From assembly GCA_951406725.2 (NCBI GenBank), contig OX597817.1, positions 22,320,001 through 22,384,000 of the forward strand: DNA of 64,000 nt. Reading direction: 5' to 3'. Shown here in pieces: positions 1-64,000 of the stretch. Origin of the DNA: Octopus vulgaris (taxonomy: Eukaryota). Position 1 is the stretch's first letter. Every line of letters starts with the position of its first letter. The notes under the pieces are model-generated. The model did no database searches. It worked only from the letters and a program-made list of their open reading frames with translations, and was not told where the DNA came from. The position numbers were made by a program, and so were the translations under genes.

Positions 1-146
1 TTCTGGTTTGTCCAACTCATAACAACATCCAATGATGTGTCTTAAAATATACATGGTTAAATGTTCATGAAATACATAATTTCCTGTTCATTGTACATCT
101 GTTTTAAATGATAATGATGGTTCCATGAAAAAAAACACCAGTACAC

Positions 147-498
147 ACTTAGATAACTTAGATAACTTAGATATGTTTCGCCCAAAGATTGGTCCAGGCC
201 ATGTATAACTTAATAGCACCACCTGATAGGATTATTCGAATCCTGTTTAAGTCAAGTTTTGTTTAAGTCAAGTTTTGTTCAAGTAGTGAGTTCTTGTTGG
301 GTGAGTTGTATCCAATTATGGGTGGCTTATCTGGTATTCTTTGAAGGAATCTATCCAGACTCCGTTTAAAGTTGATGGGATCATTTTCCTCTTTGATCTC
401 CCTCGGGACGATGTTAAATAGGACAGGGCCTGTTGAGGAAAAGAAATTATGTTGCAGTGTACATGTATGTTGTGCTCTTGAATTGGGCAGGGGACGTA
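147..498 (-). mobile_element. CR1-like non-LTR retrotransposon, 5'-truncated 3' end
   Basis: ORF 263..523 C-terminus (RPLPNSR..FKRSLDRFLQRIPDKPP..NLT) is nearly identical to that at 43700-43933. Shares the 3' UTR and has a (TCTAAGTTA)n tail. Confidence 0.85.
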
Positions 499-650
499 AA
501 GTGTTTGATATTAGGTAGAGCATCGAATCACAGAAACCATGCTAAAACAGACAAATGAAGCTAGATATGGCTCTCTGACTTACCAGATGTTGTCAAATTA
601 TTCAACACATGCCAGCATGGTAAACAAACATAAAACGATGATGAAGATTA

Positions 651-688
<38 letters not shown>

Positions 689-774
689 ACATACAAGGCG
701 TATAACCACATACACATAATCATACACTCACATACACACACTCATATATATAGTAATAATAAGGATAATAATCC

Positions 775-889
775 AAGGATGGAATTTCATAACTATTTTA
801 ATGCATGTTTCCCCAAAATCACATCTTTTTGGTATTCTTGTGGAAGCGCAGGTAGTGATGCATTAAAATATCTATGAAATTCCATCCTT
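775..889. repeat. 32-bp inverted repeat (fold-back) between TAA microsatellites
   Basis: aaggatggaatttcataactattttaatgcat vs atgcattaaaatatctatgaaattccatcctt, 2 mismatches. Confidence 0.85.
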
Positions 890-901
890 TGATTGTTATT
901 A

Positions 902-964
<63 letters not shown>

Positions 965-1221
965 GTATTCGTATATTCATCCAGCATCATACCGGTACAA
1001 CTTGGTGCTATCCCATAAAACTGCTGCCGTAAGTTGGAATTACTTGGCCATAGCTGACATAATTGCATAGGAATTTTTATGTGCATACTCAAAAACATTT
1101 CCCACAAACTTAGAGGATATATATATATATGTATATATATATATGTATGTATGTATGTATATGTATGTATATGTGTGTATGTATGTATGAATGTATGTAT
1201 GTATGTATGTATGTATGTATG

Positions 1222-1256
<35 letters not shown>

Positions 1257-1486
1257 AAATAACTATAAAGCATTTTTGTTATAGCAAAAAATGTATGTAA
1301 ATTTTTTAGTTGTCGAGTTGTCCCAGACAGTCTGTGGTTTGTGTTTCTGTCGACCCCATGTCGAATTTATGATTTTTCAGAATGAACTTTTCAAAATGTT
1401 AGTTTTGAATTATGACATTGCTATGTGTGTGTCAAGTTTCATCAGAATCGGTTGAATGTATGAGGGTATGTATGTATGTATGCCGT

Positions 1487-1519
<33 letters not shown>

Positions 1520-1860
1520 GTATGTATATATGTATGCATGTGTATATGTACATGTATACTCATGTAAAAGAGTAATGCACCGAAATACACCTGAGTAATT
1601 AGCATAATTTACTATCGATTTTTCAAGCTGATATGGCTTTGACAGGATCTGACAAGGTACACTATGTCGTGCTAGTCTGCTTTGGTAAGATTTCAAGGGA
1701 ACAAAACCCTTCCTAACACCAATAAGTACATTTTATAGAGAATGCTGGGTACATTTTCCATGACACCAGCACAAAGGAGGTTGCCAAGTAACGCAAAAAA
1801 CTAAAGAGCATCTTTGACTGAGTGAGAGCAGAGAGGGAGATGGCTCTATCCCAGGTGTTG

Positions 1861-2060
1861 TTGTTGTTAAGCAACAAGACAGGTAAGGGTGATTAGGTGA
1901 TTGTCTAGGGCTTAGGGGCGGGAAACCCCAGACCTTGGAAAAAAAAAAACTTTGGTCATCTTGTTGTAGTCGTGGGCTCTTGGTTAACGTCCGACACCAC
2001 TGGGAAGTGGCCCTTGAAATCGCTGGAAATGGAGATCTCTAGGTCCAAATTCTTGAACGG
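1861..2060 (-). mobile_element. ~200-bp unclassified short retroposon with (CAA)n tail
   Basis: 15-bp TSD ctatcccaggtgttg (1846-1860 / 2061-2075). Second copy at 28690-28897. Confidence 0.85.
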
Positions 2061-2466
2061 CTATCCCAGGTGTTGAGAGGTTGAAGTGTGATAGAAGGAG
2101 CAGGTGGTCTCTTGCTGTAGAATAGATACATAGCTACCTTGCATTATATAAGAGTAGGCATGAATAATTATGATGGGGAAGGAAAGGGGGATAAAAATGA
2201 TGGAGAGAAGCTGTCACAACATTTTATCAAGGTATAAGAAAGTGAAAAGAAGAGGTGTGTGGGAAGAGAAAATTGGAAAGAGTGGGCAAGTAGTGATGTG
2301 AAGAGAGATAGGAGTAGAGGTACAGTGAACAGTGAACTTGAGAGTGGAGGAGTAATTGATGGTAAATGTGAGTTGAGGGAGGGTGATAAGAATGAGTAAC
2401 AAATGTCGACAGAAGAGGAGGTGATGACTGTCAGCACAAAAAAGGTTGAAGAGAGCAGACTAATAA

Positions 2467-2497
<31 letters not shown>

Positions 2498-2506
2498 AAT
2501 AACAAC

Positions 2507-2547
<41 letters not shown>

Positions 2548-3086
2548 TAATAATAATATAACAAAGAGAAGACAATTATGAGAAACAGAGAGATGACAGT
2601 CATTTCTCTCAGCTCCTTTCTGTTACTTGGGTCACAAATGTGATCTATGCTTGTTCTTTATATGTCTAAGTGTCTCATCTACTAGAGCTAAGGCAAAAAA
2701 ATGCTGTTTGATGTCTACTGTAGTAGAAACATATGTAAACAGCTGTTCTCCTGTCATCAGATGAGACTGTTGTCTTAATGGTAAGTCTGTTTTGAAGAAT
2801 TCTTGATTTGTATGATTAATCTCCCCTTCTTATTTGAAGTTCACACCAATTACACCCAAGTGAATGGATTACCCACTTTAATAAATCAATCATTTATCTT
2901 GTATGCTATTTAATATATATACATGCAGATACATACATACATATACAAATGTGCACATGCCTATGTATGCAAGCATACATATATGTACACCTGTGCATGC
3001 ATAGATATATTTGCATGTCTAGACATATATATATATATATAGGGCAAATTCCTGAAAAAAAACAAAAGACAAAGACAGGTGGTGTA

Positions 3087-3418
3087 AAAAAAAAAAAGAC
3101 TCCGCCGGTTACGACGACGAGGGTCCCAGCTGATACGATCAACGGAACAGCTTGCTCGTGAAATTAACGTGCAAATGGCTGAGCATTCCACAGACACGTG
3201 TACCCTTAACTTAGTTCTCGGGGATAATCAGCGTGACACAGAGAGTGACAAGGCTGACCCTTTGAAATACAAGTACAACTCATTTTTGCCAGCTGAGTGG
3301 ACTGGAGCAACGTGAAATAAAGTGTCTTGCTCAAGGACACAACGCGTCGCCGGGAATCGAACTCACAACCTTACGATCATGAGCCGAATGCCCTAACCAC
3401 TAAGCCACGCGCCCTCAC
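3087..3418 (-). mobile_element. tRNA-derived SINE (family D) with oligo-T 3' end
   Basis: A box tggcttagtgg, B box gttcgattcc, gtgtccttgagcaagacactt core; 13-bp TSD gacaggtggtgta (3074-3086 / 3419-3431). Confidence 0.9.
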
Positions 3419-3476
3419 GACAGGTGGTGTAGAAAACAAACAAATGTATTAGTATAACGCTCAGGAATTGAAAAGT

Positions 3477-3512
3477 CTTTTACATTTCGAGTCTACGCTC
3501 TTCTACAGAAAG
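3477..3512 (-). ncRNA. Minimal type-I hammerhead-like motif, U6 core variant
   Basis: CUUU CUGUAGA A GAGC-GUAG-ACUC GAAA UG UA AAAG; stem I CUUU/AAAG. Confidence 0.5.
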
Positions 3513-3915
3513 GAACAAAGAAAGAAGCAAGGAGATAAACAAGGAGAGAAAAAAAAGGAGAGAAAAAAAGGATATATATACACACATATGTATACACATG
3601 TTTACATACATACACATATATTTACATACATATACATACATTTGCATTCATACACATATGTACACATACATATATATCACATATACATAAACACACATAA
3701 ATGCAGATATAAATTCAAATACATACATACATCTCCTCCATGAGACTCACCATCCTAAAATCAGCTTTAACCATCTCATTCCACATCTTTCACAGGTTCC
3801 ATCAACTGTAAGTCATTGGCATGTCTTTATGTAAATATTTTCGTCCATAAGCATCACATACCCAAACCAATGTGGTCTTCCCTCTTCCACAGACTATCTG
3901 ATTCCTCTTATATCC

Positions 3916-4315
3916 TCTTTTACTCTTTTACTTGTTTCAGTCATTTGACTGCGGTCATGCTGGAGCACCGCCTTTAATCGAGCAACTCGACCCCCGGGAC
4001 TTATTCTTTTGTAAACCCAGTACTTATTCTATCGGTCTCTTTTGCCGAACCGCTAAGTAACGGGGACATAAACACACCAGCATCGGTTGTCAAGCAATGC
4101 TAGGGGGACAAACACAGACACACAAACACACACACGCATACATATATATATACATATATACGACGGGCTTCTTTCAGTTTCCATCTACCAAATCCACTCA
4201 CAAGGCTTTGGTCGGCCCGAGGCTATAGTAGAAGACACTTGCCCAAGGTGCCACACAGTGGGACTGAACCCGGAACCATGTGGTTGGTTAGCAAGCTACT
4301 TACCACACAGCCACG
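3916..4315 (-). mobile_element. tRNA-derived CORE-type SINE (family A)
   Basis: Head tggctgtgtggtaag..ggttcagtcc, core accttgggcaagtgtc, internal (TA)/(TG)n, tail (gtaaaaga)n; more than 10 copies in the window. Confidence 0.9.
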
Positions 4316-4784
4316 TTATACATTTGACATCACAGGGTTCAGCACAAACATCATTGGGTTCAGCACAGCTATAGTGTGTGAAAGCTGATTTTCAGAACAA
4401 TATCTTAAGAATACAAGTGTCTATGGAATACTCAGCAACTTATGTCCTAATTCAATGAGTTGGCAGTGCAGTTAATCAACTGACTGGAATTCACAACAAA
4501 ACCATTAGCAATCTAGTAATATGCTTTTTTTTTTTGCTTTTTATGCATGCATGTGAAAGAGGGAATATTTATGTATATGGGGTTCCATCTCAGTTGTACA
4601 GCATACAAGCAATTCAAAATGGATATCCTCTTTGAGCAGAATAAGTTGCCAGCCTTGTCTGTTTTCATGCTTATTACTCAAATGGTGTTCTTTGCTTCAT
4701 ATTTATATCTACTCTAAAACAATTGCGGCGTGGAAGGTGTTTGTAAGCCATTTAAGAAACACACAAAAGCCGTTCAATTCACTT

Positions 4785-5530
4785 CCTGCAACTCAACTTG
4801 ATTTCGAGCCGGGTCGTCTGCTGCTGGAGAGGACCGATCAGGTAAAGGACCTGGGTATCTTGGTGGATTCCTCCTTTTCGCCTTCGGCCCAGTGCGTCCA
4901 TGCTGCCAACAAAGCGCGCGGAATTCTGTTTTTGATTCGACGGTCATTCGGAATGCTCACAGCAGCCATATTCCTGCCACTCTATGTCACACTGGTGAGA
5001 CCCATATTGGAGTATGGGTTTCAAGCCTCTTCTCCTTATCTCCTCAAAGACATACAGCACCTCGAAAGAGTCCAGAGGCTGGCTACCTGCATGGTTCATG
5101 GTCTCAAAAATTTGTCCTACGAAGAAAGGCTGAGGACGCTCGACCTTTGTTCTCTTGAAAAACGCCGCCGCCGTGGTGATCTCATTCTCGCCCACAACAT
5201 CATAAGCGGGAAGTGTAACCTCTCGAAAGAGCTGTTCTTCACTCCTGCTCTGGAGTGTCGGCTGCGGGGTCATTCCGAAAAGCTCTACCTGCGACGATTT
5301 CATCTCAATCGAAGGAGAGGAGCTTTCTCCGTCCGGGTTGCGGATCCGTGGAACAAGCTGCCAGACGAGATGGTGAAGATGCCGACGACCGCTTTGTTCA
5401 AAGCCTCCCTGGACCTCAAGTGGCCTGAACTCTTTACATGAACACCACCCTGTACTTAACTCCATGTCCCCCTACATGGCCTTGCTATTTGCTTTTGAGC
5501 CAAATTAACTAACTAACTAACTAACTAACT
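4785..5530 (+). mobile_element. CR1-clade LINE, 5'-truncated; RT C-terminus open to stop at 5441
   Basis: KDLGILVD, LYVTLVRPILEY, LERVQRLAT, LSYEERL, RRRRGDLI, RLRGH, PWNKLP motifs; (AACT)n tail. Confidence 0.92.
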
Positions 5531-5547
5531 TCAACATTTAAGTTTAA

Positions 5548-5597
5548 TTTGTCAAAATATTTTCGTCGCTAAAATCTGCAACCTGTTCACTGACAAA
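5548..5597 (-). ncRNA. Minimal type-I hammerhead motif, G3-C8 swapped core
   Basis: UUUGUCA GUGAACA G GUUGC-AGAUUUUA-GCGAC GAAA AUAU UU UGACAAA: 7-bp stem I, 5-bp stem II, palindromic stem III. Confidence 0.6.
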
Positions 5598-5643
5598 AAT
5601 CTGTGCTGACAAAAATCCGAGTACATCTCCGTATATCTACTCC

Positions 5644-5827
5644 TTTACTTTTTTACTTGTTTCAGTCACTTGACTGTGGCCATGCTGGAGCACCACTTTT
5701 AGCCGAGCAAATCAACTCCAGGAAATATTCTTTGAAATATTCTTTTATTCTATCAGTCTCTTTTGCCGAATCAGTTGTCAAGCGATGTTGGGGGGACAAA
5801 CACAGACACACAAACATATATACACAT

Positions 5828-5858
<31 letters not shown>

Positions 5859-6030
5859 CATATATATGATGGGCTTCTTTCAGTTTCCGTCTACCAAATT
5901 CACTCACAAGGCTTTGGTCGACCCGAGGCTATAGTAGAAGACACTTGCCCAGGGTGCCATGTAGTGGGACTGAACCCGGAACCATGTGGTTCGTAAGCAA
6001 GCTACTTACCACACAGCCACTTCTATGCCT
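5644..6030 (-). mobile_element. SINE family A
   Basis: Aligns to other family A copies; internal deletion. Confidence 0.88.
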
Positions 6031-6356
6031 GTAAGTTACAATGTATTCATAATTGGTTTTTGTGCCCCATAACACACCTCACATTAGCTGGTCTATGATC
6101 GAAGGTATTCCATTTATGACCATCCTATCTTTTATTATTATTATAATTTTTTTTAGTTGCTGCAGTGGGTCCCAAACTATATCAGTAAGCATTTTCTTTT
6201 CAAAACTGATAGGATATGATTGAATGGCAATTTGGCTACCATTTGTAGTAGATCAAATTATATAAAGTGACTTCCTCATTGGCATAACCTGCATCATAAT
6301 ATATTTTAAAGACAATTTTAAATTATTTTATATTTCATCATTGATATTTGCCTTAA

Positions 6357-6576
6357 CCCTTTAGTGTTTAAACTGGCCATATCCGGCCAAAATATTCTAC
6401 CTGTTTTATGTTCAAACTAGTCAGATATGGTCATTCATAGCTACCTTATTGTGTCATTTTAAAAATAAACAATCACATCATTGAAATCTCAAAGCCATGA
6501 AATGATGCAAGAATAATTTTACATGGTGTGAATACATAAGCTTTACATTTGATAGAATAATCTGAATGCTAAAGGG
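6357..6576. mobile_element. piggyBac-type MITE
   Basis: TTAA on both sides (6353-6356, 6577-6580); termini ccctttag...ctaaaggg. Confidence 0.75.
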
Positions 6577-6691
6577 TTAATGAAATATAATTCTATTCAT
6601 CACTGATGATAATTTTTGCAAACTGATATGCATTATAACTTTGTTTATGTGACATTAAATAGGTGAAATATTAATTTCATGCGGGTATTAT

Positions 6692-6905
6692 ATCTCTTTT
6701 ACTCTTTTACTTGTTTCAGTCATTTGACTGCGGCCATGCTGGAGCACCGCCTTTAGTCGAGCAAATCGACCCCCGGGACTTTATTCTTTGTAAGCCCAGT
6801 ACTTATTCTATCGGTCTCTTTTGCCGAACCGCTAAGTTACGGGGGACATAAACACACCAGCATCGGTTGTCAAGCAATGCTAGGGGGACAAACACAGACA
6901 CACAA

Positions 6906-6942
<37 letters not shown>

Positions 6943-7113
6943 CATATATACGACAGGCTTCTTTCAGTTTCCGTCTACCAAGTCCACTCACAAGGCTTTG
7001 GTCGGCCCGAGGCTATAGCAGAAGACACTTGCCCAAGATGCCACGCAGTGGGACTGAACCGAGAACCATGTGGTTGGTTAGCAAGCTATGTACCACACAG
7101 CCACTCCTGCACC
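6692..7113 (-). mobile_element. SINE family A, full length
   Basis: Complete head, core and tail. Confidence 0.92.
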
Positions 7114-7964
7114 TTATTTATATTAAATTTATACTCTAATAGATTATACATTGTTTCTGACCCATGACTATCAGTTATGCACTCTTACTCATTCAAAGCA
7201 CAGTGTCTGTTATTGGTATATTTGTGTTGGAAATATATCAAAATGATTGTCTAAGATCATTGACTGGCTGGTTATATTATCATATTGGCCATATAAAATC
7301 AAATATAATAACTCATACACTTCTTATATATGTCATTAAACTTTATCCAGTGGTGAGGCTGCAGTTTGGAAGTTCTGAAGTTGTAGGAAGCATGGAGTGA
7401 CCTATTAATTATCAATACTCTCAGATCTGTTCTGACCCTGAATGGTAGTACCTGCCAGGATCTCATCTATGGGTTAAATAGGTTTTTCTGAGGGCAGGTT
7501 AAACTCCTTGGCTGTGGTGAAAACGAACAAGCTAGATGGTAAATGCCAAAATGGATACCCTCTTTCAACATGCACTAATCAAGTAAGGAAGATTATGGCT
7601 GATAGGATTAACATGAGGTGTGTCCAATAATTGATTCAAATCAAGGAGGACAGCTATCCTGACCATCAACTGGTGACCAGGAGAGCACATCAGCAGCCTT
7701 GAATGGGCTGGCTTGCCCTGGGTGCTTTTGCTGAGGCAGAGATAGCAGGAAATGATGATATATATATATATATATATATATATGTGCCTGTGAGTAAACA
7801 CATAAATGTGAAACAAGGTGGAAAAAAGAGTACTCAAATACCAGTGGTAGAGTAATATGCTTTATTTTAAGCAGCAGAAAACCCAAACCAAAATCTGTTA
7901 CCTTTTTTCTCAAAAAAAATTTGCATCGTTCATCAGACAGCTATTTTTTTCTAATCTCTAAAAA

Positions 7965-8006
7965 CTGTCTGATGAACTTACAAACCTGAGAAACTCAGAG
8001 TAACAG
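7965..8006 (+). ncRNA. Minimal type-I hammerhead motif in a fold-back element (7855-8045)
   Basis: CUGU CUGAUGA [weak stem II] GAAA CUCAGAG UA ACAG; degenerate inverted copy at ~7893-7940. Confidence 0.6.
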
Positions 8007-8041
8007 ATTTTGTATAATATATATATGCTATTAAAATAAAG

Positions 8042-8073
<32 letters not shown>

Positions 8074-8168
8074 TATATGCTAGTATGTCTTGACATTGCC
8101 TAATTGTTGTAAGGCAGTGTCACTGTCATACAGTTAATATATACTTCTTTACTAACTTTTCATACATA

Positions 8169-8219
<51 letters not shown>

Positions 8220-8915
8220 TCTGAGATACCTGGTAATACATTACCTTTAATAAGATATCTGTTTATAGCCATGAAACATTTTTTGTCAAATCTCGACATT
8301 TTTCAAAAATTTAAAATCTATATTAATGGGTAGGACATATTTGGTGAAAAAATGAGCAGAGTCTGGTAGAGAAGTTCTTTCCTCTTCGTTTTTATACATG
8401 CGTGTAAAAAGGCGAAATTTTATGCCTAGGGGCAGATTTCGTCAAATTTATGTTATGACGGCTAGTGCACAAAATGTTTAAATTTTCCTTGAGAAATAAA
8501 ACGCTCTTACCTAATCAAAACCTGAAACACTGTAGAATTAAAATAATGAATTGAAATAATAAGTTTTAGCAAATTAAAACAATTTGTATTGAAATGAAGA
8601 ATTAGCAAATGCTAAATAGATTACTTTTAATAAACTGGCTGTTTATACCCATGAAACATTTTGGGTCAAATTTCGGCATTTTTCATCAAATCGATGTCAC
8701 GATGGCTAGTGCAAAAACTGCTGAAATTTAACAATCTTTGAAAAATCGATGCTGATTAAAAATCGATTTTTAAAAATAATTCCAAGTGTGCAAGTGACTG
8801 TATGAGAATAAGCCCCACACATGTGTCAAATTTCATCAAGGTTTCTTGGATAGTTTCGGAGGAGTTAAAGTAACAAATTCACAAACACACGAACTTGCCA
8901 TTTATTATTATTATG
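8220..8915 (+). mobile_element. Probable non-autonomous Helitron-like element with internal direct repeats
   Basis: 3' motif tgtgtcaaatttcatcaag..tagtttcggaggagtt..acaaacacac..catttattattat resembles Lep1/HINE-type ends; repeats at 8241-8305 and 8621-8685. Confidence 0.4.
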
Positions 8916-9099
8916 ATGATTTTGTGTGTGTGTGTGTGTGTGTATACGTTAAGAGCACCATCCGAGCATATGTAGCCCAGATCTTAGTACTTCATTCCTT
9001 ACCTTTTGTGTATATATATATATATATACCCATGCTAGCACCGTCCAACCCATGCTAGCATGGAAAGCGGACGCTAAATGATGATGATGATGATGATGA

Positions 9100-9142
<43 letters not shown>

Positions 9143-9190
9143 GCAAGATTTTTCATGTGAAGTCGTGTGTTGAAACAGATATTATTTTTT

Positions 9191-9271
9191 TCGGAATGGT
9201 CATTTTGCCAGTTTATCCAATAAATAGTGCGTGTGTTTTTATTGGTTAAACTGGCAAAATGACCATTTCGA
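9191..9271. repeat. 34-bp inverted repeat (fold-back)
   Basis: tcggaatggtcattttgccagtttatccaataaa / tttattggttaaactggcaaaatgaccatttcga. Confidence 0.85.
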
Positions 9272-9304
9272 AATATAATAATAATGATAATAATAATAAT
9301 AATA

Positions 9305-9337
<33 letters not shown>

Positions 9338-9440
9338 TGTGAAATTTGATTTAGTATTACTAAATTGAATTTTCCCCTGTAAGTTTGGAAACATATTCCC
9401 TAATATCATATATATATGTATATATATATATATATATATA

Positions 9441-9600
9441 CAAAAGGTAAGGAATGGAATACTAAGATCTTGGATACATATGTTCAATTGTGAATGGAAC
9501 CTCGAAAGTGGTAAGTATCCAAGCGAGGTGTATACTACAGGCTACTCTTTAGGCCAAGGATATCTTGATTAAATGAAGGTTTAAATTATTGCAAGGAAGT
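9441..9600 (-). mobile_element. Degenerate copy of the HHR element at 10740-10890
   Basis: Reverse complement aligns over ~150 nt with 10740-10890; its end is also inverted at 8965-9010. Confidence 0.7.
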
Positions 9601-9904
9601 ACATGTTAACATGTAGAAGATTCAATCAGAATGTGTAGAGGGCAGAGCAGGAGTGGAGAATATAAATGTAGAGAGAATTTGGGATTAAATGAAGTAAAGA
9701 GAAATTAAGGTTTCAAGGAAAGAAAGAAAAAAACATAAGAAGGAAAAAACCATAAGGGATTGTGAAGAAAGAGGAAATTAAGCAAGGTCATTTAACCAGC
9801 AGTATTCAATAGATCTTGTATTCTTCATGCATACATTTTACATTCCCTTGAACATAAATATTTCCCCATACTCCGCCACACACACACACATATCTTTTTT
9901 CAAA

Positions 9905-10068
9905 TACCTATTTCTTTATTACCCACAAGGGGCTAAACACAGAGAGGACAAACAAGGACAGACATAGGTATTAAGTCGATTCCATCGACCCCAGTGCGTA
10001 ACTGGTACTTAATTTATCGACCCCGAAAGGATGAAAGGCAAAGTCAACCTCGGCGGAATTTGAACTCA
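9905..10068 (-). mobile_element. SINE family B, 5'-truncated
   Basis: gagttcaaattccgccgagg..gcctttcatcctttcggggtcgataaattaagtaccag..agccccttgtggg. Confidence 0.85.
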
Positions 10069-10182
10069 CCACTCCCCTTGCTAATTTCTGTGATTCAGCC
10101 AAAATAATCCTATTGAATACTACCAGTCAAATGACCTTGCTTAAATTCCTCTTTCTTCTCACTCCCTTTTATTCTTTTCTTT

Positions 10183-10402
10183 TTCTTTTACTTGTTTCAG
10201 TCATTTGACAGCGGCCATGCTGGAGCACCGCCTTTTAGTCGAGCAAATCGACCCCAGGACTTATTCTTTGTAAGCCCAGTATTTATTCTATCAGTCTCTT
10301 TTGCTGAACCGCTAAGTGACGGGGACATAAACACACCAGCATCGGTTGTCAAGCAATGTTCGGGGGACAAACACAGACACACAAACATATACACACACAT
10401 AC

Positions 10403-10459
<57 letters not shown>

Positions 10460-10630
10460 AATATATGACAGGCTTCTTTCAGTTTCCTTCTACCAAATCC
10501 ACTCACTAGGCATTGGTTGGCCTGGGACTATAGCAGAAGACACTTGCCCAAGATGCCACGCAGTGGGACTGAACCCGGAACCATATGGTTGGTTAGCAAG
10601 CTACTTACCACACAGCCACTCCTGCGCCTA
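10183..10630 (-). mobile_element. SINE family A, full length
   Basis: Complete head and tail; expanded internal (TA)n. Confidence 0.92.
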
Positions 10631-10775
10631 TTATGTTTTTTTCTTTCCTTTCTTCTTTAGTCCTAATTTCTCTCTACATTCATATTCTACTGTGCTCTCT
10701 ACACATTCTGACTGAATCTCCCAAGAGCTAACATTCACCTCCTTGCAACAATGTAAACTTTCATTGAATCAAGAT

Positions 10776-10870
10776 ATCTATGGCCTGACGAGTAGCCTGC
10801 GGTATACACCATGCTTGGATATTTACCACTTCCAATGTTCCATTTGCTATGAAAGATATGTAGCCTGGAT
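10776..10870 (+). ncRNA. Type-I hammerhead motif with expanded stem-II loop
   Basis: GGC CUGACGA GUAGC-[49 nt]-GCUAU GAAA GAUAUG UA GCC; sister copies read CAUAUG (palindromic stem III). Confidence 0.6.
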
Positions 10871-11082
10871 CGCATTACTCCATTACTTGTATTCTTATTC
10901 GCATAGCTGGCAACCATGTGAAATATAAAAATAACTCTTTTCAATTTATCGTTCTTCGATATTAAAAGAATCAACATCTGTCCTTCTCAATAAACTGCTA
11001 TTGTCCCTGAAGGTTGTTTTTTGATATTTATAAGTTGAATGAAGCTAACTTTCTTCTTATACTTTGATTTTGGATCTTTCAT

Positions 11083-11126
<44 letters not shown>

Positions 11127-11215
11127 GAAGAATTCACAAAAAAAACAAAAGATGAAGACAGGGGATGTAGACAACAAACAGATGTATTAGTTTAACACTT
11201 GGGGAGTGAAGAAGT

Positions 11216-11251
11216 CATTAACGTTTCGAGCCTATGCTCTTCCACAGAAAG
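11216..11251 (-). ncRNA. Minimal type-I hammerhead-like motif, U6 core variant
   Basis: CUUU CUGUGGA A GAGC-AUAG-GCUC GAAA CG UU AAUG; perfect stem II, AACGUU palindrome. Confidence 0.55.
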
Positions 11252-11767
11252 GAACACAGAAAGAAAGGAGAGGAAATAAAGAATGTGTAGTGGCTCTCAA
11301 TCTATCATGGTGAATGCCAGGCAGAGAGGTCACAGAGGAGAGCTAGAAAGAAGGGGAGATAATAAAGTAGTGGTGATCCCAAAGCGAAGGTGTGCGCGCA
11401 TGTGTATATGAAAGCATGTATGTGCGTGAGGAAGAGGGCTGGTGACCTTGACGTGTGTATGTGTAGGTGTGTGGATGTGAGGCTGGTAAGTGGTCAGTGC
11501 TAGTGTGTGCATGTTGGTGTGATGTGATGTGATGCAGTATTGTGTGGTATGGTGGTGTATGGTGTAGTGGTGTCTGGTGTGGTGTGATGGTGTTGGAATG
11601 TAAGATCCAAGGATCAAGGTATAAAGCAGAAAGTTAGCTTCATTCAACTTATAAATATAAAAAACAACTTTCAGGGACAATAGCGGTTTATTGAGAAGGA
11701 AAGATGTAGATTTTTTCTTTTTGAAGAACGATAAATTGAAAAAAAGTTATATATATATATAAATTTA

Positions 11768-13050
11768 CATGGGCTGGACAAAATAATGGAAACACCTAGC
11801 AATATAGTATCATTATTTTGAAATAGGCACAGGAGTGGCTGTGTGGTAAGTAGCTTGTTTACCAACCACATGGTTCCGGGTTCAGTCCCACTGCGTGGCA
11901 CCTTCGGCAAGTGTCTTCTACTATAGCCTAGGGCCGACCAAAGCCTTGTGAGTGGATTTGGTAGACGGAAACTGAAAGAAGCCCATCGTATATATGTATA
12001 TATATATATATGCATGTGTGTGTTTGTGTGTCTGTGTTTGTCCCCCTAGCATTGCTTGACAACCGATGCTGGTGTGTTTATGTCCCTGTTACTTGGCGGA
12101 TCGGCAAAAGAGACTGATAGACTAAGTACTGGGCTTACAAAAGAATAAATCCCGGGGTCGAGTTGCTCGATTAAAGGCGGTGCTCCAGCATGGCCACAGT
12201 CAAAAATGACTGAAACAAGTAAAAGAGTAAAGAGTATCTATAAAACCATCAAAATTTCGTTTATTTATTTATTTTTTTTATTTATTATTAGAGCTGTTTA
12301 ATATGTTTTGCCAAAGTTGCTGCTTCTTTTCAGATATCATCAGAAAAACGTAATTAAAATTCATTAAAACGACAGATCTATTGAACTTTCAGAGAGGTCA
12401 AATTGATGGTGCCCGTATGGCAGGTTCTAGCATAATGAAAACAGTTGAAATGTTTGGTGTATCAAGAAGTTCTGTACCGAAAGTAATGACAACATTTGAG
12501 GAAGAGGGAAAAACCTCCTTGTCAAAATAAAACTCAGGAAGAAAACCAAAGCTTTCAGATAGCAAATTGTTAGAAAGGATCACAAAAGTACGGCTCCAAA
12601 AATTACCTCAGAGTTTAACGACCGCCTCAAGAACCCAGTTTCCACAAAAACTGTTTGCTGGGAGCTGCTCAAAGTCGGATTTCATGGGAGGGCTGCAATC
12701 AGAAAACCAACACTTTCAAAAACAAACGTTGCAAAGCATTTAGAGTGGTGTAAAAACCTACAGAATTGGTCCATAGAGCAGTGGGAAAATGTTATCTTTT
12801 TGGACGAGTTATCCTTTACCTTATTTCCGACGAGTGGCCGAGTATAAATATGGAGACAACCAAAAGAAGTATTTGACCCTGACTGCCTTCTTCCAGCTGT
12901 TAAACATGGAGGAGGATCTATGAAGATCTGGGGTCTATGTCTTGGAAATCTGCTGGCCCAATGTTTTCCCTTCATGGCAGAATTAATAGTTAAGACTATT
13001 TAAGCATTTTATCTGATCAGATTCATCCTATGGTTGTGGAACGGTTTCTG
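11768..13050 (+). mobile_element. Tc1-family DNA transposon relic (transposase pseudogene ~12370-13050), interrupted by a SINE
   Basis: TA + catgggctggacaaaataatggaaacacc TIR-like end; translation FQRGQIDGARMAG..SGRKPKLS..WENVIFLDELSF..AVKHGGGSMKIWG, with stops. Confidence 0.85.
11824..12235 (+). mobile_element. SINE family A inserted in the Tc1 5' region
   Basis: Full-length copy. Confidence 0.92.
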
Positions 13051-13164
13051 GAGGGAAACCATGTGCGAAAGGTTCTTTATATAATGAACAGCTGGAAGTG
13101 GTCAAATAAATGGCAAGCTTTACCACAAGAAATAGAAATAGCAGGGAGAAGATACTAGTGAGGC

Positions 13165-13233
<69 letters not shown>

Positions 13234-13433
13234 TTTGAAAGACTTTATCACTAGGGAAATCATGACAAAGAGTCAATGAGAAACACAAGTCATAAGACAA
13301 GGTGGGAAGCATGGCAAAGTATGGGAATGCATAAGTTATGAAACAGGGAGAAAAAGTACTGCAAGGATTTAATGAATTATATACATATATACGCATATTT
13401 ATATGTTTGTGTGTGTATATATATATATAAATC

Positions 13434-13792
13434 ATCATCATCATCGTTTAACGTCCGCTTTCCATGCTAGCATGGGTTGGACGATTTATGTGAGGACTGG
13501 TGAACCAGATGGCTGCACCAGGCTTCAATCTTGATCTGGCAGAGTTTCTACAGCTGGATGCCCTTCCTAACGCCAACCACTCTGAGAGTGTAGTGGATGC
13601 TTTTACGTGTCACCGACATGAGGGCCAGTCAGGTGGTACTGGCAACGGCCATGCTCAAACTGTGTTTTTTACATGCCACCTGCACAGGAGCCAGTCCAGC
13701 AGCACTGACAACGACCTCGCTCAAATGCTTTTTCCCGTGCCACCTGCACAAGTGCCAATAAGGCGACGGTGGTAATGATCACACTCAAATGG
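13434..13792 (-). mobile_element. RTE-type 3' UTR element (family C) with (GAT)n tail
   Basis: ggttggcgttaggaagggcatccagc..catgctagcatggaaagcggacgttaaacgatgatg; the same UTR follows the RTE ORF at 39960-40200. Confidence 0.8.
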
Positions 13793-13814
13793 TGCATATA
13801 TATATATATGTATG

Positions 13815-13877
<63 letters not shown>

Positions 13878-14722
13878 GCATATATATCTATAAATATATA
13901 TATGTGTGTGTGTGATATGTATAGCTCATATTTGCTACATGTATTATTTGAATGATTCAAGTTGAACTTTGATGCAAAATTTCTAAAAGAATGAAAACAA
14001 TATTCTATTTTATATGTTTAAAGTTGCTATGAGTTCAATTGGGTGAGGGTTACTATTTGTTTAAGTATCAAAAGAGTTGGAGTAACACCTATGATCTTTA
14101 CAGTTCATGCAAAACCGGCGAAATTCACATGACTGGTATTCATTTTGAACTTTATGGAATAATACCTATGTTGCAGGAAATAGCACCCAAATCATCTTAA
14201 ATTCACTTCCTACTCTACTAGGAAGAGAAAGGCCAAATTAGATGATGTAAAAATGCATACCCCTTAAAATGATGGGAAGACAATGGTTAGAATTCCTTTC
14301 ATCATAAGTCTGTTCAGATTCGACCTAGAGCTAAATGACAACAACATAGTTAGGGGTTTGAGGTAACCTCTGATAAACAGAATGGTTGGGGCTAAAAGAT
14401 CTTTACACCATAGATCTGTTCTATCAGGATTGACCTTAGGTGAAACAACATCAACTTGAACACATCATAGTAGACACGTGATATGATGAGCCAGCAATCA
14501 GCTAAGCAGCACCTTAACCTAACAGACAGTCGAACAATAAGTCTAATAAGAATTAATGATAAATATATTACAAATAGGAAATGTATATCATTTACAATAT
14601 TTACTGTCAGTATATGTATACAGTTGCAGACTAATGCAACAAACATATACACAAATACAACCACATGAAAATGAGAAAACTATATGCATATATACATATA
14701 TGTCTCTTTGTGAATGTGCATG

Positions 14723-14728
<6 letters not shown>

Positions 14729-14798
<70 letters not shown>

Positions 14799-14860
14799 CA
14801 TATATATATATATATATACATACACACACACATACATACATACATACATACATACATACA

Positions 14861-14891
<31 letters not shown>

Positions 14892-14894
14892 TTA

Positions 14895-14927
<33 letters not shown>

Positions 14928-14930
14928 CAT
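14729..14930. repeat. Compound (TA)n/(CATA)n microsatellite
   Basis: Directly visible. Confidence 0.95.
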
Positions 14931-15674
14931 ACATGTGTGTTTCTAAGTATAGGTAAAGACAGGGAAGATAATATATTAGTGTATAGAGATTAGGAACAAT
15001 GGAAAGAAAATTCAGATCAATGAAAGCTAAACTTATTTCTCTATTCATGACTAATGAAATAAATTACTAACTAACCTAAGCAATTCTATGGATTCCAATT
15101 ATAGTTCTGCTCTCTACATTACAAATGGAACTAATTTATATCAATAAAGACATATACTTACTATCAACTATTACAATAAGAATAATGATTTTTAAGTCTA
15201 GAGTATTTTGGGACGGGTTATAATCTATCGAATCGAAACCACAATCTAATTGGTACTTATCTTGAACCTAGCCCCTGTCAAAATGTAACTAAACTAAATA
15301 CTACAATGGAGCTTTTTCTTTATCCTACTGACTATTCCTAGTAATTATTAGTTTTATTTTGTTGCAGGACAGTACTGCACTGACTGATAAATTTATTGTT
15401 TGGAGACAGTGACAGTTCAATTGAATATTATGTATGACATTTTCTTTAATTCCAGTTGAATCACCGACATAAACACAAGTCTATAAGTAAGGTTCTGCAT
15501 CAGGTACTCCCAGTCTGAGATGCCACACTCATAAAGGTGCAACAAAGAGGGAAAGTAAATAGTTCATGGTTTTGTTAAATTAAAATATCAACTCTTAAAA
15601 CTAACTTTATCTGTTTAAGCACACCAAAAAAACCCCAAAAAACCATATTCAACTTGTGAAGATTTAATCCTTAA

Positions 15675-15895
15675 CCCTTTTGATACCAACCTGGCTGAAA
15701 CTGCTTCTGGCCTTGTAGAACAAATGTTTTGTTTTCACAAGTTTTGAATTAAAATCTTCCACCAACCGTTAGCCACAATTTATGTTCCTAAAACTAGTTG
15801 AATGATAACAAAGTTATTTTACTAAATTCTTTATTACATTTAAAGTAATTGAAAGAAACACAGAGCATCTCAAAATAAATACAGTAACAAAAGGG
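15675..15895. mobile_element. piggyBac-type MITE
   Basis: TTAA on both sides; TIR cccttttgatac / gtaacaaaaggg. Confidence 0.75.
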
Positions 15896-16271
15896 TTAAG
15901 AGATTATGACCAAGAACTCTATCCTTATTTTGTTTGCAATGGCATGTGTGGATCTGGGTCCAGTTCTCTTTTGTCAATCAAGACAAAATCTAGGAGCTGT
16001 TTAAATTTGCGGATCGATCTGAAGATCTCAATCAGCAAGCGAGTTCCACATTTTGATAAAATCCTGAATTAAATAAAAAGAAAAAAGAGTCATTGGATTT
16101 TATCTTTATAATTGTGAATGCTGTGAATTGTTACCATTTAATTCCAATTGTTCAGTTTGCTTTTGAATTTTATGCACTGAGTCAAAATCTTATTTTTTAA
16201 GTTAAATTAATTCACTCACGGTTCCATATATGGGTGAATGTGGGTGAATAAGCCAAGAAAAGAAAACTATT

Positions 16272-16676
16272 AGACACAGGTATGGCTGTATTGTAAGAAG
16301 CTTAGTTTCCATCCATATGGTTCTGGGCTCATTCTTACTACATGTTGCCTTAGATAAGTGTCTTCTACTATAGTGTCTGACCAACCAAAACCTTGTGAAT
16401 AGATTTGGTAGATGGAAACTGAAAGAAGCCTATCATATTTATATATGTGCATATCTATGTTTGCATGTGTCTTTGTGTTTGAATTGTGTTTGTCTTGCAT
16501 CACAGCTTGGCAACTGGTGTTGTTTTGTTTACATCCTTGTAATCTGGTGCTTTAGCAAAAAAGACCAATGAAAAAAGTACCAAACATAAAATATAAGCAC
16601 TGAGGTTGAATTGATTGAGTAAGCCCTTCAAAGCAATGCCCCAGCATGGCCACAGTCCAGTGACTGAAACACATAA
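16272..16676 (+). mobile_element. Old, diverged SINE family A copy
   Basis: aagtgtcttctactatag, gatttggtagatggaaactgaaagaagcc, ccagcatggccacagtc..tgactgaaac. Confidence 0.8.
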
Positions 16677-18109
16677 AGGATAAGTATTTCCAAAAGATGC
16701 AGGGCATAGAAAAGATTGGTAACCATTTTTCTATATAATTACTCAATCTGCAAAAAATATTAGCCTAGTCTTCAATAAATAGTGTCTGAAAAAATGAATA
16801 AATAAAAAGAGGCAGGGAGGTCATGGCTAGAATGCAGTCAATTAGAGATCTAGTCTCAGTACTGGTGTCAAACGAAACAACAACAGTGACATGAAAAAGA
16901 ACCAGTAAACTAACGTGTCTCTCTCTCTCTACTAAAAACTTTATTAAAACAAATCATCGTCAAAATCACAATGGCACAGAATGTTACAATTACTTGTAAT
17001 GAATATTTGCAATACTACCATAAAGATATTTATGGAGCAGAATTGTGTTATGTTAATTGCTTCAATGAAATTACAAAAGTGTTATTTGCAAAAATTTTGC
17101 AAACATCAAAACAGTTAGTTGATTAACTTTGTGCGTATATAGATGGATGTTGACACCAAGTCTGAAGTAATATAATTTGTGGTGATAAATTTTATTTCTG
17201 TGTTAGTTCAAAATAAAAATCAGGAGATATTGATTTTGATCAAAGAGGCCACAACCTGTGGATATTCTCTCTATTGTTTTGGTCATTGTTGAAGTGTAGA
17301 AATAGACTCTATTTACTATATCTGTGCTACAACTGTTTTAACAGCTGATTGGATAATATATATCACCCTTTTGTCACCAAGGACTGTTAGTAGCTGATGT
17401 TGTGATAAGTTCTTGAGTAACTCTCACAAACATAAGTCATCTGCCAGATAGATAAAAACATCCATCACAAATTGTTGCCAACCTTTAACTAGTTATTTGA
17501 TTTATGTCCTCTTCCTGACTTTTCTATTAGTAGAACCACCATTGCTCCTCTGAGCTTCCATACTCTCTGTCCCATCCCCTTAAACGCATTTATTACCTCG
17601 AGTGTCTCTTTTTTCACAATAATGCTATTTCACCTCTTAGATATCATAGTTAACCCTTTTCCAAAGCATTTATCCTTTCGCTGCAACTATCTGATGCATC
17701 AAATCTATCCGTATCATATAAAATAGCAAAACGTTATTTATTAACAATTGTTAATTGTCCTTCATAGTTCAAAACTGAATGTGTATTCTCATATATTCTG
17801 CTACCTACACACAACCATCATATTCTTTTGTCCAGAAGAGCCCATAAAATAATGAGATTATGCTCTTCCTTCCTTCAAAGCTTTATATGTCATAGTTAAC
17901 TGGAAATTAACTGATATTTAGTAGACTTATAACTGTTAGCGCTCTAATACTTGAGCTCTGAAGAGATGGCAACATTACGTTCTAGAGTAATTAAGATGTT
18001 GAGTGAGTCAACCTAATAATAATCAGGATATTTAGCACCCAAGGTTCACCATGTGTGCTCTCTTTTCCCAACCCAACAATGATGGCCCTCTTCAATTCTT
18101 TTTTTAGGG

Positions 18110-18475
18110 TGCTAAGAGCACCATCCGAGCATGATCGTTGCCAGAGCGGCTAATTGGCTTCCATGCCGGTGGCATGTAGGAGGCACCATACGAGTGGGAT
18201 CGTTACCAGCATCGCCTTACTGGCACCTGTGCCGTTGGCATGTGTAAAAAAAAATTTGAGCGAGGTCATTGCCAGTACTGCCTGACTGGCCCCCTTGCAG
18301 GTGGCACGTAAAAAGCACCCACTACACTCTCGGAGTGGTTGGTGTTAGGAAGGGCATCCAGCTGTAGAAACTCTGCCGGATCAAGACTGGAGCCTGGTGC
18401 AGCCATCTGGTTCGCCAGCCCATAGTCAAACCGTCCAACCCATGCTAGCATTGAAAGCGGACATTAATCGACGAT
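18110..18475 (+). mobile_element. RTE-type 3' UTR element (family C)
   Basis: Same sequence as 13434-13792, opposite strand. Confidence 0.8.
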
Positions 18476-18579
18476 CCTCTAACAGCCCTCTTCGTTTTAC
18501 CTGCTGAAAAATGTACTCAAAATTTTATAGTTAACATGCAGACAAAACTTCTATATTTTGATGATCAATATTAAAACAA

Positions 18580-18988
18580 AGATGGTGAGCTGGCAGAATT
18601 GTTAGCACGGTGGGTGAAATGCTAAGTGGTATTTTGTCTGCTGTTATATTCTGAGTTCAAATTCTGCCGTGGTCGACTTTGCTTATCATCCTTCGGGGTC
18701 GATTAAATAAGTACCAGTTACGCACTGGGGTCGATGTAATCGACTCAATCAGTTTTTCTGCCCTTGGTTGTCCCCTCTGGGTTTAGCCCCTTGTGGGTAG
18801 TAAAGAAATGGTTATTTCGTCTGCCGTTACGTTCTGAGTTCAAATTCCGCCAAGTTCGACTTTGCCTATCATCATTTTGGGGTCAATTAAATAAGTACCA
18901 GTTATACACTGGAGTCAATGACTTAATCACTTTGTCTGTCCTTGTTTGTCCCCTCTATGTCTAGCCTCCTATGGGCAATAAAGAAATA
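18580..18988 (+). mobile_element. SINE family B, head-to-tail dimer
   Basis: Two units; the second starts mid-head at ~18811. Confidence 0.85.
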
Positions 18989-19346
18989 AATATTAAAATA
19001 ATGCTATCATTTGTAATCATTTTTAAGAATAACAAGTGAGGATTTGCTGTTGGTTTGAGAATACACCAAGACTAAAAACCAAATTTACGTTGAAGACCAA
19101 GTTGGCTGCAAATTTCCAGTTTCATCTATTGGTTCCTTCAGTTAGTGGAAGAATCTTCTTCTACTAGTGTTTTTATAAAGGGAGGAAAGCTTCATCAAAA
19201 GAATGGGTAATGATAAGATGGATTTCACAATATAAGAATTTCAATGTAAACAAAAAATATTCTTTTCATGAAATTGAATATTGAAAGATGCCCAATGTAT
19301 ATAAATATACATTATTTACATTCGATGGATATTTGTCCTCATCTTT

Positions 19347-20989
19347 ATATGAAATTTGGATTAGAAAAATGCGCCAAAGTAACCATGAAAAGAGGAAAAC
19401 TAGTTAAGAGTAGCAACATCACACTAGATAAAACCAATGAAATAAAAGAATTAGACCAAAGCCAAACTTACAAATACTTAGGAATCCATGAACTAGATAA
19501 GACACAACACACACAAATGAAAGAGGAAATAAAAAAAGAATATTATAGACGAGTTAGATCAATACTAAAAACAGAGCTCAATGCTAAAAACAAGATAATA
19601 GGTATTAACACTTTAGCTGTCCCAGTTATAAGTTACAACTACAATATCCTTAACTGGACACTAAATGAACTGACCAAAATAGATAGGAAAACAAGAAAAA
19701 TAATGACAGGATCTAGGATGCATCACCCAAAATCTGACATAGAAAGACTATATATACAACGTATAGAAGGTGGTAGAGGCCTTATACAGCTGGAAAACTA
19801 CTATAAAATAACCACCATAGGACTGCAAAAATATCTACTTCAGAAGGAAGAAAAACTGATACAAATAGCGGCAAAACACGAGCAAAACAAAAAACTGTAC
19901 TCAGTATTTAAGGAAGCTGACAAATACAAACAAGAAATCATACCACCTAACAAATATGAAGAAGAAGAAGAAGAAGAAGAAGAAGAAGAAGAAGAAGAAG
20001 AAGAAGAAGAAGAAGAAGAAGAAGAAGAAGAAGAAGAAGAAGAAGAAGAAGAAGAAGAAACAACAAAAGCTATAAAACAAATGAAATCCAAACTAAAACT
20101 AGAACAGCAAAGAACCATGATAAAACGATGGCAAGAAAAGCCCCTTCATGGTAAATACTGGACTAAACTAAATGTAAAAGAAATAGACAAAGAAAAATCC
20201 CAGCAATGGTTGAGAAGCTCAGAACTCAAAGCAGAAACAGAGGGATTTTTAATTGCAGCACACAACCAAAGCCTCCCCACCAGAAATTACTAAAAACATG
20301 TAATGAAAAGAAATATAACAAGTAACTGCAGAATATGTGGAGATGGACAAGAAACAATAAATCATATTATCTCTGGCTGCCCAGTCCTGGCTAAGAAGGA
20401 ATATATTCACAGACATGACAGAGTTGGAACCTACATACACTGGAAGCTATGCCAACATTATGGAATAACAACAGAAAAAAGATGGTATAGGCACACACCA
20501 GAAAAGGTCACAGAAAACGAGAAAGCAACCATACTCTGGGATATGCCGATACACACAGATAGAGAAATTAAGGCCAACAGACCAGATATAGTTGTCAGAG
20601 ACCATGAAGAAAAAAAATGCTTTCTAATTGATGTATCAATACCGGAAGATATCAACGTGTCTCTAAAAGAAATGGAGAAACTTTCAAAATACATGACCTG
20701 GAAATAGAGGTAACTAGAATGTGGAATCTAAAAACAGAAACAATCCCTATCATAGTAGGTGCATTAGGCATGATAAAAAAATATTCAGAGAAATACATCA
20801 CAAAAACACCGAGACTTACAAATATATATAACATACAGAAAATTGCACTACTAGGCACTGCACACATCCTACGCAGAACACTTTCCATACAATATCCATC
20901 AGAGCATCACAACAAATCACTGCACATACCCAAGGCACACAGAGCTGCACTCGGTAGTGAAGTGAAAGCACGTTATAAAAATAAAACTA

Positions 20990-20993
<4 letters not shown>
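19347..20993 (+). mobile_element. R4/Dong-like non-LTR retrotransposon (RLE endonuclease), 5'-truncated pseudogene
   Basis: MKFGLEKC, YKYLG, RKTRK, EGGRGL, CRICG..ETINHIISGC (CCHC), RHDRV, RPDIVV..LIDVSIP..EKLSKY; stop at 20291 and frameshift ~20693; ends in (TAA)n. Confidence 0.92.
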
Positions 20994-21033
<40 letters not shown>

Positions 21034-21049
21034 TAATAATAATAATAAT

Positions 21050-21239
21050 AATAACATCTGAAAATACCGTAGGAATGTGAAGCCAGGTTCGAAATTTCCC
21101 CAAGACACCTGATGAAGGTTGGAGGGTATATCAGCTGAAAAGTTGTGTTAACAACAAACAAGATGAGGACAAATATCCCTCAAATGTAAATAATGTAAAT
21201 AATGTACATAATTCCTCATCTCTTAAATATAGAACTGTA
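21050..21239 (+). mobile_element. HHR-bearing tail of the tRNA-(TAA)n-HHR SINE
   Basis: Matches 40308-40455 on the minus strand; GACAC CUGAUGA A GGUUG..CAGCU GAAA AG UU GUGUU at 21104-21149. Confidence 0.75.
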
Positions 21240-22119
21240 GTATATAAATATGTTGGTGTGTATTTGTGTTTGTTCCCACCACTATTTGACAACTGGTGTT
21301 GGTTTGTTCATTCCCCCTTAACTTAGACTGATAGACTTTGTAACAGGCTTAAAAATTAAGTATTGGTTTCAATTTGTTCGAAATAAAGACCCTTCAAGGC
21401 AGTGTCCAAATTAAAAATAAAATGTAAATGATACGATATTCTAAAACCCATTCTTTTGATTAGGGTTTCCTCTCAATCTGTAAAAACAGGAGTAGGCAAA
21501 AATCCTTTCATTTGTTGACGAAGCTGATATAGGCAAAGACTATAGTTTTATGATCATTAATATCACTGAGTCAATAGGTAACTGGACAAAATTTGAAATG
21601 CTTCATGCCAAATCATGTGATAAGTTATAACACAATATGAACCTCTAACCCAGCAATGTTCTTCTTCATCTCTCATTATTCCTGGAGTGAACTCACCTCT
21701 GCTCTTTATAACTAAGTCGTCATGTTTTACATTGGATGAAGAAATTTTGCTTAAGATATTTTAAGTTGCCTTGACCTAAGCAAGTATGTGGTTTGCCTGG
21801 AGCATAATACCAGGAAACTAAGTACTTGAAGTTCAAAGGTTCAGTTTAAGATTGATAGACATGAAATACAAGTAAAAATATTTGCAGGAGGCCAAATGAT
21901 ACTTTAAAACAGATGAGCAGAAAAATTCTAGCAGCTTAAAAATGATACAGGATTGTTACAAATCTTATAGATGTTTCTGTTCAAAGGGTGATCCCTAGCT
22001 AGGCTGCTGGTTTGGTGAATCATCAAAATATTTAGACAGAAACTTTACTACAGCTGTATAAAAGATGCCTTAGGTTTAAATAGCCTGTCAATATAACAGA
22101 TTAATATAATCAATATATA

Positions 22120-22655
22120 TAGGTCAGGAGTGGCTGTGTGGTAAGTAGCTTGCTTACAAACCACATGGTTCTGGGTTCAGTCCCACTGCATGGCACCTTG
22201 GGCAAGTGTCTTCTACTATAGCCTCGGGCCAACCAAAGCCTTGTGAGTGGATTTGGTAGATGGAAACTGAAAGAAGCCTGTTGTATATATGTATATGTAT
22301 ATATATGTGTGTGTGTGTGTTTCTGTGTCTGTTTTTGTCCCCCCAACATCGCTTGACAACCGATGCTGGTGTGTTTCCGTCACTGTAACTTAACAGTTTG
22401 GCAAAAGAGACTGATAGAATAAGTACTAGGCTTACAAAGAATAAGTCCTGTGGTCGATTTGCCCGACTAAAGACTATATGTGTGTGTCTGTTTGTGTGTC
22501 TGTGTTTACCCCCCCGCCAACATTGCTTGACAATTGACAAACGATGCCGGTGTGTTTCCGTCACTGTAACTTAACAGTTCTGCAAAAGAGACCAACAGAA
22601 TAAGTACTAGGCTTACAACGTCCAGTATGGCTACAATCAAATGACTGAATCAAAT
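22120..22655 (+). mobile_element. SINE family A with duplicated 3' half
   Basis: 3' segment repeated at 22475-22620. Confidence 0.85.
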
Positions 22656-23149
22656 AAAAAAAAAAACTAAGTAGTCATGTGAATTTATAAGTACCAATGG
22701 TAGTAATTAGGTTAACTCATCCAATCATTTCAAGACTTTGTTTCAAAACAATGGTAAATTGCTCATGAACAAAGCAGTAAGCAAAAGAGGAAATGCTTTT
22801 TGTGAAATATGATGAACTGAGAGAAAGGAAACATTTCGAGGACTGATCAAGAAAGGTGGTTTGAAAGGTAGAAGCGAAGATATGATAGGGGAGGAAAAGA
22901 AAGATTTAAAACTGGTATAGCAAAAATGTGATATAACATGATGAAGAAATAATTTTAAAAAACATTAACGAAAGAATAAATTTGGACTAGGGAAGGAAAA
23001 TAAAATGAAGGTGAATGAAGAAATCACTGAACCAAGAAAAACAGCTGGATTGGATTGATGATGAGGTTAAAAAGAAAATGGAGAAGATAGAGGAAGAAAG
23101 GCAACACACATATATCCATACACACACACACATACACAAACACACATGC

Positions 23150-25110
23150 ATCTTGGTAACCCATTCCATCCTCCTCCATGCAATTCTGAACTTAACATTA
23201 ATCGTTCCATTTTCAACATCTTAGATAAACACCCTACCCAATTTAACAACCTTACAAAATCCCAATTCCTCACCTTACAAATCCTACAATCTAAAAACCT
23301 TCTCTACCTACCTGCAGACAAAGGGAAGGAATTCTGTGTCATTGATGGGTCCACTTATAGCCAATTAGCAATCAAGTATTTTAGTGACACCACACTATAT
23401 GAAAAAGTGTACACCACACCTAGTCAGCTTGTGGCCACAATTAATGCTAGCTGAACCAGTATTTGTCAAAACAGAAAGATCTCTAAGAAAACTAGACTTA
23501 ATTTCATATCCTTAATAGACTTAATTTCATATTAATTTCATATCCTTAATATATTAATTTCATTCATATCCTTAATTTCATATTAATTTCATATCCTTAA
23601 TATATTAATTTCATTCATATCCTTAATATCATATTAATTCCATATCCTTAATAGACTTAATTTCATATCCTTTCTTTTCTTTCTATCATTCAGTAAAAAC
23701 CCAGAAACGTGAACCCAAATTTGAAATCGGTGCCCTTTATAAAGTCTTTTGGCTTCTTTCTAAACTCCTCAAAGCCTTACTGCACACATTCTCTGGATTT
23801 GTCAAGAGCTCCAATGAGATCTTTAAAAGATTCAAGTATGTCAAACTCATTGTACTAAAAAAATAACCGATACAATTTTAACTTAGATGTAGGTTTCCTC
23901 TATACACCTGTATCCACTCTTCTGTCTGTTAACAACATGTCTCTTCTTTTGCCTTATGCCCCCCTCCCTTATTCACTCATCTTCCTCATCTTCCTCCGTC
24001 TATCACCAACATCAACTGTTTTGGGCTGACACCCCCAGACATCTGAGAACTATTAAACAGTCATAGTCTTTAACACATTCCAGTACAATGTCATAGTATA
24101 CAAGTAGATCTTCGGTCTGCCAATGGGATCTAGTCTGTCAGGTCTGCTGGCAATAACATACATGGACCAATTGGAGTGCACTCAGTGCTGAACAGCTGCC
24201 ACTCATGTGTCTTTCTCTCTGTATATGTTGAAGATATCCTGGTGCATCAGGAATGAGGTGAAATTGTCATGCACCAGAGATTCAGCAACACCAACAAGCA
24301 CATAAAATTTGAAATAGAACACCTGGATAAGTCCCGAATCCTCTCTTTACTTGGATTTCAAATCAAGGTCACAAAGGTAGGTTCCATCTATACACACTTT
24401 AACAGGAAAACTGCCTGCAGGAAATGTTCATACACTATAAGTCAACTCTGCCTAACAGAGCCAGAGCTGCTTGTTAGTGAAATGATGACAGAAAAGCAAC
24501 AGATGCAGTGACACAGCTGACAAAGTTTCCAACCCTAAGTGGTTCGTCCATAACTTAGTACATGATGGTAATCCACCAGATTTAGCCAAATGACTGCATC
24601 TATATGAAACTGATGTTAGCGAACAATTTAAGAGGGCCCATAATTCCAAGCCTGATATGTGCTTCCTTAAAATGCCCAATTTTGATGACAGAACCACTGC
24701 TGCTTTTCAGCACATGATCCACAGGGAGAAGTTCAACATACAGATGGTGCACACTAGTCCAATTCCAAGGAAATTTCTGTCTCAAAATAATGGAATGCAT
24801 ACTACCCAATTACCCAGTTAATAACTTCAATGTAATCAAGAGCCCATGCAGTATATCAGGTTGTCTGCAGTATTTGTGGGTCATTTTACACAGGAAGTAA
24901 CACCATTAAGTTGTAGATTTGAATCAAAGAACATATGCATCCAAACACTTCAATTAGAAAATACATAAAGAAGTGCCAGATCCAGGATTTCAAGGAATCC
25001 ATCAGGGCCACTCAGTACAACAGAGGCAATTTCAGAATCATGGAGACCTTCCTTATAAACAAAGAGACCAACCATAAACAACAAAAAGGAACTACATGAA
25101 GCAGAGTGGT
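23150..25110 (+). pseudogene. Penelope-like element RT + GIY-YIG endonuclease, decayed
   Basis: LPADKG (~23310), LDVGFLYT (~23883), FGLPMGSSLSGLLAITYM (~24111), YVEDIL (~24224), HIKFEIE, AVYQVVCSICGSFYTGS (~24850), PTINNKKEL (~25070); many stops and frameshifts. Confidence 0.8.
23494..23670. repeat. AT-rich minisatellite (~23-bp unit ttaatttcatatccttaat) inside the PLE relic
   Basis: About 8 degenerate tandem units. Confidence 0.85.
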
Positions 25111-26807
25111 TACTGTAGCAACAGCTGTTTACACATGTCACCTTCCTCCCACTACACATCTAAGCAACGACCTTTAACACACTCTAGGTGCAGCATGTCA
25201 CCATATGAGTTTTCTCCCCTGTAGTAACAGGGAAGTGGAAGGGGAGACTATTCTAGAGGAAATGCAATGTGCTAAAGGTTCACATATGGCATGGATTTCT
25301 TTATGATTCTTCACTTGACTGTATGTAATTTAGTGGCTTTACACACACATACATGAAACAACTTTGTTGTTTGGAAACAGGTGAGGGTTGGCAACAGTAA
25401 AGGCATCCAGTTCTAAACATTCTGCTAAACGAAATTCTGTTTGATCCATGCAAGCATGGAAAAAGTAGATGTTAAATGATGATGACGATGATATATACTG
25501 AAGGACAGTGGTATTAGTAATAGGCAAAGTAGGAAATGGTAAAATAATAATGATAATAAGGACAGCATAAGTAATGGAGTTAGGATAGGCAAGAAAAAAA
25601 AAAAGAAATGAAAATGCAACATGTAGAAATTGCAATTATATTGATAGAAAAATATAAAGATAAAGATAAAAGAAAAGCGTGGAAAAATGAAATCATGTAT
25701 ATAAAAAGTGTATGTGCATGTGTGTATGTGTGTGTGTGTGTAAACACAAAGAGAGCGGGATAGAGATAGAGAGAGTGAATGGAGAAACATAACCAAACCT
25801 AGGATATATCATTTCTTTGCTGTGCACAGTATGATGGTTTTTATCTAAAGACACAGATATTTGCAGAGAGGAGGAATAAGAGAGAGCTCAAAAAGGAACA
25901 TTCAAAATATCATCATCATCATCATCATCATTATTGTAATCATCATTATCAGCAACAACAACAACATGCATATGAGTGCGTGTTTAAAACACCCTAAGGC
26001 AAGAACCACAGTGATAACTGAGACAAAAGGAGGGCATATGATGTAGTAATTTTTCTTTTTTTTTTTTTTTTTTTTCTTAACGATGGTCTATAAATGAGTT
26101 TTATAGTAAGGCTAAGCATTGAAACATTACTAGTTCCAGCAAAATATTTTAGTTTTCCTTTACTTTCCTTGTACAAGCATAACATGATTCAGAAATTTAT
26201 ATCAAAGTATTAACATGGAGGAAAAAAAAAATACTGAAACAAGAATACATAAAATAATAAAAAAGAATGAGTAAATATAAAGGGAAAAGCGAAAAATTAG
26301 AGAGAGAGAGAACAGAGGAAGAGCTTATGAATATTTTCTTCTGCCTTTTATCATTTTAATATTTTTTTTGTCCATAGCCATTACATGTTATTTCTTTGGG
26401 GAAAGTGGTAACCAAATAAATGTTATTTATAGTAGAAATGAAAAATGTCATTCATACACATGCACACACACACATACGCACAAAATGTCTCTCCTAATCA
26501 CTTTTATAGAATATAGCTCATTATAGGAATTTTCCTAACCTATATATATATAGTAAGAAAGCTTACACAAATATATGTTTTTGAGTTAGACATACATACA
26601 TGCATACATACCTGCATTATGTGTGTGTCTATCTACATAAGAGTATGCATAAAACTGATCATATAGAAGAGAGGGAATTTTATATATACACCATCACTCT
26701 ATGTATATATATATATGCATACACTTCTACAGAAATAGTGAGTGGTATGGCTTCTCAAACAGTCCCATTACACCTTCAGGTATTATCAATTATTTTATAC
26801 ATACACA

Positions 26808-26875
26808 TATATAAAATTGGTACATACAAATACACTAACACATACATACATCTATACACGAATATGTATGCGTGT

Positions 26876-26925
<50 letters not shown>

Positions 26926-27103
26926 GCATATATATATATATATATATATCATCATCATCATCATCATCATCGTTTAACGTCCTCATATATGCATATATAT
27001 GTAAGTGTATATATACATACATACATATATACACACACGCATACATATTGGTGTATAGTTGTATGTATGTGTTAGTGTATTTTGTATGTACCAATTTTAT
27101 ATA
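26808..27103. repeat. ~70-bp inverted duplication around microsatellites
   Basis: 26808-26877 is the reverse complement of 27033-27103 with few mismatches. Confidence 0.8.
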
Positions 27104-28689
27104 TAAATATATATATATATATGTATATATGTGTGTGTATATATGTATATAAAATGCATACATAAATACACACACACACACATATATGCACACATTAATG
27201 CATCATGCATACATGAGTATGCACATATTTTCATTCTTTATTATATTTGTAGAATAGATGTGTGTGTGTGTGTACATGTATGCATTAATATCTTATGGCA
27301 AATTCAATCATGGAACAATTTTTTTTTCATTAATGCTAAAGAGACTTATATTAATGGAACATGGAAGTTTTCAAAATTCAAAATGTCAGTAAATACACAT
27401 TACGATGGTGGTATATATTTCCATGTGTACGAGGGCAAATATACAGAAATATCTAGATATATATATATATCCATCATTCAAATGTGTCTGTTGTTAAGTA
27501 GTTAGGTAGCACCAAACTCAAGAACATTTCTATGAATTGAGTGCCTGTGTTTAGATGGTTAAAGCAAGGCCTATTGGGTATGGAATACAAATTGAAATTA
27601 AATTTCATAGCTTCAATAGTTCCTATGAATTACATAATTGAAATCTGGAATCTAGTGGCTTCGAGTGATAGCTAAAAAGCAATAAAAATGGTTGCAAATG
27701 AAAATCTTTTATTACAATAATCTCACTACTGTGATTATGATCATCGTGATCAACATATGTTTTGCTCCCTCCCCGACCACTTCTATAACCATCATGATTT
27801 AGATATGAATGTTTAATAGTACATTTATAGTCATGTCTATTATACATCATCTTAACTGCAAGGTATGCCATACATAATTCATTCTGTGTGTTTTTTGGTC
27901 TACTATTCCTGTTTACATTTTCAATACTATTCTGTATTTCTCTGACATCAATCATGTATTATCCTTCAGGGGGCATATTATATTCATCAGTGTGTGTGTG
28001 TGTTAAAGACTTACACTTCAAAACATACACTCAGGAAACTCATGAAATAATTTAATAAATATATTTAATGCAGCTGTTTGTAATTTATTTTATTTTAACA
28101 GAATTACCTATTTACAATTTATTACTATTTTTTACTATTTATTACATTTCATTATGAATACTAATAATATTACTCAAGTAATAATACACTCAAGTAATCT
28201 TAATTTCCATTTGCTGAACTTGGGAATTCAACTATATTTCCACCATCCACTTTTATAATAAAGAGAGCACTGAACTCTGTTATTATTGTTTAGCCCCAGG
28301 TCAAGACAGTAACTGTGAACTGAGAAAGATTTAACTGCTATCCTTTGTAAACCAATCATGCCATAGAAATATAATTACTTGTCTATGAGATGTATTACTT
28401 CTGCAATATCGTTGTAAATGGTTTCAAAGAAATTAGGTTGAATCACTAATGGCTGAAAAATTACATAGAGGCATATTTAATTCTCAGAAATAGGATAAAA
28501 TGAGAATTTTGGGAAGGCAGACTCAGCTGTAATGACTAAAGAGGCTGCCAAAAGTTTATTTGATATCTTCAGTGTGAGACTTTAATGTTGCAGTTTGCAG
28601 GAATCAGTTACAAAATTAAGCTTTCATTGTCTTAGTCAACTTTCAAAGTTCAGTAAAATAAGTACCAGATTTATAAGAGCATAGGACCA

Positions 28690-28897
28690 GCTGTTCAAGA
28701 ATTTTGACCTGGAGATCCCCATTTCCAGCGACTTCGAGGGCCACTTCCCAGTGGTGTCGGGCGTCAATGAAGAGCCCTTGACTGCAACAAGACAACCAGT
28801 TTTTTTTTTTCCAAGGTCATGGGTCTCCCGCCCCTAAGCCCCAGACCATCACCTAATCACCCTTACCCGTCTTGTTGCTTAACAACAACAACAGCAC
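28690..28897 (+). mobile_element. Second copy of the ~200-bp unclassified retroposon
   Basis: TSD aggacca (28683-28689 / 28898-28904); (CAA)n tail. Confidence 0.85.
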
Positions 28898-29149
28898 AGG
28901 ACCAAAGGATGTTGTTTAAAACCAAGTATTTAACATCTGACTGAGCAGACCTATGATTGAAAGAATTCCAATAATGATTGTCCCTTTCTATATCAAGAAT
29001 TACATTACCCAACACATACTATCTTCTTTTTTAGATACTAAGGTGTGCTACAAAGTTTTGCAGAAATCTTTTGCACACCCGATGCCAAAATGATAAAAAT
29101 AATGAGGATATTTAGTTTGAATCGGTTTAAATCAAATACTTTCGAGTCT

Positions 29150-29720
29150 GCAAATTATTGTAAAAGCTGGCATTTTTAAACATGCAAATGCAAGAAGAAA
29201 CTTGTGTTTTCATCTATAAGTAAAAACAAGCCATGGCAAGATTTTTATGTTGATAAGGGACTTTTGAAGTCAACACTGAAATGTTCAAATGGTAGTGTGA
29301 ACTTAAATTTGGTATGATGGAGACAATAGAATCCCAATTTCAGTTCTGGGCATGCTATGTATTCATGAAAATTTTTTCAGCTCCTTCCTAAGAAGACAGC
29401 AAGTTCAAAGTGCTATAGCTGAGTCACTCCAGAGTAGTACAAAAGCTTATGGGAATCTGTAATTCCAGAAGATGCTCCAGAGAAGTATCTGATGATGGCA
29501 CCAGTTACTGTTATCTTTATGAGATAGGTAATGATCACTCTATGTTCAATAAAGAATCTTATACCTTGCTTTCTATTAGCATTTTTTTTGTCAAAATATA
29601 AATGATATGGCTTGCCAAGTGTGTGCTGGTAAAACAGCCCTGAAGTAATTTATTATTTCCCATGCTTTTTATGATAGCAAAAGCCTCCTCTTCAGTAGAT
29701 GAGAGTTTTTTCCCAAGACA
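29150..29720 (-). pseudogene. Gypsy-type LTR retrotransposon relic (RNase H + integrase)
   Basis: Minus strand reads SSTEEEAFAII..WQAISFIF (RNase H-like) and CPELKLGFY..LPFEHFSVDFKSPLS..LLIDENT (integrase). Confidence 0.6.
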
Positions 29721-29984
29721 AAAAAAGGATACTTAAGGATGTAATTCCTGGATGCATAAATTTCAAAAACGTCATGTAAGATCGTGTAAGATAGATGAGA
29801 ATGAGCACTAAAGTTCTAAACATAAATATCATTTTCTTTTCTTCCTTTTTTTTTTTTTTTTTGCATTGTGTAGTGTTTAAGAAGGGATTAATTATTAATT
29901 ACTCCTAAGAAAGGAAGCATTCATTTGGATTAGTAACGGAGGGAAAAAAAATGGAAAGAAAACATATATATATAGTTGTTTAGT

Positions 29985-32900
29985 ACTACTGGGTACTGCA
30001 AATTTCAATCTTTCATGGTCAGGCAGCAAGTATTTATACGGCAATTTGTATCCCAGATGACAGATGAATGTTAAGCGGAGATGACATTTGTCATTGTTTA
30101 ATGCCTCATCTTCGTTCTCACTTAGTCTTGCTAATCACAATAATATTCCCCAAATAGGCATGAAATCCTTTCACAAAATCCGCAGCAATTATCCCCTCCA
30201 CCACCATCACTCTTTTCAAAATGCACATAGCATTAGTTACACTAAAGCTGAAACTTGTAAACTGGAATAAGCTGCATCTCTTAACATCAGGGAATGGAAT
30301 CTGATGATCAGTTGCTTTCCAATCCAGTTTGTAGAATTTATTGTAGAATATAGAACACATGATGTCTTCAGTTTTAGCAAGTGGATGAGCATCAGAAAGC
30401 AGTAAAGTAACAATTTTTCATGAGTGGATAATCTAAAGCAAGGCATTATTGGTCACCACTTCTTACTACTAAACTAGTAGCGCTTCCCAAAGAGAAGCTG
30501 GGGCTCAATAATACTAGTATTAAATTTACAGTCAGTCTCTTTCTTAATAAACATTCTACCAAGTGAAGAACTGTAATGAAATTTAATTGCATCTGGTCTT
30601 AAGTCACTGTACAACTGGGAAAAATATGGAGGGACTAGTTAAAGTGTTATAGAATTCTGTCATTTTAAAAAAGCTGTATACCAGAATTATAGGGAAACAC
30701 AAGTTTGGAAAATTATATAAATGCTCCTTCACATTAAAAGAAAAAAATGTTTGAAATGACAACTGAAGAATCAGTTGCTGGGTAAATTCAAATAACATTA
30801 AGACATTGGGAATGAGAGATTCTTGCGAACATATTCATCTATGAAGCTGGCACTGGGATCAAGGTAGTCAACTGAACCCCTCCTCCCAAATTTCTGGCCT
30901 TGTGCTAAAATTTGAAGTCACTATTACAAATAGGTATACCATTCTTAGCTACATTCATAAGCAATTTGAAAATAAAGTGGGTAGCTCTTCCTCCCAGAAG
31001 TAAAGCAGCAGGAATACTTGAAGAAGCAACAGCCAAAACTATTTTGTTCTGTAGCCACACTTTGGTAATTAACGGTTTAGTAACAGATGCATACTAGTTT
31101 CTGTAGCAGCATTATGAAAAAGGTCCTTCTCTTTGATAAAAAAAGAAAAACAATCTTTTGTGTATAGCAATGTGGGTAGCAATTTGAGTTCATTTTCTCT
31201 TGCATATCTTGAGAGGTCTTCAGCATTGTAGGAAGTCTCTTTTAATAGCTCTCTGTTGTTAAACTATTAACTTTAAAGCCATTGGCATGAGAAAACCCAT
31301 ACAAATACAATTTACTTTTCCTCATAGGAAACAACTTTGTCTTCAACAGCAATTAATGCTGAATCATAGATTTCCTCACAGTATATTTTATTTTTCTGCC
31401 TAAACATTGTAACTGAATCCAGTATTTGTAATCTGTAAGATCATTTTCGTATATTAGCCATATTGATACTGGATTTCCTGAATCACAGCTCTTAAACAGA
31501 ATAGTAAATAGTGTTCCCAAGCTTCATCATATGTAAGACATTGTAGCATCTAGCATAGCTGCTCTCCAATGAATGTCATCTTGTAGTGATCCTAATCTAA
31601 AAGATGCTGCTCTATAAGAAACACAAACATGACCATGAATGGTTCAAATGTTAGAGAATCACAGATTTCATGAAAAAGCAGCCTTAAAAACCATTCTTGT
31701 TGAGTTGGGTGTATAGTATAAAACTCTTCTCAGAACATTTATTTCTTTATTTCTTTATTGCTCACATGGGGCTAAACATAGAGGGGACAAACAAGGACAG
31801 ACAAAGGGATTAAGTCGATAACATCAATCCCAGTGCGTAACTGGTACTTGTTTCATCGACCCCAAAAGGATGAAAGGCAAAGTCGACCTCAGCAGAATTT
31901 GAACTCTGAACGTAACGGCAGACGAAATACCGCTAAGCATTTTGCCCAGCATGCTAACACTTCTGCCAGCTCAACATTGTCAAATCAACCTCAGTATTTT
32001 GTTTTCTACAACTTCTTAGTTTATTGTTTGATGTATAATAATATAGTATAACATTGTTTTCGTGAAAGTATCTTTCTAGCAAAATCTGAAATATACTGTT
32101 AATGTAGTTTCCCTTGGAGTTAGGGAAATATGAGCAGCAGTTTCTGTCATAAAATACATTCTCTGTCGACTTGTTACATGAATAGCCAGTTGTGTTGGAG
32201 GATATCATTCATGAATAAAGAATAAGAATTTATGTATTCTCGAAAACGTTTTGTAGCAATACTCAACATTTGAAACCCTGTAAATTAAGTAAGGAAAAAA
32301 AAGCCACGGTTTTTCAGTTTCCATATTTGGGGGACAACGGTTTTTATCAGGTGACTTTGAACCATATTTCAACCAAATGATGCTCTGTCATATTTGTGTG
32401 GTGTTAAGATTAATTGAAATTTGCATGCTGTTTTGCACCAAATTATGGTTATAAATTAAAATGCATGGGAAATATAACACAGAGGGTGTGAAAGAATTTG
32501 AGAGAACAAACATCTTGGTTAGCTGGCGACCATGTCTCTCTGACCTCATGTAAAAATATCTTCTCTGGCCAAGCATGAACATTTAACATTCTCACCTCAT
32601 ATTAAGCACAAATAATATTTTTTCCTCTCTCTAAACATATATTATCACTCACTGATGTTATTCAACATAACAGCTTTTTGTAAAGTAAAAATTGTAACAA
32701 TAATTTGTAATAAACATGTTAATTAAACCTAGATATTATAATTGGTTTTACTTGGGAGCAGCACATAGCCAGATCAATCCAGCTTTCAGCAAACCAATTT
32801 AGGCCTCATTGCTACAAATATACTGCCCCAACTGCAATTGTGTGATTTCACCTTGAAATGTCTGTTGCTAGATAATGTGTACAGCAACATCATAAACTGT

Positions 32901-33150
32901 ATTAATATATTTACAATGTACTTGATTGACTTTATGGAATTACTATATTCTACATATATGTCAGCATTCAAAATAAGGCAATAAGGAACTATTTGTTGAA
33001 CTATTACATGCTGAACAATTTTTGTTTCAAAACTTCTATTTTGCGGTGCTCTTGTTTGTATGAAAAATATTTTGCATTGGCAACCTAAGAGATGGAGAGA
33101 TAACATCACAGCATGGATAAGTCTGGACATGATGTTCCTGAATGCTCTTG
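29985..33150 (-). pseudogene. Helitron Rep/PIF1-helicase relic
   Basis: IVPYCLILNADIYVEYSNSIKSIKY (Rep), EWFLRLLFH, DDIHWRAAMLDA..LFTIL, IVLAVASSSIPAALLLGGRATH (PIF1); heavily decayed; SINE inserted. Confidence 0.75.
31738..31972 (-). mobile_element. SINE family B
   Basis: gagctggcagaa head through aaagaaata tail. Confidence 0.88.
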
Positions 33151-34442
33151 CCAAAGATCGATTACTATCGAGACAACTATCTCATGCTGGTGCACATTCT
33201 GTCACAGCAGAGATAGTGCAGAGTACTGAAATATGCACTCACATACACACACGGTTTACTTTAGTTGTCGCCTGCCACGATTTCAACTCAGCCTTTGAGT
33301 AATTGCATGCGTACATGCTATTATGTGTGTAATTTTGTATATATGTGTTTTGTACGATATAAAGATTACCTTTTGTGTGTGAGTGTCTGTGTGTTCTTTA
33401 TGAACGGAAGGACACATTTATCCCAATATGATTTGTGTGGTAAAGTTACTAACACTCTGCTATAAAAATTGGAATATGTTCATTACTTTTACCATCTACT
33501 GTAACATCAATTCCATTTTCTGTGAAACACGAGGATAAATTTTATAAAATTATTTCTTAATTCAAATGATTTCCCTCCTCTTTAAAAAAAAAAGCCGCCA
33601 TTTTTCTCCAACTAAAAAGTAAATTAAAAGTTCGATCCATTAATAATTCTTTTTTTATACATGATTCAGTACGCCCATACATATTTGATTTATATTATCC
33701 TTAGCAAACAGTCAATGCAAATAAATAAGTAAAAGTGAACACGTCTAATGAAGTAGTCTTAATGATGAATGATGAAATACCTAAATTGAAATGATGGTAA
33801 AAATCAAATAGACTTTCTTTGAATAATGATAAAAACTAAATTTATAATTTTAAAAAATTCTTGAATAAATAATCAGAAACAAGGGTCCTAATTCATAAAC
33901 AGCAATAAGATTTAACTAGTTGATCATGTAAAATGTTGAGAAGTCTGATGATTAACACAGTACCTGAGTGGAAATGATAATTTATAGATATAAATTCTAT
34001 AATATCAGAGAACATATTATATTATATAGTGTTAAAAAATTCCCTCCTCGCTTAAGCTTAGAAAACATATGCTATGCAGTTATGGGTTATGGATCCCTCT
34101 CTCTCTCTTTCGGAGAGGCACAAGCACCTACATGCACATATACATACACGGCAGTAACTTCCGCCTGCTGAATTCAATCACAAAGCTTCAGTCGGCTCGG
34201 GGCTATAGCAGAAGACACCTGGCCAAAGCGCCACATAGCCATAATATATCACTATATTACCATAAATGAATACAATATGGGCTAAGTGAAATGAAGTACT
34301 TAAGTAAAAAAGAAAAAGAAAGATGTTCAAATCAAAGCAAATGCATTGGTATAGGATAAAATGTATAGGTCAAGTACAGGTAAGGAGCAAGTACCTTTAT
34401 GGATCATAAGATTTTTGGTCTAATCATATGTGTGTGTGTGTA

Positions 34443-34830
34443 TACAGGCTGCGATGGATAAATTGTTACCATTTTATATTTTTAATTTTGTGCTTCTGCA
34501 TTATTTATTTTTGAATTTGCTGACTACACAGTATAGTAGGGTCAGTTGGGCACCATCTGTGAGAAAAAATAGCACCATGACACAAGTCACTCTGTCAGAA
34601 ATTTGGAAACGACATGCTGTACTACTTGGCATTCACACTGGATGCTCCAATACGAACATTTCAGAGTGTTTTGGTGTCAATCTGAGGACATGTAGTGAGA
34701 GTGATAAAAATCAAACACCCAGTCAACATCATGGGGTTTGGAGTGATCACTAGTGATGGCGACATTATATCTCCATTCATCTTCTCACATGGCTGCAGAC
34801 TCAACATGGAGGCCTACATCAAGTGCCTAG
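34443..34830 (+). mobile_element. Tc1/mariner (maT/DD37D-like) internally deleted relic
   Basis: TA-cagg end; MTQVTLSEIWKRHAVLLGI HTH start joined to KHPVNIMGFGVITSDG..PFIF..GCRLNMEAYIKCL. Confidence 0.6.
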
Positions 34831-34979
34831 TTCTATCCATGCCTGCTTTCCTTCTCTCAGAAATTATGCATAAGGTTTGGTAGTTGGAACTCTTTCATTC
34901 AAGTGCTTAACTACATAATTCTTCCCACATGACTGTAAGCTCAGTCAGATTATTGATGTCACAGATGTTTTGCTAGACA

Positions 34980-35530
34980 AGATGGTAAAATAGCAGAATC
35001 CTTAGCATGATGAAGGCGGCGAGTTGGCAGAAACATTAGCACGCCGGGCGAAATGCTTAGCACTATTTCATCTACCATTATGTTCTGAGTTCAAATTCTG
35101 CCGAGGTCCACTTTGCCTTTCATCCTTTCGGGGTTGATAAATTAAGTACTAGTTATGCACTGGGGTCGATGTAATCGACTTAATCCCTTTGTCTGTCCTA
35201 GTTTGTCCACTTTGCCTTTCATCCTTTCGGGGTTGATAAATTAAGTACTAGTTATGCACTGGGGTCGATGTAATCGACTTAATCCCTTTGTCTGTCCTAG
35301 TTTGTCCTCTCTGTGTTTAGCCCCTTGTAGGTAGTAAAGAAATAGGTATTTCGTCTGCCGTTACGTTCTGAGTTCAAATTCCGACAAGGTCCACTTTGCC
35401 TTTCATACTTTCGGGGTTGATAAATTAAGTATCAGTTATGCACTGGGGTTGATGTAATCAACTTAATCCCTTTGTCTGTCCTTGTTTATCCCCTCTACGT
35501 TTAGCCCCTTGTGGGCAATAAAGAAATAAG
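34980..35530 (+). mobile_element. SINE family B dimer with ~99-bp internal tandem duplication
   Basis: 35106-35204 repeated at 35205-35303; second unit starts ~35346. Confidence 0.88.
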
Positions 35531-35757
35531 AATCATTAGCATGACAAATAAAAATACTTAGAGGAATTTCATCCGTCATATGATTCTGAATTTCAGTGCT
35601 ACCAAGGTCAGCTTTGCCATTCATGCTTTCATAGTCAATAAAATAAGCATCAGTAGAGCATTGGGGTTGTTATCTCCCAAAATCTCAGGCCTTGTGCTCA
35701 GAGTAAAAAGAATTATTTATCGGTGGTAATATTTTCTTGGTTAATATTACCAAATAT

Positions 35758-36159
35758 AGGTGCAGGAGTGGCTGTGTGGTAAGTAGCTTGCTTACCAACC
35801 ACATGGTTCCGGGTTCAGTCCCACTGTGTGGCATCTTGGGCAAGTGTCTTCTGCTATAGACCCGGGCCGACCAATGCCTTGTGAGTGGATTTGGTAGACG
35901 GAAACTGAAAGAAGCCTGTCGTATATATGTATATATATATGTGTGTGTGTATGTGTTTGTCCCTCTAGCATTGCTTGACAACCGATGCTGGTGTGTTTAC
36001 GTCCCCGTCACTTAGCGGTTCAGCAAAAGACCGATAGAATAAGTACTGGGCTTACAAAGAATAAGTCCTGGGGTCGATTTGCTCGACTAAAGGCGGTGCT
36101 CCAACATGGCCGCAGTCAAATGACTAAAACTAGTAAAAGAGTAAAAGAGTAAAAGAGTA
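35758..36159 (+). mobile_element. SINE family A, full length
   Basis: Complete head, core and tail. Confidence 0.92.
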
Positions 36160-36167
36160 AATATATA

Positions 36168-36380
36168 AGGTTGTGAACTGGCAGAACTGTTAGCTTGCTA
36201 GGCAAAATGCTTAGCAGCATTTTGTCCATTTGTACTATGAGTTCTAATTCTACTGAGATCTACTTCACCTTTCATCCTTTTGATGTTGATAAAATAAGTA
36301 CCAGTTGAACACTGGAGTTGATGTTATTGATTTTCTCCCCTCTCTGAAATTGCTGGTATTGTGCCAAAATTTGAAATCAG
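36168..36380 (+). mobile_element. Old SINE family B-related copy
   Basis: gaactggcagaa..cctttcatcctttt..ataagtaccagttgaacactgg. Confidence 0.7.
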
Positions 36381-36562
36381 TATTACCAGATATAGTAACA
36401 TTGTTCACCAGTGGTGTTGGTATTAGAACTTAAGCATTTGGGTTTCAATTTCAATGTTGGTTATCAGCAGCAGGTTCCTTTATATCCAGGTCAAATTTGC
36501 TTTTTTACTGTTTTGAGATAAATATTGATATGATTACTGAAACTAGTCAAAGTAAAATTTGT

Positions 36563-37080
36563 AGGCATGGCTCTGTGGTAAGAAATCTGTTTCCCTACCA
36601 CATAGATCTGGGTTCAGTCTCACTGTGTGGCACCTTGGGTAAATATCTTCTACTGTAGTCCTGGGCTGACCAAGACCTTATGAGTGTATCTGGTCTTGGA
36701 AACTATTATATCGTATGTTCGGATGCCTTCTACTCAAATCTTCTCTACTCTACTCTTCTGTTCTCTTAATGCCTAGGCTTCTCCCTCTATATCTACGTAT
36801 TGGGATAGCCTACGTCATCGTCTGGGGGTGTCCACACAACAGAAACTAGAAAAAACCTGTTGTACATAAATGTGTGTGTGTGTGTGTGAGTATGTATGTT
36901 TTACCACCACCTGGTAACCAGTGTTGATTTGTTTATGTCCCTATAATTTATCAGGTCAGCAAAAAAGGCTGATAAAAAAATTCTTGGTTTAAAAGAAATG
37001 TAAGTACTAAGGTTGATTTGTTTGACCAAACCAATCAAAGCAGTGCCCCAGCATGACTGCAGTTCAATGAATGAAAAACA
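36563..37080 (+). mobile_element. Old SINE family A copy with internal insertion
   Basis: Diverged head and core at 36563-36700; 3' half at 36845-37080. Confidence 0.65.
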
Positions 37081-38489
37081 CATAAACATTATAAGATAAA
37101 AGAGATGTTTGGTGTGCAGATGTTTGTGCAAGTGTGTAGTTAGATCAGATTTTAAGAGTGGTTCCATTAAAATATGAATAAAAAATATGAGTACAAAATT
37201 GAGTAATTTCTGTAGGCGAATATATGCTTGATGTTTGTAATGTAAATATTTAATTGATGGTGGTACCAAATACATTACATTTTTCAATATTTGCATTTTC
37301 CATCTCGAATGATGAGGTTAATAATCCATTAAGTTTTAATCTTATTAACAGGAAGTCATCTCATTTATAATATGTAAATATGTATGTGTGCATGCATACA
37401 TGTATATATGTGTATGTGTGAGTATGCAGTATTAACATGTTTCCAAAATTCATTGATGCCTTATAAGCTTTGATTAGTTAGCAGAAATGCTATATATTCA
37501 TAGTATATATTTCAGTTCATTTGGCTTGATAAAATGATTATCAATAAAACATAGAAAGTACTATCTCAACTGTTTATTATCTATCAACTATCAAACTGGC
37601 TGTATGCCTAGCCAAAGAAATCCTCATTTATCCATGAAGAATATAATCTTATATTTCTCTATTTTCAGTTCAACTTCTCTGAGAAAACTAGCATGAAATG
37701 AGAAATTAAAACTCCAAAAGTGAAATTTGAATTTTAGCTATAGTATGTAAATTGCGAAATTACAAGTGGTTCTATGATGTATTTTACTTCCAGTATATGT
37801 TTGTATAATAATTTTGGAGTGGTATTAATACTTGCTTCATATGTGACTTTATCTGAAATAATGAATTGAATCTGAAGCAATAACACCATGCAAAAGCCAT
37901 GAGAGTAATTTAAAATACACATAATTTTTGTTTATTTTATCATATTATTATATAGTATATATAAAGTATCACAATTTTCGTGTGTAGAATAAAATCTATT
38001 GAAATCACCCAATGGAGAGATTTATTTTTTATCTATAAATCTCTTCATAGGAAGATTTATTTCATCATCTCTTTATTTCTCTCATTGTGTTTTTAAATTT
38101 TAAAACTTTTATTCGAACAAATTAATTTTCTGTTTCTTAATTTCATTCTTCTTTTCAGGAAAGTGGTGTTAATAACATTTGAATACAATATATAGTATAT
38201 CTTATTGGATGCTTTTGGGCAGTTGTATTTGACAGGAAATGGCTACATAGGATATATCTTTGGTATGCAGATCTTTGAATTCATTGTATTGTCCATCTTT
38301 ATTTGTTTGGTGCATGTCTGCAATTATGTGAGTGATATTTCCCACCCCAAGATCATAACTGTTCCACAATAAAATTGTACTTAGACTAATGTGATTTTCT
38401 TATTATGGTGAAATGGCAAAACTGCCATGATAGATTTAGCCACCTGTTTTTAAGAGCTCCCAGACATAGGGATAAATATTTTAAGAGGA

Positions 38490-40200
38490 GGGAACAAGGC
38501 TGCTGGAATTCTGTGATGCAAATAACTTAAGGGTTTGCAATACTAGCTTCAGGAAATTTACCAACCATCTGATCACTTATAAATCTGGTGGCATGCTTGC
38601 AAGATTGACTACATCTTTACCAGAAACAGGGACAGACCTATGCTTGTGAATACACAGTCCTTCCCAGGTGAAAAATTTACAACTCAACATAGGTTAGTGG
38701 TTAACAAATTCAGACTTAAGGGCCTAACAGAGGAATTTAAGATTGGAAGCCCATGCAAACTAATATATGTTGATGATTTTACCCTCATAGTAGTATATGT
38801 AACAGAATTAAAAATAAAATTCCTGGTGTGGAAACAAAACCTGGAATCAATGGGTCTTCAATGACCTAGGTTTAGTAAGTGACAGAACCTTACCACCTTC
38901 AAGTAAATGGCTCTTCTCAATGTGTAGGAAGGGTGTAGACAGAAATTCCAATCGGTGCACACAGTGAAAGCTATGGACACACAAGAGGTGCAGTGGAATA
39001 TTAGGAAGGTTAACAGAGAAAGTAGTGTTTGTATGTGGAAGATGCACAAGAATGGTAAAGACTACAGATACATGAGAAACTGGTTTCCTCAAATGCCCCA
39101 GAGGCTCTCTGGAAGTAGTGGATTATATTTATTTCTATTTCTTTACTACCCACAAGGGGCTAAACACAGAGAGGACAAACAAGGACAGACAAACGGATTA
39201 AGTCGATTATATCGACCCCAGTGCATAACTGGTACTTATTTGATCGACTCCGAAAGGATGAAAGGCAAAGTCAACCTTGGCGGAATTTGAACTCAGAACG
39301 TAACGGCAGATGAAATACGGCTGCGCATTTTGCCTGGCATGCTAATGTTTCTGCCAGCTCGCCACCTTTATTTTTATTTCTGTTTCCTAGTTGACCTAAT
39401 TAGCAGTGGAGAAGGATGTAGAGATAGTGTAATTACTAGAATAAAGATAGGATGATGAAAATTCAGAATGCTTTTACTCCTGTTGGTAACCAAAGGTTTC
39501 TTTCTTCAAGTGAAAGGAACATTGCATGATGTATGTATAAAAACGGCAGTGCTACATGGTAGTAAGACATGAATCCTGAATTCAGAGGACATGTGAAGAC
39601 TAGAAAGGAACAAAACTGCTATACTCCACTGGATGTGAAATGTCAGTGTACATGTGTGTTAGAGCACTAGTGTAGTGAGAGAAAAATTAGGCATAAGAGG
39701 AATTATAAGCAGTGTGCAAGAGAGAAGACTGTGCTGGTTTGGTCATGTGGTGTAGATGGTTGAGGACAGCTCCATAAAGAAGGGATGATTTTTCAAAGAG
39801 GAAGGAACTCATGGAAGTGGGAGAGTCAGGAAGACATGAAGCAAAGTATTGAAGGCTGAGCTCAAAACACTGAGCTTTATGAAAGAAATGACAGAGGATC
39901 AAGTGTGACACATTGTTGTGCTCAAGAAGACCTGCTTACCACAACTGAAATGATATCCAAAAATTGAGATGCCATGTAAAACAGCACGAGTGGTGGTGCT
40001 GCATAAAAAGCAGCCAGTAATGTGGTTGACATTAGGAAGGGCATCCAGCTGAAGAAACCTAGCCAAAACAGACTATGGAACCTTTTGCAGCTCCTGCCAT
40101 TGCCAGCTTCCATCAAGCCATCCAATCCATGCCAGAATGAAAAACTGACATTAAATGAGATTTTGGTGGTGATAGTGGTGATGATGATGATGATGATGAT
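38490..40200 (+). pseudogene. RTE-clade LINE relic with 3' UTR, internally deleted
   Basis: GTRLLEFCDANNLRVCNTSFRK (APE C-terminus), LIYVDD, Cys-rich ..CRKGVDRNS..C..WTHKRCSGI, RRLCWFGHV; family C UTR and (GAT)n tail. Confidence 0.78.
39130..39368 (-). mobile_element. SINE family B inserted in the RTE relic
   Basis: Full-length copy. Confidence 0.88.
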
Positions 40201-40307
40201 AGTGTCAAATATATATTAGTTTAAAACTGCATAAGATTATCATCAAATCTATATTTATTCTGAAGCTGTATTCCATAGAATATTGGTGATAAAACTTTTG
40301 AAAACAT

Positions 40308-40579
40308 TATTTACATTATTTAGATTTGATGGATATTTGTCCTCATCTTGTTTGTTGTTAACACAACTGTTTGGTTGATATACCCTCCAGCCTTCATCAG
40401 GTGTCTTGGGGAAATTTCAAACCTGGGTTCTCATTCCTAAGGTATTTTTCAATGCTATTATTATTATCATTATTATTATTATTATTATTATTATTCAGAT
40501 CACTGCCTGGAATCGAACTTGGAATCTTGGGGTTAGTAGCCCGTGTTCTTAACCACTACTCTATATGCCGGTGGGCATA
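40308..40579 (-). mobile_element. tRNA-headed SINE with (TAA)n spacer and hammerhead-bearing tail
   Basis: Head ggcatatagagtagtggttaagaacacgggctactaaccccaagattccaagttcgattcc (A- and B-box-like); (TAA)n; GACAC CUGAUGA A GGCUG..; 12-bp TSD ttttgaaaacat (40296-40307 / 40580-40591). Confidence 0.8.
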
Positions 40580-41805
40580 TTTTGAAAACATATTGATATG
40601 TAATATGTCGCTGCCTTGATTTATTCCTGGAACTTGTTATTTTCACTCAGAAAAATGTTCATAAGCAAAATACCAGATCAAATTGGGTGATGGCATGAGA
40701 AGAAAACTAGACATTGCCATGGAAGAACTAACTACACATGGAATTTACTGACCAATATCAGCAAGCAGGTGACCAATAAATTTTGCATGCATATTTGATG
40801 GCATCACAATTAAAATGATGAATCCAAGTTGTTGAATCTAAATCAGCCAAGTTTATTTAAGCTAACTTGGCAAGAAGGCGGATGACAAGAAAACAAGTAA
40901 GGTATAAGAGCAGTGTAGGCAGAAGAATGGAGAAAAAGAACAGTTATATGTTCTTGTCAAGCTGCAATCAATATCAGTGGATGTTTGACAACCAGACCTG
41001 CCAAATGTGAAGAATTAGCAACAGGAATGACCTAACGCTTATTAGCTAAAGGGATGCTTTCACTCTGGTAGAGGATACTTACTCAACCCCCCTACATGCT
41101 TTTCTCTCCCTCTCTCTCTCTTTCCTTCTTATGTTCATCTAATAACAGAACTGGGTTCACAAACAAATCATTCTTTGAAAATGAAACTCCATAAATCCTT
41201 TTAAAGTTCCTTAATTAGACAGTCTTGTCCAATTCTAACTTTTAATAGTAAACATATGGTGAGTCAAAAGCAACAACTTCTCTCTCATCCATTTATCTAA
41301 CATCTCATTCACTTCTTTTGTTACTTTGGTGAATACACAGCATTCATTTACTAAAGATATATTAAATTTGAGGGACAATGAAGAATTTAGCAATCATTTC
41401 ATTGTGTTTGAAGGCCAGGAGAACATCGTTGTCTTCGTCTGCTGAAAAAGGCATTTTTTTCCAAATACGCCAGCTAAACTAAGTTGTACTGTCTATTAGT
41501 CGTAAGACACCTGCTGTTTTTGTCCTGTTATTACTATTATTGTTTTTTGTATTTATATTCGTGTGGCATCGTCCATTTTTCTGTCCTTGTTTCATATACA
41601 TTCAATCCTTTTTCCAAGAAATCTAATGCTTGTAGCTTAGTTTTTCCTTGGGGCTGGCCGCATCGGAGCGATCTGAAGATTAATCAGCCGAAATTGCGAG
41701 GATGATCCAGTTCTTGACTGAAGATTGAAGGCTTCGAATGTCCTGTCCGTCTTTTTTGTATTGTCTTCTAAATGTTTAACGTTCTTGTCCCAGTTTGAAT
41801 TTTTC

Positions 41806-41856
<51 letters not shown>

Positions 41857-41901
41857 CAATAAAGAGAGAGAGAGAGAGAGAGAGATGATATATACATATA
41901 T

Positions 41902-41946
<45 letters not shown>

Positions 41947-41971
41947 CATCATCATCATAATCATTTAACAT

Positions 41972-42440
41972 CAAAGCAATTAAGGGTATGAAACCAGGAA
42001 AAGCCCCTGGCCCATCAGGAAGTACTGCTGAGATGCTTGAAGCATCTGGTAGTGTGGACTATGGCCTAGTCACCGGCATTGTAAACCAAGAGGTTCATAA
42101 CAGAGTCATACCCAATGACTGGCGTAGCAGCACAATAGTCAACTGCTAGAAGAGTAAAGGTGATGCTCTTGATAGAAATAACTATAGGGGTATTAAACTG
42201 CTGGATCAGGTGATGAAGGTTACAGAGAGGATCATAGTCCATCTCATTAGGGAGAGAGTCTACTTAGATGAGATGCAGTTCGGTTTTGTTCCGAGTAGAA
42301 GCACCACTGATGCCATATTCCAAGTTCAACAATTGCAGGAGAAATACCTAGCTAAAGATAAACCCCCTCTACTTAGCTTTTGTGGACTTGGAGAAAGCCT
42401 TTGACAGAGTTCCTCGATCCATTTTCTGGTGGGCAATGTG
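41972..42440 (+). pseudogene. RTE-clade RT fragment
   Basis: MKPGKAPGPSG, KGDALDRNNYRGIKLL, QFGFVPSRSTTDAIF, FVDLEKAFDRVPR. Confidence 0.88.
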
Positions 42441-42749
42441 GAAATACAACGGTGCATTTTATGTGCCACCTGAACAGGAGCCAGTCCAGTGGCACTGGCA
42501 ACGACTTCGCTCAAATATTTATATATATATATATTTATGCAATATATATATGTATATGTAATATATATATATTGTTGATAAAAATGGTAAGACAACAAAA
42601 GAAAGAAAGAGACCTCAATATTGTGTAAATAGAGGAATTTATCTGTAAATGTAATATGTGACAATGATTCGGTAGCCATGAAAAAACTCTGAGTTTCGGA
42701 TGCCGAGGTGGAAATCCATGCCGCCATCAGATAACTGAAGAGATGGCCG

Positions 42750-42810
42750 GATAACTGAAGAGATGGCGGCATGGTTTTCCACCTTGGCATCCGAAACTCA
42801 GAGTTTTATC
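42750..42810 (+). ncRNA. Minimal type-I hammerhead motif in an 83-bp-arm fold-back (42646-42845)
   Basis: GAUAA CUGAAGA GAUG..CAUC C GAAA CUCAGAG UU UUAUC; perfect 5-bp stem I. Confidence 0.68.
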
Positions 42811-42843
42811 ATGGCTACCGAATAATTGTCACGTATTACATTT

Positions 42844-42914
<71 letters not shown>

Positions 42915-42969
42915 TATACATATTACATATATATATATACATATACATATATATCTTATATATATATAC

Positions 42970-43228
42970 ATCATCATCATCATCATCATCATCGTTTAGC
43001 ATCCGCTTTCCATGCTAGCATGGGTTGGACGGGTCAACTGGGGTCTGTGAAGCTGGAAGGCTTCGTCAGGACCAGTCAGATCTGGCAGTGTTTCTACGGC
43101 TGGATGCCCTTCCTAACGCCAACCACTCCGCGAGTGTAGTGGGTGTTTTTTACGTGCCACCTGCACAGGTGCCAGACAGAGCTGGCGAACGGCCACGAAC
43201 GGATGGTGCTTTTACGTGTCACCGGCAC
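42970..43228 (-). mobile_element. RTE-type 3' UTR element (family C)
   Basis: Family C sequence with (GAT)n tail. Confidence 0.8.
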
Positions 43229-43282
43229 ATATACATACATATATATTATATACATACATATATATTATATACATATATGTAT

Positions 43283-44030
43283 GTAATTGTTGATGACGAT
43301 CTCAGTTGGAGTGCACACATCAACAAGAAGGTCGATATAGCTCGTAGGATGAGTTCCTGGATCTTAAGAACTTTCTGGACCAGAGAACAAGGTGTCATCA
43401 TACCACTTTTTTCCTCCTTTGTACGGCCACACCTTGAATACTGCTGCCCACTGTGGTCTCCTCACACAAGACAAAACATCTCCAGAATTGAGTCACCCCA
43501 GAGGGCTCTCACTAAACAAATTGAAGGCATGGCTGCTCTTGATTATTGGGATCGCCTTAAAGCCTTGAAACTTTACTCCCTCCAGCGTCGCCGTGAGCGG
43601 TACATCATTTCTACGATGTGGAAAATATACCGCCAACTTTGCCCAAACGACCTAAACATTAGCTTCAAGGTTCATCCAAGACTTGGACCACGGGCTATAC
43701 GTCCCCTGCCAAATTCAAGATCACAACATACATGTACACTGCAACATAATTTCTTTTCCTCAACAGGCCCTGCCCTTTTTAACATTGTCCCGAGGGAGAT
43801 CAATGAGGAAAAGGATCCCATCAACTTTAAACAGAGTCTGGATAGATTCCTTCAAAGAATACCAGATAAGCCACCCATAATTGGATACAACTCACCCAAC
43901 AAGAACTCACTACTTGAACAAAACTTGACTTAAATAGGATTCGAATAATCCTATCAGGTGGTGCTATTAAGTTAGACATGGCCTGGACCAATCTCTGGTT
44001 GAAACATATCTAAGTTTTATCTAAGTTTTA
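43283..44030 (+). mobile_element. CR1-like LINE, 5'-truncated; RT C-terminus open to 43933
   Basis: VDDDLSWSAHI, FVRPHLEYCCPLWSP, LKLYSLQRRRERY; same family as 147-498. Confidence 0.9.
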
Positions 44031-44099
44031 TATATATGTATGTGTATATATATATATATATACATATACATACATATATATTATATACATATATGTATA

Positions 44100-44383
44100 T
44101 ATATTATATTAAATTAGAGATAAAACCACTATTAGGCAAATCATACAATGAAAAACTTAAGCCAATACATAAGATTATTTAATTTATATTATTTAAATAT
44201 ATAACAAAATTATTAAAAAAATATAATTAATATATCACTACATAGTGATATATTAATTATATTTTTTTAATAATTTTGTTATATATTTAAATAATATAAA
44301 TTAAATAATCTTATGTATTGGCTTAAGTTTTTCATTGTATGATTTGCCTAATAGTGGTTTTATCTCTAATTTAATATAATATA
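44100..44383. repeat. Perfect palindrome, 141-bp arms, 2-nt spacer
   Basis: 44100-44240 is the exact reverse complement of 44243-44383. Confidence 0.93.
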
Positions 44384-45937
44384 ATATTTTACTATAAAAT
44401 TGGATTCAATCCTAAATCTGATTTTTCCCTGTAAGTTTGGATTTAATCCCTAATATTTATTATATGTATATATATATATATATGTATGTATGTATGTGTA
44501 TATATATATATATATATATACACATACATACATATATACAGTAACGTGGTAAAACTGATGTTAAGAAAGAGTAATCTAGTCTAGAAGATGCCTGATTTAT
44601 ATATTTAAAGTCAATATTTACCTATATGAAGGAAGTTTTTGTAAGTAATAATTCTATTAACTTTATCAGAGTATGTTTTGTTTGCTTTGAGGTATGAGCA
44701 AGGGCCATAAAATATGTTTAATTTAGAAAAGGTGGCTGAAATAGCGACTGTTTGTCACCTTATTTAGAAAATTATTTCTGTGACTGCTTTTTGTTTCTTA
44801 TGTTTTATACAACCACGGTACACACAACCGTAGTTAGTAACATAATGATTGGACTTGTTACCAACAAAGGAATTAAATATGAAAATTTACTACCAGCGTG
44901 ATTCAAACAACACCTTTTGTATTTTCTTTGGGAGTTAGGTGCTGCTTAATATATTTTGAAAATTTTGAAAGAATGCAGTCTCCGTCTTTGAGGTTTATTG
45001 GGAAGTGTGAAGATTGAATGCAGAGGCCAGAAGCCATAGGAGAGACGTACAGCTTAGTGATGTTTATCAGATAGGTTTCCTAATATATTTGATAGAAAGT
45101 TTAAAAGACCAATGTGTCTGTAGGATATTGATTTGGTTCAACATTGGTTCAGTTTGCAAATGGTAACTATTTAATTTAGTTTCCTTAACCTGGGGATTTG
45201 GCAGCACTGATATATGTTATTGAAACTTTTTGACTCAAGAATCAATACAGGTTATTGAAAATGTTTGTTTAAGCAGTGATTCTCTGAAATGTTAGGTGTT
45301 TGAGGTGTATATGAGTTATGTTCTCTGATCTTGTATCTTTTTTTTTGTTTTGTTTTGTTTTGTTTTTTGTTTATTTTATTATTAATTGGATTGCTGTTCG
45401 CATATGTTCGTAAATGAAGAGATTCAGATTTTATAGTATTGATAGAAAGCACATAGTTACTATATCAAAGTTTGTGTTCTTTTGAGAAACTTTAGAAACA
45501 CTTTTCAAAAAATTAGTATAAAAAGGATATTTCATGTTTGTGTGCAATTGGAATTCAAGTTTATTAATATGTGATATATTTATAAAATGTCAATTGTTAG
45601 AATTTTATTGTTGCTAATTAATTTTTATAGAGAAAATTTCTATTTACTTGATACTAAATATAGAATATGAATGCTTGCTATTATATCAGAAATAATTTGA
45701 TATAGTGAAGAAAACACTAAACCATTTAATATAGTGAGCATGGTAATGTTAATCAAGGTTGTATATCATGAGAGATAAAAATTAATCAATGCTCACCTAA
45801 ATTTATCAAAGGCATAGAAAACTAAATAAAAAACAGTATTCTTTGGAACATGTCAATGCACCTGAATCCCAGTTAATTAAAATGAGTAATGTGCTATATA
45901 TTGTCACATATTTTCCATTGTCTTCTTTTTGGATTTC

Positions 45938-45974
<37 letters not shown>

Positions 45975-46441
45975 ATATTCAGTAGTTCACACACACATGT
46001 GCATACACATATATTAAATTAAGTCACAATATAGCAATATTTGGATTCAACTAATCCAGAGGTACCCATAAAATAAAGCTCCTTAATGTATCATTCTACA
46101 AAGCACATAGAATGTATAGTATTATACAAAGGGAAAATAAGAGTTGTGTGTAAAATTATAATTAAAGAGAGAATTATCTTTGGATATTCATATCTAACAA
46201 CAATATTAAGTTGTGAAACAATTGTTGTTAAATATGAATATCGATTGGCAAAATGAATTTTGTCATAGTATATTTCTCTCTTTATTTATAATTATTATCA
46301 TCATCATCATCATCATTTAATGTCCACCTTCCATGATAGCATGAGTGGGACGGTTTCACAAGAGCTGGCTAGGCCGAAGCCTGCACCAGATTTCTGTGAC
46401 TGTCTTGGCAGGACTTTTACGGCTTGATGCCCTTTCTAACA

Positions 46442-46494
<53 letters not shown>

Positions 46495-46508
46495 AATAGA
46501 TAGATAGC

Positions 46509-46586
<78 letters not shown>

Positions 46587-46679
46587 TGTTACTTTATTAG
46601 CCACACAGGGCTGCACACAGATAGAACACACACACACACACACACACACATAAATATATAGATAGCTAGATAGATAGAC

Positions 46680-46733
<54 letters not shown>

Positions 46734-46854
46734 GTAGAGAGGTAGGTATAAATACAGATATATAGATTTACATACATATGTGTTTATAAACACATACATA
46801 TGTATATATGCACACATACATACACATGTATATATACACACAAACAAACAAATA

Positions 46855-47412
46855 AAGGCATGCAAGAAAGGTCTTACAAAACCACTGCAGATACCTTTTT
46901 TGAGTTTTGTAACACATGGTAAACTCCCCAGGTTCTTAAAAGAAGGTATAATATGCCCTGCCCATAGAGAAGGAAGCAAAGGAGATGCTAGAAATTGTAA
47001 GCCTATTTCTTTGACCTCACATATTAGCAAGATCCTGAAATGCATAGTCAGAAGGAGGCTGATCACATTTCTAGAGGAAAATAATTTGCTTACAAGCACA
47101 CAACATGACTTCCATCAAAGGAGGAGCTGCATCACACATCTGCAACAGCATTATAACTGGGTACTGAAACAATAGCTCAGCCATTCGAATGTGGGTGTGA
47201 TATATCTCAGCTTTGAGCCTTCATCACAGTTGATCATGGGATGATGTCACAAAGTGTGCCACCTTGGTATTGATGGCAGATCAGGAGATCGTCTATATGA
47301 CTCTTTAAAAAGCAGAAGTCAGATAGTTGCAGCCAATGGTGCTCTCTCGGAGGAGGGTGAGCTCAATTCTCAGTGGGGTCATCTCAGGGATCTGTACTGG
47401 GACCACTACTGA
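46855..47412 (+). pseudogene. CR1/L2-like RT N-terminal fragment
   Basis: GSKGDARNCKPISLTSHISKIL..QHDFHQRRSC..VIYLSF; truncated by the mariner insertion. Confidence 0.8.
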
Positions 47413-47413
47413 T

Positions 47414-48632
47414 TGCGATGGTATCAAAAAGTTCCCTGACTAGTTATATTTGATAAAAAGATATCGTATTTACCTAAATTCTAACATCATCTCCTACAAA
47501 TTAGTCACCTTGTGCAGCAATACACTGTTCCCAGCATTCCTGCCACTTTTGGAATCCAGCCTGGAAGTTGTTTTCCATAAGTGAGTCGAGGACCTACTGT
47601 GTTTCTCTCTGGATATTGACAATGGTGTTAAAATGGCGACATTTGAGCTGCATTTTCACCTTGGGGAAGAGACGGAAGTCTGCAGGTGATGAAAAAGGTG
47701 AATAGTGGGTGCAGAAGTGTTATCCCTGTCGATTTTGGCATGAAATGCACAAGTGAGGAGAATGCAAGGGTGAGGAGACAGGGTGCATTGTTCTTGTGAA
47801 AACTCCAATTCTTCATGCTCCCCAAATCTGAGTGTCCTCCCTCAAACTCTTGATTGACAGTCTGGCTCTGAGGAATGAATTCTTGATGCACAATATCCTG
47901 AATGTCAGAAAAAATGCTGTGTGGGCTTTTGATGGAGATGCAGCTCTGTCACTCCTTCTTCAGTCCAGATGAAGGGTTCTTCCATCGTGATGGCTGATGC
48001 CTCATCTCAGGTTCATACCCATAGACCCAACTCTCATCACTGGTGATGGATCATCAGAAGCACACTGACAGAAATCTTGACAGGCTTCAATGTGATGTTT
48101 TTTTTTTTTTTGCTGAGTGGTCAGCAGGCGGGGGACAAAATAAGCAGAGACACAAACCACATGTTCAATTCAGATGTCAGGATTGCCTTTATGGACCCAT
48201 ACAACAGACCAATAACATCAGCAATGTCGTTGATTGTCCTCTGACGACCCTCATGCACAAGCAGATGAATTTTCTCCACATTCCTGGGGATGACCCTCAC
48301 AACATGTCTTGCAGATTGTGCATTGTCTTCTAGGAATGTTCTTCCACTCTTGAAGTGCTTGTGATACTTGAAACATTGCTTATGACCCAACACCTTGTCA
48401 CTGTAAGCCTGCTGAAGAATGCTCAATGTCTTTGTAGCAGACCTACCAATTTTAAAATGGTAACATACACATAATCACAAAAACTCAAATTTGACAAGTT
48501 GCAAAGTAAGTACAGCAATGTCATTCAATACATTGCTTCAGGAAGGTCACCGCCACCACTCACTTTGTATGCAACCGTGTGCTGCCATTTGCTGGCATGC
48601 TAGAAAACTAATCTGATAACATTTTGAGTAGT
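47414..48632 (-). mobile_element. mariner-family transposon relic
   Basis: ILQQAYSD..HFKSGRTFLED..RTINDIADVIG; TGDESW-like, HQEFIPQSQTVN, NNAPC motifs; degenerate TIRs tcaaaaagttccctgactagtt. Confidence 0.8.
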
Positions 48633-48721
48633 AAGATATTTAAATGACATTTATGTGTGTACCTATAACATAAAATATACATACCTTGCCTTATACATAC
48701 ATAGATACATATATACATACA

Positions 48722-48997
48722 TACATGATGGCCGTCCACTCGTGACTGAGGAAGACCATTGCCGACCTTCAGGAACATTGTGCGCTCTAGGACTAACTTA
48801 TATTTTGCATTTGCGGCTCCGTTGGTGGCTAATGAGCCCAGCTCTTGACAAGCATACACGACTGCAAACATTGCAGACCAAGCTTTCCCCATTCACTATA
48901 TGAGCCGTGCACTTTCGCGCAGCTCGCTTAAGTTCTTCATGCTGGATACGTGCTCTCTCAAAAGTGTCTATCCCCTCCTTAACCTGCTTCCTCCAGA
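48722..48997 (-). mobile_element. RTE-clade LINE 3' end with C2H2-like zinc finger
   Basis: WRKQVKEGIDTFE..LVCNVCSRVCLSRAGLISHQR; (ATGT)n tail. Confidence 0.82.
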
Positions 48998-49193
48998 CAT
49001 ACATACATACATGTGTGTGTGTGTGTGTGTACATGATACAAAATAGTTATGGTAATACTTTAATTGAGTCTCATCACATAAAATTGTGTTAAGTAGTTGA
49101 ACAACATTACTAGTATGAAAATAACACACATGTGTATATATATATAGATGCATGTGTGTGTGTGTATATATATACATGCATAATAATAATATC

Positions 49194-49228
<35 letters not shown>

Positions 49229-49334
49229 TAATAATAATAACAAAGGGTAAAATTAATTAATTAAGAATTAATCAATAATTTCACCAAGCAGACTTCAGCA
49301 TGAAAAAAGGACCATTTCATGGTAAACATAAGTA

Positions 49335-49519
49335 ATACTTAATAAATAGGGTTCAGCAAAGATTTGTTTTACCACATACCGGAATTTAGAAATAGTAGCC
49401 AAAAAAAGTAGAAGAAAAAAGAAAGAAAGTAGAAGAAATAGCTAACGTTTTTGAACTGCTATTTCTAAATTTCGGTATGTGGTAAAGCAAATCTTTGCTG
49501 AACCCTATTTATTAAGTAT
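49335..49519. repeat. ~60-bp inverted repeat (fold-back)
   Basis: tacttaataaatagggttcagcaaagatttg..ccacatacc / ggtatgtgg..caaatctttgctgaaccctatttattaagta. Confidence 0.85.
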
Positions 49520-49529
49520 ATACACACAT

Positions 49530-49988
49530 GCGTGGCACATTGGGCAAGTGTCTTCTACTATAGCCACGGGCCGACCAAAACCTTGTGAGTGGATTTGGTG
49601 GACGGAAACTGAAAGAAGCCCGTCGTATATATGTATATATATATATATATCTGCCAGATCAGACTGGAGCCTGGAGCAGCCCCTGGCTTCCCAGACCCCA
49701 GTCGAACCGTCTAACCCGTGCTAGCGTGGAAAGCGGAAAGCGGACGTTAAACGATGATGATGATGATGATGTATGTGTGTGTGTGTTTGTCCTCCTAGCA
49801 TTGCTTGACAACCGATGCTAGTGTGTTTATGTCCCCGTTACTCAGCGGTTCAGCAAAAGAGACCGATAGAATAAGTACTGGGCTTACAAAAGAATAAGTC
49901 CCGGGGTCGAGTTGCTCGATTAAAGGTGGTGCTCCAGCATGGCCGCAGTCAAATGACTGAAACAAGTAAAAGAGAGTAAAAAGAGAGT
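49530..49988 (+). mobile_element. SINE family A (5'-truncated) with a family C tail inserted at 49650-49770
   Basis: Nested sequences visible. Confidence 0.85.
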
Positions 49989-50599
49989 ATATGTACATAT
50001 GTAAACATACTAACACAAACACTTGCATATACCAAAATACCCTGTACCCTGAAACAGAAACTGTAATGCAGGCCCTTTTCATATTCAATGACAATAAGGC
50101 AACAGCCAACAAGGTCTGAAAAGACTTCTTGTATATGGAAAAACTTTGAAGCCCAAGGGGTGGAGAATAGTGTGATTAATTGAAGTTCTTGAAAATGGGG
50201 ACTTCAGTGAATCTCTTCCTAGCAGCAGCAATTTCTAAGTAACCATTATTATTTTCTTCAATGTTCCATGACATGTCACCACAAATCTATAAAGAAAAAA
50301 TACAATCAGTGTGCCACAGATTTTGATCTAAATTGATGTATTGGATTATCTCACGTTCAATCACTGGCATGAATAAAAAATATCATATATCTTATAGTTT
50401 TCGAGTTATTGTGGGTTGGCAGTGGATAAAAATTAGGGATGCATGCCTGATGCATTGTGGACTGATGGAATGAAACGTGCCAAAGACTAGAGTTAATAAA
50501 ATCATTCATTTCACTTACCTATGGGAATGTATTCTATATGAAACACGTTTGACAAAATACCCTTTCTTCTTTTTGAAACAGTGAATCTCAAAGCTGATA

Positions 50600-51600
50600 A
50601 CGTTATGAATAATTGCATATGATGTCAACATCTCTTTTCTTCTACTTTTTGTAACAATATATTCATGTGAAGTTGTGTCATATGAAATTTTCTTTGTGAT
50701 GGCATTTTGTACAGACAATATGGAGAAAGAACTTAAGCACTCTTCAATCATGATGAGATTTGTTTGTTATGAGATATCTTTGAAAAATTCCTTTCTGCCT
50801 CATAGATCATGTTAGGCATTGTTAAGTACAGCTTAAGTGCTGTCGTAATATTAAGGAACACTTCGATATAGGTGTTACCCACAAATAAGCTAAAGAATTT
50901 CTGTACTTTGCCTTTTCATTGGCGCTTTTTCTTTCTCTTTTTTTCTTTTTTTTTGCTTTTTGGGATGTCCCATGATGCAAATGTTCTCTGAATGGATAAC
51001 ACTTGTTTATAATTTGTGGTCAACGGCATCTTTCTAATATTAGTTTAATATTGCTCTCATCATTTTCGAAATTGCTTGGCAATTCTGAGAGGATCCTGAA
51101 CCTTTTTTTTTGCAATATGCTGATACAGGTCAGTTCCTTATGCAACAAGAATAGCAAGCAGTAACAGAGTTAATTTAGAACTTGTATCCTAAATTCCACA
51201 GTTCTGCTCAAAGAATCACTATCACTTGTTGCATCTGAAAATTCTTTGTGTAAGATTACATTTGAAAGCATTAGAATAACTTGCGGTGATATTTTCAAAC
51301 AAAAATTTTGCTTCAGATTCAAATTATGCCATTCTGTCCTTTGAATTTTCTTGGTGTTCTTTGAGAACAAAAGTAAAAATTATTGCGGAAGATAACCTTC
51401 AAATGCACCCTGGGTTTGGAATTTGTTACTTGTTTTGTTGAAATGCACCAACAATTCTTTCAAACGGGCTATGAAAACAGCTTATTCTAACTTAACCAAT
51501 ATATGATATGAATTTTTTGCTTTTGAGGTTTCTCTTCTGGGTCTTCAAAACTATATATACAAGTTCATAAAATAGCCATGTATTTTCTTCTAATGTTCTT
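50600..51600 (-). pseudogene. hAT transposase relic (C-terminal dimerisation domain)
   Basis: VFLNITTALKLYLTMP..EAERNFSKI..MIEECLSSFSILSVQN; the upstream extent is approximate. Confidence 0.65.
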
Positions 51601-52794
51601 ATCCACTTTATAGTGTGTGGCCAATTTAGTTACACTTAAGTCATTCAAAGAAAAACATAGAATGACCACTTTAACATCGATCTTTGTGGGGATTCAGACA
51701 ATATATTTAACAACTTCAGGTACTATAGGCACTAGCTTTTCTCCGAAAGGAAGGAGTAAATGAGTTCTCCCTATTCTTTGTATGCATTCATGTATGAGCA
51801 TTTACACATGAGTGTGTGTGTGTGTGTGTGTGTTTGTAGTTTAACATCCCTGCCTTCATAGACAGAAATGAAGGCTTTTGAAGAAATTCTGATACCAATA
51901 ATACCAATAAAAGAACCATTTGAAAGCTGTTTTTAAGTGAGAAACTCAAAACAGAGTCACAATTTGTATACACCTAATGATTTATAAGTATCTACTTACT
52001 GAGGTGGAAAAATTATCAGAAAAGCCCTTCTTATTTATTTCTTCCAAATACACACACACGCATACACACACACATACTGCTGTGTCAAGAGAGAGTTATT
52101 TTCTTTTAGTACCTTAGACATGCACACACAAGGAGACAGAGGTACACACAGACACACGTACACACACACAAAAACACACAACTACCAACACACAAACACA
52201 TGAATATGCTACATACTATGCACATACTAACGTACACACATACATACATATACATACACACACATATATACATGCATACACATACTTACATACATGCATG
52301 CATACTTACATACATACATACATGTGTATGCGCACACTCACTGACCCACACACATACGTACAAACAAACAAAAAGAGCACAGCTTGAATAATGGCCAGAG
52401 TCAACAACTATTGAAAAGGTTGCAAGACGCAACAAAAATTTTAGAAAAACAAATAAGTAAATGAGTAGAAATTTTACCGGTGAGTGTGTTGAATTATGAT
52501 GTACTAAAAAAGATTAACTCTCCCCAGTCACAGCAGAATATGCTTCAACACACGAACTCACATAAAGAATCTTGCAAACCAAATCCAGTATATATATATA
52601 TATATATATATATATCGTGCTAGCGCGGAAAACGGACGTTAAACAATGATGATGATGATGATGATATATAGTTGAAAAATATTGTTATAGGTTTAAATAT
52701 ACCATAAAAAACTGGAGGAGAAAAAGATGTTGAATCAGAACTAGATTTAATACAAAATATGATTCAATACATACATGCATTTCAAAGGACAATA

Positions 52795-53300
52795 CAGCAC
52801 TGGCATCGGCTATGTTTGGATGGTGCTTTTCACATGCCACTGGAACAGGAGCCAGTCAGGGCAGTGGGGCTCTCATCGACCACATTCAGATGAGGTTTTT
52901 ATGTGCCACAAGCATGGGCAGCCAGTCAGGCAGCACTGGCATTGACCCATGCATGAATGGTGCTTATTGTGTGCCACCAGCATGGGAGCCAGTCAGGCAG
53001 CACTGGCATCCAACACAACTACAATTTCCATTTTGATTTCGAATCGATGGTGATTCTGATTTTGATTTTTATTTGACTGAATAGTTCTCCTCAAGCAAGG
53101 CTTGTCACCTGAAGATTCGAAGGTACTTTTTATATGGGCTGGTTATGTAACACTGGTATAGGCTACAGCTGTGATCCCACTTTATTTGCTGGATCTTTTC
53201 AATCACAGCATATCTCTAGAAGTCTTGGTCTCTTGTCATTGCCTCTGTGAGGCACAATATTCGAAGGTCATGCTTCACCACCTCATTTCATGTTTTCCTG
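52795..53300 (-). mobile_element. RTE-type 3' region, diverged family C
   Basis: Repeated gtgccac..ggagccagtcagg..cactggc units. Confidence 0.6.
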
Positions 53301-54570
53301 GATCTACCTCTTCCATGGGTTTCTTCCACTGGTAGGGTGCTTCTTCAGCACTGACACATTTTGAAGACATTCTCGGCAAAAATTAAGCATGAAATAAGGA
53401 ATACACGATAGAATATGTATGCCGAAGAACTGATTGGTTGCTAAGCAGCTCAGGTAGCATATTTTTGTAAATGAAAACACATGGTGTGCTGGTAGACAAG
53501 CAATTTGGGAATATAAGGCCTTAGCATAGTGCACCGGCATTTTGGGTTCTGAAGGTTAAATAAGGCAACCAACATTTCATCATAGTTTGGCTATTTTACA
53601 AGCTTTCTTCAAAATATGTAATTGAAAAAATTTGTTTGTTCTTGCAAATGCTACTAGATTTAGTACACACACCATCTAATTTTTAATAAAAATAATTCCT
53701 TGAATTAACCCATTCTATACAAAATAAGTTTTGGTTGATAATTATTTCATTGAGAAATGATTAATTTAATGGGTCAGTTTATGCCATTATATTTCTTGGT
53801 TCATATTTTTGCTATCTCTTCTTGTTATAGCAGTAATTCTGTGTTGGTACCACGATCCTCATCTGTATCAAAATTTCAACGATGAATTAATAATTACTAT
53901 GGTTTGTGTGCAGTCACTGAGTTCATTCAAAATTTTTTATGTTTAATCTCATATATTGGCATTATGAGCAGGCCCAATGCCAGATTTTGAAGTTAGAAAG
54001 TGGACTTCGAACTTAGACATGTGGTACTATAATTCACAAGGATTTAAATTTCAGAATATATACACCTTCATTATTTTTTCAACTATTTCTTTGGCTTCAA
54101 ACAACTTTATTTTATAAGAATATTTTCAAATTATTAAGAATTGACAGAACTTATAAATGGAGAAAAAAATAAAAATTTAAGAAACATTTCAAAATTTGAA
54201 GCTGAAAACAAATATTTTAATTTGATTTAAATACAATAAATTTTACCTCAAACAAAATACAAGAATGCTTTAAAGAAAAGCAAATAATTAAACGTAATTA
54301 TTTATTTCAAAAAACATTCTTAAAGAAAACAAAGACTATTTAGTGAATTTTTTTTAGTAGACTTGATCTCTGCTGAAAAAAATGTCTGGCAATTATGTAA
54401 AATATAAAGAATTTCCTACCTTTCTTTGTATAAATGTCACAGCAAGAAGGAACTGTGTTTTGAGTGTACCAGTATATGTGGGATTCATGTATGTGAGAGT
54501 GTACTTAAACCAAACACATTAGTACAAGAGACAAATAAAGAAAAAAAATTAAGTACATGATACATAAATC

Positions 54571-54605
<35 letters not shown>

Positions 54606-54682
54606 TGATAATAATAATAATAATAATAATAATGATGATGATAATGATGATGATAATAATAATAATAATAATTATAATAATA

Positions 54683-54745
<63 letters not shown>

Positions 54746-54787
54746 GTAATAATAATAATAATATGATAATAATAATAGTAATAATAA

Positions 54788-55185
54788 CTGTTGTCATAGG
54801 TGCCCTGGAAATGAGACTAAAACAATACCTGTTGTCATAGGTGCCCTGGGAATGATAGCGAAAGGGACTGGTTGCTACCTAACTCAGATACCAGGAAACC
54901 CCAAAATGGCAGAAATTCAAAAGATAGTGCTCATGGGAACTGCTCATATCCTACGCAAAATACTCTCTATGTAATCCCAAGGTTTAAAACAAACTTTTTT
55001 TTTATTATTATTTTTTTATTTTTTTATTTTTTTAAATTTTTATGTATTAGACATTCACTAGTACAACACCACCAAAAAAAAACCCCTCAAATATATGGCA
55101 CAAAACTTCCAACCTGTTGTCTCTTGAGGTCTCTGGGTGAGACTTGGAGCCAACTTGTACAGACATAAAGCAAAAGTCAAACATA
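54788..55185 (+). mobile_element. R4/Dong-like 3' end (second family)
   Basis: PVVIGALGMIAKG..EIQKIVLMGTAHILRKILSM*; (TAA)n on both sides. Confidence 0.8.
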
Positions 55186-55187
55186 GA

Positions 55188-55237
<50 letters not shown>

Positions 55238-55242
<5 letters not shown>

Positions 55243-55635
55243 AGAAAAAAAATGCTTTCTAATTGATGTATCAGTACCGGCAGATGACAACGTGTCTCTA
55301 AAAGAAATGGAGAAACTCTCAAAATACAAAGACCTGGAAATAGAGGTAACTAGAATGTGGAATCTGAAAACAGAAACAATTCCTATCATAGTAGGTGCAT
55401 TAGGCATGATAAAAAAATATTCAGACAAATACATAACAAAAACACCAGGACTTACAAACACATATAACATACAGAAAATTGCACTACTAGGCACTGCACA
55501 CATCCTACGCAGAACACTTTCCATACAATAACCATCAGAGCATCACAACAAATCACAGCACATACCCAAGGCACACAGAGCTGCGCTCGGTAGTGAAGTG
55601 AAAGCACGCTATAAAAATAAAAATAAAACTACTGA
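55238..55635 (+). mobile_element. R4/Dong-like 3' end, same family as 19347-20993
   Basis: Near-identical to 20603-20993; intact EKLSKYKDLEIE..RRTLSIQ*. Confidence 0.9.
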
Positions 55636-55679
55636 ATAATAATAATAATAATGATAATATTATTAATTGCAAATTTTTG

Positions 55680-55870
55680 CCACAAGGGCAGCTTGGGGAA
55701 GGGGGTTAAGTCAATTACATTGACCCCTGTGTGTAACTGGTACTTATTTAATCGGCCCTGAAAGGATGACATGCAAAGTCAACCTTGGCGGAATTCAGAA
55801 CATAGCTGCAGATAAAATATTGCAAAGCATTTCACCTGGTGTGCTAACGATTCTGCCAGCCCACTGCCTT
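55680..55870 (-). mobile_element. SINE family B-related copy
   Basis: Diverged head and central domain. Confidence 0.75.
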
Positions 55871-55929
55871 AATAATGATGATAATAATAATAATAATCAT
55901 TCAACTACCAACATGGCTGAAAAAAGATA

Positions 55930-56100
55930 AGTGTAAGTGTGAAGGTAGAACACCTCCAAAAATCAGCATTGTTTGGAACGGCAAGAATTCTTTGCAGGGT
56001 TCTTGAAGCATGACCAGTGAATAAATATCACCTTAATCTTCTTGCTGTGGACAGCTGACACTTTCCATTATGCCCAGCAAAATAAGCAGTAAGTTTTCAT
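55930..56100 (+). mobile_element. R4/Dong-like extreme 3' end (third family)
   Basis: VEHLQKSALFGTARILCRVLEA*. Confidence 0.65.
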
Positions 56101-56109
56101 ATAACAATA

Positions 56110-56343
56110 TTATATTTCTTTACTGCCGACAAGGGGCTAAACATAGAGGGGAGAAACAAGGACAGACGTAGGGATTGAGTCGATTATATCGCCCCCAGTG
56201 CGAAACTGGCACTTTATTTATCGACCCCGAAATGATGAAAGGCAAAGTTGACCTTGGCGAAATTTGAACTCAGAACGTAACGACAAACGAAATGCCGCTA
56301 AGCATTTCACCCGGCGCGCTAACGTGTCTGCCAGCTCGCCGCC
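56110..56343 (-). mobile_element. SINE family B, full length
   Basis: 14-bp TSD ttcatataacaata. Confidence 0.9.
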
Positions 56344-56399
56344 TTCATATAACAATAATAACTATAGAAACAATATAACAATAGTAACTATAGAAAAGT

Positions 56400-57560
56400 A
56401 AATGGTCACAACTTCATTAAAGCCATAAATACATGCCTGTATTGAGACACTCTGCTCCCTTTCTGAAACGGATAAAGGTCAAGCTGCAGAACTTCAATAG
56501 AAGAACTAGAAAGCTGCACATGATGTACAACACACTCCACACTAACAGCAATACTGAATGGCTCAAACTACAAAAGAAAAAAAATGGAAGGTGGCAGAGG
56601 ATTACTAAATGCAGAAGACACTTCTCATACTGTGATACTGGGTTGGAAGAATTATGTTGAGCAGAGTAAAGAAGGAATATTATCAGCTGCCAAAGATAAC
56701 TAAAAAAAAAATGACCAAAACAGTAAGAGAATTCAAAGAGGCAAAAAGAAAAAAAAACAGATGGAAAGAAATGGAAACGATGGGTCAATTCCTGCAACAA
56801 ACTGAGAATGTTGGAAGTAAAGATTACTGGCTCTGGTTGATGGATGGGTACTACAAATGAAAGACATAAATGTTAATTATAGCTGCTCAGGAACAAGTCT
56901 TTAGAACAAAACTAATAAAAGTAAAGATCCACAAAACTCAGTCAGGCAGCAAATGTAAAATCTGTAAGAAAGGAGATGAAAGTAACAGTCACATTTGTAA
57001 TGAATACAGTATACTAGCACAAAAGGACTATAAGCATAGATATGACTGCATAATCAAAAGAGTGCATTGAGATGTTAGCCAAGTTTATGGCTTCAAAACA
57101 ACAAAAGAGTGATATGAATATAAACCAGAATCTGTGATACAAAATGAGAATTCAAAGATCTTTTGGGATTTCTCCATAAAGACTGGCCTTATTATTGAAA
57201 CCAGAAGAATGGATGAGATCATAGAGGACAATGTAAACAAATAGTGTAAGACCAGAGATTTTACAATTCCCTATGATAACAAATTCAATACTAAAGAAAT
57301 TGTAACAATTGAGAAATATCAGGATCTAGCCAGAGAACTGAGGAGGCTGTGGAAGACCAAGTCAACAATTATTCCTGTTGTAATTGGTGCCCTTGGCACA
57401 ACACCCAAAATAATTGTAAGAGACTGGAATTGAAACTCACATTGTTGACCTGCAGAGAAATACCATCCTTTATTAAGTAAGAATCTAAGAAAGCTTCTTG
57501 CAGTTTGAGGAATCTAGTTGTCACCAAACCTTAAGATAAAATATCTGACTAAATTAGCAT
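56400..57560 (+). pseudogene. R4/Dong-like element (fourth family), decayed
   Basis: WKEMETMGQF, LIIAAQEQ, CKICKKGDESNSHI, WDFSI, EKYQDLARELRRLW, IIPVVIGALGT. Confidence 0.8.
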
Positions 57561-57599
57561 GCACTAGTGTAACAGCAACAACAACAGCAATGATAATGT

Positions 57600-59000
57600 A
57601 ACAGATGTAACCATGGCCATAGAGAAAATGAGCTTAAGCTCAGTAACTGGACTCAATAGCTTCCCAGCTGTTCTTCTGATGTCATAATAAACAGACTTTA
57701 GGGAAACCACTTCAGATACGTTTCCAGTGTTTCCTTGCAAGTGGTAAACTTCCTGAAAAGCTAAAAGAAGGCATATCATACTCTCTCTCTTTACTCTTTT
57801 ACTTGTTTCAGTCATTTGACTGTGGCCATGCTGGAGCACCGCCTTTAGTCGAGCAAATCGACCCTGGGACTTATTCTTTGTAAGCCAGTACTTATTCTAT
57901 CGGTCTCTTTTTGCCGAACCGCTAAGCGACGGGGACGTAAACACACCAGCATCGGTCGTCAAGCAATGCTAGGGGGACAAACACAGACACACAAACACAC
58001 ACACACATACATATATATATACATATATACGACGGGCTTCTTACAGTTTCCGTCTACCAAATCCACTCACAAGGCATTGGTCGGCCCAGGGCTATAGCAG
58101 AAGACTCTTGCCCAAGATGCCACGCAGTGGGACTGAACCCGGAACCATGTGGTTGGTTAGCAAGCTACTTACCACACAGCCACTCCTGCGCCTATTATAG
58201 GGAATAAAGAACTAAGAAGTTGTTGTAAGATTACAGTTGGACCTACATGCAATATACAAGTGGGCTGAAGAAAGCAAAATGCAAGTTAAAGCTGGAAAAT
58301 TTCAGTCACAAATGCACTAAAGCCTGCTTTTACAGGATCCAAAGGCTCTGCAATGCCAGGATCACAGACAGTGAGACTCCTTAGGATCATTATGTGCACT
58401 GATGCATCATTTCATATACACATTACCAGGCTAGCAACAAAGGGCAGACAACTTGTAGGATAGATACTCAAGCCCTTCAATACAAAAGAGACCAAGAAGA
58501 CATGTTCACTCTGTGGAGGAACATTGTTCTCAACTGGCTGGACTGCTGCTCTCAGCTGTGGTCACCAAATGGCTTGAAACTAACAGCAGAGCTTAAGAGG
58601 TCCAACTTCACTACATTAAAAAAGTGCAGCAGATGAACTACAGGGAGAGTTTGAAAAATCTGTGACTTTACTCCATTAGATATGTAATAATCTATATGTG
58701 GAAAATTCTGGAAAAGGTTATCACCTAATTTTTGCACCTAGTTATATACAAATCCCCAAACTGGATCCTATTGCATTGCACCAGAGGTGCCATCCACCTT
58801 ATCTAAAGTTAGGACCAGTGACTGCAAAAGCTTAGGGTTCAAAATCCCATAACTCTTCGATTCTTTGCCAAAGGAATGTTAAGAATATCTCCACTATGTG
58901 GAGTTAGATGTCCTCAAAAAGGAACTGGACATTCACCAATCCTTGATACTGGGTGAAGCAATGGCTCAGCATGAGGCACAGACGTGGGCAACAGTGTGGA
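57600..59000 (+). pseudogene. CR1/L2-like LINE relic, interrupted by a SINE
   Basis: SGKLPEKLKEG; LQLDLHAIYKWAEESKM; LDCCSQLWSP. Confidence 0.7.
57782..58193 (-). mobile_element. SINE family A, full length
   Basis: Complete, low divergence. Confidence 0.92.
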
Positions 59001-59009
59001 ACTCCATAT

Positions 59010-59089
<80 letters not shown>

Positions 59090-59528
59090 ATGACAGAGAA
59101 ATGATCTAGTGCAGAGAAATTATCCAGTTCATATCCCTAAATACACCTTTCTGAAACTTGATGCTATAGCCCCTGCCCTCTCTCCATCACATCTTCACCA
59201 TCTTCTTTCTCTCTTTTCTCCATCTCTCAGATAGCCATATTTTCTCCCTCTCTCAGATAGCCATGTTCCTTTTCTAATGCAAGACACCTTTTTTTATGCG
59301 CCACAATAATTCCCTCCATTTGAGGGACCTTTGTGACCTCACTGCTTCTGATGCCAAATAAAAAGAACACACACTGACCTTCTGTAAAGTAGCAGGCTTT
59401 AAGAAGGGCATCCAGCTATAGAAACCATGCAGAAACAGACAATAGAGATTAGTGTTGTCTTGTTAGTTCCTGTCAAACCATCTCACCCATGTCAGTATGG
59501 AAAATAGATGTAAGATGGTATTGATTGA

Positions 59529-59762
59529 CAAGGCGGTGAGCTGGCAGAATCGTTAGCACGCCGGGCGAAATACTTAGTGGTATTTCGTCTGCCGTTACGT
59601 TCTGGGTTCAAATTCTGCCAAGGTCGACTTTGCCTTTCATCCTTTTGGGGTCGATTAAATAAGTACTAGTTACACACTGGGGTCGATATAATTGAATTAG
59701 TCCGTTTGTCTGTCCTTGTTTATCCTCTCTGTGTTTAGCCCCTTGTGGGTAGTAAAGAAATA
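59529..59762 (+). mobile_element. SINE family B, full length
   Basis: TSD ggtattgattga (59517-59528 / 59763-59774). Confidence 0.9.
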
Positions 59763-60104
59763 GGTATTGATTGATAACAATATATAGAAATAAAAAGCAA
59801 ATATTTTGAGAACTTTATCATGAATAAATAAAAAAAAATATTTACATTCTTATCATAACCTGCTACTTGTTTCAATTATTTTAAGTCAATTTAATCATCC
59901 TGTCAGAAAAGGGAAAAGAAATTGAAATAAATTAAATACACATTTCCTGGTTTCAGTTTTGGAAGTTTGCATATTTTTCTTACAAACTTCACATGATGCT
60001 GGTCATTGGTGCTTTCTGATGGCAAATGGGTTCTGATAATAGTAGTAAAAATAGTAGTAGTATATTAGTTACTAGTAATATTATAAAATTTCGTGTAAGT
60101 CAGC

Positions 60105-60315
60105 AAGATGGCAAAATTGTTACTGTGCCAGGCAAAATGCTTAGCAGTACTTTGTCGGTCTTTTCATTCTGAGTTCAAATTCTGCCCAGGTCAACTTTGC
60201 CTTTCATCCTCCCGGAGTCAATAGAAAAAGTACCAGTTGAGCACTGGGGTTGATGCAATTGACTTGCCCCATCCCCTCAAATCACTGGCCTAGTGCTAAA
60301 ATTTGAAATCAATAT
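60105..60315 (+). mobile_element. Old SINE family B-related copy
   Basis: ctgagttcaaattctgcc..gcctttcatcct..agtaccagttgagcactggggt. Confidence 0.75.
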
Positions 60316-60344
60316 TACAAAATCTGGAGTAGAAACTGAATATT

Positions 60345-60750
60345 CTTTTCTCTCTTTTACTTGTTTCAGTCATTTGACTGCGACCATGCTGGAGCACCAC
60401 CTTTAGTCGATCGAGCAAATCGACCCCAGGACTTATTCTTTGTAAGCCTAGTACTTATTCTATTGTTCTCTATTGCCGAACTGCCTGCTAAGTTACGGGG
60501 ATGTAAACGCATCAGCATCAGTTGTCAAGCAATGCTGTGGGGGGACAAACACAGACACACAAACATATACACACACATACATATATACATATATATGATG
60601 GGCTTCTTTCAGTTTCCGCCTATCAAATCCACTCACAAGGCTTTGGTTGGCCTGAGGCTATAGTAGAAGACACTTGCCCAAGGTGCTACGCAGTGGTACT
60701 GAACCCAGAACTATGTGGTTGGCAAGCAAGCTACTTACCACACAGCCACT
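60345..60750 (-). mobile_element. SINE family A
   Basis: Aligns to other copies. Confidence 0.88.
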
Positions 60751-60762
60751 GTATATATGAAT

Positions 60763-60978
60763 ATCATCATCATCATCATCATCATCGTTTAACGTCTGTT
60801 CTCCATGCTAGCATGGGTTGGACGGTTCAACCTGGGATCTGGGAAGCCAGAAGGCTGCACCAGGCTCCAGTCTTATCTGGCAATGTTTCTACAGCTGGAT
60901 GCCCTTCCTAACGCCAGCCACTCCGTGAGTGTAGTGGGTGCTTTTTACGTTCCACCTGCACAGGTGCCAGACGAGGCT
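60763..60978 (-). mobile_element. RTE-type 3' UTR element (family C)
   Basis: Family C sequence with (GAT)n tail. Confidence 0.8.
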
Positions 60979-61728
60979 TATATTTAAAGATTATGAAGTG
61001 GAATTCCTATATAAACCAGCTGAATATTTCAAACGTTTATACCAGTGTGTATACTGCAAATGAATTGTGGAATATTTTATTGCTGTAAGAGGAAATCTAT
61101 GACTACCAAATACTTTTAAATCAGGTGTAATATTTTTGGGCTGCACTATTCTTGTTCACAGTATCTTTCTATGTTATATCATCATCAATACTTCAGTAGT
61201 TGTAGCACCTGTTTTGTGCAACAGGTAGGAGACTATTGATGCGAAGCTTTTGATTCGGGGGAAACAAATTTTTCCATGTTTTCTTCTTAAATAAGAACAA
61301 TTCTTTTGACTTAGGACAGTTCTTAAATCAAAGATGAAGGAAAGCAAAAATTCAAAGTGGATTCTATATTAGTGAAATATAACTGTAGAGTTTTATTTTA
61401 CAGATTAAATTTTTTAGCAAAGAAATTCTGCTTTTGCAAATGCAAGTATGTGTGTGAGTCTCTGTGAGTGTCAGTGTGGTTATTTCTGTATGTGCATGTT
61501 TATGTACATGTATACAAAAGAATGTACACACACACACACACACATGCGTGCACACACACACACGCACATACATATTATTTGAGTGTATATATTATATATA
61601 TATCTATACATGTGTGCATATCTTTTTACATACAGATGTATTTTTTTTATATATGCAAGTGAATATATATGTATTCATATATGAGAATACATATACATAT
61701 ATATACCTGTGTGTGAGTGTGCACGTGC

Positions 61729-61766
<38 letters not shown>

Positions 61767-61821
61767 GTATATGTATTTATATATGTGTACATATATGTAT
61801 ATCTGTATATATATATATAAA

Positions 61822-61859
<38 letters not shown>

Positions 61860-62504
61860 CAAACACACAAACACATTTATACACACACATATATATGTAG
61901 AGAGGCATATAATCTTAAAAGAATCATGATGTTTCTTGAAGGTCATTTTTCATAACAAAGATTGATTAAAATGAACTACAATTTGATAGATTTTATCAAC
62001 ATATTTCTTTGGATGTTTTAATATGGTTTTGGAGCCTGTCTCAACACTCACACTTTACTTTCCTTAAAACAAGACAGCTGCAGAATTGTGTAGATTTTAC
62101 ACCATATAGATTATCCATGGTGTTGAAGGTCAACGCTTGAAATATAACAAATGCTCGGTGATAAAAGAAAATGAAAATTTCTCTAACCGAAGTATCTCTA
62201 GCTTGTATTGATGTTTAGAAAATTGAGTTGGTTGATTAGATTCAGAAATATGATGTAAATATGTGTTATCTTCAGTTTTTCAACTACAAATACACATATT
62301 AAGGGAATCTATCTAAAATATATTTACATAGAGGAGGCAATACAGATAGCCATTGAAATGCATGTTCGTGTATCGGGAATGCTTCATATACAGGAGTTAA
62401 TACACACATGCATGCTTGTATATACATACATGTATAATGGCACACAGGCACACAAACATATATAGATATATACATAAATATATAAGTTTATACTATACAT
62501 ATGC

Positions 62505-62724
<220 letters not shown>

Positions 62725-63179
62725 TTGTGTGTGTATGTATATATCTACACATATTTTGTACAAATGTACCTACTCTCACACATATCTATTCATATACCTA
62801 AAGACACACATATGTGATCATGCATGTATGTACACACCCACACACCCCCACACACACATACATACAAACACATATATATGCATATACATACACACATATA
62901 TACATGCACTCATATTTGCACAGGTGCATCCGCATATATGATGATGGCGATTGATTTTAATGATGATGTTGACAGTGAATATAGTTTGATAATATCGTAA
63001 AGAGAACAAGAGTAAATTTTCAGTTAATGTGTTATAATAATGAATGTTAAATAAGGAGAAAGATATTTATGTATGTTATGTTGTACAATGTTTACATATA
63101 TGCACACATACACATGCATACATGCACATGCCCATACATACATATCTACATACCTATCTACATACATACATATATTGAT

Positions 63180-63255
63180 GCATACATACATACATACATA
63201 GACATACATACATACTTACATACATGCATACATACATACTTACATACATGCATAC

Positions 63256-63286
<31 letters not shown>

Positions 63287-63341
63287 CATTCATACATACA
63301 TACACACATACATACATACATAGACATACATACATACATAC

Positions 63342-63372
<31 letters not shown>

Positions 63373-63610
63373 CATACATACATACATACATACATACATA
63401 CATACATACATACATACATACATACACATACATACATACATACATACATACATACATACATACATACATACATACATACATACATACATACATACATACT
63501 TACATACATACATACATACATACATACTTACATACATACATACATACATAGACATACATACATACATACATACATACATACATACATACATACATACATA
63601 CATACATGCA
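63180..63610. repeat. Long (CATA)n microsatellite
   Basis: Directly visible. Confidence 0.95.
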
Positions 63611-63907
63611 TACACACATAGACATGCATGCACGTGCTTATGTGTGTAGGTAACCTTTCATTTATGTTGTAATGCATATATGTACCAAACCCATTTTTCA
63701 ACAGAACAGAAAACTGTTTCAATACAAATGAAGCAGCTATGATAATGCAGATATAAATGTGCATGAAGCTGTAAATGCTGCAAAAATTGGTAAATGTTTC
63801 AGATATAGTCACTCGCCCATGCAGAGAATGAAGAGGCATGGAAACGCTGCTATAAGAAATTTCTGAGTGTGAGGAATAGATGAAGGAGAGAGAAGGATTG
63901 TATCAAC

Positions 63908-64000
63908 TATCGGGTTGTTCGGAAAGTTCGTACCGATTTTTAAAGGAAACAAAAAGGTCAATAAATACTTGCCATTACATTTTTAATCAACCAAATATGA
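63908..64000. mobile_element. Probable mariner-like terminal inverted repeat, running off the window
   Basis: TA followed by tcgggttgttcggaaagttcgtaccgattttt. Confidence 0.45.

Follow-up and report, generated by a model that had tools for sequence, protein, structure and literature searches.

Within the genome of Octopus vulgaris, a truncated R4/Dong-like LINE lies between an inverted and a direct piece of the tail of a hammerhead-bearing SINE, and one pair of 12-bp repeats encloses the whole arrangement. Was the LINE carried to this place as cargo, i.e. was a LINE-SINE chimera retrotransposed as a unit by Penelope-type (PLE) machinery, as a sequence-only reading of the locus had proposed, or did it nest in a SINE that was already there? 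Here, we analysed the locus in its window, the whole 64,000-nucleotide stretch of contig OX597817.1, together with related loci elsewhere in the 2.8-Gb assembly. The parts of the unit are given in Table 1.

Table 1. Features of the insertion unit and its flanks (window positions; TSD, target-site duplication).
Feature	Position	Strand	Basis or remark
Older host SINE, 5' part, left of TSD	19282..19296	+	joined flanks align to intact copies; repeat family D14
Left TSD, 12 bp	19297..19308	+	exact 12-mer match
Inverted arm, 38 nt of SINE tail (tail positions 106-143)	19308..19345	-	36/38 to 21160-21197
Junction base, no match to arm or LINE	19346..19346	.	
5'-truncated RLE-type (R4/Dong-like) LINE, end of RT region to 3' UTR	19347..20992	+	CCHC finger, endonuclease motifs between
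(GAA)34 microsatellite expansion in LINE ORF	19958..20059	+	
(TAA)n tract, SINE spacer and LINE target	20993..21054	+	
SINE tail, long 3' end, 185 nt	21055..21239	+	fixed family end
Minimal type-I hammerhead motif	21104..21149	+	core 21109-21115 and 21137-21144, degenerate at 21141
Right TSD, 12 bp	21240..21251	+	exact 12-mer match
Older host SINE, 3' part	21252..21326	+	joined flanks align to intact copies

The contents first described for the unit, namely a truncated Dong-like LINE, (TAA)n and a hammerhead tail, were each located inside the TSD pair, and the inverted 38-nt copy of the tail was reproduced. This inverted arm starts at the short 3' end of the SINE family, and its first base, 19308, also closes the left TSD. 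Neither a tRNA-like head nor TAA lies between the inverted arm and the Dong, and the head is absent from the window unit as a whole. The single unmatched base at the arm-LINE junction has counterparts at five other arm junctions, where 1-nt extras likewise occur.

The unit is a single TSD-bounded insertion that splits an older SINE. When joined over one TSD, the flanks align to intact copies of this older SINE (2 of 37 hits span the join, with 77-80% identity), and because they rebuild an intact element, the unit represents one insertion. The 12-bp direct repeat reported around the whole unit is exact and has no further occurrence on either strand of the window; its right copy starts directly behind the fixed 3' end of the SINE family. 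TSDs with at least 9 matched bases were found in 28 of 44 two-armed family loci; among 1892 shuffled flank pairs, 10 had them. Although the 12-mer is itself AT-rich and surrounded by a TA-rich linker, a match at a fixed place is expected by chance at only about 6.5e-7, which together with the family TSDs and the rejoining flanks identifies a real TSD and leaves hardly any credit to a fortuitous repeat around unrelated insertions or rearrangements, an explanation that is largely refuted already. Cargo within one TSD pair is found in the window and likewise in the in-place nests L031, L123, L166 and L172. No second copy of the right flank was found elsewhere in the same assembly.

The carrier belongs to an abundant and dispersed SINE family built of a tRNA-like head, a (TAA)n spacer and a hammerhead tail, as seen in 29 other best matches to the tail. 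Further copies lie at window positions 40304-40575 on the minus strand and at L009, L013, L019, L165 and L207-L234. The head of many copies holds motifs which we take, by eye, to be A- and B-box-like; ARAGORN reported 0 tRNA genes on four family loci. The tails end in two ways: among 140 hits, 67 had a long 3' end, 63 a short one, approximately 33-42 nt apart, and 10 ended elsewhere. In 41 of 44 head-to-head two-armed loci a long arm is paired with a short one, and so it is in the window, which bears out the PLE-style inverted 5' piece recognised there and supports Penelope-type outer ends of the unit. Since none of 30 GIY-YIG loci, out of 148, proved to be an autonomous partner PLE whose tail matches, we infer mobilisation by a PLE from the ends of the SINE; on this basis, the host family looks like a Pol III SINE that Penelope machinery mobilises. 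One GIY-YIG family (L179, L184 and others) retains many open frames of 781 aa; it showed neither a minimal-hammerhead motif near the endonuclease nor any likeness to the SINE tail.

The two arms of a locus share more rare variants than expected (35 non-majority variants in common in 30 pairs against 10.2 expected, i.e. 3.4 times expectation overall). Arms therefore mostly start alike, and their divergence dates the SINE insertion. Sometimes, as at L031, L035 and L020, one arm reads CTGATGA and the other CTGAAGA, a disagreement at the variable base of the hammerhead core which hints that some insertions may use two different RNA templates. The tail at L204 is 100% identical over 150 bp to that at L028/L203 on different contigs, while the own arms of L028 differ at 7 of 154 positions despite this identity; gene conversion, a young daughter copy or chance could be responsible. 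Short inverted arms together with direct arms beginning in TAA also occur in copies free of Dong (L015, L018, L020, L207, L208). The 5' end of the SINE is often a short palindrome of an inverted head end and a direct head start (L018, L165, L220, L232), which resembles the self-priming palindromes described at inverted PLE junctions.

Of 122 tails, 106 contain a CTGANGA core and 41 the complete minimal core, and the motif fits the published min-HHR description (PMC4209133). The window hammerhead is degenerate: base 21141 deviates from the GAAACGTT core and the predicted fold lacks stems I and II, which 2 of 2 other copies form. The hammerhead folds of those two copies were not better than shuffles (z-scores not significant), and an Rfam search returned no hit.

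The LINE piece starts at about base 2400 of full-length copies of 3,960-3,976 bp and is broken by a premature stop at 20291-20293 and a 1-nt deletion near 20693. It contains a zf-RVT match; a full-length copy encodes an 813-aa frame with RVT_1 and zf-RVT, the best structure hits of which are R2 proteins (E 1e-33), and the endonuclease motif was recognised by eye only. These domains and the likeness to R2 suggest an RLE-type, R4/Dong-like element. The earlier statement that such elements target (TAA)n agrees with the copies in this genome, in which 72 of 89 Dong 5' ends lie directly behind a TAA-type tract and (TAA)n also follows the 3' ends; the other 17 are without a direct TAA tract, and L044, L051 and L102 among them lie outside any such SINE. 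Private non-CpG changes of the window Dong number 20-22 in 1510 sites (1.3-1.5%). Its in-frame (GAA)n has expanded to 34 units; the repeat is expanded in several other copies too and short in others, e.g. L126. The full-length Dongs at L162, L163 and L170 have two long frames and a fixed start after a few extra purine-rich bases behind the TAA tract.

TAA tracts of this genome also hold other insertions. At window positions 54571-55667, TAA-targeting elements are stacked: a first (TAA)n is followed by the 3' terminus of a different element, a second (TAA)n and a further, 5'-truncated copy of this Dong (93% to 20604-21025). An element of about 600 bp, in which no long frame was noticed, recurs in TAA tracts including the SINE spacer (L031:5270-5870, L235, L152, L168, L239) and is possibly a non-autonomous partner of Dong. 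The two largest non-microsatellite frames outside the unit, at 4557-5441 and 43019-43933, presumably resemble C-termini of CR1/L2-type LINE reverse transcriptases, as judged by eye.

At least 31 other Dong-(TAA)n-tail chimeras exist in the genome. They were collected in successive searches (2+4+2+2+20+1, duplicates dropped) and all of their 5' ends were read; as the searches were designed to find chimeras or near relatives, 31 is a lower bound and does not give a frequency. A TAA-type tract lies upstream of the Dong in 29 of the 31, the pattern of in-place nests, although it is degenerate at L172 and followed by a short rearranged piece at L240. A SINE head stands upstream in 25 (24 by BLAST, L151 by eye), and the truncation points of the Dongs are scattered. 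Hence, further chimeras exist, as had been predicted, but they look like independent in-place nests. They also confirm that Dong inserts into the (TAA)n of the SINE, a step which for the window locus itself we infer. Two chimeras are exceptional: at L145 no TAA separates the head from the Dong any more, and at L166 the inverted arm abuts the Dong directly inside the TSD, which is the architecture of the window. When eight loci in which no head was visible were followed further upstream, none showed an inverted arm running straight onto foreign sequence.

Which order of events, then, produced the window unit? We consider it probable that the SINE was inserted first and that the Dong nested later in the same site, with upstream SINE sequence probably lost. 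In-place nesting is the most economical explanation because each of its steps has examples in the genome. The SINE would first have split the older one, leaving the 12-bp TSD, the long-ended direct arm and the short-ended inverted arm that are seen today. As the literature suggests, a Penelope-type RT/GIY-YIG protein would have acted on the SINE in trans, with reverse transcription starting at two internal sites and on both nicked strands. The LINE, whose family shows the respective preference, would then have targeted the (TAA)n and nested in the SINE spacer. Finally, the upstream TAA, plus the head if there was one, would have gone missing, be it by target deletion at the 5' junction of the LINE, by a direct arm that already began in TAA, or by a deletion that later removed sequence between the inverted arms. 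For R2, truncated 5' junctions are reported to show both deletion of the upstream target and non-templated bases (PMC2718515). A 1-nt extra is common at PLE-type arm junctions, and the junction thus gives no support to a joint made by the LINE.

The chimera at L166 can be dated. Its arms differ at 19 of 142 positions (non-CpG 16/123), while its Dong carries 2.7% private changes, from which an arm difference of 5.5% would be expected (P = 0.0003). The arms are therefore older than the Dong, and the window layout can arise by later in-place insertion; this dating presumes one template for both arms. At L145, the arms differ at 5 of 74 positions with a Dong at 1.0% (P = 0.015). Our preference for nesting is a judgement that draws on L166 as a dated analogue, L145 as a partial one, no proven transduction in 31 chimeras and a neutral local clock.

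That clock was read from the window itself. Its arms differ at 2 of 38 positions, both of them among four CpG-prone sites, and 0/34 non-CpG differences together with a TSD matching at 12/12 fit a young insertion, which counts against nesting. The joint likelihood is 0.13 for young and 0.05-0.07 for old arms, a ratio of about 2 in favour of young when all sites are used (38+12 paired sites), and the window's own clock is thus neutral with regard to transduction. A perfect TSD was rejected as a sign of youth, as the old L166 has one too. The 29 long arm pairs show 3.5% non-CpG divergence per lineage, with overdispersion; about 22% of this youth-biased sample fit an age as young as the window Dong, so the SINE machinery may still have been active. 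Raw ages had suggested that the SINE family stopped before this Dong, an idea that was lost once CpG sites were excluded. The window tail deviates from the family majority at 9 of 185 positions, 5 of them non-CpG, and is more diverged than its Dong, which speaks for nesting although the counts are small; positions 1-105 hold 8 of the 9 changes and positions 106-185 are nearly pristine.

The main competitor of nesting is transduction by a PLE, which we regard as unlikely. Here, a donor nest would have been transcribed through its tail, probably by Pol II read-through, and Penelope machinery would have copied the tail, TAA and 1.65 kb of Dong as one 5'-truncated event. Such an event would yield one TSD-bounded unit without head or TAA between arm and Dong, and it suits both the perfect TSD and the lack of non-CpG arm differences. 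PLEs are reported to begin reverse transcription internally on RNA (PMC11167929) and to have moved host DNA in trans (PMC3846280). Read-through RNA could come from loci such as L126, L162, L163 and L170, where a full-length Dong is followed by the tail, and the nearly pristine tail end is what a selected donor might show. Against transduction, however, L166 reaches the same layout in place, two of the four CpG-prone sites differ between the window arms, and most arm pairs are older than the window Dong when the pooled divergence is taken. A run of T acts as a Pol III terminator, and the T5 run at 20246 inside the window Dong therefore argues against a chimeric Pol III transcript. The missing tail-matching PLE among the 30 GIY-YIG loci also speaks against it.

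Transduction further calls for a donor, and neither a donor nor a sister copy was located by Dong similarity, tail similarity, a chimera query or exact patterns, with the best 40 of hundreds to thousands of candidates scored in each DNA similarity search. The rare variants of the window Dong are shared to at most 2/21 with any of 113 other Dong copies. By informative sites, the nearest Dong (L082/L123) lies in an in-place nest whose downstream tail is short-ended, and L082 was rejected as donor as it lacks a long end there. L008 has two tail variants in common with the window, but was likewise rejected for its shorter Dong, its younger lineage and its upstream head. The diagnostic 20-mer of the tail occurs at 2 other sites in the genome, neither of them adjoining this Dong, and the genome has no second match to the arm-Dong junction at <=1 mismatch. 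A full-length donor locus, as the sequence-only reading had expected, was consequently absent among the 113 Dong copies, the 31 chimeras and the pattern matches (best 40 candidates scored); it may have been missed or lost from the population. With no donor and with the same layout above older arms at L166, the central proposal that PLE machinery retrotransposed the chimera as a unit found no confirmation. An empty site does not separate nesting from transduction, since both predict a single 12-mer in a fully empty allele. Junction microhomology was dropped as a discriminator: PLE-type arm junctions show overlaps and small insertions, and three passed strict filters. Rejected as well was 3' transduction by the Dong's own machinery, as the unit did not land in (TAA)n and is bounded by the long and the short end of the SINE.

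A template switch dispenses with the donor altogether. Reverse transcription from the tail of the SINE RNA would have jumped at (TAA)n onto the 3' end of a Dong mRNA, which would explain the absent donor and the absent upstream TAA together; TAA repeats are present in both RNAs and the same 4 bases precede TAA in both elements. We nevertheless rate it as very improbable, because it predicts equal ages, whereas the tail, with 5 non-CpG changes among its 9, and the Dong at 1.3-1.5% appear unequal, albeit on small counts. That Penelope machinery by either route, nested donor or TAA switch, inserted a Dong-tail RNA at a non-TAA site is conceivable but doubtful. If true, a PLE-dependent Pol III SINE would act as a shuttle that carries a site-specific LINE beyond the microsatellites it normally occupies.

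What does the locus mean under either reading? If the Dong nested in place, as we prefer, the locus is ordinary, and it teaches that PLE-type ends and one TSD around a cargo do not prove transduction when the cargo targets the carrier's microsatellite. If transduction were true, one retroelement class would have moved another, extending the trans-capture of host DNA by PLEs, with small consequence since the cargo is dead and truncated. The broader and more interesting lead is the host SINE family, which offers thousands of natural records of PLE integration with long and short arms, shared variants and self-complementary 5' junctions. The octopus SINE paper of Ohshima and Okada from 1994, Repbase/Dfam or the repeat library of PMC13282606 may already contain this family.

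A search of titles and abstract openings yielded neither a cephalopod tRNA SINE with a PLE tail nor LINE transduction by PLEs. PLE trans-capture of host DNA, schistosome Pol III hammerhead elements and a link between PLEs and retrozymes are already published. PLE insertions are described with head-to-head inverted pLTR arms, an optional tail of 30-40 nt and TSDs of about 10 bp (PMC3846280, PMC8557442), and their hammerhead lies upstream of two starts of reverse transcription, the tail being the stretch between the two internal starts (PMC11167929). The window SINE shares dual ends, inverted arms, TSDs and hammerhead with Penelope/Poseidon, Adineta Pen2a and Anolis PAc. Unlike PLEs, the window unit has no RT or GIY-YIG ORF, and the SINE family has a tRNA-like head and (TAA)n in place of the pLTR body. 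The NRPS gene between Pen3a pLTRs (PMC3846280) is likewise foreign sequence within pLTR-type ends and one TSD. In that case, the gene is placed between two direct pLTRs, an inverted pLTR is present in addition, and an allele with the empty site was observed, whereas the window unit has one direct tail, holds a cargo that targets the spacer by itself and is known from one assembly.

The LINE resembles Dong/R4 in its TAA target, its RT and CCHC finger and its R2-related protein. TAA targeting is reported for B. mori Dong, DongAg and DongBg (PMC3812793) and recent activity of Dong-R4 for Octopus vulgaris (PMC13282606). Schistosome Sm-alpha/Sj-alpha combine a Pol III promoter with a hammerhead in a SINE-like element (PMC6765202), and a PLE origin is proposed for animal non-LTR retrozymes (10.64898/2026.07.22.740005). 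Both share a non-coding build and a type-I hammerhead with the octopus SINE. In contrast to these elements, which are described as tandem repeats, the octopus SINE is dispersed and has head-to-head arms, PLE tails and TSDs, and unlike either of them it possesses a (TAA)n spacer that collects LINEs.
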